Origin: a virus
Taxonomy: Duplodnaviria; Caudoviricetes
Reading direction: 5' to 3' (one strand)
IMG/VR virus record: IMGVR_UViG_3300010163_000002
Span: 128,001 to 192,000 of that record
Length of the DNA stretch: 64,000 bases
Shown: positions 1-64,000 of the stretch, piece after piece
Layout of the letters: each line of letters begins with the position of its first letter
Numbering within the stretch: position 1 is the first letter of the stretch
Position numbers and translations under genes: made by a program
The notes under the pieces: generated by a model
What the model was told of the DNA's origin: nothing
The model's database searches: none
Seen by the model: only the letters and a program-made list of their open reading frames with translations

Positions 1-65
1 TTTGTTTCTGTTCCATAAGATACTTGCGATTGTCCTACTAAAAATACTACTTCTTGCTCTGTCAT
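1..65 (-). CDS. 5' end of a hypothetical protein (runs off the window)
   Basis: ATG at 65 with a GGAGG RBS; reads MTEQEVVFLVGQSQVSYG... Confidence 0.6.
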   Translation of the reverse strand, partial: MTEQEVVFLVGQSQVSYGTET

Positions 66-123
66 AATATATTTCCTCCTATGTGTTTTATACGTATTTA
101 TAGTATACAATCAAAAAATAAAT

Positions 124-147
124 ACGGGTAGGATAACTCCTACCCGT
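124..147. terminator. intrinsic terminator hairpin
   Basis: ACGGGTAGGA-TAAC-TCCTACCCGT; T-tract follows on the minus strand. Confidence 0.75.
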
Positions 148-155
148 TAAATTTA

Positions 156-842
156 TCAGATTATGCTATCCTGAAGCCATTCTGCACGAGTAACCGCTGT
201 GAATATTGTTTCCTCTATTGGACCATGAATAAATATTTCAATAAATTGTGATGCTTCATTTGATGTAACTTTTAATTCCCCATCAAATGTTCCAAATGAA
301 GCTTTTATGGTCGCTTTGGTTTTATACATTTTTTCGCCCTTCGATAACTCTGATATTATATCTTCCTTCACACTTATGAGGCATATATCATCTTCATTAT
401 TTAGGGTAAGTATAATTTCTTTTGCATCTGCGTCGCGGTTTACAAATAACCCAAGAGTGGTTTTAAAGTCCAAAATATACAAGTCTAACTTATTTTGCAA
501 TTCAAAATTTTTCTTAGATTGTTTATTTTCAAATTCTTGTAATTCGATACTTTCAACTGCAAATTCAAGGGTGATTGTATCTCCGTTAGAATTTTCAAAT
601 ACTTTATTTATTTTGAGCATACGCCCATCACGATATGTAGAATATTTATCGATTTTTTTATATGCTACTGGCTTAAAATCTTCATCATTTTCGCATATTG
701 CCACAATCTCCGCATATTTTTTGTTTAGTTCTTTATTAGCTTTGTAAAGATCTTCGTATAGTCCTATAATATTATGAGATGTTGATGTTGCTTTATTTTC
801 AGTTTGCAATATATCGTATTTTGCTAAATATAATTCTTTCAT
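156..842 (-). CDS. hypothetical protein, divergent paralog family A
   Basis: 228-aa ORF with GGAGG RBS; C-terminal pattern resembles the two adjacent ORFs (855-1622, 1707-2453). Confidence 0.7.
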   Translation of the reverse strand: MKELYLAKYDILQTENKATSTSHNIIGLYEDLYKANKELNKKYAEIVAICENDEDFKPVAYKKIDKYSTYRDGRMLKINKVFENSNGDTITLEFAVESIELQEFENKQSKKNFELQNKLDLYILDFKTTLGLFVNRDADAKEIILTLNNEDDICLISVKEDIISELSKGEKMYKTKATIKASFGTFDGELKVTSNEASQFIEIFIHGPIEETIFTAVTRAEWLQDSII

Positions 843-854
843 AGTAAAACCTCC

Positions 855-1622
855 TTAAAATAAAGATTCAAAAATTGAATTAATGCTATAATCTCCATTG
901 ATTTTTAAAGGAGTTTCATTATAAGCCCATTCTTGTAATAGATGTAATGGAACTGCACAATACAATTTTATAGTAGAATTTGAATCTACTATTTCTATAG
1001 TTAATTTCGCTATTGTCTCTGCAATAAGAAAATCTAAATTAACATCGAATATTTTAGAATCTAAACTTATGCAGCCTTTAATGGAAAATGTTGAACCTTT
1101 AACGCTTGATTGTAATTTGGATACATATTCAGCCCTATCAAATTCAATAGCCTTAAAGTCGTTTTCGCTACTTCTTAATAATTTAAGTATTATTTTATCA
1201 TTAGTTTTACTATAGGCAGACTTAGTAGATAATATAAGTCTAGTTTTTAGCATATCAATAATCTCTTTACTCATTGATTCAGTTGGTGATCCACCAGATA
1301 ATTCGTATACTACTATATAATCACCAATAAACTTTTCCAATATCAATAAGTATGTTATTGTATCTTTACCATCAGCAGACTCTAATACGATTGTACGCAT
1401 CCCGTACAGATTACTAAAAGCAATGATGCGATCAATCGTTGTATCGCTTTTCAATATATAACCATTCTTTATATTCGCATTTACACTATCAGCCATAGGG
1501 TTATCATTGAAATATTTCATAGCATCGTTATAATTATGACCAAAAGTATACATAGAACGATTATTATCTTTATCGTCATTATTGTTTGTTCTGACAAGAC
1601 ACAAAAGCAAATAGTTTTCCAT
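855..1622 (-). CDS. hypothetical protein, divergent paralog family A
   Basis: 255-aa ORF with AGGAGG RBS. Confidence 0.7.
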   Translation of the reverse strand: MENYLLLCLVRTNNNDDKDNNRSMYTFGHNYNDAMKYFNDNPMADSVNANIKNGYILKSDTTIDRIIAFSNLYGMRTIVLESADGKDTITYLLILEKFIGDYIVVYELSGGSPTESMSKEIIDMLKTRLILSTKSAYSKTNDKIILKLLRSSENDFKAIEFDRAEYVSKLQSSVKGSTFSIKGCISLDSKIFDVNLDFLIAETIAKLTIEIVDSNSTIKLYCAVPLHLLQEWAYNETPLKINGDYSINSIFESLF

Positions 1623-1685
1623 ATTTTTTCCTCCTAAAAAATAAATATTTTAATACTTTGTACTCCAACGCATATAAATAAAAAA

Positions 1686-1710
1686 ATAAGTAGGGTCTTC
1701 CCCTACTTAT
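1686..1710. terminator. intrinsic terminator hairpin
   Basis: ATAAGTAGGG-TCTTC-CCCTACTTAT. Confidence 0.7.
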
Positions 1711-2453
1711 ATAATTATGCTTTCTATGAAATCACTCAGCCATTTCTCCTCAAATTCAAAGTTTAGTCTGGCAACAGGATCACATTTAAAAGGATAATCT
1801 TTAGCAATCTCTACCGCTGCGCTAATTTTTTCTTCTTTAATATATCTCATATCCCAAGTAGTTTTGAATCTTGAGTTTAAAGCATAAGCATATCCAAAAA
1901 TTGTATAATATGCCGTTGAATATGAGTGCGATATTATGTCTCTGAGTGAATCGATTGACAGTTCTACACAAATATCAAATGCGATATTACTTATTGTAAA
2001 TACCAATTTTTTATTATGCCTATCATAGCGTAATGATTCTGTAAGCGTATTGTTAGAATTGTTAATTAAATTAATAATATCATCATCTGAGAATTTGCAT
2101 GGTACTGTTGTTAATTTATTAATCTTTTCCACCACAGTAAATGATAAAAATATTGTTTCTTTAGTATTATTAACTTTAATAAATTTTATACATTTCTTAC
2201 ATATAACTCCCTTTTCCAATGATGGCAGATCCCTTTCTTTAACTTCAAATATTTTTGCGTATTTTCCATTAGCAGTTAATATATCTGTCTCGCTCTTAAC
2301 CAAACTATCAACAAGAAATATTGCTGTAAGAATATTGTTAGCTGTAAATTCTGCAATTTCCTCTTCTTTTGATGGTTTGTCGCTGTAAATTTTTCTACAT
2401 TTTACAATATACTTTTTAAAGTTAAAGTTAAGATCGGTAGGTGCATTTGCCAT
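1707..2453 (-). CDS. hypothetical protein, divergent paralog family A
   Basis: Start moved to ATG 2453 (MANAPTD), which has a GAGGAGG RBS; the longer ORF would read through a terminator. Confidence 0.7.
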   Translation of the reverse strand: MANAPTDLNFNFKKYIVKCRKIYSDKPSKEEEIAEFTANNILTAIFLVDSLVKSETDILTANGKYAKIFEVKERDLPSLEKGVICKKCIKFIKVNNTKETIFLSFTVVEKINKLTTVPCKFSDDDIINLINNSNNTLTESLRYDRHNKKLVFTISNIAFDICVELSIDSLRDIISHSYSTAYYTIFGYAYALNSRFKTTWDMRYIKEEKISAAVEIAKDYPFKCDPVARLNFEFEEKWLSDFIESIII

Positions 2454-2533
2454 TTTAGTTTCCTCCTCATGTATAAATATTAACTTGTTTCTATGAATAT
2501 AATATACTATTAAAAAATAATTTTTATCAAATG

Positions 2534-2566
2534 TAAATAGAGGTGGGAAATCCCCACCTCTATTTA
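2534..2566. terminator. intrinsic terminator hairpin
   Basis: TAAATAGAGGTGGG-AAATC-CCCACCTCTATTTA. Confidence 0.75.
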
Positions 2567-2572
2567 TTTTTT

Positions 2573-2878
2573 TTATGCTCGCATTACATGGACTCTTAAA
2601 TATTTCCATGGTGATTTTTTAACCTCTTTATGATCAGGGACGATACAGTTAAATTTTTTATATATTAAATTTTTGTATTTCTTACGTACACGCCTCTTCT
2701 TAGAGTACACAGCTAATTGTAGCCACCTATATGGTATTGGATATATATCCATGTTTCTTTTAATCGTTTGTGATCGTAGCCAACGTAATGTTTCATACGA
2801 CGGCATTAAATCATTATACAGCAGCATATTTCTAATAGTATAATCTTCACAACGTAAACCGTAACCTAGTGTTAACAT
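2573..2878 (-). CDS. small basic hypothetical protein
   Basis: ATG 2878 (MLTLGYG) with GGAGG RBS. Confidence 0.6.
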   Translation of the reverse strand: MLTLGYGLRCEDYTIRNMLLYNDLMPSYETLRWLRSQTIKRNMDIYPIPYRWLQLAVYSKKRRVRKKYKNLIYKKFNCIVPDHKEVKKSPWKYLRVHVMRA

Positions 2879-2928
2879 TTTATGCCTCCATTTTGTTTCC
2901 AATATATGGAAAATTTGAAAAAATAGAT

Positions 2929-2952
2929 TAACATTCTTGCCAGAAAGTTAAC
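2929..2952. repeat. 24-bp quasi-palindromic dispersed repeat, copy 1
   Basis: TAACATTCTTGCCAGAAAGTTAAC, identical to 55692-55715. Confidence 0.85.
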
Positions 2953-2985
2953 TAAGTTAATATTAAAATAAGCGTAGGGTATAGC

Positions 2986-3423
2986 CTACGCTTTAGTTTC
3001 ATCATCATAATCCCATTCTATTTCTTCCTTTTTGAAATATAAATTTGTTGTAATATTTATAGCCCTATGGCCTCCATTAGCTACATTTATAAATGCATCT
3101 ACGTAAAATCTTCCAGCCGGCATAATCGCAAACTCATGCATATCAGATGTAATATTATTAGGCGATGTGCCATAGTCAAAATTAATAAGCTGTAGTATTA
3201 TAATGCCTTTTGTATTAAGCCAGCATATAGTATTTTTTGACAAGTCTGGATTTTCAACATGCTTAATAGCAAATTTTAAATTGTACCTCCCGTATTCTGA
3301 TTCAATGTGTACTTTATATTTTGCATTATTATATTCGTGCAGGCAAAATTGAATGGTGTCTAATTTTAAATATTCGTTTTCTATTAACACACTATTTATA
3401 ACTGGATGAAAAAATATCGACAT
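2986..3423 (-). CDS. hypothetical beta-rich protein, DUF6864-like (paralog of 3478-3888)
   Basis: Size and strand pattern (I..INF...P..., ...I..N.Y) recall DUF6864; recognised by eye only. Confidence 0.45.
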   Translation of the reverse strand: MSIFFHPVINSVLIENEYLKLDTIQFCLHEYNNAKYKVHIESEYGRYNLKFAIKHVENPDLSKNTICWLNTKGIIILQLINFDYGTSPNNITSDMHEFAIMPAGRFYVDAFINVANGGHRAINITTNLYFKKEEIEWDYDDETKA

Positions 3424-3477
3424 ATATGGCCTCCTTAAAAAATAGAGCCCTTCAGGAGTAATCCTGAAGGGTTGTTA

Positions 3478-3888
3478 TTATGCTCTGTATGTGTATACGT
3501 TTGCTGTGATAATTCTGGTGTTTGCGTCGTCGTTAAGCATTTCGAATATAAGATCGAAATAGATATCAGTATCACAGATGTTAGTAAGCTTCGATCTTTT
3601 TGTTGAAAAGATCTGAATACTTCCAGGAGTGCTTAATGTATTGATTACATTAATAAAGATCAGTCCTGTTTTAACATCTATATGCTGTTCCGTTCTAAAT
3701 CGATCATCATTTTGATCTGATTTGAAATCAACAACAATTCCAAACTGCGTCGCTTCCTTTTCATCATCGTAGATTTCATGGTCGAATCTTACGGGATCGT
3801 TATTGCGCGATACTGCATTTTGTGATGAAATCAACTCATAATGATCCCCGATAGATATAAATGCTTTTGCTCCAATAATTTTTGCCAT
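3478..3888 (-). CDS. hypothetical beta-rich protein, DUF6864-like
   Basis: YELISSQNAV...P.RF, INVINT...PG, IYFDL, RIITANVY; AGGAGG RBS. Confidence 0.5.
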   Translation of the reverse strand: MAKIIGAKAFISIGDHYELISSQNAVSRNNDPVRFDHEIYDDEKEATQFGIVVDFKSDQNDDRFRTEQHIDVKTGLIFINVINTLSTPGSIQIFSTKRSKLTNICDTDIYFDLIFEMLNDDANTRIITANVYTYRA

Positions 3889-3994
3889 GGTATGTTCCTC
3901 CTTAATATGGTTTTACTCTAAAGTTAGCCAGCTATTATTTAATAATGAAATAAAAAATAGAGTGGGATTTCTCCCACTCTAGCATGATTAGATT

Positions 3995-5554
3995 TTATTC
4001 AAATCTATCAATAATGTATTTCATTCTGGTTGTTGCCGTTTCTACTATCAACGCAAAATCCCATGTAGATCCATTACCATACATTAATCCTGCAGCAGCC
4101 TGAGCATCTGCTGGAATATCAGTAATTGGCGTAGATGATGAGTACGACTCAATTACTTTACGTACAGGATATAATTCACTTCTAAGTGACTGCGGGAACA
4201 ACGCTGAGCCACCACTCATAATTTTGTCTCTGCAATCTTTAATAATAAATAATACATAATCGGTATCTTCAGCTAGCATATCGCTTGAACGAGGTACAAT
4301 TGCGATAACTTCGCTTGATGGATTTACGTTAAACTGAGGGCATGTTGCACCGCCATTATAGACATACTGGCATAATGGGTTTCTTGCTTCTTTGGAATCC
4401 CATTTTATTAATGGTTCGGCGTCAGGATCGCATGCTGTTGTTAATGAACAGAAAGGATATCTTCCGTATCCATGCAAAGCAACATTGATTTTCAATGCGT
4501 TTGGCAAAACTGTTTTCATAAACTTTTTAAGCGTAACACGCAGAGGTTTATCAGTAACGTCAACAATGTTATTATTAACTTTATTTTTAGCATCGTCTTT
4601 TGTCCTAACATTAGAAAATACACCGCCATGTTTTTCTGTATCTTTTTCTTCCGGCTTCTTCCAGAAGAATTTGATAACATCGTCAATGGTAGCAATTCTA
4701 CGCTTAAGAGCAGATTCAAGATTAAGATCGGCAATAATCTTTTCAGCTTCTGTTACTAATGTTGATGAAGGAGCCGACTTTGGTCTCATATAATTCATTG
4801 GATCTACTTTTTCGTTGAACCTTTCAATTACAGTGTCATCGTCAATATTATTGATAATATCATCCATTAAAGATCCTTCAACAGATCCGGCAAGGTGATA
4901 TAGAAGGTTATATTTTTCAAAAGCGTATTTCCACAGTTTATTGGTGCGACACTGGCCTTTGGAGTTGTTTACATCATCCATTACTTCTTTAACAGCTTTA
5001 AGAGTGCTTAAAGTATTTTTGTCATGCAGTAATTCTGTTGATGCAATTGCAATTGCACGGTCGATTGCATTTATATATCTATTCAGTGCAAGTCTAACTG
5101 TGCTAAAAATGTGCATACATTCCTCGCTTGTTATTCCGTAGTCAGGAATCAATACATTTCTGCTTATATTAGCATGGAAATGGCTCCATTCTTCAGTTTC
5201 AGCGGTGCCATATTCAATATGGTCTTCGTGCCCAGTTACGTACGTATTGGCATTGCTACATAATACTTGCGTCATTCTGGATGATTCCACTTCTTCATTT
5301 AATGCTCTTACGATGTCTTTAAATACACCGCAAGCAAGATCTTCATTCCATATAATAGATCTTGTAGATCCAGTATCATCTACGTATACAAGAGTTCCAT
5401 ATCTATGGAAGAATCCGCGGCACGTATTACAATTGAAATGCTGTCTGATTTCTCCTTCCGGGATCATAGATAAGTACAAATCAAACAGCGGAGTTCTTAC
5501 ATCTGTTTTAAAGAGTGCAACTCCAGATACTTTGACGTTAACTCTAAGCTCCAT
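3995..5554 (-). CDS. phage hypothetical protein with HxxCxxC motif; N-terminus probably lies in another frame starting at 5643
   Basis: RQHFNCNTCRGFFHRYG motif; no RBS at 5554, while an RBS-bearing ATG at 5643 is out of frame. Confidence 0.7.
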   Translation of the reverse strand: MELRVNVKVSGVALFKTDVRTPLFDLYLSMIPEGEIRQHFNCNTCRGFFHRYGTLVYVDDTGSTRSIIWNEDLACGVFKDIVRALNEEVESSRMTQVLCSNANTYVTGHEDHIEYGTAETEEWSHFHANISRNVLIPDYGITSEECMHIFSTVRLALNRYINAIDRAIAIASTELLHDKNTLSTLKAVKEVMDDVNNSKGQCRTNKLWKYAFEKYNLLYHLAGSVEGSLMDDIINNIDDDTVIERFNEKVDPMNYMRPKSAPSSTLVTEAEKIIADLNLESALKRRIATIDDVIKFFWKKPEEKDTEKHGGVFSNVRTKDDAKNKVNNNIVDVTDKPLRVTLKKFMKTVLPNALKINVALHGYGRYPFCSLTTACDPDAEPLIKWDSKEARNPLCQYVYNGGATCPQFNVNPSSEVIAIVPRSSDMLAEDTDYVLFIIKDCRDKIMSGGSALFPQSLRSELYPVRKVIESYSSSTPITDIPADAQAAAGLMYGNGSTWDFALIVETATTRMKYIIDRFE

Positions 5555-5753
5555 GCGGCAAGATTTTTCATTGTTTTATCATAATCTGCCTTATAAGTAT
5601 TAAGTTCCTCATTTACGTTTGTTTCCATACAAATTTTGCACATACTTTTTATCTCCTTTTCTTCTTTTTACTATTTTTCTTGTTAAAATTCATTTGTCCT
5701 TCTATTTTACGGCACATATTATTCCTCCCTTCATTCAGCATATCTATATATGG

Positions 5754-6131
5754 TTAAACCCTACCATGCCAATAAGAGCTCAGCGCCTTTTTGATTTTAT
5801 CCTCCATATCATCATTTGAAAATTCTCCAAGCGGAGCGACAGAAATGCGCTGTACTATATCTGAGCCATAATATACACCTTGCATAGTATCTATTCGACA
5901 TATTTTATAAGGTTTAGATAGGATCTCTTTATCATATTTTTCTTCTACCTCTGGATTTGGTAAAGAGATTGCAAACCTCATTTTACCGCACTCTGTAGTA
6001 ACAAGTGTAAATTTATCACCATTAATTATATTTTGGTATTTTCCTGTATTAGGATTTATACGTTCATATAAGAATCTAAGTAAATCTTTTTCATTGATTT
6101 CCCCAAGATATTTAGGTTTTGTTCTACTCAT
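5754..6131 (-). CDS. hypothetical protein with a subdomain homologous to the DGR target
   Basis: ATG 6131 with AAGGAG RBS; motif YLGEINEKDLLRFL...TGKYQNIINGDKFTLV. Confidence 0.65.
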   Translation of the reverse strand: MSRTKPKYLGEINEKDLLRFLYERINPNTGKYQNIINGDKFTLVTTECGKMRFAISLPNPEVEEKYDKEILSKPYKICRIDTMQGVYYGSDIVQRISVAPLGEFSNDDMEDKIKKALSSYWHGRV

Positions 6132-6141
6132 ATATTCTCCT

Positions 6142-6690
6142 TTAGTTGTAAATAGGATTTTTCTCACGTATCACCTTATCAAATTTGGTATCTTTATCAG
6201 ATTTACCTTTAAGTATCCATTGAGTATACATGTCTCCAATTGTTTCACATCTTACGTGATAACCTATATCAGGATTAAATCCCATAGATAATACTCTAAC
6301 TTTCACTTTATCGTCGTTATTTACAAGTGTAAATACATCTCCGATTTTTATATTTTCAAATTTTCCAGTGTCAATTTTATGATCTTTTATAAATTGAGAA
6401 ATATTTTCTGGAGTTATTTCTCCAAAGTCTTTTACTTCAAATGATAAATTATTAAGATTCATACTTCCTCCTTTTAAAAATATTGGAGATAAGCCAACCA
6501 TAGAGTAGCAAGCTGGCCTTACAGTAATACGTTCTGCTGATTTATCCCATGATAAATATGGCATATAATGTGGAGCCCATGTATCCTCTGAAAGCCGCTT
6601 ATCAAATTTTTCTATTTTGCTTTTTAATGATACGCATTGCTTAAACTTATGATTCCATCCCTTTATCTTACGGTTTTTCTTTTTTCTCAT
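6142..6690 (-). CDS. hypothetical protein with internal RBS and ATG at 6462; C-terminal part homologous to a DGR target subdomain
   Basis: KDFGEITPENISQFIKDHKIDTGKFENIKIGDVFTLV; AGGAGG precedes both ATG 6690 and ATG 6462. Confidence 0.65.
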   Translation of the reverse strand: MRKKKNRKIKGWNHKFKQCVSLKSKIEKFDKRLSEDTWAPHYMPYLSWDKSAERITVRPACYSMVGLSPIFLKGGSMNLNNLSFEVKDFGEITPENISQFIKDHKIDTGKFENIKIGDVFTLVNNDDKVKVRVLSMGFNPDIGYHVRCETIGDMYTQWILKGKSDKDTKFDKVIREKNPIYN

Positions 6691-6828
6691 TATTTGCCTC
6701 CTTTGTTTAATATTTTAAAAAGTCCACATAAAGGTATTACTTTATGTCTGGCTATAAATATATTATACATTTCAAATATACTTTTTTACCTGTATAGGTT
6801 CTAATAAAACGTAACAATGTTAGACTCA

Positions 6829-6840
6829 AACATAATGATA
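6829..6840 (+). promoter_or_regulatory. late-type promoter motif AACA-N6-TA
   Basis: AACATAATGATA upstream of the RBS of 6869; one of about 20 copies. Confidence 0.7.
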
Positions 6841-6868
6841 ATAAAATGTTAAAGGAGGTAGCATTGTT

Positions 6869-8095
6869 ATGGCGATTAATAAGGCCACTTTAGCCAAAGA
6901 GATCGATGGCGTTATAGAGTATATATACCCTAAAACTACTGCTGATCTTGTAGAGTATGATGCGTCTTATACTGTTGAAGAAAAAATTAAACAGTTAGAG
7001 AAAAACATCACTGGCGTCAATGACAGGGTTAGTAATCTGACCACTGGAATTGGAGACGGTAGTATTACATCTGTACTCGATGCTGAGCTTTTGGATATTA
7101 GAATTCCTAATGCCGGTGTAGTCGGAACAGAAGTTAAATATGCATCTGCTGGCGATGCTGTCAGAGGTCAAGTTGGTAAACTTTCTGATGAGATAGGCCA
7201 GAATAGAAGTAATCTTTCTAACGTGAAAGGCAAAGTTGATACTCTTGAGAAAATTGTTTCCTCAATTCAGGGAACCGCTGGAAATTCTAATGCAGAAGTA
7301 GTTGGATTGAGGGTTCCAAATTCTAAAATCAGTGAATTAACATACCAGAATGCCGGAGAGGCTGTAAGAGCACAGTTAGGAATTTTATTTGATAAAATCA
7401 TAGCTACCGATGCAAAAATAAGCACAATGCAAAATGCTTTCCAAGGAGGAGAAGTAAGTTCTGCTGAAGGATTGGAATTGGTAGATATTCGTACTCCTAG
7501 CTATAATGTGGTTCCAGAGGGAACTACGTATAAGACAGCCGGCGAAGCAGTAAGAGCACAGATGGATGCTCTTAATGAAAAAATTGAAGAGGTAAAAGAT
7601 GGGACGTATTATGAACTCCTGTATGTAAATGGAGAGCCTCTCTATACATCAGACGGTGAACCTATACTTGTATCCATCTCTTATAATGAAGTCGGAACAT
7701 CTGATATTTCTGCACTTGAGAAACGTATGAGGCAGGAGCTCAAGGATACGTTGGCTGCCCATACAAGAATTATGCAGCAGACTCTTAATGTAATTAATGA
7801 AGGAATGGAAACAATGCAAAGAAATATCGATATGATATATACCGGAAAATACTGTGAACCGATTATGATCGATGGCGACGAGTGGTATACTTCTGATAAG
7901 CAGCAAATTGTTACTTATACATCAGTTGGAGATTTAGCTCAGGAAGCTATTGACAGAACAGCTCAGTTATTAAGAGGAGAAATCTATCAAGCTAAAGTAT
8001 CTTGTGCAAGAGCTTTAAAAGATTGGGTTATGGATCAGAACATGTTGTTTCTTGTTAATACAGAACCTATAATCGAAGAAGTTACAGCATCTTGA
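6869..8095 (+). CDS. tail-fibre-associated structural protein with three ELxDIR...YxxAGxAVRxQ repeats
   Basis: N-terminal YPKTTAD motif; three internal repeats; late promoter; directly upstream of the DGR target. Confidence 0.6.
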   Translation: MAINKATLAKEIDGVIEYIYPKTTADLVEYDASYTVEEKIKQLEKNITGVNDRVSNLTTGIGDGSITSVLDAELLDIRIPNAGVVGTEVKYASAGDAVRGQVGKLSDEIGQNRSNLSNVKGKVDTLEKIVSSIQGTAGNSNAEVVGLRVPNSKISELTYQNAGEAVRAQLGILFDKIIATDAKISTMQNAFQGGEVSSAEGLELVDIRTPSYNVVPEGTTYKTAGEAVRAQMDALNEKIEEVKDGTYYELLYVNGEPLYTSDGEPILVSISYNEVGTSDISALEKRMRQELKDTLAAHTRIMQQTLNVINEGMETMQRNIDMIYTGKYCEPIMIDGDEWYTSDKQQIVTYTSVGDLAQEAIDRTAQLLRGEIYQAKVSCARALKDWVMDQNMLFLVNTEPIIEEVTAS

Positions 8096-8162
8096 TATAT
8101 GTTATGGATTAAAACCAGAAATGGTTTTAATATATAAATTTTTAATAGGAGGTAAACCTACA

Positions 8163-9041
8163 ATGGGCAAAACAATTGCTAATTTAATTCAGGTAAATGA
8201 ATTGACAGCTAATGATGTATTTGTAGTAGGTACGGCCGCCGGCGATCGTAAGGTTCCTTACAATGTGCTGGTGCAGAATACTTCACACAATGCAATCTTT
8301 AGAGGCAAAAATCTTGGAACTGTAACAGCAGCCAACATTGACGCTTTCATTACTCAGCATGGTATTGCTACCGGAGTGTTTAATGATATCTATGTTGGTG
8401 ATTACTTCACTGCATCATATGCCGGAGCAAATACGGTATTCCGTATTGCTGGTATCAACTTCTATAAGAATACTGGTGATACGCAGTTGACTGCTAATCA
8501 TGTAGTTATCGTTCCAGATGGTAACCTTACAACTGCTGCGATGAATTCCACTAATACTACTGGAAAGAGTGCTAATGAAGCTAATACTTCTGAGAAGAGC
8601 GGATTCCTTGGTAGTGATATGTGGAATATTGTACTTCCGGATGTTAATGAGAAGCTTGCTGCTATCTTTGGCGGCCATCTGCTTACTCACAGAGAAATCC
8701 TTTCTAATAGCATGGATGAGAATGCTATTCCGTCTGGAAATCCATCTTGGAAGGGTGCTAGTAACGGATGGGAATGGGTAGATTGTAAGGCAGTTCTTAT
8801 GTCTGAAGTTGAAGTATATGGAGCTCCTGTATGCGGATCTTCGCTGTATGATGTAGGAATTGCAAACTGCATTCTTCCGCTGTTCGTGCTTGAAAAGCGT
8901 TATCTTACAAACAGAAGCTGGTTTTGGCTCAGAGGCGTAGCAAGTTCCGCGAATTTCTGCTATTGCACCAGCTATGGCGTTTCGGTCTGCAATAACGCGT
9001 CTAATGTCCTCGGCGTGCGGCCCCGCTTCCTTTTAGGTTGA
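8163..9041 (+). CDS. DGR target protein, putative receptor-binding tip with C-terminal CLec-like (DUF6273-type) variable domain
   Basis: Start at ATG 8163 (AGGAGG RBS); LMSEVEVYG...WFWLR...GVRPRF motifs; contains the VR. Confidence 0.9.
   Translation: MGKTIANLIQVNELTANDVFVVGTAAGDRKVPYNVLVQNTSHNAIFRGKNLGTVTAANIDAFITQHGIATGVFNDIYVGDYFTASYAGANTVFRIAGINFYKNTGDTQLTANHVVIVPDGNLTTAAMNSTNTTGKSANEANTSEKSGFLGSDMWNIVLPDVNEKLAAIFGGHLLTHREILSNSMDENAIPSGNPSWKGASNGWEWVDCKAVLMSEVEVYGAPVCGSSLYDVGIANCILPLFVLEKRYLTNRSWFWLRGVASSANFCYCTSYGVSVCNNASNVLGVRPRFLLG
8943..9031 (+). repeat. DGR variable repeat (VR)
   Basis: 89-nt ungapped match to 9984-10072; 15 mismatches, all at TR adenines. Confidence 0.97.
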
Positions 9042-9101
9042 TCCATAGCCCTAAAGCCGCCCGCTGTGTCGGTGCGGCATGGGCTATGAAAGATCAACCT
9101 A
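9034..9101 (+). promoter_or_regulatory. post-VR compound hairpin/cruciform (DGR target-recognition element)
   Basis: Nested inverted repeats TAGGTTGATC/GATCAACCTA, CATAGCCC/GGGCTATG, GCCGC/GCGGC, CCG/CGG. Confidence 0.75.
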
Positions 9102-9280
9102 CAACGATAGCATATAAAATGTAAAAATATACCATATAAAACACTCTAATAATATATGCTATGAGATATATTCTGGTCTTCTTATATAGCATGGCATGTA
9201 TTATCGTTATCCACATCCTTTTTGATTACGGGCGAGGTAAAACTCGCCTGTAATAATAAATATTATAAGAGGTTGAAACT

Positions 9281-9985
9281 ATGTCTGTTCCTGTTTATAG
9301 AAGAAATGAATCTAAATTGGAGTTTTACGAAAATTTCTTTAAGCTTAGAAGAGAAGTTTTACTTCTGTTAGCTAGGGATTTCGGAATTAAAGCTAGAACG
9401 TATGACGTAAATCTTGTGTCTGACATTTATGGCTTAAATAATCATGATAGAAATGAACTAATGGATATAGGGCAAAGAAATAATATCACCGGGTTTAATG
9501 TTGATAAGATCCCTATGTGGTTAATCGAGAATTGGCGGTATGAGATAATGAACATTTTAAATAATATTGGGATCGCCATTAACTGTGCTAATGCTATTTA
9601 CATAGTTAATCTTCCCGAATATTATGATAGACGGAATTTTCTTAATCATGCTATAGGATATTGCATGGCTCTTCAGGATAAGCTGAATGAAATCATAGTT
9701 TGCTTAAAAGATGTCAAATTAGGTGCGTATGAAAACGTATATAAGTTGATAGTTAGCGAAATAAGATTGTTAAAAGCTTTAAGGAGAAGTGACAATAAAC
9801 TATATAAAAAGTATGAGAATACTTTTCCGTACTACAATGGTTCGTTTTATTACAATGCTCCGCCTGTCCCGCCAACGTATATGTATGACGTTGAGAATGG
9901 CTCGGTAAATCGAGTCATGCTGGACATGTGCAAAATAGTTGATAAGAAAACAACCCCGTTTAAATCTCTGGGCATAGCTGCATAA
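9281..9985 (+). CDS. avd: DGR accessory variability determinant (Avd-like helical protein) with C-terminal extension
   Basis: MSVP..RR.ESKLEF N-terminus, ANAIY...YYDRR...AIG.C and EI.LLK..R.SD; lies between target and TR. Confidence 0.85.
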   Translation: MSVPVYRRNESKLEFYENFFKLRREVLLLLARDFGIKARTYDVNLVSDIYGLNNHDRNELMDIGQRNNITGFNVDKIPMWLIENWRYEIMNILNNIGIAINCANAIYIVNLPEYYDRRNFLNHAIGYCMALQDKLNEIIVCLKDVKLGAYENVYKLIVSEIRLLKALRRSDNKLYKKYENTFPYYNGSFYYNAPPVPPTYMYDVENGSVNRVMLDMCKIVDKKTTPFKSLGIAA

Positions 9986-10072
9986 TTCCACGAATTTCTG
10001 CAATTGCAACAACAATGGCAATTCGAACTACAATAACGCGTCTAATGTCAACGGCGTGCGGCCCCGATTACT
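9984..10072 (+). ncRNA. DGR template repeat (TR), part of the avd-TR-spacer RNA
   Basis: 12 AAY codons in the VR frame; differs from VR only at adenines. Confidence 0.95.
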
Positions 10073-10209
10073 GCCGGTATAACCAGAGGGTTATATTGGA
10101 GAGTAAGGAGCTTATGCCCATCCTCTCGTTCATACGAACGTTTGGTGAATTATTACTCGGAACCCGGATACGTCCGATGGTTTAATTTTTGTTTTGGTTG
10201 GTGCTATAG

Positions 10210-11400
10210 ATGTATGAAGCAATCTGTTTAATTGATAATTTATATGACGGATTTAGAGATGTTAGGTCTAAAAGCGGATGGAAACCTGAAACTCAACGGT
10301 ATTCTATGTATATGATGCCTAATCTTATTGAATTGAGAGATTCATTAGTTAATGGTACGTATAGACCTACTCCTCCAAATGGCTTTATTCAAAATGAGAG
10401 AGGAAAACCTAGATGGATAGAGTCAAGGTGCGTTAACGATAGAATCGTTAATAAAGTGGTGCATGATCATGAGATCATGCCAGCCATATTTCCAAAACTT
10501 ATATATGATAATGCCGCGTCTATAGAAAACAGAGGAACAGATTTCTTCAGGCGTAGATTGTTGTACCATCTTTCTAGTTTTGCTGCAGAACATGGAACAG
10601 ACGGTTATATTCTATTAATAGATTTTAAGAAATTCTTTGATAATATCAGACATGATGATCTAATACTGATGTTCAGACAGGTGATTTCTGATCCAAGATC
10701 GATGCGCCTTATTGAGATGATGATTAGATCTAATAGAGTTGATGTTTCATACATGAGTGATGAAGAGTATGCCAATTGCATGAATGTACCGTTCAATAAC
10801 CTTGAGTATCGTCAGAAAATTGTTTCTGGCGAATATAAAGCAACTGGCGAACGGTTTATGAATAAGTACATGGGGATTGGCAGCCAGATAAGTCAGGATG
10901 CTGGTATTTATTATCCTCATGATATAGATAATTATTGCAAGATAGTGAGGGGCGTTAAGGGTTATGGAAGATATATGGATGATTCTTATGCCATTCATCA
11001 TTCTAAAGAATTCTTATGGGATTTATTGATGCATATAAAAGAAATATGTATTACCCTTGGAATATTTTTGAATGAACAAAAGACTCAGATTGTAAATCTC
11101 AAACATGAATTTACAATATTACATACAAGATATAAGCTACATGAAAATGGAGATGTTTCAATAATCGCTGATTCTGATTCATTCAGCAGAGAACGCCGTA
11201 AGCTTAATAAGCAAGCTGATATGTTGAATGAAGGTTATGAAAGAATATCATATGATATTATTCGTAATCAATATAACTCATGGAGAGGAAATATTGTTAG
11301 AACAGCTAATGGTAGAAATATAGAACCATTACAAAGGATGGATAATCATTTTAATGAATTATTCATCGAACCATTCGCTAATGGCCAAATAATTATATAG
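10210..11400 (+). CDS. DGR reverse transcriptase
   Basis: ERGKPR, DRIV, IDFKKFFDNI, IGSQISQ (DGR-type SQ), RYMDD; no maturase or endonuclease domain. Confidence 0.96.
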   Translation: MYEAICLIDNLYDGFRDVRSKSGWKPETQRYSMYMMPNLIELRDSLVNGTYRPTPPNGFIQNERGKPRWIESRCVNDRIVNKVVHDHEIMPAIFPKLIYDNAASIENRGTDFFRRRLLYHLSSFAAEHGTDGYILLIDFKKFFDNIRHDDLILMFRQVISDPRSMRLIEMMIRSNRVDVSYMSDEEYANCMNVPFNNLEYRQKIVSGEYKATGERFMNKYMGIGSQISQDAGIYYPHDIDNYCKIVRGVKGYGRYMDDSYAIHHSKEFLWDLLMHIKEICITLGIFLNEQKTQIVNLKHEFTILHTRYKLHENGDVSIIADSDSFSRERRKLNKQADMLNEGYERISYDIIRNQYNSWRGNIVRTANGRNIEPLQRMDNHFNELFIEPFANGQIII

Positions 11401-11413
11401 GAGGTATATTAAA

Positions 11414-11665
11414 ATGGCTAGAACTTCTGCTGATATCCAGCGCGAAATCGATGTATTGCTTAACAGGTTGTCTGCTAACTCTTCAGATATTGGTGATTGG
11501 AAGGTCACTAAGATTTATGAAGCAAGACTTCTGAATAATCCCGATCCTTATGATACTGCTGCTCTTATTGCTGAGCGGCAGGCTGTACGTGATCAGATTA
11601 ATACTCTGCAGGAAGAACTGAAGACTGTTCAGTCGGCAGAATCTCATAATATCCAGTATGAGTAA
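11414..11665 (+). CDS. small tail-fibre chaperone-like protein
   Basis: L...DWKVTK..E....PY...L.AERQAVRDQINTL pattern typical of genes that follow tail-fibre genes. Confidence 0.55.
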   Translation: MARTSADIQREIDVLLNRLSANSSDIGDWKVTKIYEARLLNNPDPYDTAALIAERQAVRDQINTLQEELKTVQSAESHNIQYE

Positions 11666-11702
11666 TTAATAATTTACAGTATTTTGCCATAATATAAAAT
11701 AC

Positions 11703-11728
11703 ACCCGTAGGGAGAAATCCCTACGGGT
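11703..11728. terminator. bidirectional terminator hairpin
   Basis: ACCCGTAGGGA-GAAA-TCCCTACGGGT between convergent genes. Confidence 0.8.
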
Positions 11729-11735
11729 TTAATAT

Positions 11736-12332
11736 TTATCTGTTATAACCAAGCTTTCTCAAATGTTTGCTTACTGTGGAAGCGCATCTATCGCATTCTT
11801 CCGCAATTTTAGCATATGTATAACCTTTATTAAATAATTTAATAAATTTATTCACTTCTTCATTTGTTACTCTATTAGAAGTTCTCTTTAGAGTTTCACT
11901 GTTTTTCATACGATATTTAATTGTGTTTTCCGATATATTCAGCTCTTCAGCAATGGTTTTTATATAGCAACCGTCTTTAACCATACTATTTAATTTTTTA
12001 ATCTGTTTATCTGTTAATTTGTTTTTGGAGTTAATCTTTATTTTAGCTGGAGATTTTAATCTTGCACGCACACAACTACGGCTTTTTCCTAAAGCATTAG
12101 CAATTTGTGACAATGATAACCCTGCACTTCTCATTGCTAACATTTCTTCTCGTTCCGATTCAGTTGTTATATTATTATAGGTAGTTATTGCGTTATATAC
12201 TTCAATTTGAGATAATTTAGTCTTTTTGGCGATTTCATCAATATAATAACCAGAATTACGATACATAACGCAAATCCTTTTATTATACGATTCTATAGAT
12301 TCTCCCTTTTTTCTTCTTGGTTTTCCTAACAT
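11736..12332 (-). CDS. multi-HTH DNA-binding protein
   Basis: Four HTH-like repeats (e.g. GLSLSQIANALGKSRSCVR, GYTYAKIAEECDRCASTVSKHL). Confidence 0.8.
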   Translation of the reverse strand: MLGKPRRKKGESIESYNKRICVMYRNSGYYIDEIAKKTKLSQIEVYNAITTYNNITTESEREEMLAMRSAGLSLSQIANALGKSRSCVRARLKSPAKIKINSKNKLTDKQIKKLNSMVKDGCYIKTIAEELNISENTIKYRMKNSETLKRTSNRVTNEEVNKFIKLFNKGYTYAKIAEECDRCASTVSKHLRKLGYNR

Positions 12333-12416
12333 AGTTAAATTTACCTCCTTAGAAAACTTAGTATTATTTAGATGTAAATATAACCACGGCGGGGCAGTTC
12401 CCGCCGTGATAATACT

Positions 12417-13640
12417 TTATTTAAGAGAAAGCACTTCTTCAGGATCGATTTCATTTAATGCTAATGTGCTATCATGGAATGCTTTCATAGCTTTATTCTT
12501 TACAGACGACATCATAACCATAGATACGAGGCCTACATTCTCTATACCAGCTCTTCTGAATAATGTACCAGCACACGTTTCACATATGCATCCATCTTGT
12601 GTTCTAGCGCATAGAGAAGAATATCTCATTTTAACAGTTTTACCAATAAGGGAATCCATATTATCAGATGTAATCTCTATAGGATTCCCCGATGAATTAA
12701 TATAGTATGAATACATCCAGCTTTTGATATTTTTATTTGTTAATGTGACATCAATTGTTCTCTTTGTACCGCAATCTGTATGCGGTATAATTTTAATATG
12801 CTGAGTAGCGCGAGTAAATAATTTTTCGTTATATCCGCCATATCTTGTCTTTTGTGACCTTGAATATGGTCCGCCAACTGCAGCATCATTTGTTTTAGCA
12901 AAATCTTTAGGATCAAGACCAGAAATATATGAACTTCCGACATAATCATATGAACCATCTGTCTTTTTAATTGATCCCTTAAGAAGATACATATTCTTAA
13001 AATTATTTCCCCACTTAGAACGTGCTCCTGAATTATACATATCTGCTGATTCAGAATCTTTTAATTCTTCTTTAGCAAAATCAATTAACTCATTCTCTAT
13101 CTTTTTAATCGCTTCTAGGTCTCCATCCTCTAACTCTTTAGCGTATTTTGCTTCAAGTTCTTTCTTTTTCTTCTCTGCTTTTGTTGTAATAAGAAGAATA
13201 TCCATATCATGAGATGGGCATAATGCAGACGCACAACTCATTAATATTTGGGTTTGCATTATAAAGTCTTTTACTTGATCTATAGTTACTTTTTCTTCAA
13301 GAAGAGCATACGATATCTTTTCGTTTATTTTATCGTATGTTTTATCTGTTACTGTTTCATTCACATACCCAAGTATATCAGCCATTGGTTCAATAAATGA
13401 TTTATTGAATAACCATAATCCAACTGTAGTAGTAAAAGAGTTTTTATTTTTCTTTTTATTGCCGTAATATCCTTTAGGAATTACTATGGTATCATATGTA
13501 TTGAACATTGGGCCGTCCCCATAATCTGCGAACCACTCCATTATTTTAGATTTCTCACATGCCTCATCATGAGTTAATGATAAGATCTCTTCAACATCTT
13601 TTGGATTATCTATAATATTGCTCACTCGCTTATTAGCCAT
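12417..13640 (-). CDS. phage multisubunit RNA polymerase beta-prime C-terminal subunit (probably virion RNAP)
   Basis: Bridge helix GGYNEK...QHIKII..DCGT, Zn site RYSSLC...CICETCAG, trigger loop AMKAFH; late motif at 13666-13677. Confidence 0.85.
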   Translation of the reverse strand: MANKRVSNIIDNPKDVEEILSLTHDEACEKSKIMEWFADYGDGPMFNTYDTIVIPKGYYGNKKKNKNSFTTTVGLWLFNKSFIEPMADILGYVNETVTDKTYDKINEKISYALLEEKVTIDQVKDFIMQTQILMSCASALCPSHDMDILLITTKAEKKKKELEAKYAKELEDGDLEAIKKIENELIDFAKEELKDSESADMYNSGARSKWGNNFKNMYLLKGSIKKTDGSYDYVGSSYISGLDPKDFAKTNDAAVGGPYSRSQKTRYGGYNEKLFTRATQHIKIIPHTDCGTKRTIDVTLTNKNIKSWMYSYYINSSGNPIEITSDNMDSLIGKTVKMRYSSLCARTQDGCICETCAGTLFRRAGIENVGLVSMVMMSSVKNKAMKAFHDSTLALNEIDPEEVLSLK

Positions 13641-13848
13641 AGTGCACCTCCTATAACTCTCATTTTAATGAAATGTCAATAGCTCTAAATCATATAAATA
13701 AGTCATATAATAACTTTATATTGCTATATATTGTATTATTGTGCTTTATATAAGCTATAAATTATAATAAATTAGTTCATGATTGGGTCTTTATTGTTGG
13801 TAATACATTTTAGTAACAATCACTAGATAGAGGAGGATTTAACTAATC

Positions 13849-14067
13849 ATGGATACAAATAATAAAGTAATCTTATATTCTACTGGGTGCCCTAAATGCA
13901 AAGTGCTTAAAAAGAAACTGGATTCTTCTACACTTGAGTACGTAGAGGTTAATGATAAAGAGGAAATGGAGAAATTATCAATTGATTCTGTCCCTGTGTT
14001 GTCTGTATATGGAAAATTACTGAAATTTTCTGATGCTGTAAAATATGTGAATGAATATATTAAATAA
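13849..14067 (+). CDS. glutaredoxin/NrdH-like redoxin
   Basis: YSTGCPKC and SVPVL; 72 aa; directly upstream of nrdD. Confidence 0.9.
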   Translation: MDTNNKVILYSTGCPKCKVLKKKLDSSTLEYVEVNDKEEMEKLSIDSVPVLSVYGKLLKFSDAVKYVNEYIK

Positions 14068-14084
14068 ATGGAGGTAAAGTAACG

Positions 14085-16004
14085 ATGTATAATATTCCGA
14101 TAAAACTTAACAGAGATTTTGAAAGTTCAATTTGTCACGCTAAAAGTAAGTATGGGGAGGACTTTGAAATTCTTAATGGGTTTCATGAATCTCAGGTAAA
14201 CTTCTCGGACTTTATTGATGGTTTCATTGATAAGAATGTAGCAGATGTTACTATCGATGCAAATGCAAATGCTTCCCATAAAGATATCAGATCTTTATTA
14301 TCAGAGAAAGGTAAATCGCACGATAAGCTTTTTGCTTTCAGTAAAATCTTTTATGAAATGAAAAAGAAATGGGGATTATGGACGGCGAGAACATGGCTCG
14401 ATACAGAGTATTCTGGAGGATTTTATTTGCATGATGCGCCATCAACATCTTACATGCCATATTGTTATGCTTATGATCTGTGCAGATTGGCTGAAGAAGG
14501 TTTATTCTTCTTAAAAAATTACAATGCCGAACCTCCAAAACATTTGACTACATTTTTGGATGATGTAATTGAATATATAAGTTACATGAGTAACAGATCT
14601 TCCGGCGCTGTTGGTATTCCAAATGTTCTTGTATGGACTTTCTATTTTTGGAAGCATGATATTAAAACTGGCCATGTTATTAAAGACCCGGATTATTATG
14701 TAAGACAAATTTTCCAGAAATTGATTTATAGATTAAATCAGCCGTTTATGAGAATTGATCAATCTGCATTTGTTAACATGTCAATTTTTGATAGAGAATA
14801 CGCAGAAGCTCTATTTGGCGGGCTGGAGTATCCTGATGGTACATTCTTCATTGATTATATAGATGAGTTTATGGAACACCAGAAAATATTCATGGATGTT
14901 GTATCTGAAATCCGTAGTGTCAATATGTTTACTTTTCCGATTTTAACATATTCTCTTCTTTATAAGAATGGGAAGTTTGTTGATGAAGAATTTGCTCGTT
15001 GGTGCTCTGATCATAATACTTTATGGAATGATTCTAATTTCTTTATTAGTGGCGATGTAACCACATTGAGTAATTGCTGCAGATTGTTAAGCGATACCAG
15101 CAAGTTAAGTGGGTTCATTAATTCTATTGGGGGTACAGCGCTTTCAATTGGTTCTATCAAGGTAAATACAATTAATCTTGTTAGAATAGCATATGAATCT
15201 AATTGCGATGAGGAAGAATATCTCAGGATATTGAGAGATAGAACGGAATTATGTTGTAAGACATTGGATACAGTAAGACATATTATCAAACGTAATATTG
15301 AAAAAGGGCTGCTTCCAAACTATCAGGATGGCGCTATTGAAATAGATAAACAATATTGTACTATCGGAATTCTTGGTATGTATGAAGTAATTGAAAAATT
15401 CGGTTACATTAAAAGAGATGAATTTGGGTACGTATATTATACAAATAAGGGAATGGAATTTGCTTGTAAAATCTTTGATGTATTAAATGATGTTAAAGAT
15501 AATTTTACCAAAGAATATTCATTCAACATCGAAAGTGTTCCTGCTGAACGCGCTGCAGTAATTCTTTGTCAGAAAGACAATCTTATATATGGAAATAATG
15601 ACAAATTCATTTATTCCAATCAGTGGATTCCTCTCAGTGAAAAATGTACTATTCAGGAAAAGCTTAGAACAGCAGCGGTTCTTGATAATAAGTGTTCTGG
15701 TGGTTCCATTGCGCATATTAATCTTGAATCTAACTTCCCGAATAAAGATTCTGCATGGAAGGCATTAAATAATATCGCTCAGTCTGGAGTAATTTATTTT
15801 GCTTTTAATACAAGAATCAATGAATGTAAAAATCATCATGGATTTGTTGGAACTGATCATTGCCCTGAATGCGGCGAAGTAGTATATGATACATACCAAA
15901 GAATTGTAGGATATCTTGTACCGACAAGAGCATATTCTAAGGATAGATTTAAAGAATTCACAACCAGAAAATGGTATGAGTATGCAGAAATGTTAGGAGA
16001 ATAA
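14085..16004 (+). CDS. nrdD: anaerobic (class III) ribonucleotide reductase
   Basis: Y.HD...PYC, SNCCRL finger loop, C-terminal Zn site and QRIVGYL glycyl-radical motif. Confidence 0.95.
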   Translation: MYNIPIKLNRDFESSICHAKSKYGEDFEILNGFHESQVNFSDFIDGFIDKNVADVTIDANANASHKDIRSLLSEKGKSHDKLFAFSKIFYEMKKKWGLWTARTWLDTEYSGGFYLHDAPSTSYMPYCYAYDLCRLAEEGLFFLKNYNAEPPKHLTTFLDDVIEYISYMSNRSSGAVGIPNVLVWTFYFWKHDIKTGHVIKDPDYYVRQIFQKLIYRLNQPFMRIDQSAFVNMSIFDREYAEALFGGLEYPDGTFFIDYIDEFMEHQKIFMDVVSEIRSVNMFTFPILTYSLLYKNGKFVDEEFARWCSDHNTLWNDSNFFISGDVTTLSNCCRLLSDTSKLSGFINSIGGTALSIGSIKVNTINLVRIAYESNCDEEEYLRILRDRTELCCKTLDTVRHIIKRNIEKGLLPNYQDGAIEIDKQYCTIGILGMYEVIEKFGYIKRDEFGYVYYTNKGMEFACKIFDVLNDVKDNFTKEYSFNIESVPAERAAVILCQKDNLIYGNNDKFIYSNQWIPLSEKCTIQEKLRTAAVLDNKCSGGSIAHINLESNFPNKDSAWKALNNIAQSGVIYFAFNTRINECKNHHGFVGTDHCPECGEVVYDTYQRIVGYLVPTRAYSKDRFKEFTTRKWYEYAEMLGE

Positions 16005-16007
16005 AAT

Positions 16008-16490
16008 ATGAGTTTAAAAATTAAATTGCTTGATATAAAAGACGAAGATTTTGTAAACTATAAGAAGGCGTCTATGTACATAGCATTCCCGCATTGTAGT
16101 TTTAAATGCGGTTGTGATTTATGTCAGAATTATGCATTGTCAAAGCAGACTCCTGTAGAGATTTCTATGGATGCTATCGTAGATAGATACGTTAACAATC
16201 CTATAACTGAAGCTATAGTGTTTGCTGGGTTGGAACCATTTAACGATGAAGTAGATTTAATTAATTTAATATCATCATTTAGAAAAAAAACTGATGATGA
16301 TATTGTTATATATACCGGGTTTAATAAGGAGGAAATTAAAAACTACATTGATTGTTTCATTAATATTCTTGGATTTAAGAATATCATTATTAAATATGGT
16401 AGATATATTCCTAATCAAACTCCTCATAAAGATGAAGTATTAGGAGTTAATCTTGCTTCAGATAATCAGTATGCAGAAAGGATTTGTTAG
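16008..16490 (+). CDS. nrdG: NrdD activating radical-SAM enzyme
   Basis: DEDFVNYK, CSFKC...CQN, GLEPF, IYTG, K.GRY, LASDNQ. Confidence 0.9.
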   Translation: MSLKIKLLDIKDEDFVNYKKASMYIAFPHCSFKCGCDLCQNYALSKQTPVEISMDAIVDRYVNNPITEAIVFAGLEPFNDEVDLINLISSFRKKTDDDIVIYTGFNKEEIKNYIDCFINILGFKNIIIKYGRYIPNQTPHKDEVLGVNLASDNQYAERIC

Positions 16491-16491
16491 C

Positions 16492-16674
16492 ATGAGGATC
16501 GTAGAAAATAGTGATAGAGAATTGGTAAATGATATCAGAAAACAGCTTAAAGAAAACGGCGGTTACTGCCCATGCAGAATTCAGAAAATTCCTGAAAATA
16601 AATGCATGTGTAAGGAATTTAGAGAGCAGGAAGAAGGAGAATGCCATTGTGGTTTATACATAAAGTATAAATAA
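16492..16674 (+). CDS. ferredoxin-thioredoxin reductase catalytic-subunit-like protein
   Basis: GYCPC...CMC...CHCGLY cysteine pattern; start at ATG 16492. Confidence 0.85.
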   Translation: MRIVENSDRELVNDIRKQLKENGGYCPCRIQKIPENKCMCKEFREQEEGECHCGLYIKYK

Positions 16675-16684
16675 TAATTCGTAT

Positions 16685-16710
16685 TAGAGGGTGGTTAATT
16701 CCACCCTCTA
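16685..16710. terminator. terminator hairpin
   Basis: TAGAGGGTGG-TTAATT-CCACCCTCTA. Confidence 0.75.
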
Positions 16711-16824
16711 TAAATTATTTGAAAATAATATAATATATCTCTGTAGTAAAATATTATAAAGCCGAATAATTAAAAATAATTTATCCGGTTACAATGTAAT
16801 AATAAGAAAGGAGGATATTTAAGT

Positions 16825-18345
16825 ATGGACAACGATAAGAAGGTTGATGGGCCAAATATAGTTTTGCAATATCCATTCAACGACAAATACGATTATGAGA
16901 CAGAGTTAAATAGAATAGATCTTGATAAGCGTAGAGTAGAGAATATTAAAACTGGTAAAGGTTTTATTATTTCCTCGCCAAGAAGTATCAAGAAAGATAT
17001 TAAAAATCAGGAGGGTATATTTTCAAGTAGATACGGATCAAATTCCATTTCTGATGTAGATTCTTTCAATGGCAGATACCGTTGTAAATGCGGTAGAAAG
17101 AGAGGGTCTATTAATCACGGCGATTTATGTTTAGTATGTGGCGAAAGAGTTAGGTTAGTTGATGATGATGTATCAATTAAAGGATATTTAGTTCTTAAAG
17201 ATCCGTATTGGATTATACATCCAAATATTTATTGTGCATTGGAGGCATTCATTGGAGCCACAAGATTAAACAGAATTATAGAACCAGAAGTCAATATAGA
17301 CTGTAATGGCGCTGTTATTAATACTGCTTCTACAAAAAAGAATGAACCATTTAAGGGTATTGGATTGATAGAATTTCATGATAGATTTGATGAAATTATG
17401 AATTTCTATTTATCAAAATATCCTGGAAAGAAGAATTACTATGATAGTATTATGAGTGCGAGAGATATAGTATTTACTCATACTATTAGCGTATATTCAT
17501 CTTTACTGAGACCGTCTCGTCTTGATAATGGTTCATTAAGATACGAGGCATGCAATGAGCAATTTAATATGCTGGCTTCATTGGTATACAGGGTAAATAA
17601 TGATAAACTTCATATGAATCGTAAGATTAAAGAAAAGTATGAATTGCTCTATGATATCCAGTGCCAGCTTAATTCTGTTTATATAGAATTAAAGAATATT
17701 TTAAGTAAAAAGAAAGGCGATATTAGATCATCAATTGGAGGTCGATTTTGCTTTAGTGAGCGTAGCGTGATTAGGCAGGATGTTAATTTAATGCCAGATC
17801 AAATTCGTCTTCCATTTCATGGATTATGCGAATTATTACAACAGGTTATTATTAATATCCTTGTAAAAACATACAACTTTAGCTATGCTAAAGCATATAA
17901 GAAATGGTATAAGGCTCAGGTTACTGGGCATGATCAAGTTGTTTATGATATTATAAATGGTTTGATACATGATTCACCTGGAGGATTGCCATTTATTATT
18001 AATAGAAATCCAACTATCTCGTACGGTGGCGTACTTATGGTAAGATGTATTGGTATTAATATGGATTTTACTATGAGTATTTCATTATTAATATTGAAAC
18101 TGTTAGCAGCAGATTTCGATGGAGATACACTTAATATTCTCTATTTGCTTAATCAGGAATTTATCAAAATAGCAGAAGAGGTTATTAATCCAAGACAGAT
18201 GTTTATATCTAGGAATGATGGTATGTGCAATTCAGACCTTCTTCATTCTAGAGATGTAATCATAAACGCAAATGCTCTTAAGAATTTGTATGTATATTCC
18301 AATGGAGAATTAGAACAAATTAGAGCCATGCAAAATATAAACTAA
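16825..18345 (+). CDS. phage multisubunit RNA polymerase beta-prime N-terminal/catalytic subunit (probably non-virion RNAP)
   Basis: Zn finger RCKCG...CLVCG, GRFCFSERSVI, NRNPTI and catalytic ADFDGD. Confidence 0.92.
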   Translation: MDNDKKVDGPNIVLQYPFNDKYDYETELNRIDLDKRRVENIKTGKGFIISSPRSIKKDIKNQEGIFSSRYGSNSISDVDSFNGRYRCKCGRKRGSINHGDLCLVCGERVRLVDDDVSIKGYLVLKDPYWIIHPNIYCALEAFIGATRLNRIIEPEVNIDCNGAVINTASTKKNEPFKGIGLIEFHDRFDEIMNFYLSKYPGKKNYYDSIMSARDIVFTHTISVYSSLLRPSRLDNGSLRYEACNEQFNMLASLVYRVNNDKLHMNRKIKEKYELLYDIQCQLNSVYIELKNILSKKKGDIRSSIGGRFCFSERSVIRQDVNLMPDQIRLPFHGLCELLQQVIINILVKTYNFSYAKAYKKWYKAQVTGHDQVVYDIINGLIHDSPGGLPFIINRNPTISYGGVLMVRCIGINMDFTMSISLLILKLLAADFDGDTLNILYLLNQEFIKIAEEVINPRQMFISRNDGMCNSDLLHSRDVIINANALKNLYVYSNGELEQIRAMQNIN

Positions 18346-18364
18346 AAAATGGAGGAATAAGAAA

Positions 18365-18961
18365 ATGAATAAAAACAAAAATGCAAAATCCGCAGTAGAA
18401 GAGGTGCACGTTATGCTCGATCGTGCTTTAAATGAAATGGTTAGTAATGGGTTAGAAGTTGATGGGCGACTAGACATTATTGATCCAAATACAAATGAAA
18501 AATGCTCTGTGTATGTAGGCAAAGATCCCACGTACGACCCCGATTTTGAAGATGCTGTATGTGGCGATGATTATGATGAGATTGAAAGTACAAAACCCGA
18601 GACAGAATGTGAGTGCCAGGACGATGAAACAGCGTTTATCGATGCGGTACAGGATATATTCATGCACGGATTATCGGATCATAATAGCGCCATTGGCACT
18701 ATAAGAAGGGATAATATTAATAAGTTCTTTAATGATTGTGGAATTGTATTTCCAAATACAAACGAGATTAAATTTGAAAATAGATGTTTATCAGATGGGC
18801 AGCTTGATATGGTTGATAACATTAGGTCTAATAATGTTATTGTTACTGAATATTTAACGGAAGTATTCAGACGCGGATTATCAGCATTGCTTGAATATAA
18901 CACACAGGCAATGATACGGTATCATAATATGTGCTCAATTGTTGAAAAGGAGGACAAATAA
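18365..18961 (+). CDS. acidic hypothetical protein
   Basis: 198-aa ORF with GGAGG RBS. Confidence 0.65.
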   Translation: MNKNKNAKSAVEEVHVMLDRALNEMVSNGLEVDGRLDIIDPNTNEKCSVYVGKDPTYDPDFEDAVCGDDYDEIESTKPETECECQDDETAFIDAVQDIFMHGLSDHNSAIGTIRRDNINKFFNDCGIVFPNTNEIKFENRCLSDGQLDMVDNIRSNNVIVTEYLTEVFRRGLSALLEYNTQAMIRYHNMCSIVEKEDK

Positions 18962-19218
18962 TGCCAAGATTTTCTGTCGGAGATATTGTAGAGGTAGCAG
19001 ATAAAATAGATCCAGAGAACCAACCAACTGTTACAGCTACAGTAAAATATGTAGAGCCAGATGATGAGATCGAAGGCTTGTACTGGCTTTATCTTTTAGC
19101 TGACGAAGAAGTTCTTAATGCTATTGTAGATGATAATCCTGCAGTTGGCAATTATTGGACTATAATTGAAGATTGCAGCAATTATATCAGATTACTCAGT
19201 AAAGCAACTATGATGTAG
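18961..19218 (+). CDS. small SH3/KOW-like hypothetical protein
   Basis: FSVGDIVEV start; AGGAGG RBS. Confidence 0.55.
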   Translation: MPRFSVGDIVEVADKIDPENQPTVTATVKYVEPDDEIEGLYWLYLLADEEVLNAIVDDNPAVGNYWTIIEDCSNYIRLLSKATMM

Positions 19219-19312
19219 TAAATAAATTGGGGAGGAATAAATCCTCCCCGGTTTTATTTTTTATAAAATATATAATAACGGTATATTATACATAAGAAAG
19301 GAGGAATTAAAA

Positions 19313-19981
19313 ATGACGAATACATTAGAAATTTGTACTGATGCCAGTATCAAGACATTCAGAAATGGTAGAGTTTTTGGGTGTTCTGGGGCACTAAGCA
19401 TCACAACTATGGAACAAGAGTATTTAATTACTCAAGATACCACTAATAACAGATCAGAATTATTAGGGGTATTATTAGGATTACAACTTGGCAAGAAAAT
19501 TATTGACAGACAGCCGGGCGTGTTTAATTATATTTGTATTTATTCTGATAGCCAATTTGCGATTTTTGGGTTGACTAGATGGATGGACGGATGGTTAAAA
19601 ACAAAAGATGCAAATGGCATTATGTATGGTAGTAATGGTAAAGCAATAAAAAATCAGGAGCTATTCATGTGCATATTGTCTTATATAACAAGTAATAACC
19701 TTAAAGTTATATTTAGACATTGTTCTGGGCATGTGAGGTTCACAAGTCCTAAAATGTTAAAATTAGCTAATGATGCATTTTATAGATCCAATGGCATGTA
19801 TCTTAGACCAGAAGATATCTATAAAATATCATACTACAATTCAATTGTAGATAATACCACAAGGCAAAAACTACAGACAATAAATCCAGATGCGTATCCG
19901 ATTATGGATTATACTGAGGACTATCGGAATATGACTAAGTATATAATTCCGAATAATTATAAAGACTATTTAGGAGTATAA
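19313..19981 (+). CDS. rnhA: ribonuclease HI
   Basis: ICTDAS, TNNRSEL, IYSDSQ, W..GW, IKNQEL, H..GH motifs. Confidence 0.9.
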   Translation: MTNTLEICTDASIKTFRNGRVFGCSGALSITTMEQEYLITQDTTNNRSELLGVLLGLQLGKKIIDRQPGVFNYICIYSDSQFAIFGLTRWMDGWLKTKDANGIMYGSNGKAIKNQELFMCILSYITSNNLKVIFRHCSGHVRFTSPKMLKLANDAFYRSNGMYLRPEDIYKISYYNSIVDNTTRQKLQTINPDAYPIMDYTEDYRNMTKYIIPNNYKDYLGV

Positions 19982-19986
19982 ATATT

Positions 19987-21045
19987 ATGAATATACCACA
20001 GCAAAATATGATGGATATGATTCAAAATGGCGCATTTGGAACCACATCGCCATTCATGAATCCACCAGAGTATCAACCTCAAGGTAATATGATACCGTTT
20101 GGAGGTTATAACGTATATCAACAACCGCAGCAATATAGTTATTATAACAATAATTTATATGGCGGTCAAAATAATCAAAATTTTATATTTCAACCAGTTA
20201 ATGGTGGATATAATCCGCCATCGCCTTATGGAAATATTAGCCCATATCAACAACAGGGTAGTTATAGTAATCCATATGGTAATATATTTACACCACAATA
20301 CCAACAGCAACCATACCCTACGTCATATTATAGTTCGTATGGTTATCAGTCTTATTATTCTCCATTGGCTATAGCCAAAATGCAAGAAGAACAGACTAAT
20401 ATGTTTAAACTTAAATGTCGCATAGTTAATAGTTTTTTCGGAAAAGAAACAAATGAAAAAATGTTAGATGCTATGTGTAATGCTCAAAACCAAACTTATA
20501 ATAAGACAGCGGAGCAAATTCAAGATGAAGAAGATATAAGATTTGTAATGCACTTATCAGATATATCGAATGGGCTAGTTCCAGAATCTGAAATAGCAAT
20601 AGATAGAGCTGGAAAAATGATAAATTTGATGAGTTATAATCTTCATAAGGAATTCGATAATCATTCATTATGTCAATTCCTAGAAGAAGATTTATGGAGA
20701 TTGCAAAGAGATAATTGGGTTAGAGAAAATATTCAACTCAATAATGATAGAAACTTGTCTAAAGTTTATAATAGCAGTGATTATAATGAATTATTAAGAT
20801 TGCATAACAGTTCAAATAGTCCATATACTTCACAGTTATTAGATAATTCTAGATATGATAATAATCTTGATGATTTAGAACTTGGCGTGCAAAGCGCAAT
20901 GGATAGAGCTAGACGAAGGCAAGCTATTCTTGAAGGCAGAATACCAGAGTTAGTATCATCGGAAGAAGCACAACAGAGAAGGGGGTTATTTACGCAATCG
21001 TTAATGCAGCAAATCTATAGGAAAGGAGCGTCTACCAATGTCTAG
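19987..21045 (+). CDS. hypothetical protein with Q/Y/N/P/G-rich low-complexity N-terminus
   Basis: First ~125 aa are nearly charge-free and Q/Y/P/N/G/S-rich. Confidence 0.75.
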   Translation: MNIPQQNMMDMIQNGAFGTTSPFMNPPEYQPQGNMIPFGGYNVYQQPQQYSYYNNNLYGGQNNQNFIFQPVNGGYNPPSPYGNISPYQQQGSYSNPYGNIFTPQYQQQPYPTSYYSSYGYQSYYSPLAIAKMQEEQTNMFKLKCRIVNSFFGKETNEKMLDAMCNAQNQTYNKTAEQIQDEEDIRFVMHLSDISNGLVPESEIAIDRAGKMINLMSYNLHKEFDNHSLCQFLEEDLWRLQRDNWVRENIQLNNDRNLSKVYNSSDYNELLRLHNSSNSPYTSQLLDNSRYDNNLDDLELGVQSAMDRARRRQAILEGRIPELVSSEEAQQRRGLFTQSLMQQIYRKGASTNV

Positions 21046-22675
21046 AGTGTCTTTAATCGAGCAATTATATGCGCCGAAAAAGAAGAGTGCTCTAGAGTTT
21101 AACTATGATGCTTTATGGGCACCGCCAATAGGGTGTTTATTATCCCAGAGTGATTTAGGGGATTTACATTATATTGCATCTTCGTTGAAATATAATGGAA
21201 ATATAGAAAAGAAGTACGAGCTTATAGATACTGTGATGAAACGAAGAGGTTTTCGTAGAGGAAATTGCGGTACTAATCGAGTGGTTTATAACTTCTTAGA
21301 AGATCAAAGATTTTGTTTTAAGGTTGCTTTAGACAGAGTTGGAATGAAAGATTCCCCTGCAGAGTTCATAAACCAGGAGTATTTCAAACCATTCTGTTGT
21401 AAAATATTTGAAGTAGATCAATCAGGAGTTGTAGGATCAGTAGAAAGGGTGAATCCTATATCATCATTAGAAGAATTTTTATCTATAGCAGATGATATTT
21501 TCAATATGATGATAACTAAAATTATAGGAAAATATGTTGTAGATGATTTAGGTACTGAAAAATTTATGAATTATGGAATAAGATATAATTCTAATGGCGT
21601 AGCATTTGGGCCTGTAGTTATAGATTTTCCATACGCATATAAATTAGACGGAGCTAAACTTATATGTAGAAAACCAGTACAAACAAAATACGGTATGACT
21701 CCATGTGGAGGAGAAATAGATTATGATGCTGGATTGAATCGTATGATGTGCACTAAATGTGGCAGAACATACACAGCGAAAGAATTATCTCAGGATGATT
21801 CAAATGTAATAAAATTCTATTCAGGAGATGTGAAAGGAGATCATAAAATGAGAGTAAGAGTTATAAGAAGATCAGATAGATCTGTTGTAAAGGATAGCGG
21901 TAGAAGTTCAAATGTATATTTATCAGAAGAAGATTTTAGATCTTCATATGGTAAGTTTGTAAATGAAACGCTTGAACCGACGCCTGTAGTAGAGACAATA
22001 AACAATAGGGCCGAACCTATCAAGAAATTTAGAGATAGATATTATACAAGTCTTCAGGTTGAAGCATTTAATAAAAGTCAGGAAGCTATGAAAGCAGCTT
22101 ATGATCAGCCATCAAATCCTGTAGTTAAAACTATTAAAGAATCAGGTTTTAATTCTATTGAATACGGACAGCCGGGAGGGCTAGAAAATTACGTTAGCCC
22201 AGAGCCAACACCTGTGATTGAAACTGTAAATACCAATTTATTCTCATTGGTTCAGGATACTTTAGAGCAGGATGAAGAGGCCGACATTGTTGAATCTGAA
22301 GTTGATAATAACGTAGAAGATGATGATAGGACTTGGCTTAATTTAAAAGACGAAGAAGGAGACGGCGATCTTATCAAGGCTATAGTAGATACGGTTGTAG
22401 ATGCAGCTAAGGATTGCATTAAAGAGAAAGACGAAAAAGCAATTCAATATTCTATAGAGCAGGATGAATATAATGATCAATCAGATCAGATAGATGAGCC
22501 GGAGTCTGGATTGTATGATGAGTATAATTATGAAAATCAGGACGATTACGATGATGGATCGGAAGAATACAGCGCGTATATTAAAGAAGATAATAAACGC
22601 AACAAAAGAGATAATAAAAGAGAACAAAGTATCAGAGCAAAAAAGAATAAATATGGCGATATGAGCCAATATTAA
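21038..22675 (+). CDS. protein-kinase-like protein with Zn ribbon and acidic disordered tail
   Basis: GTNRVVY...FKVALD...E, DD.G...NYG, VVIDF; CGG...CTKC. Confidence 0.6.
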   Translation: MSRVSLIEQLYAPKKKSALEFNYDALWAPPIGCLLSQSDLGDLHYIASSLKYNGNIEKKYELIDTVMKRRGFRRGNCGTNRVVYNFLEDQRFCFKVALDRVGMKDSPAEFINQEYFKPFCCKIFEVDQSGVVGSVERVNPISSLEEFLSIADDIFNMMITKIIGKYVVDDLGTEKFMNYGIRYNSNGVAFGPVVIDFPYAYKLDGAKLICRKPVQTKYGMTPCGGEIDYDAGLNRMMCTKCGRTYTAKELSQDDSNVIKFYSGDVKGDHKMRVRVIRRSDRSVVKDSGRSSNVYLSEEDFRSSYGKFVNETLEPTPVVETINNRAEPIKKFRDRYYTSLQVEAFNKSQEAMKAAYDQPSNPVVKTIKESGFNSIEYGQPGGLENYVSPEPTPVIETVNTNLFSLVQDTLEQDEEADIVESEVDNNVEDDDRTWLNLKDEEGDGDLIKAIVDTVVDAAKDCIKEKDEKAIQYSIEQDEYNDQSDQIDEPESGLYDEYNYENQDDYDDGSEEYSAYIKEDNKRNKRDNKREQSIRAKKNKYGDMSQY

Positions 22676-22682
22676 CTAGGAG

Positions 22683-23354
22683 GTGCTGATTATGTTTAAC
22701 AATCACACTATGTCAGTAGTCACAGATTTAGGAGAAATAGCAAATGTAATTAACAATATTGATTATATTGCTGTGGCAGCAATTACAACAAGCGATTATC
22801 CAAAATTACCAAATATCTATAATGCAACTATTCTTATGCCACCTACAGAAATATTAATGAAATGGGCGGAAGGCGATCCATATATTATGCAGAATCAGTA
22901 TCCTGCATATCTGAACAGCCAATGTCCTGATGATATGATAGTTGCTTTATTGGCTCTATTGACTAAAAAGAATGTGATACTATATATGCCAATGGATGAA
23001 TTTAATGTATTTGGTATGATGTTGCTTAACCATATATACTTTTCATATGGTATCACATGCAATACACCAACTACAAGGTTCGACGTTGATGCAACAAGAA
23101 TACCGCTGTTATTGTGCAAGTTCTATATGATAGACGCTATGAGCTCGCAGGATCTTTTAGCATCATATCCTGCCAATTCGCCATTACCATATTTTGTTAT
23201 AAACAAGCTTGCTGAGGAATTGCATCCATTTAGTTATCCAGTTACGTTTAATGAATATGCAGATTATTTTAATAATCTTAATGCTTCTAAAGGTAACAAT
23301 ATCGTTCATCCGTCTATGGTTAAGGTGGTAGATAAAAATGATAATCTTCATTGA
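22683..23354 (+). CDS. hypothetical protein (possible DUF488-like fold)
   Basis: L.PP...QY..YL...KNVILY...L.N....YG pattern; GTG start after GGAG. Confidence 0.55.
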   Translation: MLIMFNNHTMSVVTDLGEIANVINNIDYIAVAAITTSDYPKLPNIYNATILMPPTEILMKWAEGDPYIMQNQYPAYLNSQCPDDMIVALLALLTKKNVILYMPMDEFNVFGMMLLNHIYFSYGITCNTPTTRFDVDATRIPLLLCKFYMIDAMSSQDLLASYPANSPLPYFVINKLAEELHPFSYPVTFNEYADYFNNLNASKGNNIVHPSMVKVVDKNDNLH

Positions 23355-23868
23355 TAATCCGACGCTTATCAACGCATTAAGTTACAAGTTTGCAGGCAGG
23401 AAAATAGAAGTGTTGAACTTATCTTCGCTGTATAGCGGATATATAAATATAACAAATCTTATAGCTAATTTGGCTCCGATAAATACTACCGGAGTCGCAA
23501 TGCCTGAATTTGTAAATTCATATGATTTTGATATGCAATATGCATCCGCTATATTTAATAATCCAAGTTTGTATGAATCATTTATGAATATAATGATAAG
23601 AGCATATGAAGGTTATGTGGTATGCATATTAGTTCAAAGAGATCCGTATAGAGACGCTGTTATGGAATCTTTAATCAAACTTATTCAGCAAAGATATGGT
23701 TATAGTTGCTGGATAATTGAAGATGAAGGAGATGCAGATGTGATATATGAGCAAATGTTAAATCCTTATGGCATAATGACATTAGATCAAGATATACGTG
23801 TATATAATGATGCGTATGCTAAAGGTATGGTTAACGGAGGCATTTTACCAAATATATGCGTTGAGTAG
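23338..23868 (+). CDS. hypothetical protein, probable distant paralog of 22683-23354
   Basis: FDMQYA...V.ILV...ESL.KLI..RYG pattern. Confidence 0.55.
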   Translation: MIIFIDNPTLINALSYKFAGRKIEVLNLSSLYSGYINITNLIANLAPINTTGVAMPEFVNSYDFDMQYASAIFNNPSLYESFMNIMIRAYEGYVVCILVQRDPYRDAVMESLIKLIQQRYGYSCWIIEDEGDADVIYEQMLNPYGIMTLDQDIRVYNDAYAKGMVNGGILPNICVE

Positions 23869-23951
23869 TATCATATTAGGGAGTCTTAATTGGCTCCCTG
23901 ATATTTTTTATAAAATAAGCTTGACATCATAATAATTAAGGAGGTGCTAAG

Positions 23952-24647
23952 ATGCTTAATCAAACAGATATAGATAAAATTATGCAAGATATATTAGAAG
24001 GTAAAAAAGTATATCTTTATTACACTGCCCATATGATTGAGGGTAGAGAAACTAATATTCTTGATGAGCATATGTATAAAAGTGTATCGCGTTTTAAAAT
24101 TGTTAAAGTAAAAGTAAATAATGTATGTAACGCATATTTTGAAAAGTTGAATTTCTTAAATCATCCAGAGCAATATCATGTAGAAGAAGAGGAATGTTAC
24201 TACACATTTGGCTCTAAATATATACATTATTTTTCAGTAAAAAATTCTGATAAAAAATCTTATAGCAAGGATATTAATCCTAGAACGCCTTCAAATATTT
24301 ACGGATATAGAAGAGAAATATTTGAAAATGGTGTACTTATTAGTGAGTATAATGATCCTAGCCCTGTAAAAGAAGTGTATACTAATAATCCAAAATTTGG
24401 AACTTATCCTCAATCTAAAGTAATTGATATGATAAATAAAGGTGGTTTATCATGGAAATATCTTAAGTTAAATAATCCTGCGCTTGTTGATGGGATAGAC
24501 TATAATTATGTAACATCTGATTGGTATATATTGGATCTTGAAAATTATCCAATGATAGAAAAACCATTAATCAATACCAAACAGTATAGTGGCTATTTTA
24601 TGACTCTGGAAGGAGCATTTAGATATATTGAACAACTTCAAGCATAA
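23952..24647 (+). CDS. hypothetical late protein
   Basis: GACA-N6-TA at 23923-23934; AGGAGG RBS. Confidence 0.65.
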   Translation: MLNQTDIDKIMQDILEGKKVYLYYTAHMIEGRETNILDEHMYKSVSRFKIVKVKVNNVCNAYFEKLNFLNHPEQYHVEEEECYYTFGSKYIHYFSVKNSDKKSYSKDINPRTPSNIYGYRREIFENGVLISEYNDPSPVKEVYTNNPKFGTYPQSKVIDMINKGGLSWKYLKLNNPALVDGIDYNYVTSDWYILDLENYPMIEKPLINTKQYSGYFMTLEGAFRYIEQLQA

Positions 24648-24704
24648 ATATTACAGTGGAAGGATATTATCCTTCCACTAAATTTCTATAGGAGGTTAAA
24701 TAAT

Positions 24705-25538
24705 ATGAAAGCTATAGTGGCAACAGATAAAATGTGGGGGATTGGTAAAGATGGTAAACTATTATTTAATATAAAAGAAGATATGGAATTCTTCAAGACT
24801 ATAACATGCGGTAAAATTATAGTAATGGGCCGTAAAACATATGAATCCATCGGTAAAGCCCTTCCAGGCAGAATCAACTTTATTGTTACAAATAATGCAG
24901 AATACAAGAAGCTTAATGAACACTTTATTGAATTTGGAACTCTTGAAGAAATAAATTATGCTATTAAGCAATTTGACACCGATGATGTGTTTATTATTGG
25001 CGGGGAATCTATATATAAGAAATTTTTAAACAGATGCGATACAGTATATCATACAAAATATGATGCTGTTATTGATTCTGATGCAGAAATGCCAAATCTT
25101 GCATTCAATAATTTTGAATATATTAAAACTATAAGAAGCGCAAATTATTTTGGAATTGATTATACAATAAATATATGGAAACCATGCGGTCCTAAAGGCC
25201 ATAAAGGCGTAATAAATGTAGTACAGGATAAAAATATTCATTATATGTATACAGATGATTTTAATTATTATTTTGATGTGTATCAGGGAACAGAAATTAC
25301 TGATATGAAATATGTACAGTCTGTTGCATATGATTTATTATCATGGAATTTTATTTATTCAACTGATAAAATATCAGATGGGTTGTATCGTACAATAAGT
25401 GTACCTAAGAATGCAATATATGGTAATAAAAGGTGTGGAGGAATATCAACAGAATGTTTTGGGGCATTTGGAGGTTCAGAAGATGAATCTAGACTTAATC
25501 TTATACGACTCATTAAGTCTATTATTAACCATGAATAA
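24705..25538 (+). CDS. folA: dihydrofolate reductase with ~115-aa C-terminal extension
   Basis: IVA.D..WGIGKDG.L, EDMEFFK, VMGRKTYESI...LPGR.N, FIIGGESIY. Confidence 0.92.
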   Translation: MKAIVATDKMWGIGKDGKLLFNIKEDMEFFKTITCGKIIVMGRKTYESIGKALPGRINFIVTNNAEYKKLNEHFIEFGTLEEINYAIKQFDTDDVFIIGGESIYKKFLNRCDTVYHTKYDAVIDSDAEMPNLAFNNFEYIKTIRSANYFGIDYTINIWKPCGPKGHKGVINVVQDKNIHYMYTDDFNYYFDVYQGTEITDMKYVQSVAYDLLSWNFIYSTDKISDGLYRTISVPKNAIYGNKRCGGISTECFGAFGGSEDESRLNLIRLIKSIINHE

Positions 25539-25572
25539 TAATATAATATCTTTGTAAGGAGGCGAAGATATT

Positions 25573-26370
25573 ATGTTATATGACAAAACTAATTATACTG
25601 CTGATATATCATATCTTAATAATATATTCATTACAGAATATGATATATCAAAATGTAATATAAATGTTTTATTTACTAAAGGTATTATAGATAAAAACAC
25701 ATATAATTATTTGTATAATGCAGAACGTATGGTACGTCAGGTATACGTTGGCAAACTACAGAAAGATAAGAGCGTGGCTGATGCTCTTAAGTCTGGTATA
25801 ATAGAAGCAAAGAGGATGCTTTTTGAAGCTAATAACTTGCATGATAGAGATATATTAAGTATAAAGAATGATGCTGTATTTGTGATCAACAGAAAACTAC
25901 AAACAACTCAATTTGGTTTAATTAAGTTTACACCTAAAGGAGTTTATACATCATTCTATAAACTTAGGGGATTAGAAGCATATTATTACTATAACAATAT
26001 AAACAAAAATGAGTATATAGAAATTAAAGGGATGTCTGATAAAAATTTGGTATTGCATGAAAATTATTTCTTACAATTCTTAAAAGATGTATTCTATACA
26101 ATTCAGACAGTTGGCCCGGAGATAGCTTTAAGATTAATAAAAGATTTCTATATGCAATATACATCCATGCAATTACCAGTAGAATATTATAGGATGTTTG
26201 ACGCTAGTTCAGAATATCATTACATGTTTAAAACTGGTATTGGTACAGGGTTCAATATTAATTATATACCGGAGAATAGCAAAATGGCAATAGATAAATC
26301 TTATAATCTTAGTATTATTATGCAAATGCAAAGATATGTAGTGTCTATGTACTTTAATAAGTATAAATAA
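25573..26370 (+). CDS. small family-B DNA polymerase palm-like protein
   Basis: EYDISKCN (motif A-like) and SIKNDAVFV (motif C-like). Confidence 0.5.
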   Translation: MLYDKTNYTADISYLNNIFITEYDISKCNINVLFTKGIIDKNTYNYLYNAERMVRQVYVGKLQKDKSVADALKSGIIEAKRMLFEANNLHDRDILSIKNDAVFVINRKLQTTQFGLIKFTPKGVYTSFYKLRGLEAYYYYNNINKNEYIEIKGMSDKNLVLHENYFLQFLKDVFYTIQTVGPEIALRLIKDFYMQYTSMQLPVEYYRMFDASSEYHYMFKTGIGTGFNINYIPENSKMAIDKSYNLSIIMQMQRYVVSMYFNKYK

Positions 26371-26372
26371 AA

Positions 26373-26398
26373 TACCAGAGGGAGCGATCCCTCTGGTA
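26373..26398. terminator. bidirectional terminator hairpin
   Basis: TACCAGAGGGA-GCGA-TCCCTCTGGTA between convergent genes. Confidence 0.8.
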
Positions 26399-26410
26399 CA
26401 AATTTATCAT

Positions 26411-26806
26411 TTACAATAAATTATTTTCTGTAAGTACACGTTTAGTAGCAAGTTGAAAAACTCTATTATTAATAAATTCATTTGTTCCTGATATTCCATA
26501 TGTATATGCAAGTTTTATGTATAATTCCTTTGTTATATTAATACTTACTAAATAATTAATAATCGTAATATATTTTTTCATTTCTTTTTTATATTCATTA
26601 GATGAAGTAATATCTGGCCGATTATTAAATTTTGGTATTAAATTTTCATGTTCATGTATTGTCTTCTCAATAATAGAGTTCAATTCATTAGTATAATTAA
26701 CAATAATTCGATTTTTATACTTATCAAAAATTCCAATATAATCAAGAGTCGCTATAGCAAATAAAAATATACCAACTGAAAATCCTATTACTAGTAAAAT
26801 CGACAT
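26411..26806 (-). CDS. membrane-anchored hypothetical protein, paralog 1 of 3
   Basis: N-terminal TM segment; L..II...I...Y, ELY..L...YG...I.NR motif. Confidence 0.7.
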   Translation of the reverse strand: MSILLVIGFSVGIFLFAIATLDYIGIFDKYKNRIIVNYTNELNSIIEKTIHEHENLIPKFNNRPDITSSNEYKKEMKKYITIINYLVSINITKELYIKLAYTYGISGTNEFINNRVFQLATKRVLTENNLL

Positions 26807-26867
26807 TTATTTTCCCACCTTATTATTTTTATATTTTAACAAAAGTATATATTCAAGCTTTTTTGCA

Positions 26868-27263
26868 TTATAATTTTGACTCTATTGATGTCATTATATA
26901 ATTTGTTACCGCATATATTATTCTATTTTTAATAACTTGGTCTGCTTTTGGTATACCATATAATAAAACCAAATTTTTATATAATTCAGTTGGCATATCA
27001 CACATGATATCGGTATTAATATACATGGCATATTTTGCAATTTCTTTTTTAAACTTATCTGACATTATATTGCCATCTATTGTAGAAAGCATTGAATCAT
27101 ATTTATATATAGAATTATCAATTACCGCATCTAATCTAGCAATAGTCTCTTGTTCATTGCATGATGATTTATTGCCTTTACTCAAAAATTTAATTTGTTT
27201 GGTAATTATTATTGCAAAAATTAAAATTAATAATATTGTAAATACGTAATATATTGCAGCCAT
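26868..27263 (-). CDS. membrane-anchored hypothetical protein, paralog 2 of 3
   Basis: N-terminal TM segment; same motif. Confidence 0.7.
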   Translation of the reverse strand: MAAIYYVFTILLILIFAIIITKQIKFLSKGNKSSCNEQETIARLDAVIDNSIYKYDSMLSTIDGNIMSDKFKKEIAKYAMYINTDIMCDMPTELYKNLVLLYGIPKADQVIKNRIIYAVTNYIMTSIESKL

Positions 27264-27266
27264 TAT

Positions 27267-27713
27267 TTATTTTTTACCCTCCTTATTATTTGCCATATTG
27301 AATGAAAGTATGAATTCAAGCTCTTTTGCATATACTCTTGACCCTATTGCTTTTCCTATATAATCTGAATCATATAATAATGCAAGCTGACGCTGCAGTG
27401 TACTTGAAATTTTTTCTGTTACTTTTTCTGTAACATATTCGGTCATTTCTTTTTCGGCCTTGTTATTTATGTAGTACAAGTTTTTAGGTTTTAGTTGATA
27501 TAATACATATTCGTCTATGGTTTCGTCAATTATATAATCAAGATGCCCTATAATTTCTTCTTCAGAGTATTTTGTTGATACCAGTTTTAAGCTGCTATCA
27601 TTGTCAAACTTTAATGCTAAAATATTAGTGATAATATTTGTAAATTTATTTATCACAATAAGTAATAAATACAACCATACAAGCAAAATTATTTTAATTA
27701 CTAAAGATTCCAT
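27267..27713 (-). CDS. membrane-anchored hypothetical protein, paralog 3 of 3
   Basis: N-terminal TM segment; LDYIIDE..., L.LLY....I..RVY. Confidence 0.7.
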   Translation of the reverse strand: MESLVIKIILLVWLYLLLIVINKFTNIITNILALKFDNDSSLKLVSTKYSEEEIIGHLDYIIDETIDEYVLYQLKPKNLYYINNKAEKEMTEYVTEKVTEKISSTLQRQLALLYDSDYIGKAIGSRVYAKELEFILSFNMANNKEGKK

Positions 27714-27714
27714 A

Positions 27715-27888
27715 TTAGTCTCCTTTCGGTAATGCGTAATGATCTATTTCTGTTATTCCATTTGGGTACTTTGTAATCTGTTTAACTAATTTATTATCTA
27801 CATATTTACTTTCTTCTATGAAACCATCTGGGTGTTGCTCGAATATAACATTTCCATTTTCATCTTTCTTTACTATATTATTTTCCAT
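27715..27888 (-). CDS. 57-aa hypothetical protein not in the ORF track
   Basis: MENNIVKKDENGNVIFEQHPDG...ALPKGD*; GAGGGG RBS; fills the gap between neighbours exactly. Confidence 0.65.
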   Translation of the reverse strand: MENNIVKKDENGNVIFEQHPDGFIEESKYVDNKLVKQITKYPNGITEIDHYALPKGD

Positions 27889-28195
27889 TGTTCCCCTCGC
27901 TTTTCAACCTATTTTTGAACCATCGTTTCATTTTTCTTATTTTATTGCTTTTAATAGCCTTTGTATGCTCAATAGAATACATTGGTAAAACATTTCTTTT
28001 TTGCAGTTCTTCTATCAGCGCATCTACATGATAAAATTCTGTCATTATATCATCGGCATTTGTGGAAGATATATTATGTGGATTATGTGCGTCTAATCCA
28101 AATCTTAATGCTTTTGATACTGCTTGAGTTACCTCTGCGCATTCTTCCATTATGCCAATTAATAATTCTTCATTACTTATCAATTTAAACACCAC
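27878..28195 (-). CDS. MazG-like NTP pyrophosphohydrolase
   Basis: MEECAEVTQAVSKALRFG...EF..V helical motif. Confidence 0.75.
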   Translation of the reverse strand: MVFKLISNEELLIGIMEECAEVTQAVSKALRFGLDAHNPHNISSTNADDIMTEFYHVDALIEELQKRNVLPMYSIEHTKAIKSNKIRKMKRWFKNRLKSEGNNGK

Positions 28196-28268
28196 CTTTA
28201 ATAAATTTATTTAATTGTTTGGGGATTCTTAAACATCAAAATAATGTAATATAAAGGAGGGTGTTAAT

Positions 28269-28892
28269 ATGATTACAGAGCAAAATAACCCCGTATTAGC
28301 AGATCCAGCTAGCGATTATATATTAACAATGGCAGTTACCCGGTCAGCATTATATGATACAGAAGTGTACTCTAGATTCATTTATTCATGCGAAAATACA
28401 TTTAGAAATTCATTGTTCTATAAAGGATACAAGAATTTTCTAATGAATATGGGATTTGATAGGGATCAGAATATGCCAGGAATTACATCAGATATGGCTA
28501 CTATTGAACTACATCATCATTTTCCAACGTTAAAACAGGCAGCTATTATGATTACTGAACATCTTCTTAATATTAAAGGTTGCGCCACAACATTTGAAGT
28601 TGTTCAGTTATTAGAGCAGGCTCATAGAAAAAATTGGTTTTCTGTAATATTTTTATCAACCACAAATCACCAGGCCCATCATGATAATCCATCTGATTTT
28701 ATTTCATTAAAACAATGTGTTGGAGATGGAATTAAATTTATAGATGCATATATAGATGGTATGACCCTTGATATTTGTTTTAATATGCTTCTACAATTTA
28801 AGCAAGAAGAGCAATACGGGGGTTCATTTAATCCTAAGATGGTTAAAGCAAGAGATCAGATTGTGGACTGGTCTATTAAGAATCCTTATTAA
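28269..28892 (+). CDS. late protein with HNH-like His motifs (paralog of 50409-51185)
   Basis: RNS..Y..Y, IELHHH..TL, H......I.LS.T.H...H. Confidence 0.6.
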   Translation: MITEQNNPVLADPASDYILTMAVTRSALYDTEVYSRFIYSCENTFRNSLFYKGYKNFLMNMGFDRDQNMPGITSDMATIELHHHFPTLKQAAIMITEHLLNIKGCATTFEVVQLLEQAHRKNWFSVIFLSTTNHQAHHDNPSDFISLKQCVGDGIKFIDAYIDGMTLDICFNMLLQFKQEEQYGGSFNPKMVKARDQIVDWSIKNPY

Positions 28893-28981
28893 TATATGGG
28901 AGAGGGTTAATTCCCTCTCCCTGAAAAGTTTGTTATTATTATTTATATAATATAATAGTAGATAAAAGGAAAATATATTAA

Positions 28982-29293
28982 TTGGGTAGTCGCTTGAGGC
29001 CCGTTATAAGCGAGAAAGAGGAACTTATGAAAGTAAGTAAAAAAGCAGAAGGAGTATTTTGGGTTTTTTGGAATTATGCTAATATGTCAATAGATGTATT
29101 GCGTAAATATAAAAAATATAAAGAAGCAGATAATCTATATCATGAAATGGATAAATGCAATGATGAGTATATCGTTGCAATTGGAGATTTATTTCTTCAC
29201 GACAATTCAGATAAAGCTAGACAATTTATTGTTAAATATGAAGAATATATTGATAAAATTAAAGTTTACCTTAAATCTAAAGGTAAACTATAA
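28982..29293 (+). CDS. hypothetical protein
   Basis: 103-aa ORF; start uncertain. Confidence 0.5.
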   Translation: MGSRLRPVISEKEELMKVSKKAEGVFWVFWNYANMSIDVLRKYKKYKEADNLYHEMDKCNDEYIVAIGDLFLHDNSDKARQFIVKYEEYIDKIKVYLKSKGKL

Positions 29294-29390
29294 GTATTAC
29301 ATAAAGCCGGTGCGACAATCGGCTTTATGTATCCTCAAATCTCTTATTTTTTTTATCTGATGACATGAAATTAAATATCTATAGAAAGGG

Positions 29391-32300
29391 GTGTTAAAAG
29401 CGATGATATATCCCGATAAAACCATGACCGATAATGCATTTCTTGATAATGTAATTTATTATGCTAAATTAATGGCATTAAATTGTACGGTAAAAGATCA
29501 AGAAGAAGCATTATCCTATGAAACTCCTGAAAGCCTTAAGGCTAGAGAATTACTTATAGCATCGGTTGAGGGAACTTCAATATATGAAATGTATCCGTCT
29601 ATACCAAAAGATATCATTGAGAAGTATATTACTCTTAGGAGTAATCTTGATATATATGCTGAAAGTAATGAAGCACTTAAAACTCATATGAATTCTTTTA
29701 GCTTATACAAGAGAACAGAGATTATGGATAAAATTTCTAAGGCTGCATGCAAAGTATATGTAGATCATTATGAAATTATGACAGAGTATCTTAATGAGAT
29801 TGAGGATACATGGTTTGCTGATAATAAGAATTTATATGATAAGTGTAAAAAACTTTCTGCAACATATGAAGATTTATATAATGCATTGCCAGAAAAAACA
29901 AAACATAGAATTCTTAAGACTTACATAAATAATTATGACGATACAGATCTTGAAGCATTAGCAAAAGATTTGGATTTATTTAAAGAGTATATTGCTAATC
30001 GTTCAGATTCAGCAATTGATGAAGAAATATTGAAAATAAATAATGCTATGCGCGACGTATTTGTTAGCCATTATGATATAATGGTAATGAGAGGATATGT
30101 CAAGAACGATAGCACTACATGGAGAAAATATATTGATGAGGTTAAAACTTATAAAAAGTGTTTAGCTGGAACAGCTTCATACTACGAACTATATGATTTA
30201 TTTCCAAAAGATGAATTGGAAATTGTTCTTAATGAGTGCCTTGGTAATACTGTAGTTGTTACATATAATCTATTAAATTCTGTCAATATGCTTGATGGAT
30301 ATATAAAGACAATATCGCAGACTCCCAAAGATGATGCAGAAAAACTTAATAAAGCTATGACCGCTAAATATATTGCCAACTACAGCATGTATATGAACTA
30401 TGAAATGTATATGCTGTGTATAGATGATTTGGTAGATTATTACAAATTATCCGAATATTTGCCATATGAAACAAGAAAAATGGTTATAAATACGCAGGTA
30501 AAAGAAATAACTAATATTCAAGTGTATGCGGAATCTAAGAATATGCTTAATTCATTTCTTGCTACACTGCCTAGAGATGAATGTAAAAGAATTAAGGATG
30601 CTATATTAAAAGATATGCAGGAATGGTATCCTAAACATCATATAGAAAAGAATAATTACTATAGAGCATTAATAGGTTTACCGCCTATGGAAAATGGAGT
30701 GGCATTTGAAGATACCCTATCTCATACATGGAATCAAGAAGAACGTTCATTTAGAGAATTTGGTAAGAGGTTTTTGAATATGCTTCCAGAAGATTTATAT
30801 CCTGGAGCTCATTGGAGGCAAAATCTATATGAGTTTGATTCATATGATATGGGTATACTTAATCAATATGGAGTAATAGATGCATGGATTGCTGCAGCAG
30901 GCGCTAATATAAACGATATTCGCTATAGATATTTAAAGTATCTTGGTGATAGTAAACTTGATATTTACATATGCAGCAAAGCAATGGAGTTCCAATTGAT
31001 TGGAGTTCCTACAATAGATGATACTTTGTTTAAACGTAAATTTATAGATAAATTTACTGTAAATAGAGACTATGTAATCAGAACAGTTTACTCCGATGCA
31101 CACAAGTTTCAGTCTGATTATTATAATAAATTTATTATTATTTTTATATTAATGAATACCATTATGGATCTTTGCACAGATATACCAGAATATATTATCA
31201 ACAGAGATGTATTTGATTCAAGATGTGTTAAATATTTATTTGAATCATTTGGAATTCCGTACTATTCTGAAATACCGTTTAAGTATCAGAAAGCAATGCT
31301 TAAAAATCTTAATACTTTGATTAAATACAAATCAAGTACTAGAAATATGATTGATATATGCTCTTTATTTGGTTTTTCTGATGTAAGAGTATTTGGATAT
31401 TATCTATTTAAACAAATGAATGTAGACCCACATACGGGAGAATATTTATTTGAGGATGCAAGTCAAATAGATTATAGTCTTGACGATCTTTATGTTAGAG
31501 ATGCTAATGGAGAGATTGTTGATTATACAGGCATTAGATATTCAAGATTATCAACTTATCGTCATTATGATGAAGATAAATATACTAAACAAATTACCAT
31601 ACAAAATGAAGATGGTACATCAACAACAAAGCGCATTATTAGAAATGATGCTAATGTGTATATAAAAGATCCAGTATCTAATGAATATATTTCATTAAAA
31701 GATGCTGATTATTTTAAAAAAATAAAAGCAGATGTTAAACCTGCAGACCTTAAGTTTATTAAAGTTCCGGTAGATGAACAATTAACAGAATATAAGAATG
31801 ATCCAGATTATCTAGTTAACTATGATGAGATGGTTTATCAAGATGAGGGTAATACATGGGATGCTGGAGAAGATCATTGGAAACTCAGGCAAGATATTCT
31901 TGACTATGAGTTTAATGCTGTCAAAAGCAAATATATTTCTGTAGAAACAGTAACAGAAATGACAGAATTATCATTCCAGGTTTCATACTTCTATAATCTA
32001 TTATTCGATAATATGTATTCTGAAGATAACCTAACAATAGAGATACCTAATATTAAGGTAGGCCATAAATTTAGATTTATGGATGTGGTTTGCTATTTAT
32101 TCTCATTGATGTATTTGTATAATGGTATTGAAGATAATATCATGTATTCTCCAACACAAATACTTTACGTTAAAGGATATAATTTTAATAGTGATTTTGA
32201 TGAGGTTCTTGAGGATGAGAACGCATTTCAGCAAAATCATCCAATAAGCAATGAGCCTTTACAGGATTATGAAAAATATAATATCTTTGATGTAAATAAA

Positions 32301-35201
32301 CAAATTGAAGAAAATAATTATGATTATAGAGAAGCGTTTAAAGATTTCAATATGAGAGCGTTTAATCTTGAATGTGATGTTGATGCTCTTGAGAAATGGC
32401 TAAATGTTAATCATCAAATGTCGTTAGATGATTTCATTGTAGATGATAGTTTGACTGATTATGATCAAGTAATTACACTAAAGAACTTCTTCTCATTACA
32501 TAATACATACTATCAGAAAAGCATATTTAACGGTACTAGTTTATATCCTATAGGATATAATCAGGATATTAAATATGCATTTAAATATCTTTTATATGAT
32601 AAAAATATCATTATGGATATAAATGATAATGAGCATACATATGTGGTTGAAGATGAATCATATATGGAAGTCATATCCACTACAGATAAAGAAATATATA
32701 TTATGGATTATGAATCATATATTATGATTGATCCTACATCATATGCTGTGTTCTACAAATGGATCAAGCAACCAGATGGTTCATTTATAAAAGAAAGTAA
32801 TATTGTGTATATTAAAAATCCATCTATATCAGATGAATATAAGCAATTATTTATTGGAGAAATTGGAATTATAAATCAATTTGGAAAGTATATATTTGCT
32901 GCAGATTCTTATTATACGTTAGATGAAAATGATAATTATATTGAAGTTACAGATCCAAAATACTTTAGAGTAGATCCAAATGATAATACTAAAAAAGTAT
33001 TAAATTTTGGCCAATATTTCGTATATAAAGAAGGTCAATGGATTCTTGATCCTAATAATTGTTACGTTAAGGTTGAGAAGAATGGGAAATTCTTTTATGT
33101 GTTAGCATCAGAAACTGATAAATATCAGAATATAATAATATCTGAAGATGATTGCTATGTTATGCATAGCGATGGTCATTTTATACCACTTGTGGATAGT
33201 GATTATTATACCGATCATGATGGTGACGGTAATTATGAATACAATGAAGAAGTGTGCTACATAATAACAGATAAGGTTACAGAATACTATGATCCTAGCG
33301 TTACACCTAGGGTATATTATCAAAAACTTACTGATTATTATAATGAGAATAACTATATTATCTATGAGGACCAGTACTACGTTAAAGACAGTGAGGGTAA
33401 CTATATACCGCAAACTGAATTGTTAGATCCTAATAATTGTTATTTTGATAAGGGCGGAGGAAGGTATTTCTTAGTAATTGATTATCTTGCTAGATATGTA
33501 GATTATAGAGATCCGTTAAATCTTACGCATATACTTATCTTACAGCCAAATAATGACTATCTAAAATATAAGCTTATTAATAATATCTACACACCAACAA
33601 CAGATAGCGTTAGAAGATATATTATTAATTCTGATAACGAATCTATTGTAGTGCTACTTGAAGGATATAGCTACAATGATACTAAGACATTTATCGTTGT
33701 ATTCAATAAATATCTTGATTCATATGATGATGGATTAGATCATCCAGATAAATATGATCCAGAATTAACAGACGGTATATGGGATGAAAATGATTGGTAC
33801 TATCGTGAAGGTTATGAAGGAGAACACGCATGGTACTATAAAGAGCCAGGAAGTAATCCTACTCCTGAAGTAGTAGAAAAAGATCCTGTTGGGTCTGGAT
33901 ATTATCTTGAATCTACATCTTATATTGGAGATGTAGAGCTTGAAGAAGGCAAAAAATATTATATAGCGTTTGATTTCGAAACTAATTTTACTGGAAGAAT
34001 TCAAATTGCTTGTGATGCAGATAATACAGTTGTAGATTCTCAGCAAAGAATATATGAAGTATCCAAAGGAGAAAGGATTCATATAGCTCAAACATTTGTA
34101 GCAAATACCAATAAAAAGCCTGCTCTTAAGTTTCTTATTTATGATTATCCGGTTAACCCAATTGAAATTGGAGATTTCTGTATAGTAAGTAATATGAGAT
34201 TTGTTAGAGCGCATAACGAGCATTTCATTGAACAAGATATTCCATCCTATGATAGGCTTCAGGAATTATACAGAGTTAATGAAATGATATATAAATATCT
34301 TACTAATCTTATGGTGAATTGTGATAATATTCACACATATGATATTTATAAAAAGATCTACGATTCATTCATGATTTCAAAATATAACAAAGAAGCATTT
34401 AAGATTGGTGAAAACAAATACGCTAAAACATATACTGATTTCTTGGAAACAAGAGATGCTGTATTGTATGAAAGATTATGCTATTTCAAATCACTAGATC
34501 CAGATGCTATGCACAAACAGATAGCTGATAACATCATTGAAGTTACATATGCTATAGATGATTGTATAGATACATATTCGTATGGTTATTTATATTCATA
34601 CTTTCCTGCGGTATCAGCATCATACATCCAGCAATATATTATTAAAATAATAAATTTCTTTAAATCATGGAAAGTGCATTTATTAGGAATCAATACGGTT
34701 TATAAGTTTGACGATCCATGGGAAAATACAGTAAAGATCCGCGAATGCCAACAGCTTGGCAATAGATACGATCATATCAAATCTAACGTTTTCATTTATG
34801 GAACTGTAAAAATTAACCCATTGGATTCTACAGACGCTTCTGGCAATAGATATGATGAACTATTTCCTGATATTGCTAATCCTATCCATAGATTTAGAGA
34901 AGAATATATCATTCGAAATAGGGTGAGACTAATGTCTACCACGGCAAATAAACTTGATCATATATATGATACAGATGAAGGATTAAATCTTATTCTTAAT
35001 GATGAAACTGTTAAGGTTAAAATTGATGATAACACAGCTACCATCACAAGTTCTAAAGCAGGATTTACTGTTGAGAATGAGAACCAGTTGTTTATGGAAT
35101 CTGATGAATCTGAGCATGATGTATTTAGCATTCAGACTATAGATGAAATTAATAAAGATTCTACCGATATAATTGAATGGAGGGATTTAGAAAATGAATA
35201 A
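29391..35201 (+). CDS. very large virion protein, probable baseplate wedge subunit
   Basis: 1936 aa; FESFGIPYY...KNLN.LIKYKSST..M.DI..LFG resembles the P2 gpI/T4 gp7-type wedge motif; late promoter at 29362. Confidence 0.6.
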   Translation: MLKAMIYPDKTMTDNAFLDNVIYYAKLMALNCTVKDQEEALSYETPESLKARELLIASVEGTSIYEMYPSIPKDIIEKYITLRSNLDIYAESNEALKTHMNSFSLYKRTEIMDKISKAACKVYVDHYEIMTEYLNEIEDTWFADNKNLYDKCKKLSATYEDLYNALPEKTKHRILKTYINNYDDTDLEALAKDLDLFKEYIANRSDSAIDEEILKINNAMRDVFVSHYDIMVMRGYVKNDSTTWRKYIDEVKTYKKCLAGTASYYELYDLFPKDELEIVLNECLGNTVVVTYNLLNSVNMLDGYIKTISQTPKDDAEKLNKAMTAKYIANYSMYMNYEMYMLCIDDLVDYYKLSEYLPYETRKMVINTQVKEITNIQVYAESKNMLNSFLATLPRDECKRIKDAILKDMQEWYPKHHIEKNNYYRALIGLPPMENGVAFEDTLSHTWNQEERSFREFGKRFLNMLPEDLYPGAHWRQNLYEFDSYDMGILNQYGVIDAWIAAAGANINDIRYRYLKYLGDSKLDIYICSKAMEFQLIGVPTIDDTLFKRKFIDKFTVNRDYVIRTVYSDAHKFQSDYYNKFIIIFILMNTIMDLCTDIPEYIINRDVFDSRCVKYLFESFGIPYYSEIPFKYQKAMLKNLNTLIKYKSSTRNMIDICSLFGFSDVRVFGYYLFKQMNVDPHTGEYLFEDASQIDYSLDDLYVRDANGEIVDYTGIRYSRLSTYRHYDEDKYTKQITIQNEDGTSTTKRIIRNDANVYIKDPVSNEYISLKDADYFKKIKADVKPADLKFIKVPVDEQLTEYKNDPDYLVNYDEMVYQDEGNTWDAGEDHWKLRQDILDYEFNAVKSKYISVETVTEMTELSFQVSYFYNLLFDNMYSEDNLTIEIPNIKVGHKFRFMDVVCYLFSLMYLYNGIEDNIMYSPTQILYVKGYNFNSDFDEVLEDENAFQQNHPISNEPLQDYEKYNIFDVNKQIEENNYDYREAFKDFNMRAFNLECDVDALEKWLNVNHQMSLDDFIVDDSLTDYDQVITLKNFFSLHNTYYQKSIFNGTSLYPIGYNQDIKYAFKYLLYDKNIIMDINDNEHTYVVEDESYMEVISTTDKEIYIMDYESYIMIDPTSYAVFYKWIKQPDGSFIKESNIVYIKNPSISDEYKQLFIGEIGIINQFGKYIFAADSYYTLDENDNYIEVTDPKYFRVDPNDNTKKVLNFGQYFVYKEGQWILDPNNCYVKVEKNGKFFYVLASETDKYQNIIISEDDCYVMHSDGHFIPLVDSDYYTDHDGDGNYEYNEEVCYIITDKVTEYYDPSVTPRVYYQKLTDYYNENNYIIYEDQYYVKDSEGNYIPQTELLDPNNCYFDKGGGRYFLVIDYLARYVDYRDPLNLTHILILQPNNDYLKYKLINNIYTPTTDSVRRYIINSDNESIVVLLEGYSYNDTKTFIVVFNKYLDSYDDGLDHPDKYDPELTDGIWDENDWYYREGYEGEHAWYYKEPGSNPTPEVVEKDPVGSGYYLESTSYIGDVELEEGKKYYIAFDFETNFTGRIQIACDADNTVVDSQQRIYEVSKGERIHIAQTFVANTNKKPALKFLIYDYPVNPIEIGDFCIVSNMRFVRAHNEHFIEQDIPSYDRLQELYRVNEMIYKYLTNLMVNCDNIHTYDIYKKIYDSFMISKYNKEAFKIGENKYAKTYTDFLETRDAVLYERLCYFKSLDPDAMHKQIADNIIEVTYAIDDCIDTYSYGYLYSYFPAVSASYIQQYIIKIINFFKSWKVHLLGINTVYKFDDPWENTVKIRECQQLGNRYDHIKSNVFIYGTVKINPLDSTDASGNRYDELFPDIANPIHRFREEYIIRNRVRLMSTTANKLDHIYDTDEGLNLILNDETVKVKIDDNTATITSSKAGFTVENENQLFMESDESEHDVFSIQTIDEINKDSTDIIEWRDLENE

Positions 35202-36153
35202 ATTATTATATATGCGAGATGCTGTACGTAATACGGAGGAATATGAAATTAATAAAGATCAGTGGTCAATAGAGAATGGCGCCAGAGTAAATTCAAAAAT
35301 TATTATCAAAAACGAATTTACCGGAGAAGTGATCTGGGAAGGTCATAATAAGACTGTAATTGCAGGATCTGCGTTGGTTGCAATGAAGCTGTTTAATCTT
35401 GACAGGAATTGTCTTGATGCTACACCGACATATGATACTGCATTGAATCTTGAAAATGGGGCTAATGGTTCCACATATCCAACTGTTGTTATTACAGACA
35501 GCAATGGTAATGTGGTTGGTAGCATGCATGATGAAACACAAAGAACTATTATTGGATTTTGTGTTGGGCAGGGTGGCGCAGGATTGGATATCTCAGATGT
35601 ATTTGATGTGGAGTACTGTAGTTGGATTACTCCTGATAATCTTGTACCATTAAGATATCCTTTGCAGAATGCTGATGATGTAGACGAGACAATGTATAAA
35701 GGCCGCAAAGGCCTTACATTGGCAGATGGGACAAAGCGCAACGCATATTACTTCAAGGCATTCTCCAATACTCCAAATTTAGTACAGAATTATCTTAGTA
35801 CTATTGGTACTTTTTCTGATTCTGTATCTGCAGCCAATGTATATAATAAGAATACAAGTGCGGATAAGGCGCAGTCATATGTGGAATTACATTTAAAAAT
35901 CACTCCTAATGATTGTAGAGAATTCTTTATTGCTCATAAAGGAATTGAGAACGCTAAAATTAATCAAATTTCCCTTGTTTCAGCATGGACAAAAACTGTT
36001 GAAGTTACAAAGCTTGATATGGCTGGTAATATGAAAACTGGTTCTTATGAATATTTCCAGGATATTAGACCATTCAGTATTGTTAATATTCCTAACGAAA
36101 TCTTATCTAATTTGGAGAAGAGTATTAGTATTGTATATACTTTATACTTCTGA
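35194..36153 (+). CDS. probable baseplate/tail-collar protein
   Basis: HNKTVIAG, FCVGQGG, IN.I.L; overlaps the wedge-like gene. Confidence 0.55.
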   Translation: MNKLLYMRDAVRNTEEYEINKDQWSIENGARVNSKIIIKNEFTGEVIWEGHNKTVIAGSALVAMKLFNLDRNCLDATPTYDTALNLENGANGSTYPTVVITDSNGNVVGSMHDETQRTIIGFCVGQGGAGLDISDVFDVEYCSWITPDNLVPLRYPLQNADDVDETMYKGRKGLTLADGTKRNAYYFKAFSNTPNLVQNYLSTIGTFSDSVSAANVYNKNTSADKAQSYVELHLKITPNDCREFFIAHKGIENAKINQISLVSAWTKTVEVTKLDMAGNMKTGSYEYFQDIRPFSIVNIPNEILSNLEKSISIVYTLYF

Positions 36154-36341
36154 TCTTATATAATACATAAGATAAAGATTAATTATAAACCAAATAAACA
36201 ATTAAAATATTGCTTTAGTGCAAGTATAGTGGTAATAATATAAACTGATTAATATAGAATGATACTGGGATTATTTCCCAGTATCGTTTTATTTATAAAA
36301 ATACAATATTATAAAATCAAATATAAAGGGAGGTAAACGCC

Positions 36342-37151
36342 ATGCTTAAATTAGCTCATGATTATACTAATATATTACGTAAAATGTCGAATATTTGTTT
36401 TTGCGATAAATTTAAATGGTTAAATTACACGTGGTGTTTTTGTAATGCCTGCGAAGATGAAGGTCTTAAACTTTTGAAATATCACGAATTTGTTTCTATT
36501 GATAATAATGGCAGTGGAGAAGTTGTTGGTTATATACGTTATTACTTAATGCCAGATTCAGGATATTGTGCAGGATTTACAGCTATAAATTTTACATCAT
36601 GTGATGATAATGAAATATTTTTACATGATGTAAGAACAGCATTTAATAATATTTTTCATGTGTTTGGCTATGACGGTGTGACATTCACTGTGGTAGTCGG
36701 TGATCCGATGGAAAAAGAGTATGATCGTTTAGTTAAAGAAATGGGCGGTAGTATTTTTGGTGTGTTTGAAAAATATCAGCAACTATCGGATAGAAAATTA
36801 TACGACGTGAAAGTATATAAAATATATAACAATAAAGAAGTTCAGAATAGTGGACCAATTAAGATTGAAATGCAAATAACTGAAGAAGGTTTAAAGTATG
36901 AATTACCAGAAGATGCTAAAGACATATCTAAAACTAATCAGAATAATCCACCAAAGCAACGTGGTAGAAAAAATATTGATACCGGAAAGATTATAGCGCT
37001 GCATAATGCGGGATGGAGTAATGTTAAAATTGCTGATGAAATGGGACTGAGCCCTATTACTATAGGAAAATATGTTAAAACATTATGCGGCGGCGTAAGA
37101 AAACCGAAGAATAATGCACCGACCGGGTATTATAGTGATGGAAGATATTAA
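36342..37151 (+). CDS. GNAT (RimJ-like) acetyltransferase domain fused to a C-terminal HTH
   Basis: VGYI.Y...F.VVVG.P....Y......GG...G......DGK-like YD...Y.I; IDTGKIIALHNAGWS..KIADEMG. Confidence 0.6.
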   Translation: MLKLAHDYTNILRKMSNICFCDKFKWLNYTWCFCNACEDEGLKLLKYHEFVSIDNNGSGEVVGYIRYYLMPDSGYCAGFTAINFTSCDDNEIFLHDVRTAFNNIFHVFGYDGVTFTVVVGDPMEKEYDRLVKEMGGSIFGVFEKYQQLSDRKLYDVKVYKIYNNKEVQNSGPIKIEMQITEEGLKYELPEDAKDISKTNQNNPPKQRGRKNIDTGKIIALHNAGWSNVKIADEMGLSPITIGKYVKTLCGGVRKPKNNAPTGYYSDGRY

Positions 37152-37188
37152 AAAATAACCCCTAGGGAGTTATCCCTAGGGGTATATT

Positions 37189-37635
37189 CTATGCCGAATA
37201 ATAAGCTTTAAATGTATCGTTATCAATTAGTGGAACATCAAATTTTGTTACATAGCAACCATCTTTTTTTGTAAAGCATGGCGTTACATCCTGCCCAGTC
37301 TTTTCTTGTACAATTCTATACAAATTACATCCAGATGGAATTTTAATCGATACTTCTTTTGTCCCTATAGGACAATACTTATAAGCAGTTTTTAGTTTAT
37401 CAAGATGCAAAATATCAGACACATCCATAGTTCTGATCATTTGCATTAATACGCCATCTTTCAATTTAGTGTTTGCAGGAATTATAACTTGTTTATCACC
37501 TGCATTTGCAGAATCATCGTAATCCTGATTAATAAAGTCAATACCTATAGATAGTCTTGATACAAAATCAAATACAGTTTCACGTTCTGTAATCAGATCT
37601 AGTATATGATTGAAAGGTTCCATATTACTTGGCAT
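37189..37635 (-). CDS. hypothetical late protein
   Basis: 148-aa ORF downstream of 37650-39086. Confidence 0.6.
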   Translation of the reverse strand: MPSNMEPFNHILDLITERETVFDFVSRLSIGIDFINQDYDDSANAGDKQVIIPANTKLKDGVLMQMIRTMDVSDILHLDKLKTAYKYCPIGTKEVSIKIPSGCNLYRIVQEKTGQDVTPCFTKKDGCYVTKFDVPLIDNDTFKAYYSA

Positions 37636-37649
37636 ATATTCACCCCCTG

Positions 37650-39086
37650 CTAAATACCAAGAGATTCAAATATTATACGTTCTCCATCTTCTGTACGAAC
37701 GTATAATGTAATTGTCTCTGATATATAATTAATAGAATAATCAAGGTCTTGGAATAATCTTACGCCATTACGATATACATGTATAAGATCTCCATTTGTA
37801 TATGATAATCCTTTATAAGAAATATTATATTCTTGATCTACACAATCATGAATCAATCTTGAAGTCCTAATTTCCTGAGTATAACCATCTAATAAAATGG
37901 CTTTATCGCCTTCGATTTTTATTGTTATTACTTGATTCTTTTTGTATCTTCTCTGAGGTAATTTTCCATCCACCATAAGCACTTGGTATTCTGGAGCAGA
38001 TCCAGATATATTTTCAATAGAAAGTTTAGCTGTAGCTAATTTATCGCTTGCTAAAGTAATAATAAGAGTATCTCCTATTGTTATATTAGTATTTGGTATG
38101 ACTTTAATACTTTTTTCATTGTCTTTTTCCACATCGGCGCAATGAAATACATGATTATCTGTAGTACTGTTAATGGCATTTGTTAATGTTACAAATAGAT
38201 CATGAAGCGCTTTAGATGTAGCAAGGCTTGTATCATCGTTATAGGCATAAGAATTAGAAACCTTCTCAAGTTTACATGTTGGTACTGAACCATCTGCCAA
38301 TGTGTTACCAGACATAAATTTTACTTTACTATCCTTACTATAAGCAGAGTTATATAACCACAATATATCAATGCGTCTGCCCTTTTCAATAGATTCATTA
38401 AGAAATGTTATTGTACCAGATTTATAATGCTTTTCTCTATCATAGTGCTTTTCTACTTTATAACGACTCTTATCAATGAATGTAGTACCAATGCGTACTT
38501 CCATAAAATCCGGATAGTCTTCAAATGGATAATCAAATTCATACGATGTCTGATTCTGCTGAGTCGTATACAAATAAGACATGGAAAATCCTAACCTCGT
38601 CATATCATCAAGACGTTCCTGGATGGTTCTGCCGTCTTTATCGTATACATTATCTGCAAGAGTTACTGGAAGTAGAATTGTACCATCGGTTGTTCTTAAT
38701 AATACAGATTTAGCTGCAGGGCTAAATACTTTTTCCATATCCTCTTCAGGAACAAATCCTGATGAATCTTCAGGATAAGCAAATCTTTTGAAAATAAAAT
38801 TGATAATATCTTCGAGAGATTTTGGGTCTTCCTCCCCTTCAATATTAATTACGAATTTATTGGCATTGATATCTGCATTAGGCAGCATATCTTTTATGAT
38901 CATTGCAGTTAGGTCTATATATTTAGTATCATCAGAATGATGAACTATATACATATGATAACTTCTACCCTCGCCGTAATCAATCATAAATTCATTACAC
39001 TGAGCTTGCTGCTTATTTTTATATGGTAACGGTTTTATTGGTATTCTACCATGTTCAAACTGATCATCTAATGATGGCATACACAT
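37650..39086 (-). CDS. virion structural protein (baseplate/tail-fibre attachment-like)
   Basis: VYRNGVRL...DY repeats, LATSKA..DL fibre motif; late promoter at 39108-39119. Confidence 0.6.
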   Translation of the reverse strand: MCMPSLDDQFEHGRIPIKPLPYKNKQQAQCNEFMIDYGEGRSYHMYIVHHSDDTKYIDLTAMIIKDMLPNADINANKFVINIEGEEDPKSLEDIINFIFKRFAYPEDSSGFVPEEDMEKVFSPAAKSVLLRTTDGTILLPVTLADNVYDKDGRTIQERLDDMTRLGFSMSYLYTTQQNQTSYEFDYPFEDYPDFMEVRIGTTFIDKSRYKVEKHYDREKHYKSGTITFLNESIEKGRRIDILWLYNSAYSKDSKVKFMSGNTLADGSVPTCKLEKVSNSYAYNDDTSLATSKALHDLFVTLTNAINSTTDNHVFHCADVEKDNEKSIKVIPNTNITIGDTLIITLASDKLATAKLSIENISGSAPEYQVLMVDGKLPQRRYKKNQVITIKIEGDKAILLDGYTQEIRTSRLIHDCVDQEYNISYKGLSYTNGDLIHVYRNGVRLFQDLDYSINYISETITLYVRTEDGERIIFESLGI

Positions 39087-39174
39087 ATCCTCCTTTTACG
39101 TTGATATTATCAAAATGTTGGGCCATAACACTTTTTGACATATTTGTAAACACTGAATGGGGAGGTGAGCGGTT

Positions 39175-39630
39175 ATGTTTTTTAAACGTTTTAGAAAAAA
39201 TAGAGCCAATAAATATAATAAAGAATTAGACGAACTTAATAAAAAACAAGAAGAATTTGATTTGAAAATCAAAAAAGAAAAACAGAAAAGTTCGTTTAAA
39301 TCCATAATAAATAAACTAAAATTTGAAAATTATGTTAAAACTCTTGTAGCTGTAGTAATATTCGTAAGTTTAGTAGATCTGCAATTATCTTATATATTAG
39401 CATTTCTTGGTAGAGAAAATATTGCTGAGAAGCTATCTATTCAAATATGCACCACAATTCTTGGAACTGTACTTATATATATTATAAGATCTTATTTTGA
39501 TGATAAGAATAACCCAACTAAAATAGATACCGATGGAATAAAAGATAAAGCTAAAGAAATATTAGAAGATACTGGGTTATCCGATTTTATTAATAAAGAA
39601 CGAGAGCCGGAAAATCCAGATGATGTATAA
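39175..39630 (+). CDS. two-TM membrane protein, holin-like
   Basis: Two hydrophobic segments, SYILAFLG...IAE.LS; late promoter at 39137. Confidence 0.5.
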   Translation: MFFKRFRKNRANKYNKELDELNKKQEEFDLKIKKEKQKSSFKSIINKLKFENYVKTLVAVVIFVSLVDLQLSYILAFLGRENIAEKLSIQICTTILGTVLIYIIRSYFDDKNNPTKIDTDGIKDKAKEILEDTGLSDFINKEREPENPDDV

Positions 39631-39686
39631 ATAAATACACCTAACAGTTAGGTAAATAAATCAACCCAAAGGAGGATAATAAAATT

Positions 39687-40121
39687 ATGGAAAATGTAAA
39701 TTCTGATCTTTTAATGATGATCGTGGGAGTTATTATTGCAGCGGCTGCCGCAGTAGTAGGGCGATATGTAATCCCCAAGATTCCTAAAGACAAAGTTACA
39801 GAAGCAACTAATACTGTAAACATGGTTCTCGAATATGCTAGCAGCTTTTGCGCTTATGCTAAGCAGTTCATGCAGACTTCTACCGGTGAGGAGAAGATGG
39901 AATACGTTGTAGAGATGGTTACCGATGTCTGTGTCGCAAATGGAATTGACATCGATGAGAAACAATTGAGAGCTATTTGTCAGAGGGCCTATAATATTAT
40001 GAAAGCTGAATTGGCCAAAACAGAAACGCCGGTAGTTGGACTGCTTGATATTGCAGAACCTATTAAAGAATTTCCGCCGGTAGAAACTCAGACAGAGCCT
40101 GATACCAATGAACACGAATAA
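39687..40121 (+). CDS. phage holin, LL-H-like
   Basis: Single N-terminal TM, YVIP.I, A.Q...TGEEK.EYV...I.E.QLRAI. Confidence 0.65.
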   Translation: MENVNSDLLMMIVGVIIAAAAAVVGRYVIPKIPKDKVTEATNTVNMVLEYASSFCAYAKQFMQTSTGEEKMEYVVEMVTDVCVANGIDIDEKQLRAICQRAYNIMKAELAKTETPVVGLLDIAEPIKEFPPVETQTEPDTNEHE

Positions 40122-40212
40122 ATAAATTATACGGATAGGGTTAACTCCCTATCCGTATGAATTGTCGCCGAAAACATTTTGATAATAAACCAATATAAAG
40201 GAGGATCAATCT

Positions 40213-40929
40213 ATGAATTCTTTAAATACTCCTATGTCGTATCATAGGCTTAATAGACAGCCGTTAGATGATTCTGAAGTGTTTTCCTCACTTAAAGATT
40301 TGATGGATTATTGCGATAACATGGCAAGATATGATGGTCAAAGAGTTGTAGTTACAGCTAATAATTCCCATAATCTTCCGGCTATAGAATATGTTATAAA
40401 AAATAATATTCCCATCATATCTAATATGATGGGTTCAGAATTGATTTTTAGAGAAGATATTAATTTTTTTGGAGATTCTTCTGCCAATTCTGCAGGTTTG
40501 CTTATATATGAGAATAATGATAATGGATCGTGGAAACCTAATAGTACATACATTATGGAAGAAGGTCATTTGTGTCTTATCAGTCAGGCAGAAATATTTA
40601 GATCAAAAACAAAAAGTTATAAATTTTACCTTGAAAGAATCAAAAGGAATGGATTCTTAAATCCTGGAGAAACTACAAAATATTATTGTTCATGGGAACA
40701 GAATTTTAACCCATTTACAGCAACAGGTACATATCCTAAAGTGGGAACTTTATTGAATAATGGAATACATAGCCTATTTGTTATTCAAGGTAATGACTAT
40801 CTCGACGTAGATACTACAGGATTACGTTTGATGCCTCATACTGATTCTGAGTTAGAGTCGGAAAAAAATTGGATTACCAGAATATATATCAAAGCAGATG
40901 ATTACTATAAGGCATATAAAGGTAGATAA
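40213..40929 (+). CDS. late structural protein
   Basis: R....PLD...VF..L.....Y..Y.GQ.V.V motif; late promoter at 40173. Confidence 0.55.
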   Translation: MNSLNTPMSYHRLNRQPLDDSEVFSSLKDLMDYCDNMARYDGQRVVVTANNSHNLPAIEYVIKNNIPIISNMMGSELIFREDINFFGDSSANSAGLLIYENNDNGSWKPNSTYIMEEGHLCLISQAEIFRSKTKSYKFYLERIKRNGFLNPGETTKYYCSWEQNFNPFTATGTYPKVGTLLNNGIHSLFVIQGNDYLDVDTTGLRLMPHTDSELESEKNWITRIYIKADDYYKAYKGR

Positions 40930-40944
40930 TTATTAAGGAGGTGA

Positions 40945-41487
40945 ATGGTAATGGCTAAAACAACATATCTTGGGCCATATAGATTAAGACCGAGAGGTAA
41001 ATATGATGATACGGCTTCATATAGATTTCTTGATGTGGTATCATACGATGGTGGTTCATACATGTGTAGAAATTTAGATACCATAGACAGCACATCTTGC
41101 ATTGGGGTTGCTCCTAAAGGAGAGTCTAATTCAGAAGCATATTGGCAGTGCTTAGCAGAACGTGGAGAGCCAGGGCTAATCAGAGTAGAGTATCTGCCAA
41201 TTACTGAGCTTAAGGGTAATGTATGGGATTTTGATGTAACTGATAAAATATATGTTCCTGAGTATTTTACTCAGAAACTTGAGATTGTTAATGTTGAAGA
41301 GGGAGAATGCGGAGTTATTATTACAAGAAATAGAAGCCTTCAATTGCCAGACAATAGCAACTATTCAGTAGACTTCAATTATATTACTGCAAATTTGGCA
41401 ACGCAATATTATGTATATACTTTCATATATGCAAAAGTTGGTGGTTACGATACGTTCTTATGGAACAGGACGGTGATGCAGGGATGA
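40945..41487 (+). CDS. tail-fibre-associated protein
   Basis: RG.Y....Y...DVVSY.G.SY.C.....P.....YW..LAE.GE.G motif common in fibre proteins. Confidence 0.55.
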   Translation: MVMAKTTYLGPYRLRPRGKYDDTASYRFLDVVSYDGGSYMCRNLDTIDSTSCIGVAPKGESNSEAYWQCLAERGEPGLIRVEYLPITELKGNVWDFDVTDKIYVPEYFTQKLEIVNVEEGECGVIITRNRSLQLPDNSNYSVDFNYITANLATQYYVYTFIYAKVGGYDTFLWNRTVMQG

Positions 41488-42551
41488 TCATTTTAGATGA
41501 AAAGAAACCCATACCAATGAATCATATAATTCATTCTGTAAATCATATTCAATATGATAGAGGGTGTATTATAAGTAAATCTCACACATACGAAATCAAA
41601 AAACTTGAGTATGAACTCGGCAAAGTACAATATAACGTCAGAGCAGGTTTATATAGGATAGATATAGACGGCGTAGAATATATCATTGACGTTTTCTATA
41701 ACTTAACTGACGCTGATCATTTCATCATATATGATAAGTATAATATATTTATGGTTCGTGGAGATATTTATTATCCTGTAATACCATATAAAGTATTATC
41801 AACACAAAATAATCTTAAGCAATACAATATAACCAATAGTCTTAACGATAACGTAAGTATGATAATGATTGTTGGTAAAACAACTACATTGTTAGAACCA
41901 GCGTTAGACCACCCATGCCAAATTATAAGATTATCAAATTTTGATTTTTCTTCTAGTGGTACTGGAGTATCAACGCTGGAATTCGGATTTAAATATGGTC
42001 TTGGATGTATGCCTAATGGAGCTAAAGATTTATTTGTTCTTAATGCAGAACAATTAGAATGCCATGTTGTAATGAATACAAATAAAGAAATCTTATCAGG
42101 TGGATTAAATTGGCAGTTGCAAGAAGAATATGTTACTGACGATCATTACGTATTTTTTGCAAAATACGATAATATCGCAGATAATATTTATGGCACATCG
42201 TTAAGATGTACACATTTACCGACAATGGGGCTTGAAACTCTTCTTGATAAAAATACAAAAATAAATTGCATTTCAACCTCTGGACCAAGGCATGAGCATG
42301 GGTTATGGATTAAGCTTGCTAAATCTGTATTAAATATTCATGGAGATAAAAATATAAGCAATGAATTTTGTATGTGGGTTGCTAAAATGGCCTCTTCAAA
42401 TAATCCAATATATATTGAATATGAAATTAATGGAACAAAATATATTAATTTTACCATAGATGAGTATCATCTTAAAACATTTTATCCAAAAACATTCATA
42501 AAATCAAATAATGGATGCGAATTTTCTGTATTTTATAAAGGTCTATTTTAG
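41484..42551 (+). CDS. late structural hypothetical protein
   Basis: ATGA-coupled to the preceding gene in a late operon. Confidence 0.55.
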   Translation: MIILDEKKPIPMNHIIHSVNHIQYDRGCIISKSHTYEIKKLEYELGKVQYNVRAGLYRIDIDGVEYIIDVFYNLTDADHFIIYDKYNIFMVRGDIYYPVIPYKVLSTQNNLKQYNITNSLNDNVSMIMIVGKTTTLLEPALDHPCQIIRLSNFDFSSSGTGVSTLEFGFKYGLGCMPNGAKDLFVLNAEQLECHVVMNTNKEILSGGLNWQLQEEYVTDDHYVFFAKYDNIADNIYGTSLRCTHLPTMGLETLLDKNTKINCISTSGPRHEHGLWIKLAKSVLNIHGDKNISNEFCMWVAKMASSNNPIYIEYEINGTKYINFTIDEYHLKTFYPKTFIKSNNGCEFSVFYKGLF

Positions 42552-42564
42552 GAGGTGAGATATA

Positions 42565-43158
42565 GTGCATTGGAATAATGGCGAATTTCATAAACATCTT
42601 ACTGTGTATAATACACTGTTTATGACAGAACATAAGCATTACGGTATTAGAGGCTCAGAAACCTCCACAATATTTGGAGATGGTATTGTAGATACCGAAA
42701 TGTATGGAAATAAGATTAAGATAAAAAGTACTAATGGAGATATAGATATTGTATCTCCAAAAGATGTGAATGTAAGTGCGATAACTAATGCTATTACATG
42801 TAAAGATTTCAAAGTCGATGCAAATAATGGCGCTAGTATTAAAGCTAAAAATACTGTTGTTATTTCTTCTGACGGTACAGCTAATATTTATGCAGATAAA
42901 AAGCTTGAAATTATATCTAATACGGATACGATACGAATTGAAGCAAGTAAAGATGTTGGTATTAAATCTGTAAATGGTAATGCTGCTATCAATGCAAAAA
43001 ATAATGTTAGCATTACAAGCGGAAATAATATTGATCTTAATTGTACAAATTTAAATCTTAAACCATCAAGTAGATGTACTTTAAGTTCAGCAATGTATGG
43101 AACTTCTTTACCGGGAAGCGGAGTGCAAGGGCAAGTATTCTTTAAGCTTATCTCATGA
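42565..43158 (+). CDS. beta-helix repeat protein (spike/fibre-like)
   Basis: Regular 8-residue I.I.A/S repeats. Confidence 0.55.
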   Translation: MHWNNGEFHKHLTVYNTLFMTEHKHYGIRGSETSTIFGDGIVDTEMYGNKIKIKSTNGDIDIVSPKDVNVSAITNAITCKDFKVDANNGASIKAKNTVVISSDGTANIYADKKLEIISNTDTIRIEASKDVGIKSVNGNAAINAKNNVSITSGNNIDLNCTNLNLKPSSRCTLSSAMYGTSLPGSGVQGQVFFKLIS

Positions 43159-43187
43159 TATAAGATGGGTAAGGAGGTGAAGTAAGT

Positions 43188-45119
43188 ATGGGATTTTCAT
43201 ACACTGGTAGTCACTCATTTGATATTACAGAAACAAATTTAACGGTTGATGTTTGGCATGAACATCCATCTTTTAATTTGTCATTTTCTTTGGAGAACGT
43301 TACAGATAAAGTCGCTACATGGAAATATAATGGCGGATCTATAAGCGGTTCATCATTCTTTACAGGTACAATTACTTTTAGAGGAAATAAAAGTAGTTAT
43401 GTTGTTAATATCGCAAGGCCTGAAGGAAGTAGTGGAACTACGATTATACCTGGTGGTACTTTTAAGAGTACTTGGAGCGATAGCCCATCTGATTTTGTTG
43501 TTAGCTTGGATTGTAGCTTGTGTAATGATACGCTTGATATATCTATTATAGATAAACGCCATAGCCATAATAATAAAAAACCAACTTGTAAAATAGATGC
43601 TACATCAGGTACAACTATAACTGTTAGTGCTCATGACAGTGATGGTACATTAAAGGTTAGGGAAGGTACTAGCGGATCTGAAAAGGGTAATCCGCATACA
43701 TTTACTGGATATTCTCAAGGCAGTAACCATACATATTATGCTATTAGTAAGTGTTCTAATAGCGGTTGCAAAACTGATAAGAATAAAAAAGTATCAAACT
43801 CTGTATCAGGTAAAACATGGGCGATATCGTGCTATGAGCTTACAGCACAAAGAAAAACAAAACAGTTAACTTTTGAAGCTCACCAAACACCTGGAACATT
43901 GGGCAATGCAACTCAACCAGTTGTGTTCGAACTAATGGATGGGTCTGGTAATATAATAGCAACATCGCCAAATATTGCATGTACTGCTAATGGTTTTGCT
44001 AATTATACATTTACAGGATTATCCCCTGGTGTTAATTATGTTTGTAAAGCACATACCGTTGGAATATTAAATGCATCAGGTGTTCCTGACAATGTTGCTT
44101 CGAGTAATGGATCAACATCAGAATCATTTAAACCTGTAGCGCCGTCTGGAGATTATTCTGCCACAACATGGGTATATTATATCTCATGGGATGCCGGAGG
44201 TTCAGAAGATGTTACTTGCAGTTGGAGCTGCTCTAATGGCCAAGGAGGATCTTTATCTAATGGCGGAGGATATGCTTTTATGTCAGGATTAACTCCTGGC
44301 GCTACTTATAGTATATACTATACAATAACAGATAAAGAAGGAAACACTTCTTCTGGGTCTGGTTCAATTACTACTCATAAAGCATCATTTTATCAAGATT
44401 TTAGCAGTACAAAAATTATTCAATTTAGCTCGTATTCCAACCATGGCAGCGATTCTATGGAACAAAGCTGTGGAGGTGGATGGGAAGCAGTAGAACAGAA
44501 AGAATTATCTACTTATAATAATTTAGGAGACGGAAGAGGGTATACCATAAGGGCAAGAATTTATGGTTGCTATGCGTTTAATTCAAGTGGCGGAAGAACA
44601 AGTTATAATGATAGCGAAATATCAAAAACGGTATATACTCAATCACTATCTTTATCAGGATGGATTACTGAAGAGCATCAGCATTCTATAGTAACCGGAT
44701 GGCAGGCATATGCAGATGGTTCATCGAGAGATTACGACCCACTTGATGGAACAGCATTTAGTTTTACTTATATGGTAACAAAAGCAAGAAAAACATATCC
44801 ATATCAACGTTCTGAAGTTATTGCAGGACCTAATGGCAATACTACAGGAAGCTATTCATCTAAAAGAATATACTCCAATAATCTTACATGGTATTATTGT
44901 GAATATGAAATAACTGCTACTGTAACAGATGGTTACAATACTGCATCTGATACTGTAATTGGGCATACTACATTTCCATTTACTTGGGTATTTGATGGAG
45001 GAAGATGGCATAAAGCGATGCCGCATATTTATGCATCAGAAGCAGGTTCTTCTGGTTTTATACCCGCTGCAGGGTTTGTATATAGAGGGCAAGGCTTTAA
45101 TGAGCCTAATGGGGAGTAA
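43188..45119 (+). CDS. Ser/Thr/Gly-rich virion protein with FN3/Ig-like repeats
   Basis: YTFTGLSPGVNY, MSGLTPGATYSI, YNNL..G..YTIRAR. Confidence 0.7.
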   Translation: MGFSYTGSHSFDITETNLTVDVWHEHPSFNLSFSLENVTDKVATWKYNGGSISGSSFFTGTITFRGNKSSYVVNIARPEGSSGTTIIPGGTFKSTWSDSPSDFVVSLDCSLCNDTLDISIIDKRHSHNNKKPTCKIDATSGTTITVSAHDSDGTLKVREGTSGSEKGNPHTFTGYSQGSNHTYYAISKCSNSGCKTDKNKKVSNSVSGKTWAISCYELTAQRKTKQLTFEAHQTPGTLGNATQPVVFELMDGSGNIIATSPNIACTANGFANYTFTGLSPGVNYVCKAHTVGILNASGVPDNVASSNGSTSESFKPVAPSGDYSATTWVYYISWDAGGSEDVTCSWSCSNGQGGSLSNGGGYAFMSGLTPGATYSIYYTITDKEGNTSSGSGSITTHKASFYQDFSSTKIIQFSSYSNHGSDSMEQSCGGGWEAVEQKELSTYNNLGDGRGYTIRARIYGCYAFNSSGGRTSYNDSEISKTVYTQSLSLSGWITEEHQHSIVTGWQAYADGSSRDYDPLDGTAFSFTYMVTKARKTYPYQRSEVIAGPNGNTTGSYSSKRIYSNNLTWYYCEYEITATVTDGYNTASDTVIGHTTFPFTWVFDGGRWHKAMPHIYASEAGSSGFIPAAGFVYRGQGFNEPNGE

Positions 45120-45222
45120 AAATTAAAATACATCACAGGGGGTAATATACCTCCTGTGGTAATATTATCCAGCATGACGAAGATAAACATAAAATTAAAT
45201 GAACAAAAAATATTAAGGGGGT

Positions 45223-46017
45223 ATGAATGTCATGCTAACTTCTGACAATACAGTCTTACCGCTGATTATTATTCTGGTGCTTTTGATATTTGTTATGCTA
45301 ATTATACTGATTATTATGGTGACGAATTTCAAAAAATCGATTAGCTCGTTTAATGAGAATACTTTATCTGATTTCAGTAAGTATAAAAACGAGTTAATAG
45401 AACAGAATAACGTATTAGCAAAACAGCTATTAGAGCAACAGAAAAACTCAGAAATTAATAATGGAAAACATAAGGGCATAGGAAATAAATGCCTTGTTGA
45501 TACATTTGTACGAATAAGCGGAGCTATAAAAGAGAATTGCATATTGGCAATGAATGATATCAGCGCTGTAAGGCTGGCAATATATCTGTTTCATAATGGC
45601 ACGTCGTCTACTCATGGAATTAGTTTTTTGAAAATTTCATGTATTTGCGAAAAAGTGGCTATCGGAAGCGGTGTACGAGAGCGTATGATCGAGCATACAA
45701 ATATCCCTATAAATTTATTTGATGAAATGATAGGAAAAATGATTGTTAATGATAGATATATTATTATTAACAAAGAGGATGAAATTCAGAATAGCAATCA
45801 TAAAATGTTTATTTCGTCTGATAAAATTACATACGCTCAGCTTATTCCTATATATGATATAAACAATAACATGTTGGGGTTTGTTGAGGCTGAGATGGAA
45901 CATGTTTATTCTAAAGATGTTGCTGATAAAGAGAAGTCTAATCTTAATTTGTTAGTTAAACAATTAGTTCCAATTCTTTCATACTCTGAATACGCAACTA
46001 TTAATAGTCATGAATAG
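45223..46017 (+). CDS. single-TM protein with GAF-like domain (possible T4 T-like holin/lysis regulator)
   Basis: Long N-terminal TM; IYLFHNG...F.K.SC..E, PIYD....LGFV; late promoter at 45186. Confidence 0.5.
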   Translation: MNVMLTSDNTVLPLIIILVLLIFVMLIILIIMVTNFKKSISSFNENTLSDFSKYKNELIEQNNVLAKQLLEQQKNSEINNGKHKGIGNKCLVDTFVRISGAIKENCILAMNDISAVRLAIYLFHNGTSSTHGISFLKISCICEKVAIGSGVRERMIEHTNIPINLFDEMIGKMIVNDRYIIINKEDEIQNSNHKMFISSDKITYAQLIPIYDINNNMLGFVEAEMEHVYSKDVADKEKSNLNLLVKQLVPILSYSEYATINSHE

Positions 46018-46089
46018 CTTAATAGCCATGGAGCAATCCATGGCTATATTTTATTACTTTGACATTTGAATAAAATGGAGGTGACAGAT

Positions 46090-47316
46090 ATGTCTAATGT
46101 ATACAAATTATCATCGGCAAATGGCGAAGAATATTATATCCCGTCAATAGAATATATAAATGAATTATTAAAACTTCTTGAAGATGCTGTAATGACTCAT
46201 TCTCTTAATACGGCATTACATAATGGAGATCCGGATTTTAAAGGATTTCCAGAAATTAAAACAGATAAAGTAGGGCTTAATATACTTGAAAACATTCTTA
46301 CGAATAACATGATGATTCATGCTAGTGCTATTGAAACTGATGCTGCTCATATGTTCATAACAAGAACATTATTAGATACATTGATTGCAAAACCAACATC
46401 GGCACAATTGGATGAACGTCTTAATGAATTAAAAATTAAATTAGAGCAAGAGCTTGATAATAACTATGTAAGAATTCTTAATACTCCAAATGCAATTAAT
46501 AAATTAAGAGATATTTCAATGATTCTTCAGGAGGAAGGTAATCTAGAAGCATTGCTTCAGGTTATGTCAGAAAAAGTTACTACAGAAGATCTTAAAAATC
46601 ATGAATTATCTAAATTCCATCTTAATGATAATGATCGTAAGGCGATTAATATTATATTGTCATTTATTAATGAAGGTTGCGCCGACTGGAATGCAACCCC
46701 AGACAAATACAATTATATAAGAAATAAACCAGAATCATTACCGGCAAATGGCGGTAACGCTGATACTGTAGCGAACCACGAAATAAAGGATGTAAGGAAT
46801 AAACACGGAGAAGACTTTGTTATTGGCGTTAACAACAATAATATATTTTACGATAAAGATTCATGCGATATTATGTATGAAAACACAGAGTCTCTTAAAG
46901 TAATAGACAATTATTCATTTGATTGCACTGCATTATTTAAACGTGGCACATATTTGATGCCGGATGTATATTTTAAAGGCCATCCTAAAATGATTAAGGG
47001 TATGAAACATCTTACGGTACTTAATAGCGGAAATGGCATCTTGAGCTTTGATAATATGGAAGTTAGGGATTTAACTATATCTGGCAAGGTAATTATATCA
47101 TCTAACACTATACTTGATAACGTTGTATTCAGTAATTGCGATATTACGCTATCTAATGCTGAAAACTGCGATATAAGGAATTGTGTATTTAGTAATTGTG
47201 AGTTTAAGCTTAATGGATCGTTTGTTCATAATGTAATAGCAATGAATAGATTCAATATGTGCAGTTATGTAAAATATATAGGATCTGACAATGTAATTTT
47301 TGGAAACGTATATTAA
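46090..47316 (+). CDS. virion protein with C-terminal right-handed beta-helix
   Basis: DWN......YI.NKP.SLPANGGNADTV fibre motif; N..FSNC repeats; ATG 46090 with GGAGGTG RBS. Confidence 0.6.
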   Translation: MSNVYKLSSANGEEYYIPSIEYINELLKLLEDAVMTHSLNTALHNGDPDFKGFPEIKTDKVGLNILENILTNNMMIHASAIETDAAHMFITRTLLDTLIAKPTSAQLDERLNELKIKLEQELDNNYVRILNTPNAINKLRDISMILQEEGNLEALLQVMSEKVTTEDLKNHELSKFHLNDNDRKAINIILSFINEGCADWNATPDKYNYIRNKPESLPANGGNADTVANHEIKDVRNKHGEDFVIGVNNNNIFYDKDSCDIMYENTESLKVIDNYSFDCTALFKRGTYLMPDVYFKGHPKMIKGMKHLTVLNSGNGILSFDNMEVRDLTISGKVIISSNTILDNVVFSNCDITLSNAENCDIRNCVFSNCEFKLNGSFVHNVIAMNRFNMCSYVKYIGSDNVIFGNVY

Positions 47317-47337
47317 ACTATAAAAATCCGATAGGGT

Positions 47338-48666
47338 TTACACCCTATCGGAATTCGTTTCGTTATATTCATTTATGAAACTTATAGTATCATTTACAAA
47401 TTTTCTATCTGTATATATTCCTATAATAGTTCTTTCATTTATTATACCTTCATCTATATGGGCAATCATTTTTCCCCAATCCATTTTGTATTCAAGTCTT
47501 TTACCGCCATTAAAGATAATAAAATTTAAAAATCTCATTGGACTAATTGCTATACGTTGCGTATAGTCTAATACTTTATCTATACCAGAGCCATAAAATA
47601 TATTCTTGAAATGTATATCGAGAGGTTTATTTAAATCTTCAGTATCAACTCCATATTCTGTAGTTGTTAAAAGGGCCCAATGATTTTCATCTTCATGCGG
47701 TACTCTAGTAACAATACCTGTCATGATAGATATATAATCAAAATTACTAGGAATATCTTTATTAAGAAATCTGTGTTCATCTTTTTGCGAGAAGTATGTA
47801 TAACAATACGGTGCTGTCATTTCCACTTCTAAAGGAAATTCAATATTATAGTTTGTGGTGATAGAATCAATTCTATCTCCGCTATCCATTGTTGGTAATT
47901 CACTTTTAATATGTACAACACAGTTAGGCACTTTAATAAAATATTCATCATTTCCTGTAGCGCATCTTAATTTGTACATGAATGGTATCAGGGAATGCGA
48001 GTTGAGATAATTCAATAATGATATAGGACTTTTGGGGTTTCCGTCTTGTTCAAGTTCAAATCCATTATCAAATGCAATCTGCTTTATAATATCTTTTGGC
48101 ACATGTACATCAACGTCAATATTTAATGTTTCGCTCCATCCAGCCCTATGTTTTAGTTTAATAAATTCCATCATATCAAGCTGCTGAGCTTTGGTATCTA
48201 CTCTCATTTTAAACAAAAAATTCATTTTTATTGTTTTAAATATAATCTGCAGAAATAATCCTTTATTATTTTCAATATCTTTAAAGAATATTCCTTCAAG
48301 ACGAGATCTTCTTAGTAACATAGGAATTTCAGGAGCGGAGTCAATCCAATCTCTATTATAAGAAAGGTCTATTTCCGGAACTAATGCTAATAATGGATTT
48401 GTTCTTTGTAATTTATCATTTATTGATGAGAATTTTCTAAATTCATCAAAACTATGAGTTCCATCCACATAAATAGAATTAAAGAATTTTTCCTTGAATT
48501 TAGACAAAAACCACTCTAATATAACTTCAGTGCATACTGAATATGATTGCTGCTGAGATGGTAATATGACACTGGTTCTCATTAATCTTGGTGTTTTTGC
48601 TTCAAATATATCTTGAGGCCTTAATGGTCTCAGACGATCTTTTTTTGTATTGCCTAAAGAGATCAT
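47338..48666 (-). CDS. virion structural protein (neck/tail-terminator-like)
   Basis: PLLAL.P.ID...MNF.FKMRV.T..QQLD pattern; late promoter at 48692-48703. Confidence 0.5.
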   Translation of the reverse strand: MISLGNTKKDRLRPLRPQDIFEAKTPRLMRTSVILPSQQQSYSVCTEVILEWFLSKFKEKFFNSIYVDGTHSFDEFRKFSSINDKLQRTNPLLALVPEIDLSYNRDWIDSAPEIPMLLRRSRLEGIFFKDIENNKGLFLQIIFKTIKMNFLFKMRVDTKAQQLDMMEFIKLKHRAGWSETLNIDVDVHVPKDIIKQIAFDNGFELEQDGNPKSPISLLNYLNSHSLIPFMYKLRCATGNDEYFIKVPNCVVHIKSELPTMDSGDRIDSITTNYNIEFPLEVEMTAPYCYTYFSQKDEHRFLNKDIPSNFDYISIMTGIVTRVPHEDENHWALLTTTEYGVDTEDLNKPLDIHFKNIFYGSGIDKVLDYTQRIAISPMRFLNFIIFNGGKRLEYKMDWGKMIAHIDEGIINERTIIGIYTDRKFVNDTISFINEYNETNSDRV

Positions 48667-48753
48667 ATTAAATCCCTCCTTTATTAACTATTATTCAGAT
48701 GTCAAGGTAAAAAAATAATATAGGGGCGAGTTTGCATCGCCCCTACATCATAT

Positions 48754-49302
48754 TTATTTTCCAAATAAGCCGCCAAAAATATCATTAAATTTATTAATTG
48801 TATCATAAGCAGCGTTTATTGAATCTTTTAAACGTTTTATTTCATCTACTGCTAATTCGTGGTGTGAGCGGGTATTATCTAGCTCTTCAGACTTACTTCC
48901 GACAGATATAGTATCTTTAAATGCGAATAGTTCGTCGTCATATAATAATAATATTGCACGAAGCTCTAATAATGCAAGAGCCTTTTTAATCCCAATTTCC
49001 ATACATTCTGATTTTACTTTATCCATCTTTTCTATATCTGCATAAATAGAGTCGGTGATACTAAATAACTCGTATTCATTTGTTATACAATCTGTACTAT
49101 AGGCTTCGATTGAATCAAGCTTTACCTGTGATTGTTCAACTAATACATTACAAAATAAAGTATGTATTAATGAATATCCTTCCCATACCTCTACGGCTTC
49201 ATTAATTGTAAACTTTTTCTTTATGCAATTTTCAATTATATCGCTTCCCATTTCCATTCCGGTATCCGCCAACATATTGGCAACTGCTAATGTTATTTTC
49301 AT
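48754..49302 (-). CDS. hypothetical protein (tandem paralog)
   Basis: MKITLAVANMLADTG aligns with 49307-49786; AGGAGG RBS. Confidence 0.7.
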   Translation of the reverse strand: MKITLAVANMLADTGMEMGSDIIENCIKKKFTINEAVEVWEGYSLIHTLFCNVLVEQSQVKLDSIEAYSTDCITNEYELFSITDSIYADIEKMDKVKSECMEIGIKKALALLELRAILLLYDDELFAFKDTISVGSKSEELDNTRSHHELAVDEIKRLKDSINAAYDTINKFNDIFGGLFGK

Positions 49303-49306
49303 ATTA

Positions 49307-49786
49307 TCATCCCTCCTTAAGAACTTTATAAATTGCATTATCGTCATTTAATTCTATGCATTCTTTTGCAATGCTAAAAGCGGTATTAATATTATTGCCA
49401 TTAAAGAACCGCATATTGCAAAATTGATGACATAATATCTTTATGCATATTAATGCGGTCATAATACCTATTTTAGTATATTTGGAATCATCGTGTAATG
49501 AGTTTTCTTTTTGAGCCCGATTATATATAGACTTTAGCAACTCAGTAAGATCGTCTTTTTTTGTTATAAATTGTGTATAAAATACTTCACAATCATCCCA
49601 TCCAAATTTCATCATATCATCGGTTATAAGTCTTCCATATATTTCGAAAGCCATTCTATACCCGATCCATGCATGTAAAATATTTTCACTTTTATACCCT
49701 TGAGACTTTACTTCTTGTACAAAATCACTGGTTTTTTCGACTCCTAAATCGAATATCCAGTTTGCCATTGCTTGTGTAACTTTCAT
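49307..49786 (-). CDS. hypothetical protein (tandem paralog)
   Basis: MKVTQAMANWIFDLG; TATATTAT motif upstream. Confidence 0.7.
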   Translation of the reverse strand: MKVTQAMANWIFDLGVEKTSDFVQEVKSQGYKSENILHAWIGYRMAFEIYGRLITDDMMKFGWDDCEVFYTQFITKKDDLTELLKSIYNRAQKENSLHDDSKYTKIGIMTALICIKILCHQFCNMRFFNGNNINTAFSIAKECIELNDDNAIYKVLKEG

Positions 49787-49886
49787 ACTATTTCCTCCTT
49801 GAGTATATATTAATTTCTATTATCATAATTATAATATATAAATGAAAAATATATTAGAGGGTGGAATTAACCACCCTCCGTTGTAA

Positions 49887-50381
49887 TCAATCCTCTTCAA
49901 ACTTAGGTGTTTTACATTTTGTACCCTTCTTCTTTTTACAAGGATATCCTTTATCCTTAAGTGACTTGGCTAACCTTGTGGCTTTACTAACCTTATCAAG
50001 CACCTTGTCTTTAACCTTAGCGTTCTCTTTCTCACACGCTTTGCCAATCATTTCTGATACCCCACACTCGCTTTCAATGAGGAGCCCCACGGATTTAGCC
50101 GGCAGATTGTTCGCAGATGCAACAGCATCAAGAGCTTCTGCAATACTCTTAACTCCGTTATCCCTCATAAATGGCGCTAAGAATGTAGCTTCAGTAAAGT
50201 ATTCTTCATTAATCTTAACTACAGGAACCATCTCTGCAGTTGCAATATACTCTTCAGAGACTTCTTCAATGCTGCTATAATCTGAACGCACTTCTGACTC
50301 TCTTACAATACCATCAGTTCCAGGAAGATCAATTGCAGCGCATTCTGCTAATACGCTAAAACTATCTTTAATATACGGCAT
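49887..50381 (-). CDS. hypothetical protein, possibly an internal head protein
   Basis: Acidic N-half and Lys-rich tail; AGGAGG RBS; in a late operon. Confidence 0.55.
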   Translation of the reverse strand: MPYIKDSFSVLAECAAIDLPGTDGIVRESEVRSDYSSIEEVSEEYIATAEMVPVVKINEEYFTEATFLAPFMRDNGVKSIAEALDAVASANNLPAKSVGLLIESECGVSEMIGKACEKENAKVKDKVLDKVSKATRLAKSLKDKGYPCKKKKGTKCKTPKFEED

Positions 50382-50408
50382 AGTTATAATACCTCCTTTA
50401 AATTTTAC

Positions 50409-51185
50409 TTAGATGTTTTGGTTTGTAATAACACACATCTCTTTTAATGGGCCATTATGTCGTCCATTACTCTTAAGTTGGTCTATATGAGTTTTAATAT
50501 CTCCCCTAACTCTATCCTTTTCAGGAATATTATAAGATCCATTTACATTTACATACATTTTATGTACATTAAATATCTGCATTCTTTTTTGTTCAAGATT
50601 ATCCTTAACGGCTTGTTCTGCCGCATCAATAGCATCAAGCAATTCAGGATTAATATGGTTATAATACGATTCTATAAAAGCTCTATAGTTTCCTCTTACT
50701 TTATTAGTAGATATGTACATATAAGCGTTATGAACCGTATCATGCGGAGTTTTTGATAACGGAATCAATCCAACCCATGCTATATAATGAAGATACAAAA
50801 CTTCTTCTGCAACAGCATTAATATTCATATCTTCATTATTAGCGATTCTCTTTTTAACCACAATATTACAGATATCATATAATGTAAATGGAGAATGGTG
50901 AATTTCAATTTTTACCTTAGAACCCATTCTATTCGATGATACATTTTCTAAAACTGCACATTCTGTCATTCCTTCAATTCCTTTAAGATAACCAATGAAT
51001 CGTCTATATTCAAATGAATTTCTAACAATTCTTTCAAGATTATCTATATACTTATCAAACGATTTTGGATTGCTAAGATCATATGGCTCTTCATCATAAT
51101 CCGGCAACTCATTTATATTTATAATACTTTCACCGCCATCAGTGTATATATTATCTATTTTATTCATAGCTTCAACATTTATCAT
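50409..51185 (-). CDS. late protein with HNH-like His motifs (paralog of 28269-28892)
   Basis: VRNSFEY, IEIHHSPFTL, LHY...VGLIPLSKT.H..VH. Confidence 0.6.
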   Translation of the reverse strand: MINVEAMNKIDNIYTDGGESIININELPDYDEEPYDLSNPKSFDKYIDNLERIVRNSFEYRRFIGYLKGIEGMTECAVLENVSSNRMGSKVKIEIHHSPFTLYDICNIVVKKRIANNEDMNINAVAEEVLYLHYIAWVGLIPLSKTPHDTVHNAYMYISTNKVRGNYRAFIESYYNHINPELLDAIDAAEQAVKDNLEQKRMQIFNVHKMYVNVNGSYNIPEKDRVRGDIKTHIDQLKSNGRHNGPLKEMCVITNQNI

Positions 51186-51257
51186 ATTAGAACACCTCCT
51201 AATTATATAAATGTTTAAGCCTTTATATCAAGTTGCCCTTGATTTAAATGATTTATT

Positions 51258-51845
51258 TTATTTGATTTGAACATCTCTTGATAGATTATTGGATTTAGAA
51301 TATACTATCTTCTTTGATGACATTCTATAATATCTTGATGGCACGAATGTGTATTCGCTATGGCAAACTTTACATTTACACATTAGAGCATCAGGATTAC
51401 CATTTACTCTTTTAAAATCCATCATATCAGCACTATCGCATACTTGGCATTTAAATGCATTGATATCAACCAATCCAGCCATATTTACATCTTTATCTGT
51501 AGCTAAACATACATCCCTATTTATTGCAGGTTTATTATCCCCTGGCAAAGCTTCATATGTTTCTTTAAGCGCATTAAGGTTATTTATGATTTCTTTATAC
51601 TTCATTTCATGGGTGTATTTATATATATTCAAGTAAAACATATGATTTACATCCACAAATAAAATATACTCAGCATCTTTAACAGATTTAATGTGAATAT
51701 ATCCATCACTACCGACAGATTTTTCTACACTCCCATCAGAGTATACAGACTCTAATAGAGATAAATATTCTCTTCCTCCAATATTATTTTTTACATCCGT
51801 TACTTCGTATACGTCAAATAATTTACATACATTATCAAGTATCAT
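51258..51845 (-). CDS. Zn-ribbon hypothetical protein
   Basis: CQVC...CKVC. Confidence 0.65.
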   Translation of the reverse strand: MILDNVCKLFDVYEVTDVKNNIGGREYLSLLESVYSDGSVEKSVGSDGYIHIKSVKDAEYILFVDVNHMFYLNIYKYTHEMKYKEIINNLNALKETYEALPGDNKPAINRDVCLATDKDVNMAGLVDINAFKCQVCDSADMMDFKRVNGNPDALMCKCKVCHSEYTFVPSRYYRMSSKKIVYSKSNNLSRDVQIK

Positions 51846-52782
51846 CTGCCATGTCCTCCGGCCTCATATTTTCAGTTTCTTCATCGTCTTCAAGACGTTC
51901 ATCGATATCTTCATATATTACATCATCGTCAGCAATAGAAAATCTTTCATATTGCTGTTTAAAGATATCATCCAGTTTATCATCAGGCATTTTACCAACG
52001 TTGAAATCGTCATCATCTACACTTGGTTGACGATATAGAGGCTCAAGAATTATATCAATAATCCTATCAATTGGCTCATCGGTCATTTTTTCAATAATAT
52101 GATACTCTATATCATATTTATCAGGCATATAACCACTTTCAGCGCAATCTTTTAATAGATCATATAGTGGTTTACTAGTAACGTCGTTTTTATTTTCTAC
52201 TATAATGAAATTAGATATATCAATTATAGAAAATCCTTTAGGTAGATTCTCCATTAATACTAATGGATCGGTATATGCGTAGTCCAAGCGAGTTACCTGA
52301 ACATCAAATTTAGGTTTGATATTATTGTATTTGAATCTTCTTCTAATAATATGATCATCTATAAGAGATTCAAATTGCTTATTCGAACAATGTTCGGCAA
52401 TTTCTAATGATATTTTTTCAAGTATTGAATTACTAATATTACGAATATTATTATACATATTTTTCCAACCTGCTAGATCTCCTCCAATAAGTAAATAATA
52501 CTTTTTATGTATGATCCAAATAGGTTTACCGTTATCGTCTTTCATATCTGTTTCTTCATCATACGATGAAAATAAAGATTTACAGCGCATATTGCGGCAC
52601 CAGTGTACCCCCATAATAGCTTCTTGTAGTTCTATAACATCTTCAAAATAATCTGGGGTGTACGATATCAGCATCACCAAGTTATCTTCAGTATTCCATA
52701 TCGTATTGCAATAACAATATGAATCTTTTGATTCTATTTTAGCCCTCTTAAGAGAAAATTTCTTTATTAGTTTATTAAGCAT
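51835..52782 (-). CDS. hypothetical protein with acidic tail
   Basis: 315-aa ORF in an operon with thyA. Confidence 0.6.
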   Translation of the reverse strand: MLNKLIKKFSLKRAKIESKDSYCYCNTIWNTEDNLVMLISYTPDYFEDVIELQEAIMGVHWCRNMRCKSLFSSYDEETDMKDDNGKPIWIIHKKYYLLIGGDLAGWKNMYNNIRNISNSILEKISLEIAEHCSNKQFESLIDDHIIRRRFKYNNIKPKFDVQVTRLDYAYTDPLVLMENLPKGFSIIDISNFIIVENKNDVTSKPLYDLLKDCAESGYMPDKYDIEYHIIEKMTDEPIDRIIDIILEPLYRQPSVDDDDFNVGKMPDDKLDDIFKQQYERFSIADDDVIYEDIDERLEDDEETENMRPEDMADDT

Positions 52783-52805
52783 ATAATTATCCTCCTATAG
52801 GATTG

Positions 52806-53663
52806 TTATACAGCTAACGGGAAAAAAAGCTGTGGATTAACTTCTTTAATTTTATCAACTGGATAGTCAACGATTTTAATATCATCCGGTTCAAGGTCCC
52901 AAAATGATTTCTTATTAGGATTAATTTCCACATACGGATGGCATTCTACAGAATCCCTAGATAACATAATTGCAGCATTAACCATATGACGATCATAAAT
53001 CTGGGTATTCTGCATAAAATGAGTGAATATACCTGGTTTGTATCCAAAGTGATGGGCAACCATACACATAAATACAGCATACTGAACTTCATTTACCGTG
53101 CAACCAGCAGTCATATAATCTGTACTTCTTTGATACATTGTCATATCAAGATAATCCCCATCAGCACAATGCCTTATATTGAAATTGGTCTGGAAGCAGC
53201 AAGGTTTTAATCCATGCGGTTCTTTGAAATCTTCAACCTGCCAAAGATTAATAATATGGTATCTGCTATCTGGATTTTCTTCAATACCTTTAAGCAGATT
53301 TTCCATAAGATTATGCCGTCTTACAGTCTCTCCATAGCATGTTCCGATAGTATCATCAGGCAGTGCCCAATCATCCCACCAATTAATGCCATATACTTCA
53401 CGTAATCTTTTGAGGGAATTACTTGCATCTTTGTAAATCCAGAAAATCTCTTTGATGGCATTCTTGTATACTACCGGTCTTAATGTTATTAATGGAAATT
53501 CACCATTGCTTAAATCGTATTGTGTTATACATCCATTAATGCTTATTGCATGTGCAGGGGTACCATCCTTCCATTTAGGTCTAGGATTAATATCAACAGA
53601 TCCTTCTTTAATTATTTTGATTAAAATCTCTTTGCAATATTTGTCTGCTTTATTTGTTACCAT
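52806..53663 (-). CDS. thyA: thymidylate synthase (ThyA type)
   Basis: PDSR, LKPCC, YQRS.D, specificity Asn (NEVQY), IYDRH. Confidence 0.93.
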   Translation of the reverse strand: MVTNKADKYCKEILIKIIKEGSVDINPRPKWKDGTPAHAISINGCITQYDLSNGEFPLITLRPVVYKNAIKEIFWIYKDASNSLKRLREVYGINWWDDWALPDDTIGTCYGETVRRHNLMENLLKGIEENPDSRYHIINLWQVEDFKEPHGLKPCCFQTNFNIRHCADGDYLDMTMYQRSTDYMTAGCTVNEVQYAVFMCMVAHHFGYKPGIFTHFMQNTQIYDRHMVNAAIMLSRDSVECHPYVEINPNKKSFWDLEPDDIKIVDYPVDKIKEVNPQLFFPLAV

Positions 53664-53764
53664 TTTATTATCCTCCTTAAGATAAATATTTTTAATTTAA
53701 AGTAATAAATGTAATAATTTCTGAGTTTACATTACAGTAATTTTACGTATGGAGGAATAGAATT

Positions 53765-53983
53765 ATGGGTAATGGTATGCAACTTTATAGAATAACAAAT
53801 CTAAATAAAGATATAGAATTTTGGTACGCTATAATTGATTTAAATTTAAACCTCCATTACCGTATAGTAAATTTCACTGATGGCAAAATAATTCCTCATG
53901 AATTTAGAAATAAAGATGAAATAGAAAAATATTTAGATGGATTGATTAAATCAGAAATAATACTGGCATGGCAAAAGGCTTAG
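53765..53983 (+). CDS. small hypothetical protein
   Basis: GGAGG RBS; TACA-N6-TA at 53728. Confidence 0.6.
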   Translation: MGNGMQLYRITNLNKDIEFWYAIIDLNLNLHYRIVNFTDGKIIPHEFRNKDEIEKYLDGLIKSEIILAWQKA

Positions 53984-54021
53984 GATTTCCCATAGGGATA
54001 ACTCCCTATGGGAATTATTTT

Positions 54022-54414
54022 TCATATTCTTCCTTCGTGTTTTAAATCATACAATGCTGTATGTATAAGACTGTGAATATAACTATCAAGATCTGGATTA
54101 GCGTCTTTGAGAGCTTTAATCATTTTAGACGGTAAAGCTTGTAATGTTTTTGTCTTTGCTAAATCTTCAACATATTGTTTACTTTCATCAGTCCATTGAT
54201 CTGTGCCTTTGATGTGTTTTACATAGTTTTCATACACACTTTTAACTGATTTCTTAACCTCTACATAAAGAATTTTTTGGTATTGATCAATTTTACGGTC
54301 TTTAACGTTATTCCCAATAGCATTAACTGTCCATGTTAAAATAGGAATAAATATTATAGTCCATATGGTTGACAATATTTCAGAGTAGTTAATATAGTCT
54401 GTCACGTTTTTCAC
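54022..54414 (-). CDS. single-TM holin-like protein
   Basis: N-terminal TM, V..V...YV..IKG...W..E...A..K pattern; divergent from the endolysin. Confidence 0.55.
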   Translation of the reverse strand: MKNVTDYINYSEILSTIWTIIFIPILTWTVNAIGNNVKDRKIDQYQKILYVEVKKSVKSVYENYVKHIKGTDQWTDESKQYVEDLAKTKTLQALPSKMIKALKDANPDLDSYIHSLIHTALYDLKHEGRI

Positions 54415-54498
54415 CTCCGATTTTTGTATACTTACTATTTTGTTTGGGTATTAAAATGCCAGACATCTTAATAAAATATATAAAGGAGGTAGTTCTAT

Positions 54499-55587
54499 AT
54501 GTTGAAAGGTATAGACGTAAGTACGTGGAATGGCAAGATTAATTGGGCTAGCATGAAAAGTAAAATTAATTTTGCAATGATCAGATTGGGATATGTTAAG
54601 GGTACTAAGAAAATCGATGATAGAGCTTTGTATAACATGTCTGAATGCGACCGTTTAGGAATTCCTTACGGATTGTATTTATATAGTTATGCATTGAATG
54701 AATCCCAGGTAATAATTGAAGCTAACCACGCAATTGATGTAGCTAAAAAGGGTAATCCTGTTCTTGGTATTTATTTTGATATGGAGGATGCTGATGGATA
54801 TAAAGCAAAGAATAATATGAATCCATACAATAATGGAGCCAAGCTTGCAGGATTCTGTAAGACGTTTATAAGAATTGTTAAAAATGCCGGATATGAATCT
54901 GGAGTTTATGCAAATACAGATTACTTGAATAATGTAATTGGTAAAACTGGATTTGAACATATCTGGGTAGCATCATGGAAAGCAAATAATGGCCCTCAGG
55001 ATTGTCCTAAGGGATATAATGCAGAAATTTGGCAGTATACAGATAATGCTACCATTGATGGCAAGAGATTTGACTGCAATTATTATATCAATGAAAGTAG
55101 ATTCAAAACCCTTACGACTAAAAAAGAATCAGATAAGGAATCTGTTAAAGAAGAAGCCGTTACCAAACCATCAAAACCTGCAACTACAACAGTTCTTAAA
55201 CATAAGGTAGGAGAAACAGTATCATATAATAAGATTTACATTTCTGAAGACGATCCGTCTAGCGGAGCTAAGCCTTATTATAAATCCGGAAAAATTACTA
55301 AGATTTTCCCTAATAGTAAGCATCCATATCTTATTGGTGCTGGTATTGGATTCGTTGATGATAACTGCATTACAAGTGGAGCAAGTTCTAATACTACATT
55401 CAAAAAGGGAGATAAAGTAAAACTTAAAAAGGGATCTACTTGGTATAATGGTACAAAGGTCGCGAGCTTTGTATTTAATGTAACTCTATACGTAATTGGT
55501 CAGGATAGCCGTGGTGTATTGGTTAGCACTTCTAAAGGCGGAGCATGCACAGGGGTTGTAAAACCTGATAGACTTAGTAAAGTTTGA
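54499..55587 (+). CDS. endolysin, GH25 muramidase with C-terminal cell-wall-binding domains
   Basis: GIDVSTWNG.INW, IPYG.Y.YSYA, YFDMED, W.A.W, IWQYT, D.N. Confidence 0.92.
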   Translation: MLKGIDVSTWNGKINWASMKSKINFAMIRLGYVKGTKKIDDRALYNMSECDRLGIPYGLYLYSYALNESQVIIEANHAIDVAKKGNPVLGIYFDMEDADGYKAKNNMNPYNNGAKLAGFCKTFIRIVKNAGYESGVYANTDYLNNVIGKTGFEHIWVASWKANNGPQDCPKGYNAEIWQYTDNATIDGKRFDCNYYINESRFKTLTTKKESDKESVKEEAVTKPSKPATTTVLKHKVGETVSYNKIYISEDDPSSGAKPYYKSGKITKIFPNSKHPYLIGAGIGFVDDNCITSGASSNTTFKKGDKVKLKKGSTWYNGTKVASFVFNVTLYVIGQDSRGVLVSTSKGGACTGVVKPDRLSKV

Positions 55588-55601
55588 TAAAAAATAAATG
55601 G

Positions 55602-55625
55602 CAGTCAGGGAGAAATCCCTGACTG
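55602..55625. terminator. terminator hairpin
   Basis: CAGTCAGGGA-GAAA-TCCCTGACTG followed by TTATTCTTTT. Confidence 0.8.
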
Positions 55626-55691
55626 TTATTCTTTTCCAAAATTGGTAAAATTTTCCTTTTTACAACGTTATCAACATTATGCATTTTAGGA

Positions 55692-55715
55692 TAACATTCT
55701 TGCCAGAAAGTTAAC
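55692..55715. repeat. 24-bp quasi-palindromic dispersed repeat, copy 2
   Basis: Identical to 2929-2952. Confidence 0.85.
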
Positions 55716-55771
55716 GAAATATTCGTTATATCTCTTTATTTGCCGTTGTTAAAGCCCATATTGCGTTATGA

Positions 55772-58177
55772 TCTGATGAGATTGCCGCCATAAACAAGAG
55801 AATTGGGAATCTGTTTTTGGGAATCGAAGACGGAGAAATTTCCAATTTAAAGGAAGCAGAGCTTGTCGATATCAGAACTCCGTTTAGAGATCTTGTTGGC
55901 GATGAGGTTGAATATACAAATGCTGGCGATGCTGTCAGAGGGCAGATCGAAGCATTATATAATATAACAAAAGGCGCTGCTGATCCAGATAAATTCTCTC
56001 ATATTATTTCTCCTGTAATGGTCATGGAAGATATCAATAGTGCCACCGGAGATAAATATGAGTCTATTATTGAAATAGACTATTCTGGGCTTGTTGCAAA
56101 AAATACTGGAGATTCTGGCATATACACTGGAGTATTTGATGAATTGCTTAGTTTGTTATCATCTAATCGTATTAGATTGAAGTTATTTAATTCTAAAGGA
56201 ATTATTGACGCTTATATTAATCATAATGGTATTACTGTTAATACATGTGATGGTATGAGCGAAAAACTTACTAGCATCAGATCACTCCTTGTAGAATCAG
56301 TCCATAAGATCTATATTCAGATTGGTATTGCCGGAGCTAATTCTGCTGGAAATTCTGATGGTAAAGTTTTTGCTCTTGTTGATATTGCTGATACAGGAGA
56401 AACAATTAAATCTTTTGAAGCTAATGGAGTTAATATAAAGATTATTCCTCATAGCGAAGATCATGCAATATATACTCCTAGTTCTTATGATAGAGAAACT
56501 ACAGTGAGCTGTTCAAAACCTGTAGTACAGATAGATACTGATAATATAGATTCATATATTGAAACTCCATATGATTGGGCTAATGTAACACCAAAAGCCA
56601 ATCAGTGGGCCACAATATTTTCTATTGTTTCAAAGTCTACGGCTGTAGGAAGCGATCCGAGGACAGTTATCGGTTCATTGAAGCATAGATTGTATTTGAA
56701 ATATAAAGAAGCAATGTGCGTTGCTGACCTTATAGTGTATAAAGAGGCAGATACTTTTAAACAGAAGATTTCTATTATACGTAAAGATGCTCTGTTCTCT
56801 CAGTATATAACAGATATCAGATTTGGATGGTGTATGCAGGACGATACTTCATGTATAGTTGTTCAGGCATTATGTAAAGACTCTTCTGTAGAAGCCGAAT
56901 CTTTATATGTAGCGGCGGATTATCTTTCCAACACTAACGTTACATATGATTTTTCATCTGAATTGACAATAGATGAAACTTATCCGGTATATTCTTCTAC
57001 GATCACAAGTGCTGCTGTAGAAGAAGTAACCTCTGCAAACATTGCAGAGTATATTCCTGATATTCCTGTACCCGAGCAGTTAAGAGAATATGTTGTTACT
57101 ACAAATGGTTCATATACTGTAAATCAAAATACTAAAAATATTCCATTAGTAGAAGTTGTTGATAGTGTATCAACAAATAATTCCAAATTGGATACTATAC
57201 TCGGAGAATTTCGTAGTAGATTTAATTTAAATAATACTACTGAGATTATACTTAAAAAGAGCGGAAGCAGTGTTCAATCATCAATTATTAACAATGAGAG
57301 TGCATTACCGTATAATAATCTGAGTTATAATGTGTATTCAGATGGAACTAATAGAATTGGTATTATTTATTTGGAACTTCCTAAAGCTGTAGCAACAAAT
57401 ACTATTTATAGCATTTCGTTTGTTACAGATGTGACAAGTGGAGGAAAAACTCTTAAACAATTAGAGGCTGAAGGGATTAAGTTCAATATAATTGGAAAAG
57501 ACTCCACGTCTCAGACTAAATATAATAATTATATTTTAGCGTCCACAGCGGGCAGTATCAGCAATACAAAAATCTTTAGCATAGATTTAAGCACACTGAT
57601 CTATACTGTTAAGAATACCACGTTTGATGAGCATACTAGCGCCCTTCAGGATCAGATTACGGCGTTAGCTGCAAGAAAAACTGCATTCATAGCCAGTGTA
57701 GATCTTGTTATTCCAACAACAGGTTGGGTGGCTGATACCGATACGAATGAGGTATATGCTCTTTGTGTAGATATGGCTTCAGAAATAATCAAAGAAGACA
57801 TGATTCCTATATTAACAATACACCCATCTGGTGATGAGATTGCTAGAGAGTGTGATATGAGTACTGCAGCAAGAACTATTGATGGAGCTCTAAGAGTTTA
57901 TGCGCAAAAAGCTCCCGCTGAAAATATTAATTGTAGTTTAACATTGCTTGCTGTTGGAGGATCTACTGGGGGGAATGGTGAAGGCGGAACCTATGTATTA
58001 CCAACTGCAACTGCGACACGGCTTGGTGGAGTAAAAATTGGAGATGGAATAGATGCAAATAGTGATGGAACTATATCTGTTGACAGTAATGCTGTAGCAG
58101 AAAAAGTAATAGCATCTCCAGAAGAAGTTAAAGCGATGTTGGAAGAAGTTCATAAAGATGAAACTGTTACAAGTTGA
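55772..58177 (+). CDS. tail-fibre-related protein, apparently 5'-truncated
   Basis: Open frame from 55772 with no RBS; AELVDIR...AGDAVRGQ repeat shared with 6869-8095; C-terminal IPTTGW domain and YVLPTAT.TRLGGVKIG motif. Confidence 0.7.
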   Translation, partial: SDEIAAINKRIGNLFLGIEDGEISNLKEAELVDIRTPFRDLVGDEVEYTNAGDAVRGQIEALYNITKGAADPDKFSHIISPVMVMEDINSATGDKYESIIEIDYSGLVAKNTGDSGIYTGVFDELLSLLSSNRIRLKLFNSKGIIDAYINHNGITVNTCDGMSEKLTSIRSLLVESVHKIYIQIGIAGANSAGNSDGKVFALVDIADTGETIKSFEANGVNIKIIPHSEDHAIYTPSSYDRETTVSCSKPVVQIDTDNIDSYIETPYDWANVTPKANQWATIFSIVSKSTAVGSDPRTVIGSLKHRLYLKYKEAMCVADLIVYKEADTFKQKISIIRKDALFSQYITDIRFGWCMQDDTSCIVVQALCKDSSVEAESLYVAADYLSNTNVTYDFSSELTIDETYPVYSSTITSAAVEEVTSANIAEYIPDIPVPEQLREYVVTTNGSYTVNQNTKNIPLVEVVDSVSTNNSKLDTILGEFRSRFNLNNTTEIILKKSGSSVQSSIINNESALPYNNLSYNVYSDGTNRIGIIYLELPKAVATNTIYSISFVTDVTSGGKTLKQLEAEGIKFNIIGKDSTSQTKYNNYILASTAGSISNTKIFSIDLSTLIYTVKNTTFDEHTSALQDQITALAARKTAFIASVDLVIPTTGWVADTDTNEVYALCVDMASEIIKEDMIPILTIHPSGDEIARECDMSTAARTIDGALRVYAQKAPAENINCSLTLLAVGGSTGGNGEGGTYVLPTATATRLGGVKIGDGIDANSDGTISVDSNAVAEKVIASPEEVKAMLEEVHKDETVTS

Positions 58178-58235
58178 TTTTACCGAGTTAGCCGCTCGAT
58201 AAAATAAAAATTTTAAATCTAAGGAGGAAAAAATA

Positions 58236-59090
58236 ATGGCTGAAACTAGACTTACATTAGACGCGCTAAGAGAGATGGCGGAGGACGCCAAGAAGCGATA
58301 TACTACTAAAACTGAGCATAATGCGCTGAAAACACAGGTTGAAAATCTTGTAACTGCAGGCGGTGAACCGAATAAGCTGGAAGGCGTAAAGGTTAATGGA
58401 ACTGCTCTTACCATTGCAGAAAAGATGGTTGATATCTTGATTGGTCAGGGTGCAGCAAACGGCGCAGTATCTGTAAATGGTGTAGACGTAATGGTTAAAG
58501 GCCTTGCTGCACTGGCATTCAAGGCAAATGTATCTGAATCTGATCTTGATGCTGCTCTTAAGGCAGTGCTTGACGGTAAGGCCGCAGGTACAGATGTTGA
58601 GGCTCTTTCCGGTAAAGTTACAACTCTTATTGGAACAGATGCAAACAAATCTGCTCGTACTATTGCAAATGAAGAACTTGCAAAACAGCTTATTCCGGAT
58701 AACGCTAAGGAGAGTCTTGATACACTAGCTGAGATCGCAGCATGGATTCAGGATCATCCGGATGATGCTTCAGCAATGAATACTGCTATTACTTCACTGC
58801 AGAGTCTGGTTGGTAAACTGCCGGAAGGTGCAACAAGCACTACAATTGTAGACTACATTTCTGAAGCAATCACAAAGGCTGAATACAAGCATCCAACTCA
58901 CACAGCTTATACAAGTGGTCTGTATAAGGTTACTGTAGATGGCAATGGCCATGTTACAGCAGCAGATGCTGTTAAGAAAGAAGATATTACTTCTCTTGGT
59001 ATTCCTGCGCAGGATACAACCTATGAAGCAACTACACTAGCAGAAGTCAAGGCAATGCTGGCAGAAGTTTACGGTGAAACAACTGCGTAA
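58236..59090 (+). CDS. tail-fibre protein
   Basis: GGEPN.LE.VKVNG, ESLDTL.EIAAWI..H, YKVTVD..GHVT fibre motifs. Confidence 0.7.
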   Translation: MAETRLTLDALREMAEDAKKRYTTKTEHNALKTQVENLVTAGGEPNKLEGVKVNGTALTIAEKMVDILIGQGAANGAVSVNGVDVMVKGLAALAFKANVSESDLDAALKAVLDGKAAGTDVEALSGKVTTLIGTDANKSARTIANEELAKQLIPDNAKESLDTLAEIAAWIQDHPDDASAMNTAITSLQSLVGKLPEGATSTTIVDYISEAITKAEYKHPTHTAYTSGLYKVTVDGNGHVTAADAVKKEDITSLGIPAQDTTYEATTLAEVKAMLAEVYGETTA

Positions 59091-59152
59091 TTCCATATTC
59101 TGGTTAGCCGGGGATTATATCCCCGGCTTACTGTTAAGGAGGTGACGCATAA

Positions 59153-60073
59153 TTGAGCGCGAAAAAGTTAGACATACTGGAGTTATTTAAAGAATGTGCC
59201 AATAAATCCAAACAGTATTGTCTAGATAAGGTAGATGCTTTAACTCTAGCTACATATCAGAGTATTACAGAATTGACAGATCGAATTAAGGGCTATTTAC
59301 CTTTAGCCGGAGGAACAGTAGATGGAAATACGATATTTAAAAAAGTCGTATACACGCATCACGCTGTAGGAACATCTGCCACAGCAGGCTATGTAAAAAT
59401 AGCTCAAATCAAAATTACTAATAATTATCAAAATATTCCTCTTATCTTTGAAGTGGTGAACCGTAATAGCCGTTTTCCAATGCATCTATTTTTACAATTT
59501 AACTCAGAAAATAATGTTGATCCGGCCATCGGTTCATTTACATATTTTGGCGCTAATATTGGCGCATATATTATTAAATCTGCTGCAAGCACATGGGATT
59601 TATATATCAAGAAATCTGAAGCTTATGATAATATCGGTATAACAAGATATACGACAAATGCTAATTACATGGCTGGCGTTACAGTTACTTGGACAGATGT
59701 TCATGCTAATAGTTTACCATCCGGGTGCACTACGGCAACAGTTGCAGCTATGAATATTGCAGGAACATTATCAACAGCCGATAGAGATAAATTAGATAAA
59801 CTTGCTGTACCATCCGGTGTGAATATAACCGTTCCAACTACAGGATGGGATAGTGATAGTTCAGCATATCCTAAATATTATGACATTGCTGTCAGTGGAG
59901 TAACGAATAAAGATCGTGCGGATATTATAGTTGCTCAAGCTAGTTTGGATACGATTGAAAAATGTGGATTGTATTCAATTACCGAAACACTTGCTGGTAA
60001 AATCAGAATACGTGCTACTAGTGTACCAACAGCAACAATATCTATGCAGTACTGGATTACTAAAGGACAGTAA
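59153..60073 (+). CDS. tail-fibre protein
   Basis: YLPLAGGT, S..D..KLD, C-terminal VPTTGW...ET.AG.IR.RA..VP domain. Confidence 0.7.
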   Translation: MSAKKLDILELFKECANKSKQYCLDKVDALTLATYQSITELTDRIKGYLPLAGGTVDGNTIFKKVVYTHHAVGTSATAGYVKIAQIKITNNYQNIPLIFEVVNRNSRFPMHLFLQFNSENNVDPAIGSFTYFGANIGAYIIKSAASTWDLYIKKSEAYDNIGITRYTTNANYMAGVTVTWTDVHANSLPSGCTTATVAAMNIAGTLSTADRDKLDKLAVPSGVNITVPTTGWDSDSSAYPKYYDIAVSGVTNKDRADIIVAQASLDTIEKCGLYSITETLAGKIRIRATSVPTATISMQYWITKGQ

Positions 60074-60087
60074 GAAAGGAGTACAAT

Positions 60088-61641
60088 ATGGCATACGGAA
60101 ATGTAAATATGCCAGGAGCTTCTGCTGCTGATGTTAAAGCGGCAGAGGCTGCGGCACAAAATGCATTAGATAAGATTGGAAATACATCAGATACTGGCGG
60201 AAGTCCTTCCGCCGGTACAGTTATGGGAAAGCTTAATAAAATTATTGAAAGCAGTAGTGGTTCGGCTAGCGCCGATACTCATCTTATTTGGTTAAATGAC
60301 TATAAAACATTTGGCGAAGATTCATATGTATTTCAGAATAAAGATATTCTGCATGAATTATATGAAGATTTCAGTCTTGTTATTCACGATATGTTAATAC
60401 GAGTTGAAGCATTAGAATATGCAGATAAAAATAATCTTGCTGGGCAGTATTTAGCTGCAGCATATGATATTTCCAATGCAGATTCTGTAAAGAATATACA
60501 AACCACAAGTGCTCTTGTACAAAATTCTGCAGCTATGAATGTGGTACGACAATCTGATGTGGATATGAAAGCATTGCTTGATTATAATGCAAGTATGAAC
60601 GCTTTAATTAAATCTACAACAGCTATGAATTCAGTTGCTGCGTCAATAATAGGTATGAAAGCTATTGCTGAGTCGGAAGAAGCTATGAATACTCTTCTTG
60701 CTTCTAATACTTTAAGTATTGTCGCTAGTTCTGCAACAGCTATGAACCAAGTTGCCGCATCCGAAGTTGCTGTAGACGCTATTGTAAAACAGAATAAAAT
60801 GGATAGTTTTTTAAATGCAACATCAATGGCCGCAATTGCTGCTTCTGAGACTGCTATGCGAATTATATCGGAATCTGAGGAGGCTATGACTGCTATTTCT
60901 CAATCTGAAGTTGCTGTAGACGCTATTGCTAAGTCTAGCGTTGCATCAAATGTTGTATGCGCTTCTAATAATTCCATGGGTATTTTATGTAACTCAGAAA
61001 TTGCTTTAAATAACTTATATACTGTTTTCTTTAATTCTACTCCAGCCATGAATTGTATTTGCAATAATGAGTCAAATATGGCAGCGGTTGCAGCATCTTA
61101 TGATTGCATGCAAGCGGCAGTTGCCGATGCAGCTATTATGCAAACTTTTAGTGAATCCGATATATGTAAAGACGCTATTACTAAATCAGCCACCGCATTA
61201 CAAATTATAGCTAAAAACGCTGATAAATGGGAATCATTAAAACCATTTATAATTGCAATAAATAATAATGGGATTAAGTATGTACAAAACGCATATGACA
61301 TACTTACCAATACAAATTATTTTACTAGAAAAACAACATCTAGAATTACTCAATATGATACTTATATGGAGAAATTACACGAATACTGTACCAGCGAGTA
61401 CGCTAATAATGGGTTTATTATAGGTCATGCAGGCGTACCTTCAAATTCACAAACTGCTACCGATCCAACTACAATTAGAATAAATAATGAAATAGTTGTA
61501 GAAAGGGCAAAAAGTTTTAATGCTGATGGATGGTTAAAAGATATTTCCAAAGGTAATGTTAATATTTTATTAATACCAACAGCTACATTTACTACTTCAA
61601 ATAATTGTTACGCGACCATAGCTGTATTTATTTCGAAATAG
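60088..61641 (+). CDS. tail-associated protein with ~11-aa AM.AIA.SE repeats
   Basis: IG.T.DTGG...AGTVMGKLN motif; tandem helical repeats. Confidence 0.65.
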   Translation: MAYGNVNMPGASAADVKAAEAAAQNALDKIGNTSDTGGSPSAGTVMGKLNKIIESSSGSASADTHLIWLNDYKTFGEDSYVFQNKDILHELYEDFSLVIHDMLIRVEALEYADKNNLAGQYLAAAYDISNADSVKNIQTTSALVQNSAAMNVVRQSDVDMKALLDYNASMNALIKSTTAMNSVAASIIGMKAIAESEEAMNTLLASNTLSIVASSATAMNQVAASEVAVDAIVKQNKMDSFLNATSMAAIAASETAMRIISESEEAMTAISQSEVAVDAIAKSSVASNVVCASNNSMGILCNSEIALNNLYTVFFNSTPAMNCICNNESNMAAVAASYDCMQAAVADAAIMQTFSESDICKDAITKSATALQIIAKNADKWESLKPFIIAINNNGIKYVQNAYDILTNTNYFTRKTTSRITQYDTYMEKLHEYCTSEYANNGFIIGHAGVPSNSQTATDPTTIRINNEIVVERAKSFNADGWLKDISKGNVNILLIPTATFTTSNNCYATIAVFISK

Positions 61642-61653
61642 GGGTGATTTATA

Positions 61654-62058
61654 TTGAATAGTTTATTACAACAGATTTTGTCTAATATAAAATGCGTAAA
61701 GAGCGTACAACGTGGAACAGGTAGATTATATGTTAAATTTAAATCTGACAATGTTAAAAATTACCATCCAGAGTTAAAAGTTCCATTAAACACTATCGAT
61801 CCGAATAAATGTGTTGTTATTTTGAATGGCGCGTGTTCTACATATTTTGCTAATGATATACCAGCATATAGTAGCGGAAATGCTGAAAGAATAAATCCGC
61901 CACATTTATTTTCTCTGAATAGTAATGAATTAATAATTAAAGATAGCTTTCAAGTCAACCTAACCAGCTATAGTACTTCCGATCCAAAGGATGAGGAAGG
62001 CTATTTTACATATACTGGTGCTGCTATAATTAGTTGGCAAGTAATAGAATTCTATTAA
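61654..62058 (+). CDS. small tail-tip protein
   Basis: VKSVQRG...ISWQVIEFY motif; the N-terminal end of the ORF is uncertain. Confidence 0.6.
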   Translation: MNSLLQQILSNIKCVKSVQRGTGRLYVKFKSDNVKNYHPELKVPLNTIDPNKCVVILNGACSTYFANDIPAYSSGNAERINPPHLFSLNSNELIIKDSFQVNLTSYSTSDPKDEEGYFTYTGAAIISWQVIEFY

Positions 62059-62072
62059 TAGGGGGTGTTTAA

Positions 62073-62381
62073 ATGTATAGATATGCTCAAATTATTCCTG
62101 GCAATGGAGCTGTAGTAGGAGACAGCCATTTAAGTGGGCCGGTAAATCATCCAAATATGATTCCAATTCCGGAAAATTTTGATCTTACAAATAAGAGATA
62201 CGTTAATGGAGAGTGGCAGGTACACATTCCTCCGGAACCAGAGCCTGTTGAACCTGAACCGACAGAGCAGGATCTTATTAATGCGGAAATACTGTTAAAG
62301 CAGGCTAAGATTATAAGTACTCAGAATGAGACTAACGATACATTGAAACAGATTTTAGCAAATCAGCAGACAAAGGAGTGA
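62073..62381 (+). CDS. XkdW-like tail-associated protein
   Basis: YAQI..., EPTEQD..NAEIL; precedes XkdX. Confidence 0.55.
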   Translation: MYRYAQIIPGNGAVVGDSHLSGPVNHPNMIPIPENFDLTNKRYVNGEWQVHIPPEPEPVEPEPTEQDLINAEILLKQAKIISTQNETNDTLKQILANQQTKE

Positions 62382-62390
62382 TAATAAGAT

Positions 62391-62534
62391 ATGAGTAAGA
62401 AGATACTTGATATCATAAAGAATTATTACAAATTAAAGATTTATAAGAATGAAGACGTAGCAGCGTTTGTTAAATCAAACGATATTACTCCAGAAGAATA
62501 CAAAGAAATTACTGGAGAAGAATACGTAAAATAA
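62391..62534 (+). CDS. XkdX family protein (47 aa, not in the ORF track)
   Basis: IK.YY...IY..EDV..FV....ITPEEYKEITGEEY; AGGAGTG RBS. Confidence 0.85.
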   Translation: MSKKILDIIKNYYKLKIYKNEDVAAFVKSNDITPEEYKEITGEEYVK

Positions 62535-62556
62535 GAGGTAAAGGAGGTTAAGTAGG

Positions 62557-63855
62557 ATGGCATATGGAATTGTAAATGGTCCTGCAGGAGCATCTAGATC
62601 ATCTGGTGTTTCTGGATCTGGAATAAGTATTGTGCCATTTCAAACTGGCGGATTAACATATAACAGCAAAGAACAATCCCCTGTATGGAGTAATTATGAT
62701 ACCGAAAAGCTTACACTTGGTGGAGTGACTAAGAGTACTAATGCCGGTACATATATTGCTACATTCACTCCTAAGGAAGGTTATACATGGATGGACGGAA
62801 CCACTGGAGCCAAAGAGGCTCCGTGGACCATCGCTAAAGCACCAGGAAATTTGACAGCAGGAAGAACAGATATGATTTTTGATGTTTTTAATTTATCAGA
62901 AACTATAAATATTATATGTGATGGGGATGGAGCCATAAGTGTTAAGGTTATAAATGAAGATATTGCTACAGTTGAACTATTTGGTACAGAATTGACAATA
63001 ACTGCTATAAAGAAGGGTTATACAGGTATTATTTTAAGATCGATGGAAGACGATAATCATACTGTTTCTGAATTTAAAGTAATACACGTGCATTGCGATA
63101 TTCCAAGTAGCGTATTAGAAGAAAATGATATTAAATATATTGTAGATGCGGCAAAATCAGGAACGGCCAAAAATTTCTGGTCTGTGGGCGATACTATTCC
63201 TATACAGTTAGAGTATGGCTACGATGTTGGTTTAGGCGCACATCCGATTATATATGCGTATATAATTGGTTTTAATCATAATCCAGATATTGAAGGAAAT
63301 AATACAATACATTTTCAATTAGGCAAAACTGAAGATGGTACTGATATAGCCATTACAACTACACACTATGGTAGTGGTAGCAGTTCTAGCTCTGGAACTT
63401 TCCATATGATTTTGCAAGGTAGCAATGCAGGGGGGTGGGAAGGAACTAGCTTGAGAAAAAATGATTTAAATAAAACATTTTTTAGCGCATTTCCAACCGA
63501 ATGGCAAAATGCTATGAAAAATTGTCCTAAATATACCAATAATATAGGACAAAAATCTTCATCCGTTTCAGTTACCGAAGATAAATTATGGCTATTATCT
63601 GAATTTGAAGTTTTTGGAGAAATAACTAGATCAACTGAACTAGAACAAAATTTCCAAAAACAATATTCATATTATGCTAATGGTAATAGTAAAATAAAAT
63701 ACAGAAGTAAATCATTAGATACTACTGCTATTTGGTGGTTACGTTCTCCTGCTTTTGCAAGTAGCGGTTTTTGCTGCGTTTTAAATGATGGTTTGCCTGG
63801 CGTAGCACAACAGTACATGGCATATGGATTATCCGCGTGTTTTGCAGTAGGTTAA
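62557..63855 (+). CDS. tail-tip protein with Ig-like domains and C-terminal DUF6273/CLec-like domain
   Basis: WSVGD, IIGFNHN, N.GGW..., DKLWLLSEFEVFG, WWLRSP...FC.V...G. Confidence 0.8.
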   Translation: MAYGIVNGPAGASRSSGVSGSGISIVPFQTGGLTYNSKEQSPVWSNYDTEKLTLGGVTKSTNAGTYIATFTPKEGYTWMDGTTGAKEAPWTIAKAPGNLTAGRTDMIFDVFNLSETINIICDGDGAISVKVINEDIATVELFGTELTITAIKKGYTGIILRSMEDDNHTVSEFKVIHVHCDIPSSVLEENDIKYIVDAAKSGTAKNFWSVGDTIPIQLEYGYDVGLGAHPIIYAYIIGFNHNPDIEGNNTIHFQLGKTEDGTDIAITTTHYGSGSSSSSGTFHMILQGSNAGGWEGTSLRKNDLNKTFFSAFPTEWQNAMKNCPKYTNNIGQKSSSVSVTEDKLWLLSEFEVFGEITRSTELEQNFQKQYSYYANGNSKIKYRSKSLDTTAIWWLRSPAFASSGFCCVLNDGLPGVAQQYMAYGLSACFAVG

Positions 63856-63870
63856 GAGGAGGGATATAAT

Positions 63871-64000
63871 ATGAACTACATAGTTCATCATAGATTTAAA
63901 GATAAAGGGGCTTGCGGTAAATATTTTAATCTTCCGTACGGAACAAAACTTATTACGGTAGGAGAATTTATTGCAACTACAGATAAGAAAATAATCTGTT
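63871..64000 (+). CDS. hypothetical protein, partial
   Basis: MNYIVHHRFKDKGACG...NLPYGT; GAGGAGG RBS. Confidence 0.65.
   Translation, partial: MNYIVHHRFKDKGACGKYFNLPYGTKLITVGEFIATTDKKIIC

Follow-up and report, generated by a model that had tools for sequence, protein, structure and literature searches.

Two small genes beside a phage DGR look like N-lobe-only derivatives of its target protein

The DGR locus and the two small genes

The stretch of DNA that we analysed, called the window throughout, is 64,000 nucleotides long and covers bases 128001-192000 of an IMG/VR phage record; the record has 248,905 bp and ends in direct terminal repeats. The phage has a G+C content of ~32%, and its genes include those for split RNA-polymerase beta-type subunits. 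At 6869-11400 there is a complete DGR, comprising a fibre gene, the target, an Avd-position gene, the TR, and a reverse transcriptase (RT) with an RVT_1 match. Two small ORFs, P0001 and P0002, are arranged head-to-head with the fibre gene, from which 178 bp separate them. The features discussed here are:

5754..6131, minus strand: P0001, 125 aa; RBS AGGAG 5 nt before the ATG
5996..6047 versus 6318-6369, minus strand: DNA repeat with 75% identity, encoding the TGK[YF].NI..GD.FTLV core in both small genes
6142..6690, minus strand: P0002, 182 aa; RBS GGAGG 6 nt before the ATG
6145..6462, minus strand: candidate internal start of P0002 at Met77, read from sequence only; AGGAGG, 4 nt, then ATG at 6462
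6691..6868: divergent intergenic region of 178 bp between P0002 and the fibre gene, with ATGTATAATATAT at 6758-6770
6869..8095, plus strand: 408-aa coiled-coil fibre protein, upstream of the target
8121..9041, plus strand: DGR target P0003, 306 aa; N-lobe at residues 56-140, C-type-lectin-like fold at ~90-306, VR at 8945-9031
9281-9985: Avd-position gene, part of the DGR
9986..10072, plus strand: template repeat (TR); the TR/VR pair is unique in the genome

An earlier, sequence-only reading of this DNA had noticed that both small genes lie on the minus strand, opposite to the fibre gene and the target, and that they have intact RBSs; all of this is borne out, and the three peptide strings that it compared are indeed present in the target and the two ORFs. 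The second RBS and ATG that it pointed out inside P0002 are also there, and a start at Met77 could possibly yield the N-lobe copy alone. The full-length P0002 consists of a Lys/Arg-rich N-terminal part (residues 1-71), with no detectable relatives, followed by the N-lobe copy (residues ~72-164). P0001 starts 10 nt past the P0002 stop and carries its copy of the motif in residues 7-47; the rest of the protein has no detectable relatives. Homology between the C-terminal part of P0001 and the helix region of the target was considered and is unsupported by the N-half HMM. Elsewhere in the genome, nothing paralogous to residues 1-78 of P0002 or to the C-terminal part of either protein was found, and both proteins have zero matches in Pfam, PHROGs, NCBIfam, and PADLOC.

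The same reading had placed the small genes behind an early-type promoter motif. The motif is present in the divergent region, but 33 motifs like it were found compared to 26 +/- 6 in shuffled sequences; because this count is not above the shuffles, the label of early-type promoter is unsupported. Promoter scans likewise gave no more sigma-70-like sites than shuffled sequences do, and no enrichment of the TATAATAT-type motif.

The VR at 8945-9031 is 84% identical to the TR at 9986-10072. Contigs of near-identical strains from other samples (two rat-gut metagenome studies, four runs, three of them labelled rat metagenome) vary at many positions in the VR (8952, 8968, 8971, 8973, 8979, 8980, 8985, 8986, 8989, 8994-8995, 9003-9004, and 9009-9010), and show scattered differences in the rest of the target. 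This concentration of strain differences in the VR is direct population-level evidence of an active DGR.

Several other features of the genome touch on this locus. An N-terminal anchor motif, MAINKATLAKE..YPKT.ADLV.YD, is common to several fibre-like genes of the phage: the fibre gene of the DGR (window 6869-8095) and genes at positions 183772-186174, 193474-194352, and 194392-194688 of the genome. The fibre genes upstream of the targets at two related loci, L009 and L004, also carry it. On the other side of the small genes, the 519-aa phrog_1735 gene (window 3995-5643, minus strand) is apparently split by a frameshift in the present assembly; in contigs from two runs, an extra A after 5528 fuses the 48-aa ORF at 5497-5643 with the 519-aa ORF into a 549-aa ORF that starts at 5643. 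Contigs from three runs have a 1-nt deletion at 5698. Lastly, a 437-aa ORF at window 62542-63852 (plus strand) matches the lectin C-terminal half of the target in residues 328-436 (HMM E 2e-4) and has neither an N-lobe match nor homology to the TR/VR pair; its product could be a second C-lectin tip protein, one that undergoes no diversification.

Homology to the target and the structure of the shared piece

Residues ~72-164 of P0002 are homologous to residues ~48-140 of the target. The direct comparison with P0003 gives a BLASTP E of 8e-6 (shuffle z 14.7), and the target relatives P0124, P0008, and P0010 give E values of 1e-13, 3e-13, and 4e-12 over up to 93 residues. Profile comparison, which the sequence-only reading had proposed as a check, agrees: against the 120-member family profile, P0002 has an hhalign probability of 95% (E 2e-8), and against the family N-lobe HMM its E value is 3.6e-10. 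P0001 in turn has a motif of ~40 aa in common with P0002 (E 6e-6, shuffle z 8.1), underlain by a DNA repeat of 47-52 nt with 75-77% identity. Compared directly with the target or its family, P0001 gives only a weak signal (shuffle z 2.0, hhalign E 0.011), and its tie to the family rests mainly on P0002. Nevertheless, P0001 ranks third among the 3209 ORFs of the genome for the N-lobe HMM (E 0.038; the next is at 0.81), behind the target and P0002, and these three are the only N-lobe matches in the genome.

The shared pattern that the earlier reading had given does describe all three sites, though not as it was written: a spacer of five positions stands where the proteins have six or seven residues, and in that form the expression matches nothing. 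Once corrected, it yields exactly three matches in the six frames of the 248,905-bp genome. The main proposal of that reading, that the two ORFs are derivatives of the variable protein lacking the VR, holds on the BLASTP and hhalign homology, clearly for P0002 and chiefly by way of P0002 for P0001. Judged by these comparisons, P0001 and P0002 are VR-less partial paralogues of the target.

To see what the shared piece is, we turned to predicted structures. The AlphaFold2 model of the target has a mean pLDDT of 88.7, and its residues ~90-306 align with C-type-lectin-like (CLec) domains, including 9qa6, the N-domain of a T. ramosa IgA peptidase (Z 12.8), Treponema TvpA (Z 5.6), and many C-type lectin domains (Z 5-6). 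The match to Pfam DUF6273 scores 14.8 bits, below the gathering threshold of 23.5. Given how its model matches C-type-lectin-like domains, P0003 is, on predicted structure, a single-domain DUF6273-type C-lectin DGR target of the gut-phage kind (PMC10743442). The block that it has in common with the small proteins (target ~48-140) is made up of a strand, a helix, and a loop ahead of the CLec fold together with the first hairpins of the fold, and it holds the most conserved positions of the family: R61, G62, K63, L65, G85, F87, D89, G93, and D94.

What the small proteins lack is the rest of the domain: the two helices of the fold, its later strands, and the VR hairpin. With the family HMM for the C-half, no match is found in or after P0001 and P0002, only matches to the target, the translated TR, and the 437-aa ORF, and a blastn search of the whole genome with the TR returns the VR at 8945-9031 and nothing in 5754-6690. 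This agrees with the earlier statement that neither ORF has the VR-bearing C-terminus. Since they have no C-half and no TR homology, P0001 and P0002 cannot form the lectin fold, display a VR, or be rewritten by the DGR; without lectin core or VR, they cannot bind a ligand as the target does.

The AlphaFold2 model of P0002, which was made with target-family rows as input, is confident only over residues ~85-160, where it has one helix and several strands; the pLDDT is 85-94 at residues 90-150 and below 50 for the N-terminal 82 residues, so that confidence is confined to the part where the target-family rows inform the prediction. The model has no helices equivalent to target residues 166-186. 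Its best match among PDB representatives is 6o38, an Acinetobacter CpaA entry (PMC10253068), with a Z of 6.3 that is inside the noise range, and nothing was found in BFVD at E <= 0.001. A shape search of the Atlas places viral Mtd_N/DUF6273 clusters at the top with a TM of 0.42, a result that is partly circular given the target-family alignment used as input, and ESM Atlas feature searches returned nothing over noise.

Coding character, divergence, and distribution

Several lines of evidence bear on whether P0001 and P0002 are real genes. Using a codon-usage score trained on 110 long ORFs of the genome, we found that both have an in-frame log-odds of 0.30, compared to a genome gene mean of 0.29-0.34, and that none of the other five frames scores above -0.35. 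No longer or competing ORF overlaps them on the other strand. In near-identical strains, the two genes carry six substitutions, no indel, and no stop. These polymorphisms (one synonymous and one non-synonymous in P0001, one and three in P0002) are too few to gauge selection.

Over longer times the two proteins have changed a great deal. In a tree of the N-lobe built on 68 columns, their terminal branches measure 1.65 and 3.3 substitutions per column compared to a median of 0.09, that is, 18-36 times the family median. They are placed, provisionally, beside the jumbo-phage target clade. Within the motif, dN is 0.42 and dS 0.87, over 40 codons and with much noise. Taken together, high divergence combined with open frames, RBSs, gene-like codons, and a kept core motif suggests that selection has long maintained them, and P0001 and P0002 look like real genes by these measures.

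We then asked whether other phages have genes of this kind. A word-based search of 5.8 billion proteins with P0002 returned only P0002 itself, and an exhaustive HMMER scan of 1.84 billion representative proteins found no orthologue, only two full-length target-family matches. Among shorter proteins with the target N-lobe, there was one fragment only, on a 585-bp contig. No relatives came to light in IMG/VR scans for which P0001, P0002, and the adjacent 519-aa protein served as queries, and blastn and tblastn searches of INPHARED phages gave no match to P0001 or P0002 either.

The genes are also absent where the target family itself is found. Of the 86 loci with the target family that we collected, 80 come from IMG/VR and 6 from ENA/Logan, and each was taken with its flanks as far as the contig reached, up to 8-10 kb; none has an N-lobe-only ORF, and every N-lobe match at these loci is accompanied by a C-half. 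Likewise, five other large phage genomes with the target family (117-220 kb, 92-100% complete) have one N-lobe each and no N-lobe-only ORF. At L009, a related jumbo-phage locus, the corresponding position is occupied by a pair of small ORFs on the minus strand that are unrelated to P0001 and P0002. As far as these comparisons reach, the fibre-flanking slot is plastic, and P0001 and P0002 are lineage-specific.

Two further observations were made at the related loci. Upstream of the fibre/DGR block of L009, on a 179-kb related contig, there is a tyrosine recombinase (Phage_integrase) gene at 3017-4036, ~3 kb away; the window has no counterpart of it near the DGR. Two of the 80 IMG/VR loci, L012 and L047, contain two full-length target modules each (N-lobe plus C-half), showing that whole-gene duplication of the target occurs elsewhere.

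Origin and possible roles of P0001 and P0002

In our assessment, the scaffold half of a fibre-tip gene probably gave rise to P0001 and P0002 as lineage-specific, neofunctionalised small genes. Their origin would be a partial duplication of a DGR-target-type fibre-tip gene in which the copy took the non-variable N-lobe only, that is, the beta-alpha element before the CLec fold and the first hairpins. The truncated copy would then have been duplicated in tandem to give P0001 and P0002, and both copies would have diverged very fast with their frames kept open. The two proteins have derived states in common, an N at the near-invariant D89 of the family and the residues FTLV, which fit one truncation followed by tandem duplication. 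Both also keep the most conserved scaffold motif of the family, K-x-L/F-G ... T-G-x-F/Y-x-N-I-x-x-G-D-x-F-T, and because this motif is kept, we infer that they would act by protein-protein or structural contact through the retained surface, possibly at the fibre tip.

In a rival reading, which goes back to the sequence-only one, the small proteins are fibre-tip modulators or decoys: the N-lobe copies would co-assemble or compete with the target, or with the docking site of the 408-aa fibre, and so tune the number of diversified tips. Retention of the scaffold motif despite extreme divergence elsewhere fits such a role, as does the control region common to the small genes and the fibre/target operon; on the other hand, the target can evidently do without them, given that no examined phage with this target family has such genes, and the small proteins lack the presumed attachment part of the target (residues 1-55), so we regard this role as rather unlikely. 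It is improbable, too, that the scaffold half of the target has been exapted into stand-alone regulators, acting on the fibre tip or its partner by way of the invariant surface that they retain, for example to dose or cap the mounting of DGR-diversified tips. Alternatively, the ORFs could be non-functional recombination leftovers in a plastic slot that are still open by chance. They are singletons, the L009 slot holds other, unrelated small ORFs, non-synonymous changes outnumber synonymous ones among the few strain differences, and the genome, which is AT-rich, does contain spurious antisense ORFs of 130-146 aa. Yet the frames are intact after 1.65-3.3 substitutions per column, with canonical RBSs and gene-like codons in one frame, no remnant of the C-half trails behind them, and the conserved core motif is present in both copies, which makes leftovers an unlikely account.

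Two other explanations fare worse against the data. A chance likeness of a short motif might be suspected from P0001 and the target alone, given their z of 2.0 and hhalign E of 0.011, but the statistics for P0002 are far beyond chance, P0001 matches the adjacent P0002 in the same register and with similarity at the DNA level, and the corrected pattern has no further matches in the genome; we give chance very little credence. The inverted orientation beside a fibre-tip gene also recalls the G segment of Mu and the C segment of P1, in which DNA inversion exchanges alternative tip cassettes. However, the copies correspond to the N-terminal part of the module instead of an alternative C-terminal part, and both are equipped with a start and an RBS of their own; we found no inverted repeats with the target gene, no DNA-level similarity to it, no recombinase among the scanned neighbours, and no inversion joints in the contigs of four runs. 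Such cassettes are extremely improbable here.

Fibre-tip genes are hotspots of recombination, and partial duplicates and mosaic fragments are common around phage tail-fibre genes, as in lambda stf/tfa, T-even gp37/38, and the invertible segments of Mu and P1, and the partial copies known from such loci are mostly C-terminal specificity cassettes or decaying fragments. P0001 and P0002, in contrast, represent pieces of the N-terminal scaffold; each begins at a start of its own, and both are intact in spite of strong divergence. Among DGR accessories, which include Avd and HRDC proteins, those of the Avd type accompany the RT from one DGR to another and take part in cDNA synthesis. The small genes resemble these accessories in being adjacent to a DGR and differ from them in that they do not co-occur with DGRs elsewhere. 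It had been suggested that they represent a new kind of DGR accessory; since other DGRs with the same target family do without such genes (0/86 loci, 0/5 large phages, and no P0002 orthologue), this step is unsupported. In our assessment, P0001 and P0002 are not part of the DGR mechanism.

Other parallels concern the target itself. Gut phages have single-domain DUF6273-type C-lectin DGR targets, nd4_tgt2 and nd12_tgt2, of 234-294 aa (PMC10743442). P0003 is like them in having ~300 aa, one globular C-type-lectin-like domain, a C-terminal VR, and a weak DUF6273 match, whereas P0001 and P0002 correspond to the first ~60-95 residues of the module only, with no lectin core and no VR. In cyanobacteria, DGR variable proteins have intragenomic whole-domain paralogues, some of them no longer linked to a TR (PMC7517822). 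In both cases a DGR target has been duplicated within one genome, leaving copies with no TR link; the cyanobacterial paralogues comprise the whole CLec domain, often with kinase- or caspase-like domains, while here the N-lobe alone is left of the module, in a pair of small free-standing proteins. Two separate genes that keep the N-lobe and nothing further of the module are a new twist on the known duplication of targets and fibres.

The understanding of DGRs is unchanged by these genes, as they are confined to one phage lineage and their function is something that we only infer. If the target's scaffold half had indeed been exapted for regulation, the phage would possess a regulator of its fibre tip made from the target itself. 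The two genes provide a clean, datable case of small phage genes born from a fragment of a receptor-binding protein, and they indicate that in the DUF6273-type DGR target, which is widespread, the N-lobe may be retained after the lectin core is gone.

Follow-up and report, generated by a model that had tools for sequence, protein, structure and literature searches.

Knowledge of DGRs is most advanced for small temperate phages and for bacteria. In BPP-1, a 42-kb temperate phage served by the host RNAP, the element is arranged as mtd-avd-TR-brt. The deposited RTs closest to the one described below (34% identity, E 3e-60) are found in gut Clostridia phages such as Roseburia phage Shimadzu and Faecalibacterium phages, which have genomes of 39-62 kb; the annotated order in Shimadzu is tail fibre, Avd, RT. 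DGRs are also carried by crAss-like phages, ~100 kb podoviruses that possess their own RNA polymerase, have no established lysogeny and diversify a receptor-binding C-lectin protein (PMC11054128, PMC12386605). Among jumbo phages the picture has been different. A survey of 224 of these phages reported no FGS-type C-lectin domains (PMC7824862), the RT of MarsHill is retron-like and not of DGR type according to its authors (bioRxiv 10.1101/2020.12.14.422802), and AR9, when searched for both genes, proved to lack an RT as well as a tyrosine recombinase. As a device the DGR is well known; in AR9-type giant phages it is without prior description.

The locus considered here lies in a window of 64,000 nucleotides, positions 128,001 to 192,000 of the IMG/VR record IMGVR_UViG_3300010163_000002. 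The source replicon is a single contig of 248,905 bp with a terminal overlap, from an uncultured jumbo phage of ~249 kb. Coordinates are those of the window, and features are on the plus strand unless otherwise stated. The order of the elements is the one known from BPP-1: a target gene, a gene for an accessory protein, a TR and an RT gene. We conclude that this is probably a bona fide, structurally complete DGR, situated in the tail-fibre module of an AR9/PBS1-related jumbo phage and working by the mechanism proposed below.

The VR (8943..9031) belongs to the final 33 codons of the target ORF. Its alignment with the TR (9984..10072), at a constant offset of 1041 nt, is 89 nt long and free of gaps. 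All 15 mismatches are at TR adenines (A>G 6, A>T 5, A>C 4), and none of the 61 non-A positions of the TR is changed in the VR. Since the TR contains 28 A, the probability that 15 random mismatches would all fall on A is ~1e-9. Thirteen of the 28 adenines are left unchanged in the VR. In the VR frame, 26 of the 28 are located at codon positions 1 or 2, and there are 12 AAY codons; the start of the TR falls inside the avd stop codon. A sequence-only reading of this DNA had listed the same 15 A-only mismatches at the same positions and counted the same 12 codons, and both are confirmed. Differences confined to TR adenines, and a VR with AAY codons placed at the 3′ end of the target, are hallmarks of a DGR, and they repeat what is seen in BPP-1, where the VR closes the gene of a receptor-binding protein with a C-type-lectin fold and where differences are likewise adenine-specific and in AAY codons. 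The length of the VR, 89 nt, is a point of difference from BPP-1. A scan of the whole genome revealed no further VR for this TR beyond 8943-9031, and a search of IMG/VR with the exact TR pattern gave no match on any further contig.

The mutagenised part of the VR extends to ~9011 and is followed by a 14-nt GC-rich block (9012-9025) that is common to TR and VR. Beyond the block there are two more differences, at 9026, where the TR has A and the VR has C, and at 9029. The residue directly 3′ of the GC-rich block is A in six of six related TRs and non-A in six of six VRs. Because this pattern recurs in all six cassettes, we interpret 9026 and 9029 as IMH/IMH* differences and not as products of mutagenesis, so that an earlier guess to this effect is probably right. 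Just 3′ of the VR and spanning the target stop codon (9039-9041) is a long hairpin (9034..9101), with a DNA fold of -24 kcal/mol and a z of -6.8; none of 200 shuffled sequences was equally stable. GC-rich hairpins 3′ of the target stop are present in the related cassettes L002, L004 and L005 as well, and the hairpin at 9034..9101 is a candidate for a DGR target-recognition hairpin, for a terminator, or for both. At the level of sequence, then, IMH/IMH* differences, a GC-rich element and a downstream hairpin are all in place. Here too there is a likeness to BPP-1, in which a GC-rich block closes both repeats and a hairpin lies 3′ of the VR.

The target ORF is open from 8121 to 9041. Translation probably begins at the ATG at 8163, which is preceded by AGGAGG and yields a protein of 292 aa, compared with 293 aa in homologues. 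The AF2 model of this protein (8163..9041; pLDDT 87) has a C-type-lectin-like fold in which the VR forms the C-terminal strands. VIA-align matched the model to 9qa6 (Z 12.8), to the Lcl C-terminal domain 8q4e (Z 7.2), to TvpA 2y3c (Z 5.8) and weakly to Mtd of BPP-1 (1yu0, Z 4.5), and also to dozens of CTLDs. The protein has 436 homologues, some with PF19789, and is a distant DUF6273 relative; Pfam models applied to the window target itself gave matches below thresholds, and its alignment profile found chance matches only among PDB sequences. It resembles the targets of the gut Clostridia phages, which end in ...WLR...G(V/I)RP..L. Immediately upstream is a gene for a tail-fibre-like coiled-coil protein of 408 aa (6869..8095) with a weak PHROG tail match. 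An N-terminal motif of this protein is also present in further fibre-like genes of this phage, and homologues of it occupy the equivalent place in the relative contig L021. The target sits in a tail-fibre module.

Comparison of target homologues provides a view of the VR in related phages, and this bears on whether the VR varies among relatives, a question posed by the sequence-only reading. It does vary. In 16 homologues (49-65% identity) the entropy is 2.49 bits at residues whose TR codons bear A, compared with 0.63 bits at the other VR residues and 0.91 bits elsewhere in the protein (Mann-Whitney p 8e-6). Five related cassettes share the gene order, and their A and non-A mismatches between VR and TR number 12/0, 16/1, 17/1, 17/1 and 15/7.

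Between the target and the TR is an unbroken ORF (9281..9985) for a protein of 234 aa, for which the evidence of identity is of a particular kind. No Pfam, PHROG or NCBIfam model matched it, its alignment profile yielded chance matches only among PDB sequences, and Foldseek with the predicted model returned nothing at E < 0.001. The AF2 model (pLDDT 72) shows a four-helix bundle; two further short helices are inserted between the first and the second of the bundle, and the C-terminal tail is disordered. VIA-align superposed the model on 2gsc (Z 13.3), on 8ub7_B, the Avd of a DGR RNP (Z 12.9), on 2rld (Z 12.7) and on bAvd 4dwl (Z 12.5, rmsd 2.2 over 107 of 109 residues), Z scores of ~13 being by themselves not discriminating for helical bundles. 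A profile-profile comparison by hhalign with the annotated Avd of Roseburia phage Shimadzu gave a probability of 98.5% and an E of 2.4e-15. Fold and profile-profile match together suggest a divergent, double-length Avd-like protein, and so the claim that avd is intact holds, on grounds other than curated models. The protein superposes on bAvd but has no detectable sequence match to it, is twice as long and carries an insertion and a tail; the Avd of Shimadzu, at 136 aa, is also much shorter. A predicted complex of the RT with the core of this protein scored 0.24, against a mark of 0.32.

The RT (10210..11400, 396 aa) is encoded by the last gene of the cassette. The ORF is unbroken, it matches PF00078 (5.5e-14) and phrog_1423 (3e-58), and it contains GIGSQISQ and YMDD, both of which are conserved in seven aligned relatives; the intact YMDD RT reported earlier is thus borne out. 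DGR RTs are defined by an SQ motif, (I/L/V)GxxxSQ in domain 4, together with YxDD (PMC3521204), and the motifs of the window RT conform to this definition. Its nearest relatives are all located within target-Avd-TR-RT cassettes. In comparisons with PDB sequences by phmmer the matches were weak, with group II intron RTs and Brt similar in strength and not separated, and the match to Brt of BPP-1 reached only E 0.004. The RTs of crAss-like phages are marginal matches (E ~1e-4), and some of these have GxxxSP where the window RT has GxxxSQ. The TR is separated from the RT gene by a spacer of 137 nt (10073..10209), a likeness to BPP-1 and presumably the Sp part of the DGR RNA. A pattern scan identified in it a hairpin with a UACG loop (10165-10176), the stems of which covary in 13 of 24 related cassettes; RNAalifold applied to a MAFFT alignment of TR-RT spacers detected almost nothing, and an Rfam scan of 6500-12500 gave no match.

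Two split multisubunit RNAP pieces are present in the window, this count covering the window only. The first (12417..13640, minus strand) matches phrog_2962 (8.5e-73) and, by tblastn, is 37% identical to AR9/PBS1/Internexus; its counterpart in AR9 is annotated as a virion RNAP subunit. The second (16825..18345) is a beta-type piece with a match to phrog_2987 (1.9e-57). The split RNAP genes are closest to those of AR9/PBS1. AR9/PBS1 and the Staphylococcus jumbo phages MarsHill and S6 have genomes of ~250 kb and furnish the best matches to these RNAP genes (32-37% identity), so that both the size (>200 kb) and the split beta/beta′ genes are those of an AR9/PBS1-type phage. By this homology the RNAP pieces in the window mark the replicon as a distant relative of AR9/PBS1, in agreement with the assignment proposed from the letters alone. 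NrdD and the relatives of the phage make an anaerobic Firmicute its likely host. The possession of its own RNAPs by a 249-kb phage sets this system apart from BPP-1. A blastn search of GenBank phages with 6800-13700 produced no match, and among the 60 matches listed for the window RT no GenBank phage record exceeds 137 kb.

A DGR in such a genome might be suspected of being an assembly chimera, derived from a small DGR phage that was present in the same sample. As judged by homology, cassettes of this type, with a DUF6273-like target, a long Avd and an RT of this clade, are also carried by numerous small phages of gut-type metagenomes. In samples of the same kinds both the RT and the target family are plentiful among small phages, and the GC of the cassette (0.32-0.43) is slightly higher than the genome mean of 0.327. 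However, the GC profile shows no discontinuity or sharp step across the cassette, and both flanks consist of genes of the phage lineage with lineage-type promoter motifs. Moreover, independent assemblies place the same cassette beside jumbo-phage genes. In L021 the cassette (50-52% identity) adjoins homologues of other genes of the 249-kb phage, and G001, a second jumbo phage of 229 kb, has the same cassette and an RNAP piece that is 31% identical. Homologues of the RT at 54-59% reside on contigs of 273,872, 229,362 and 176,139 bp, and homologues of the target at 54-65% on contigs of 179-269 kb, so that relatives more than 50% identical are found on at least four other contigs of 176-274 kb. 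Because RT and target have these relatives on other large contigs, the DGR is assigned to an uncultured jumbo-phage lineage, and a chimera, which had been raised at the outset as a way in which the finding might fail, is very improbable. Judged from these relationships, the cassette is a stable component of the lineage.

A separate question is whether the element still operates. It may be active, as suggested by its intactness, by the absence of non-A mismatches and by hypervariability at the same residues among relatives. It may be supposed instead that the DGR, although intact, is now dormant, that the differences between VR and TR record past homing and that the fibre tip has become fixed. 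The 13 unchanged adenines would be compatible with this, and the seven non-A mismatches in L021, the closest relative, suggest that at least one member of the lineage has drifted in the absence of homing; because of them, not every member need be recently active. It is also pertinent that crAss-like lineages contain fragmentary as well as complete DGRs (PMC11054128). Against dormancy, every ORF is intact, the catalytic and SQ motifs of the RT are conserved, and the cassette has been kept across relatives that differ by ~50% in protein sequence. Further, because TR and VR are identical at all 61 non-A positions, homing should have been recent relative to neutral drift. On balance we regard dormancy as unlikely.

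The late promoters of AR9 have the consensus AACA-N6-T(A/G) (PMC5312081), and the AACA-N6-TA motif is shared by the phage described here. Genome-wide, 70 of 165 matches to DACA-N6-TAA fall in the 7% of the DNA that is non-coding, where 11.7 would be expected, a sixfold enrichment; the modal distance of the matches is 25-32 nt upstream of same-strand starts. Such an enrichment is what an AR9/PBS1-type late promoter would produce. One motif, AACA-N6-TAA at 6829..6841, is 28 nt 5′ of the fibre gene and probably also drives the target gene. Another, AACA-CTCTAA-TAA at 9140..9152, is 129 nt 5′ of avd and is a candidate start for an avd-TR-RT transcript. The chance of one match in this spacer of 239 nt is ~0.1, and the distance to avd is the longest in the genome's set. 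In G001 (L003 3224) a TACA-N6-TAA motif is located upstream of avd; in L021 no exact late-promoter motif precedes this gene. The positions of the two motifs, 5′ of fibre and target and 5′ of avd-TR-RT, are hints of late expression.

These features lead to a proposed mechanism, in which the promoter and RNP steps are inferred from sequence motifs and the cDNA, homing and fibre-tip steps are drawn by analogy with BPP-1. Late in infection the non-virion RNAP of the phage would initiate at AACA-N6-TA, transcribing fibre and target from 6829 and avd, TR, spacer and RT from 9140. The TR-spacer RNA would then be bound by the RT and the Avd-like bundle. The RT would copy the TR into cDNA, misincorporating opposite the 26 adenines that occupy first or second codon positions; the 12 AAY codons together with an ACG and a TAC would permit ~1e15 possible peptides and no stop codon. 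The cDNA would replace the VR, with guidance from the 14-nt GC-rich block common to both repeats, from the IMH-type differences (9026 and 9029) and from the hairpin at 9034-9101, and progeny genomes would encode fibre tips with new binding specificity. A change in specificity is expected because the C-type-lectin fold ends with the VR residues. In practical terms, the DGR identifies which fibre in this group of phages is the adaptable receptor-binding protein.

A stable DGR in giant phages with their own RNAPs raises two questions. First, can retrohoming take place inside a lytic cycle, on a replicating pool of genomes? Second, can an RNAP other than that of the host make DGR RNA? As to the lifestyle of the phage, a check of the full genome for lysogeny genes had been recommended. 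The check gave a divided result: a tyrosine recombinase was found (PF00589, E 2.6e-37; positions 192368-193387 of the genome), and an S24-type repressor, ParB and a serine recombinase, looked for in the same genome, were not found. The phage may be temperate or persist in a carrier state by means of this recombinase, with retrohoming taking place mainly in that state, like that of classical temperate DGR phages, and not within one lytic cycle. The best phage matches of the recombinase are integrases of temperate Clostridia phages (33-38%), and an orthologue (32% identity) exists in the DGR-bearing jumbo phage G001, whereas AR9 has none. It has also been reported that DGRs are commonest in lysogenic phages and that integrases occur in 121 gut jumbo phages (PMC8241571). 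However, besides the lysogeny genes that were not found, when 185,579 species-representative prokaryote genomes were scanned by pattern no relative of the RNAP piece came to light and hence no integrated copy, the recombinase lies among fibre-like genes and could serve another role, and the DGR genes have candidate late promoters upstream. No convincing shufflon-type inverted repeats were seen around the recombinase. We consider a temperate or carrier-state phage possible, though less likely than not. A more specific proposal, offered tentatively, is that small phages were the source from which an AR9-related lineage took the DGR, placing it under late promoters of its own. Retrohoming would then act on the replicating genome pool within a single lytic infection, with transcription by the phage multisubunit RNAP, independently of host RNAP and of lysogeny, and the tyrosine recombinase, conserved in the lineage and lying among fibre genes, would be a second, unrelated device for host range or genome maintenance.

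The presence of this cassette corrects the impression left by surveys of cultured jumbo phages, according to which C-lectin targets of DGR type were lacking (PMC7824862) and the sole RT was a non-DGR one (bioRxiv 10.1101/2020.12.14.422802). Jumbo phages may have acquired the DGR once or repeatedly: in an unrooted tree of RTs from 23 related cassettes, the backbone of which is unresolved, the RT of G001 is placed elsewhere, and the window RT groups with that of L021 (100/98).

Over 89 nt, the variable repeat (VR, 8943-9031) and the template repeat (TR, 9984-10072) align without gaps, every TR position lying 1041 nt past its VR counterpart. They differ at 15 positions, at each of which the TR carries an adenine (six A>G, five A>T and four A>C), and these are exactly the positions listed in the sequence-only reading. 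None of the 61 non-adenine positions of the TR differs from the VR; with 28 adenines in the TR, 15 random mismatches would all fall on A with P~1e-9. Of the 28 adenines, 26 fall on the first or second base of a codon in the VR frame; the codons of the TR include ACG, TAC and 12 AAY, the last number reproducing the earlier count. That reading also suspected that the differences at 9026 and 9029 belong to IMH/IMH*, the differing sites at the 3' end of the pair. The base directly 3' of the GC-rich block (9012-9025 in the window) is A in each TR and a different base in each VR of all six cassettes, so an IMH/IMH* difference is the better reading of both positions. A scan of the whole genome with changes allowed at A gave no match to the TR beyond the VR and the TR itself, and the same TR was found on no other IMG/VR contig.

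The claim of a complete diversity-generating retroelement (DGR) was borne out, in that a target with the VR, an Avd-like gene, the TR, a spacer and a reverse transcriptase (RT) were all identified. The architecture is that of a canonical DGR, a device already known, and its interest lies in the setting, an AR9-related jumbo-phage lineage with its own transcription apparatus. We consider it very likely that this is a genuine resident DGR; the joint statement that it is genuine, functional and wired as proposed is probable.

As had been claimed, the 396-aa RT (10210-11400; PF00078, 5.5e-14; phrog_1423, 3e-58) carries YMDD. It also carries GIGSQISQ, and (I/L/V)GxxxSQ is a characteristic motif of DGR RTs (PMC3521204); both motifs are kept in seven aligned relatives. 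A spacer of 137 nt (10073-10209) separates the TR from the RT. Within it, at 10165-10176, lies a UACG-tetraloop hairpin with a 4-5-bp stem, and 13 of 24 related cassettes have such a hairpin 20-82 nt 5' of the start of the RT. The type is present in the window and in stretches L002, L003, L004, L005 (where the loop is UAGG), L010, L012, L014, L021, L022, L030 and L040. Its stem covaries (CGGA/UCCG, CAGA/UCUG, CUGA/UCAG, CUAU/AUAG, UGGC/GCCA, CGGU/ACCG, UUCU/AGAA and UUAU/AUAA), and it is probably a conserved DGR RNA spacer element of this RT clade. Directly 3' of the RT is a small conserved ORF of 83 aa (11414-11665, + strand; phrog_17180), a homologue of which lies a few kb from the DGR of G001, a second DGR-bearing jumbo phage (L003 8816-9124, - strand).

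The accessory gene (9281-9985, 234 aa) ends in a stop codon that overlaps the first TR base. Its product is matched by no Pfam, PHROG or NCBIfam model and has only three homologues of similar length among 5.8 billion proteins. The AlphaFold model (pLDDT 72) shows a four-helix bundle in which two extra short helices are inserted between helices 1 and 2, and a disordered tail. When this model was searched against all of the PDB, Avd or its family made up four of the top six matches, namely 2gsc (Z 13.3), 8ub7_B, which is Avd in the BPP-1 DGR ribonucleoprotein (Z 12.9), 2rld (Z 12.7) and bAvd 4dwl (Z 12.5, rmsd 2.2, 107/109 residues), although Z scores of ~13 between helical bundles are not by themselves decisive for Avd identity. 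A profile of nine homologues aligned with the annotated Avd of Roseburia phage Shimadzu (98.5% probability, E 2.4e-15). Because of the structural matches together with this alignment, we accept the predicted protein as a divergent, enlarged Avd.

The VR forms the last 33 codons of the target ORF (8121-9041, + strand). Translation probably begins with the ATG at 8163, ten bases past AGGAGG, giving 292 aa, compared with 293 aa in homologues. A long hairpin (9034-9101; -24 kcal/mol, z -6.8) directly follows the VR and straddles the stop codon at 9039-9041; three related cassettes likewise have GC-rich hairpins behind the stop of the target gene. The target model (pLDDT 87) has a C-type-lectin-like fold from about residue 70. 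Its structural matches include an IgA-peptidase domain of Thomasclavelia (Z 12.8), the C-terminal domain of Legionella Lcl (Z 7.2), TvpA (Z 5.8) and Mtd (Z 4.5), both of which are DGR variable proteins, and dozens of animal CTLDs. The target family comprises 436 matches, some of which have a tail-collar domain or PF19789 (DUF6273). Upstream of the target lies a gene for a fibre-like coiled-coil protein (6869-8095), and the window holds further fibre genes. From fold and position, we infer that the target is a receptor-binding tip. A second C-lectin-type protein (62557-63855, + strand; PF19789 DUF6273, E 3.9e-15; phrog_37900) has the WWLRSP...-type C-terminus of DGR targets. The genome has no TR that matches it, so it would be either a paralogue that is not diversified or one that was a target in the past.

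The source is a single IMG/VR record of 248,905 bp (32.7% GC) whose ends overlap by 115 bp; the window covers its bases 128001-192000. Two split RNA polymerase (RNAP) pieces, at 12417-13640 (phrog_2962, 8.5e-73) and 16825-18345 (phrog_2987, 1.9e-57), lie no more than 7 kb from the DGR; the first is most similar to those of AR9, PBS1 and Internexus (37%), followed by Staphylococcus jumbo phages and phiR1-37. The window also encodes an anaerobic ribonucleotide reductase of the NrdD type (14085-16004, + strand; phrog_25611, 3.3e-165), which suggests that the host is anaerobic.

Misassembly of the cassette from another phage is very unlikely in view of several observations. There is no GC step across it. 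In L021, a contig from another metagenome, a cassette at 50-52% identity adjoins homologues of other genes of the window's genome. RT homologues at 54-59% identity lie on contigs of 273,872, 229,362 and 176,139 bp, and target homologues at 54-65% on contigs of 179-269 kb. G001 (229 kb), with an RNAP piece 31% identical, also has a DGR cassette. The cassette thus appears to be common to a jumbo-phage lineage. The G001 target gene runs across the contig ends, so this record is a closed circular genome whose cut falls within the target. Near the target lie at least two or three fibre genes that are its paralogues and have the same C-lectin C-terminus (L003 714-1868, 1901-3160 and 9143-10804), one with an N-rich, TR-like tip (…NNNAN…).

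The order target, long Avd, TR, RT recurs in IMG/VR and metagenome contigs, with TR/VR mismatches, A versus non-A, of 12/0, 16/1, 17/1, 17/1 and 15/7 in five related cassettes. Among 16 target homologues (49-65% identity), mean entropy is 2.49 bits at residues from adenine-bearing codons of the window TR, against 0.63 at other VR residues and 0.91 in the remaining protein (p 8e-6). On the scale of evolution this pattern shows that DGRs have acted throughout the lineage, which is distinct from present activity of the window copy. In an RT tree of 23 cassettes the window and L021 group together (100/98) and G001 falls apart from them; because the backbone is without resolution, the tree is compatible with one or several acquisitions by jumbo phages.

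The motif DACA-N6-TAA occurs 165 times in the genome, 70 of them in the 7% of non-coding DNA (11.7 expected), most often 25-32 nt upstream of same-strand start codons. It agrees with the AR9 late-promoter consensus, AACA-N6-T(A/G) (PMC5312081). A copy lies 28 nt 5' of the fibre gene at 6869. The copy at 9140-9152 is a weaker candidate late promoter, being 129 nt 5' of avd, the longest spacing in the set, with a chance occurrence there of ~0.1; G001 has a similar motif and L021 no exact copy. If this motif is real, the phage's own RNAP would transcribe the DGR RNA late in infection. Another such motif (12364-12376) precedes a gene between the DGR and the RNAP piece (11736-12332, - strand), which encodes a 198-aa protein that consists of three or four helix-turn-helix modules in tandem (HTH_38, HTH_23 and Sigma70_r4 types).

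AR9 itself lacks both an RT and a tyrosine recombinase. None of the 60 GenBank phage records listed with a relative of the window RT exceeds 137 kb. Among 224 jumbo phages surveyed, none was reported to have an FGS-type C-lectin domain (PMC7824862), and the RT of jumbo phage MarsHill was judged non-DGR (bioRxiv 10.1101/2020.12.14.422802).

The sequence-only reading had considered a lytic lifestyle. A tyrosine recombinase of XerC/D-like architecture (E 2.6e-37) lies just past the window's end (genome 192368-193387; L001 1012-2031) and has its closest matches among temperate Clostridia phage integrases (33-38%). Searches of the genome for an S24 repressor, ParB or a serine recombinase gave no match, and a pattern-based scan of 185,579 prokaryote genomes found no relative of the RNAP piece. 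The lytic premise is thus neither confirmed nor refuted. DGRs are known in crAss-like phages, likewise without established lysogeny (PMC11054128). Integration, dimer resolution and fibre switching are candidate roles for the recombinase; no convincing inversion repeats were found. It adjoins fibre-like genes both here and in G001, where the orthologue (L055 994-2025, 32% identity) lies 7 kb from the DGR, and the two phages that share it are distantly related jumbo phages, both bearing a DGR.
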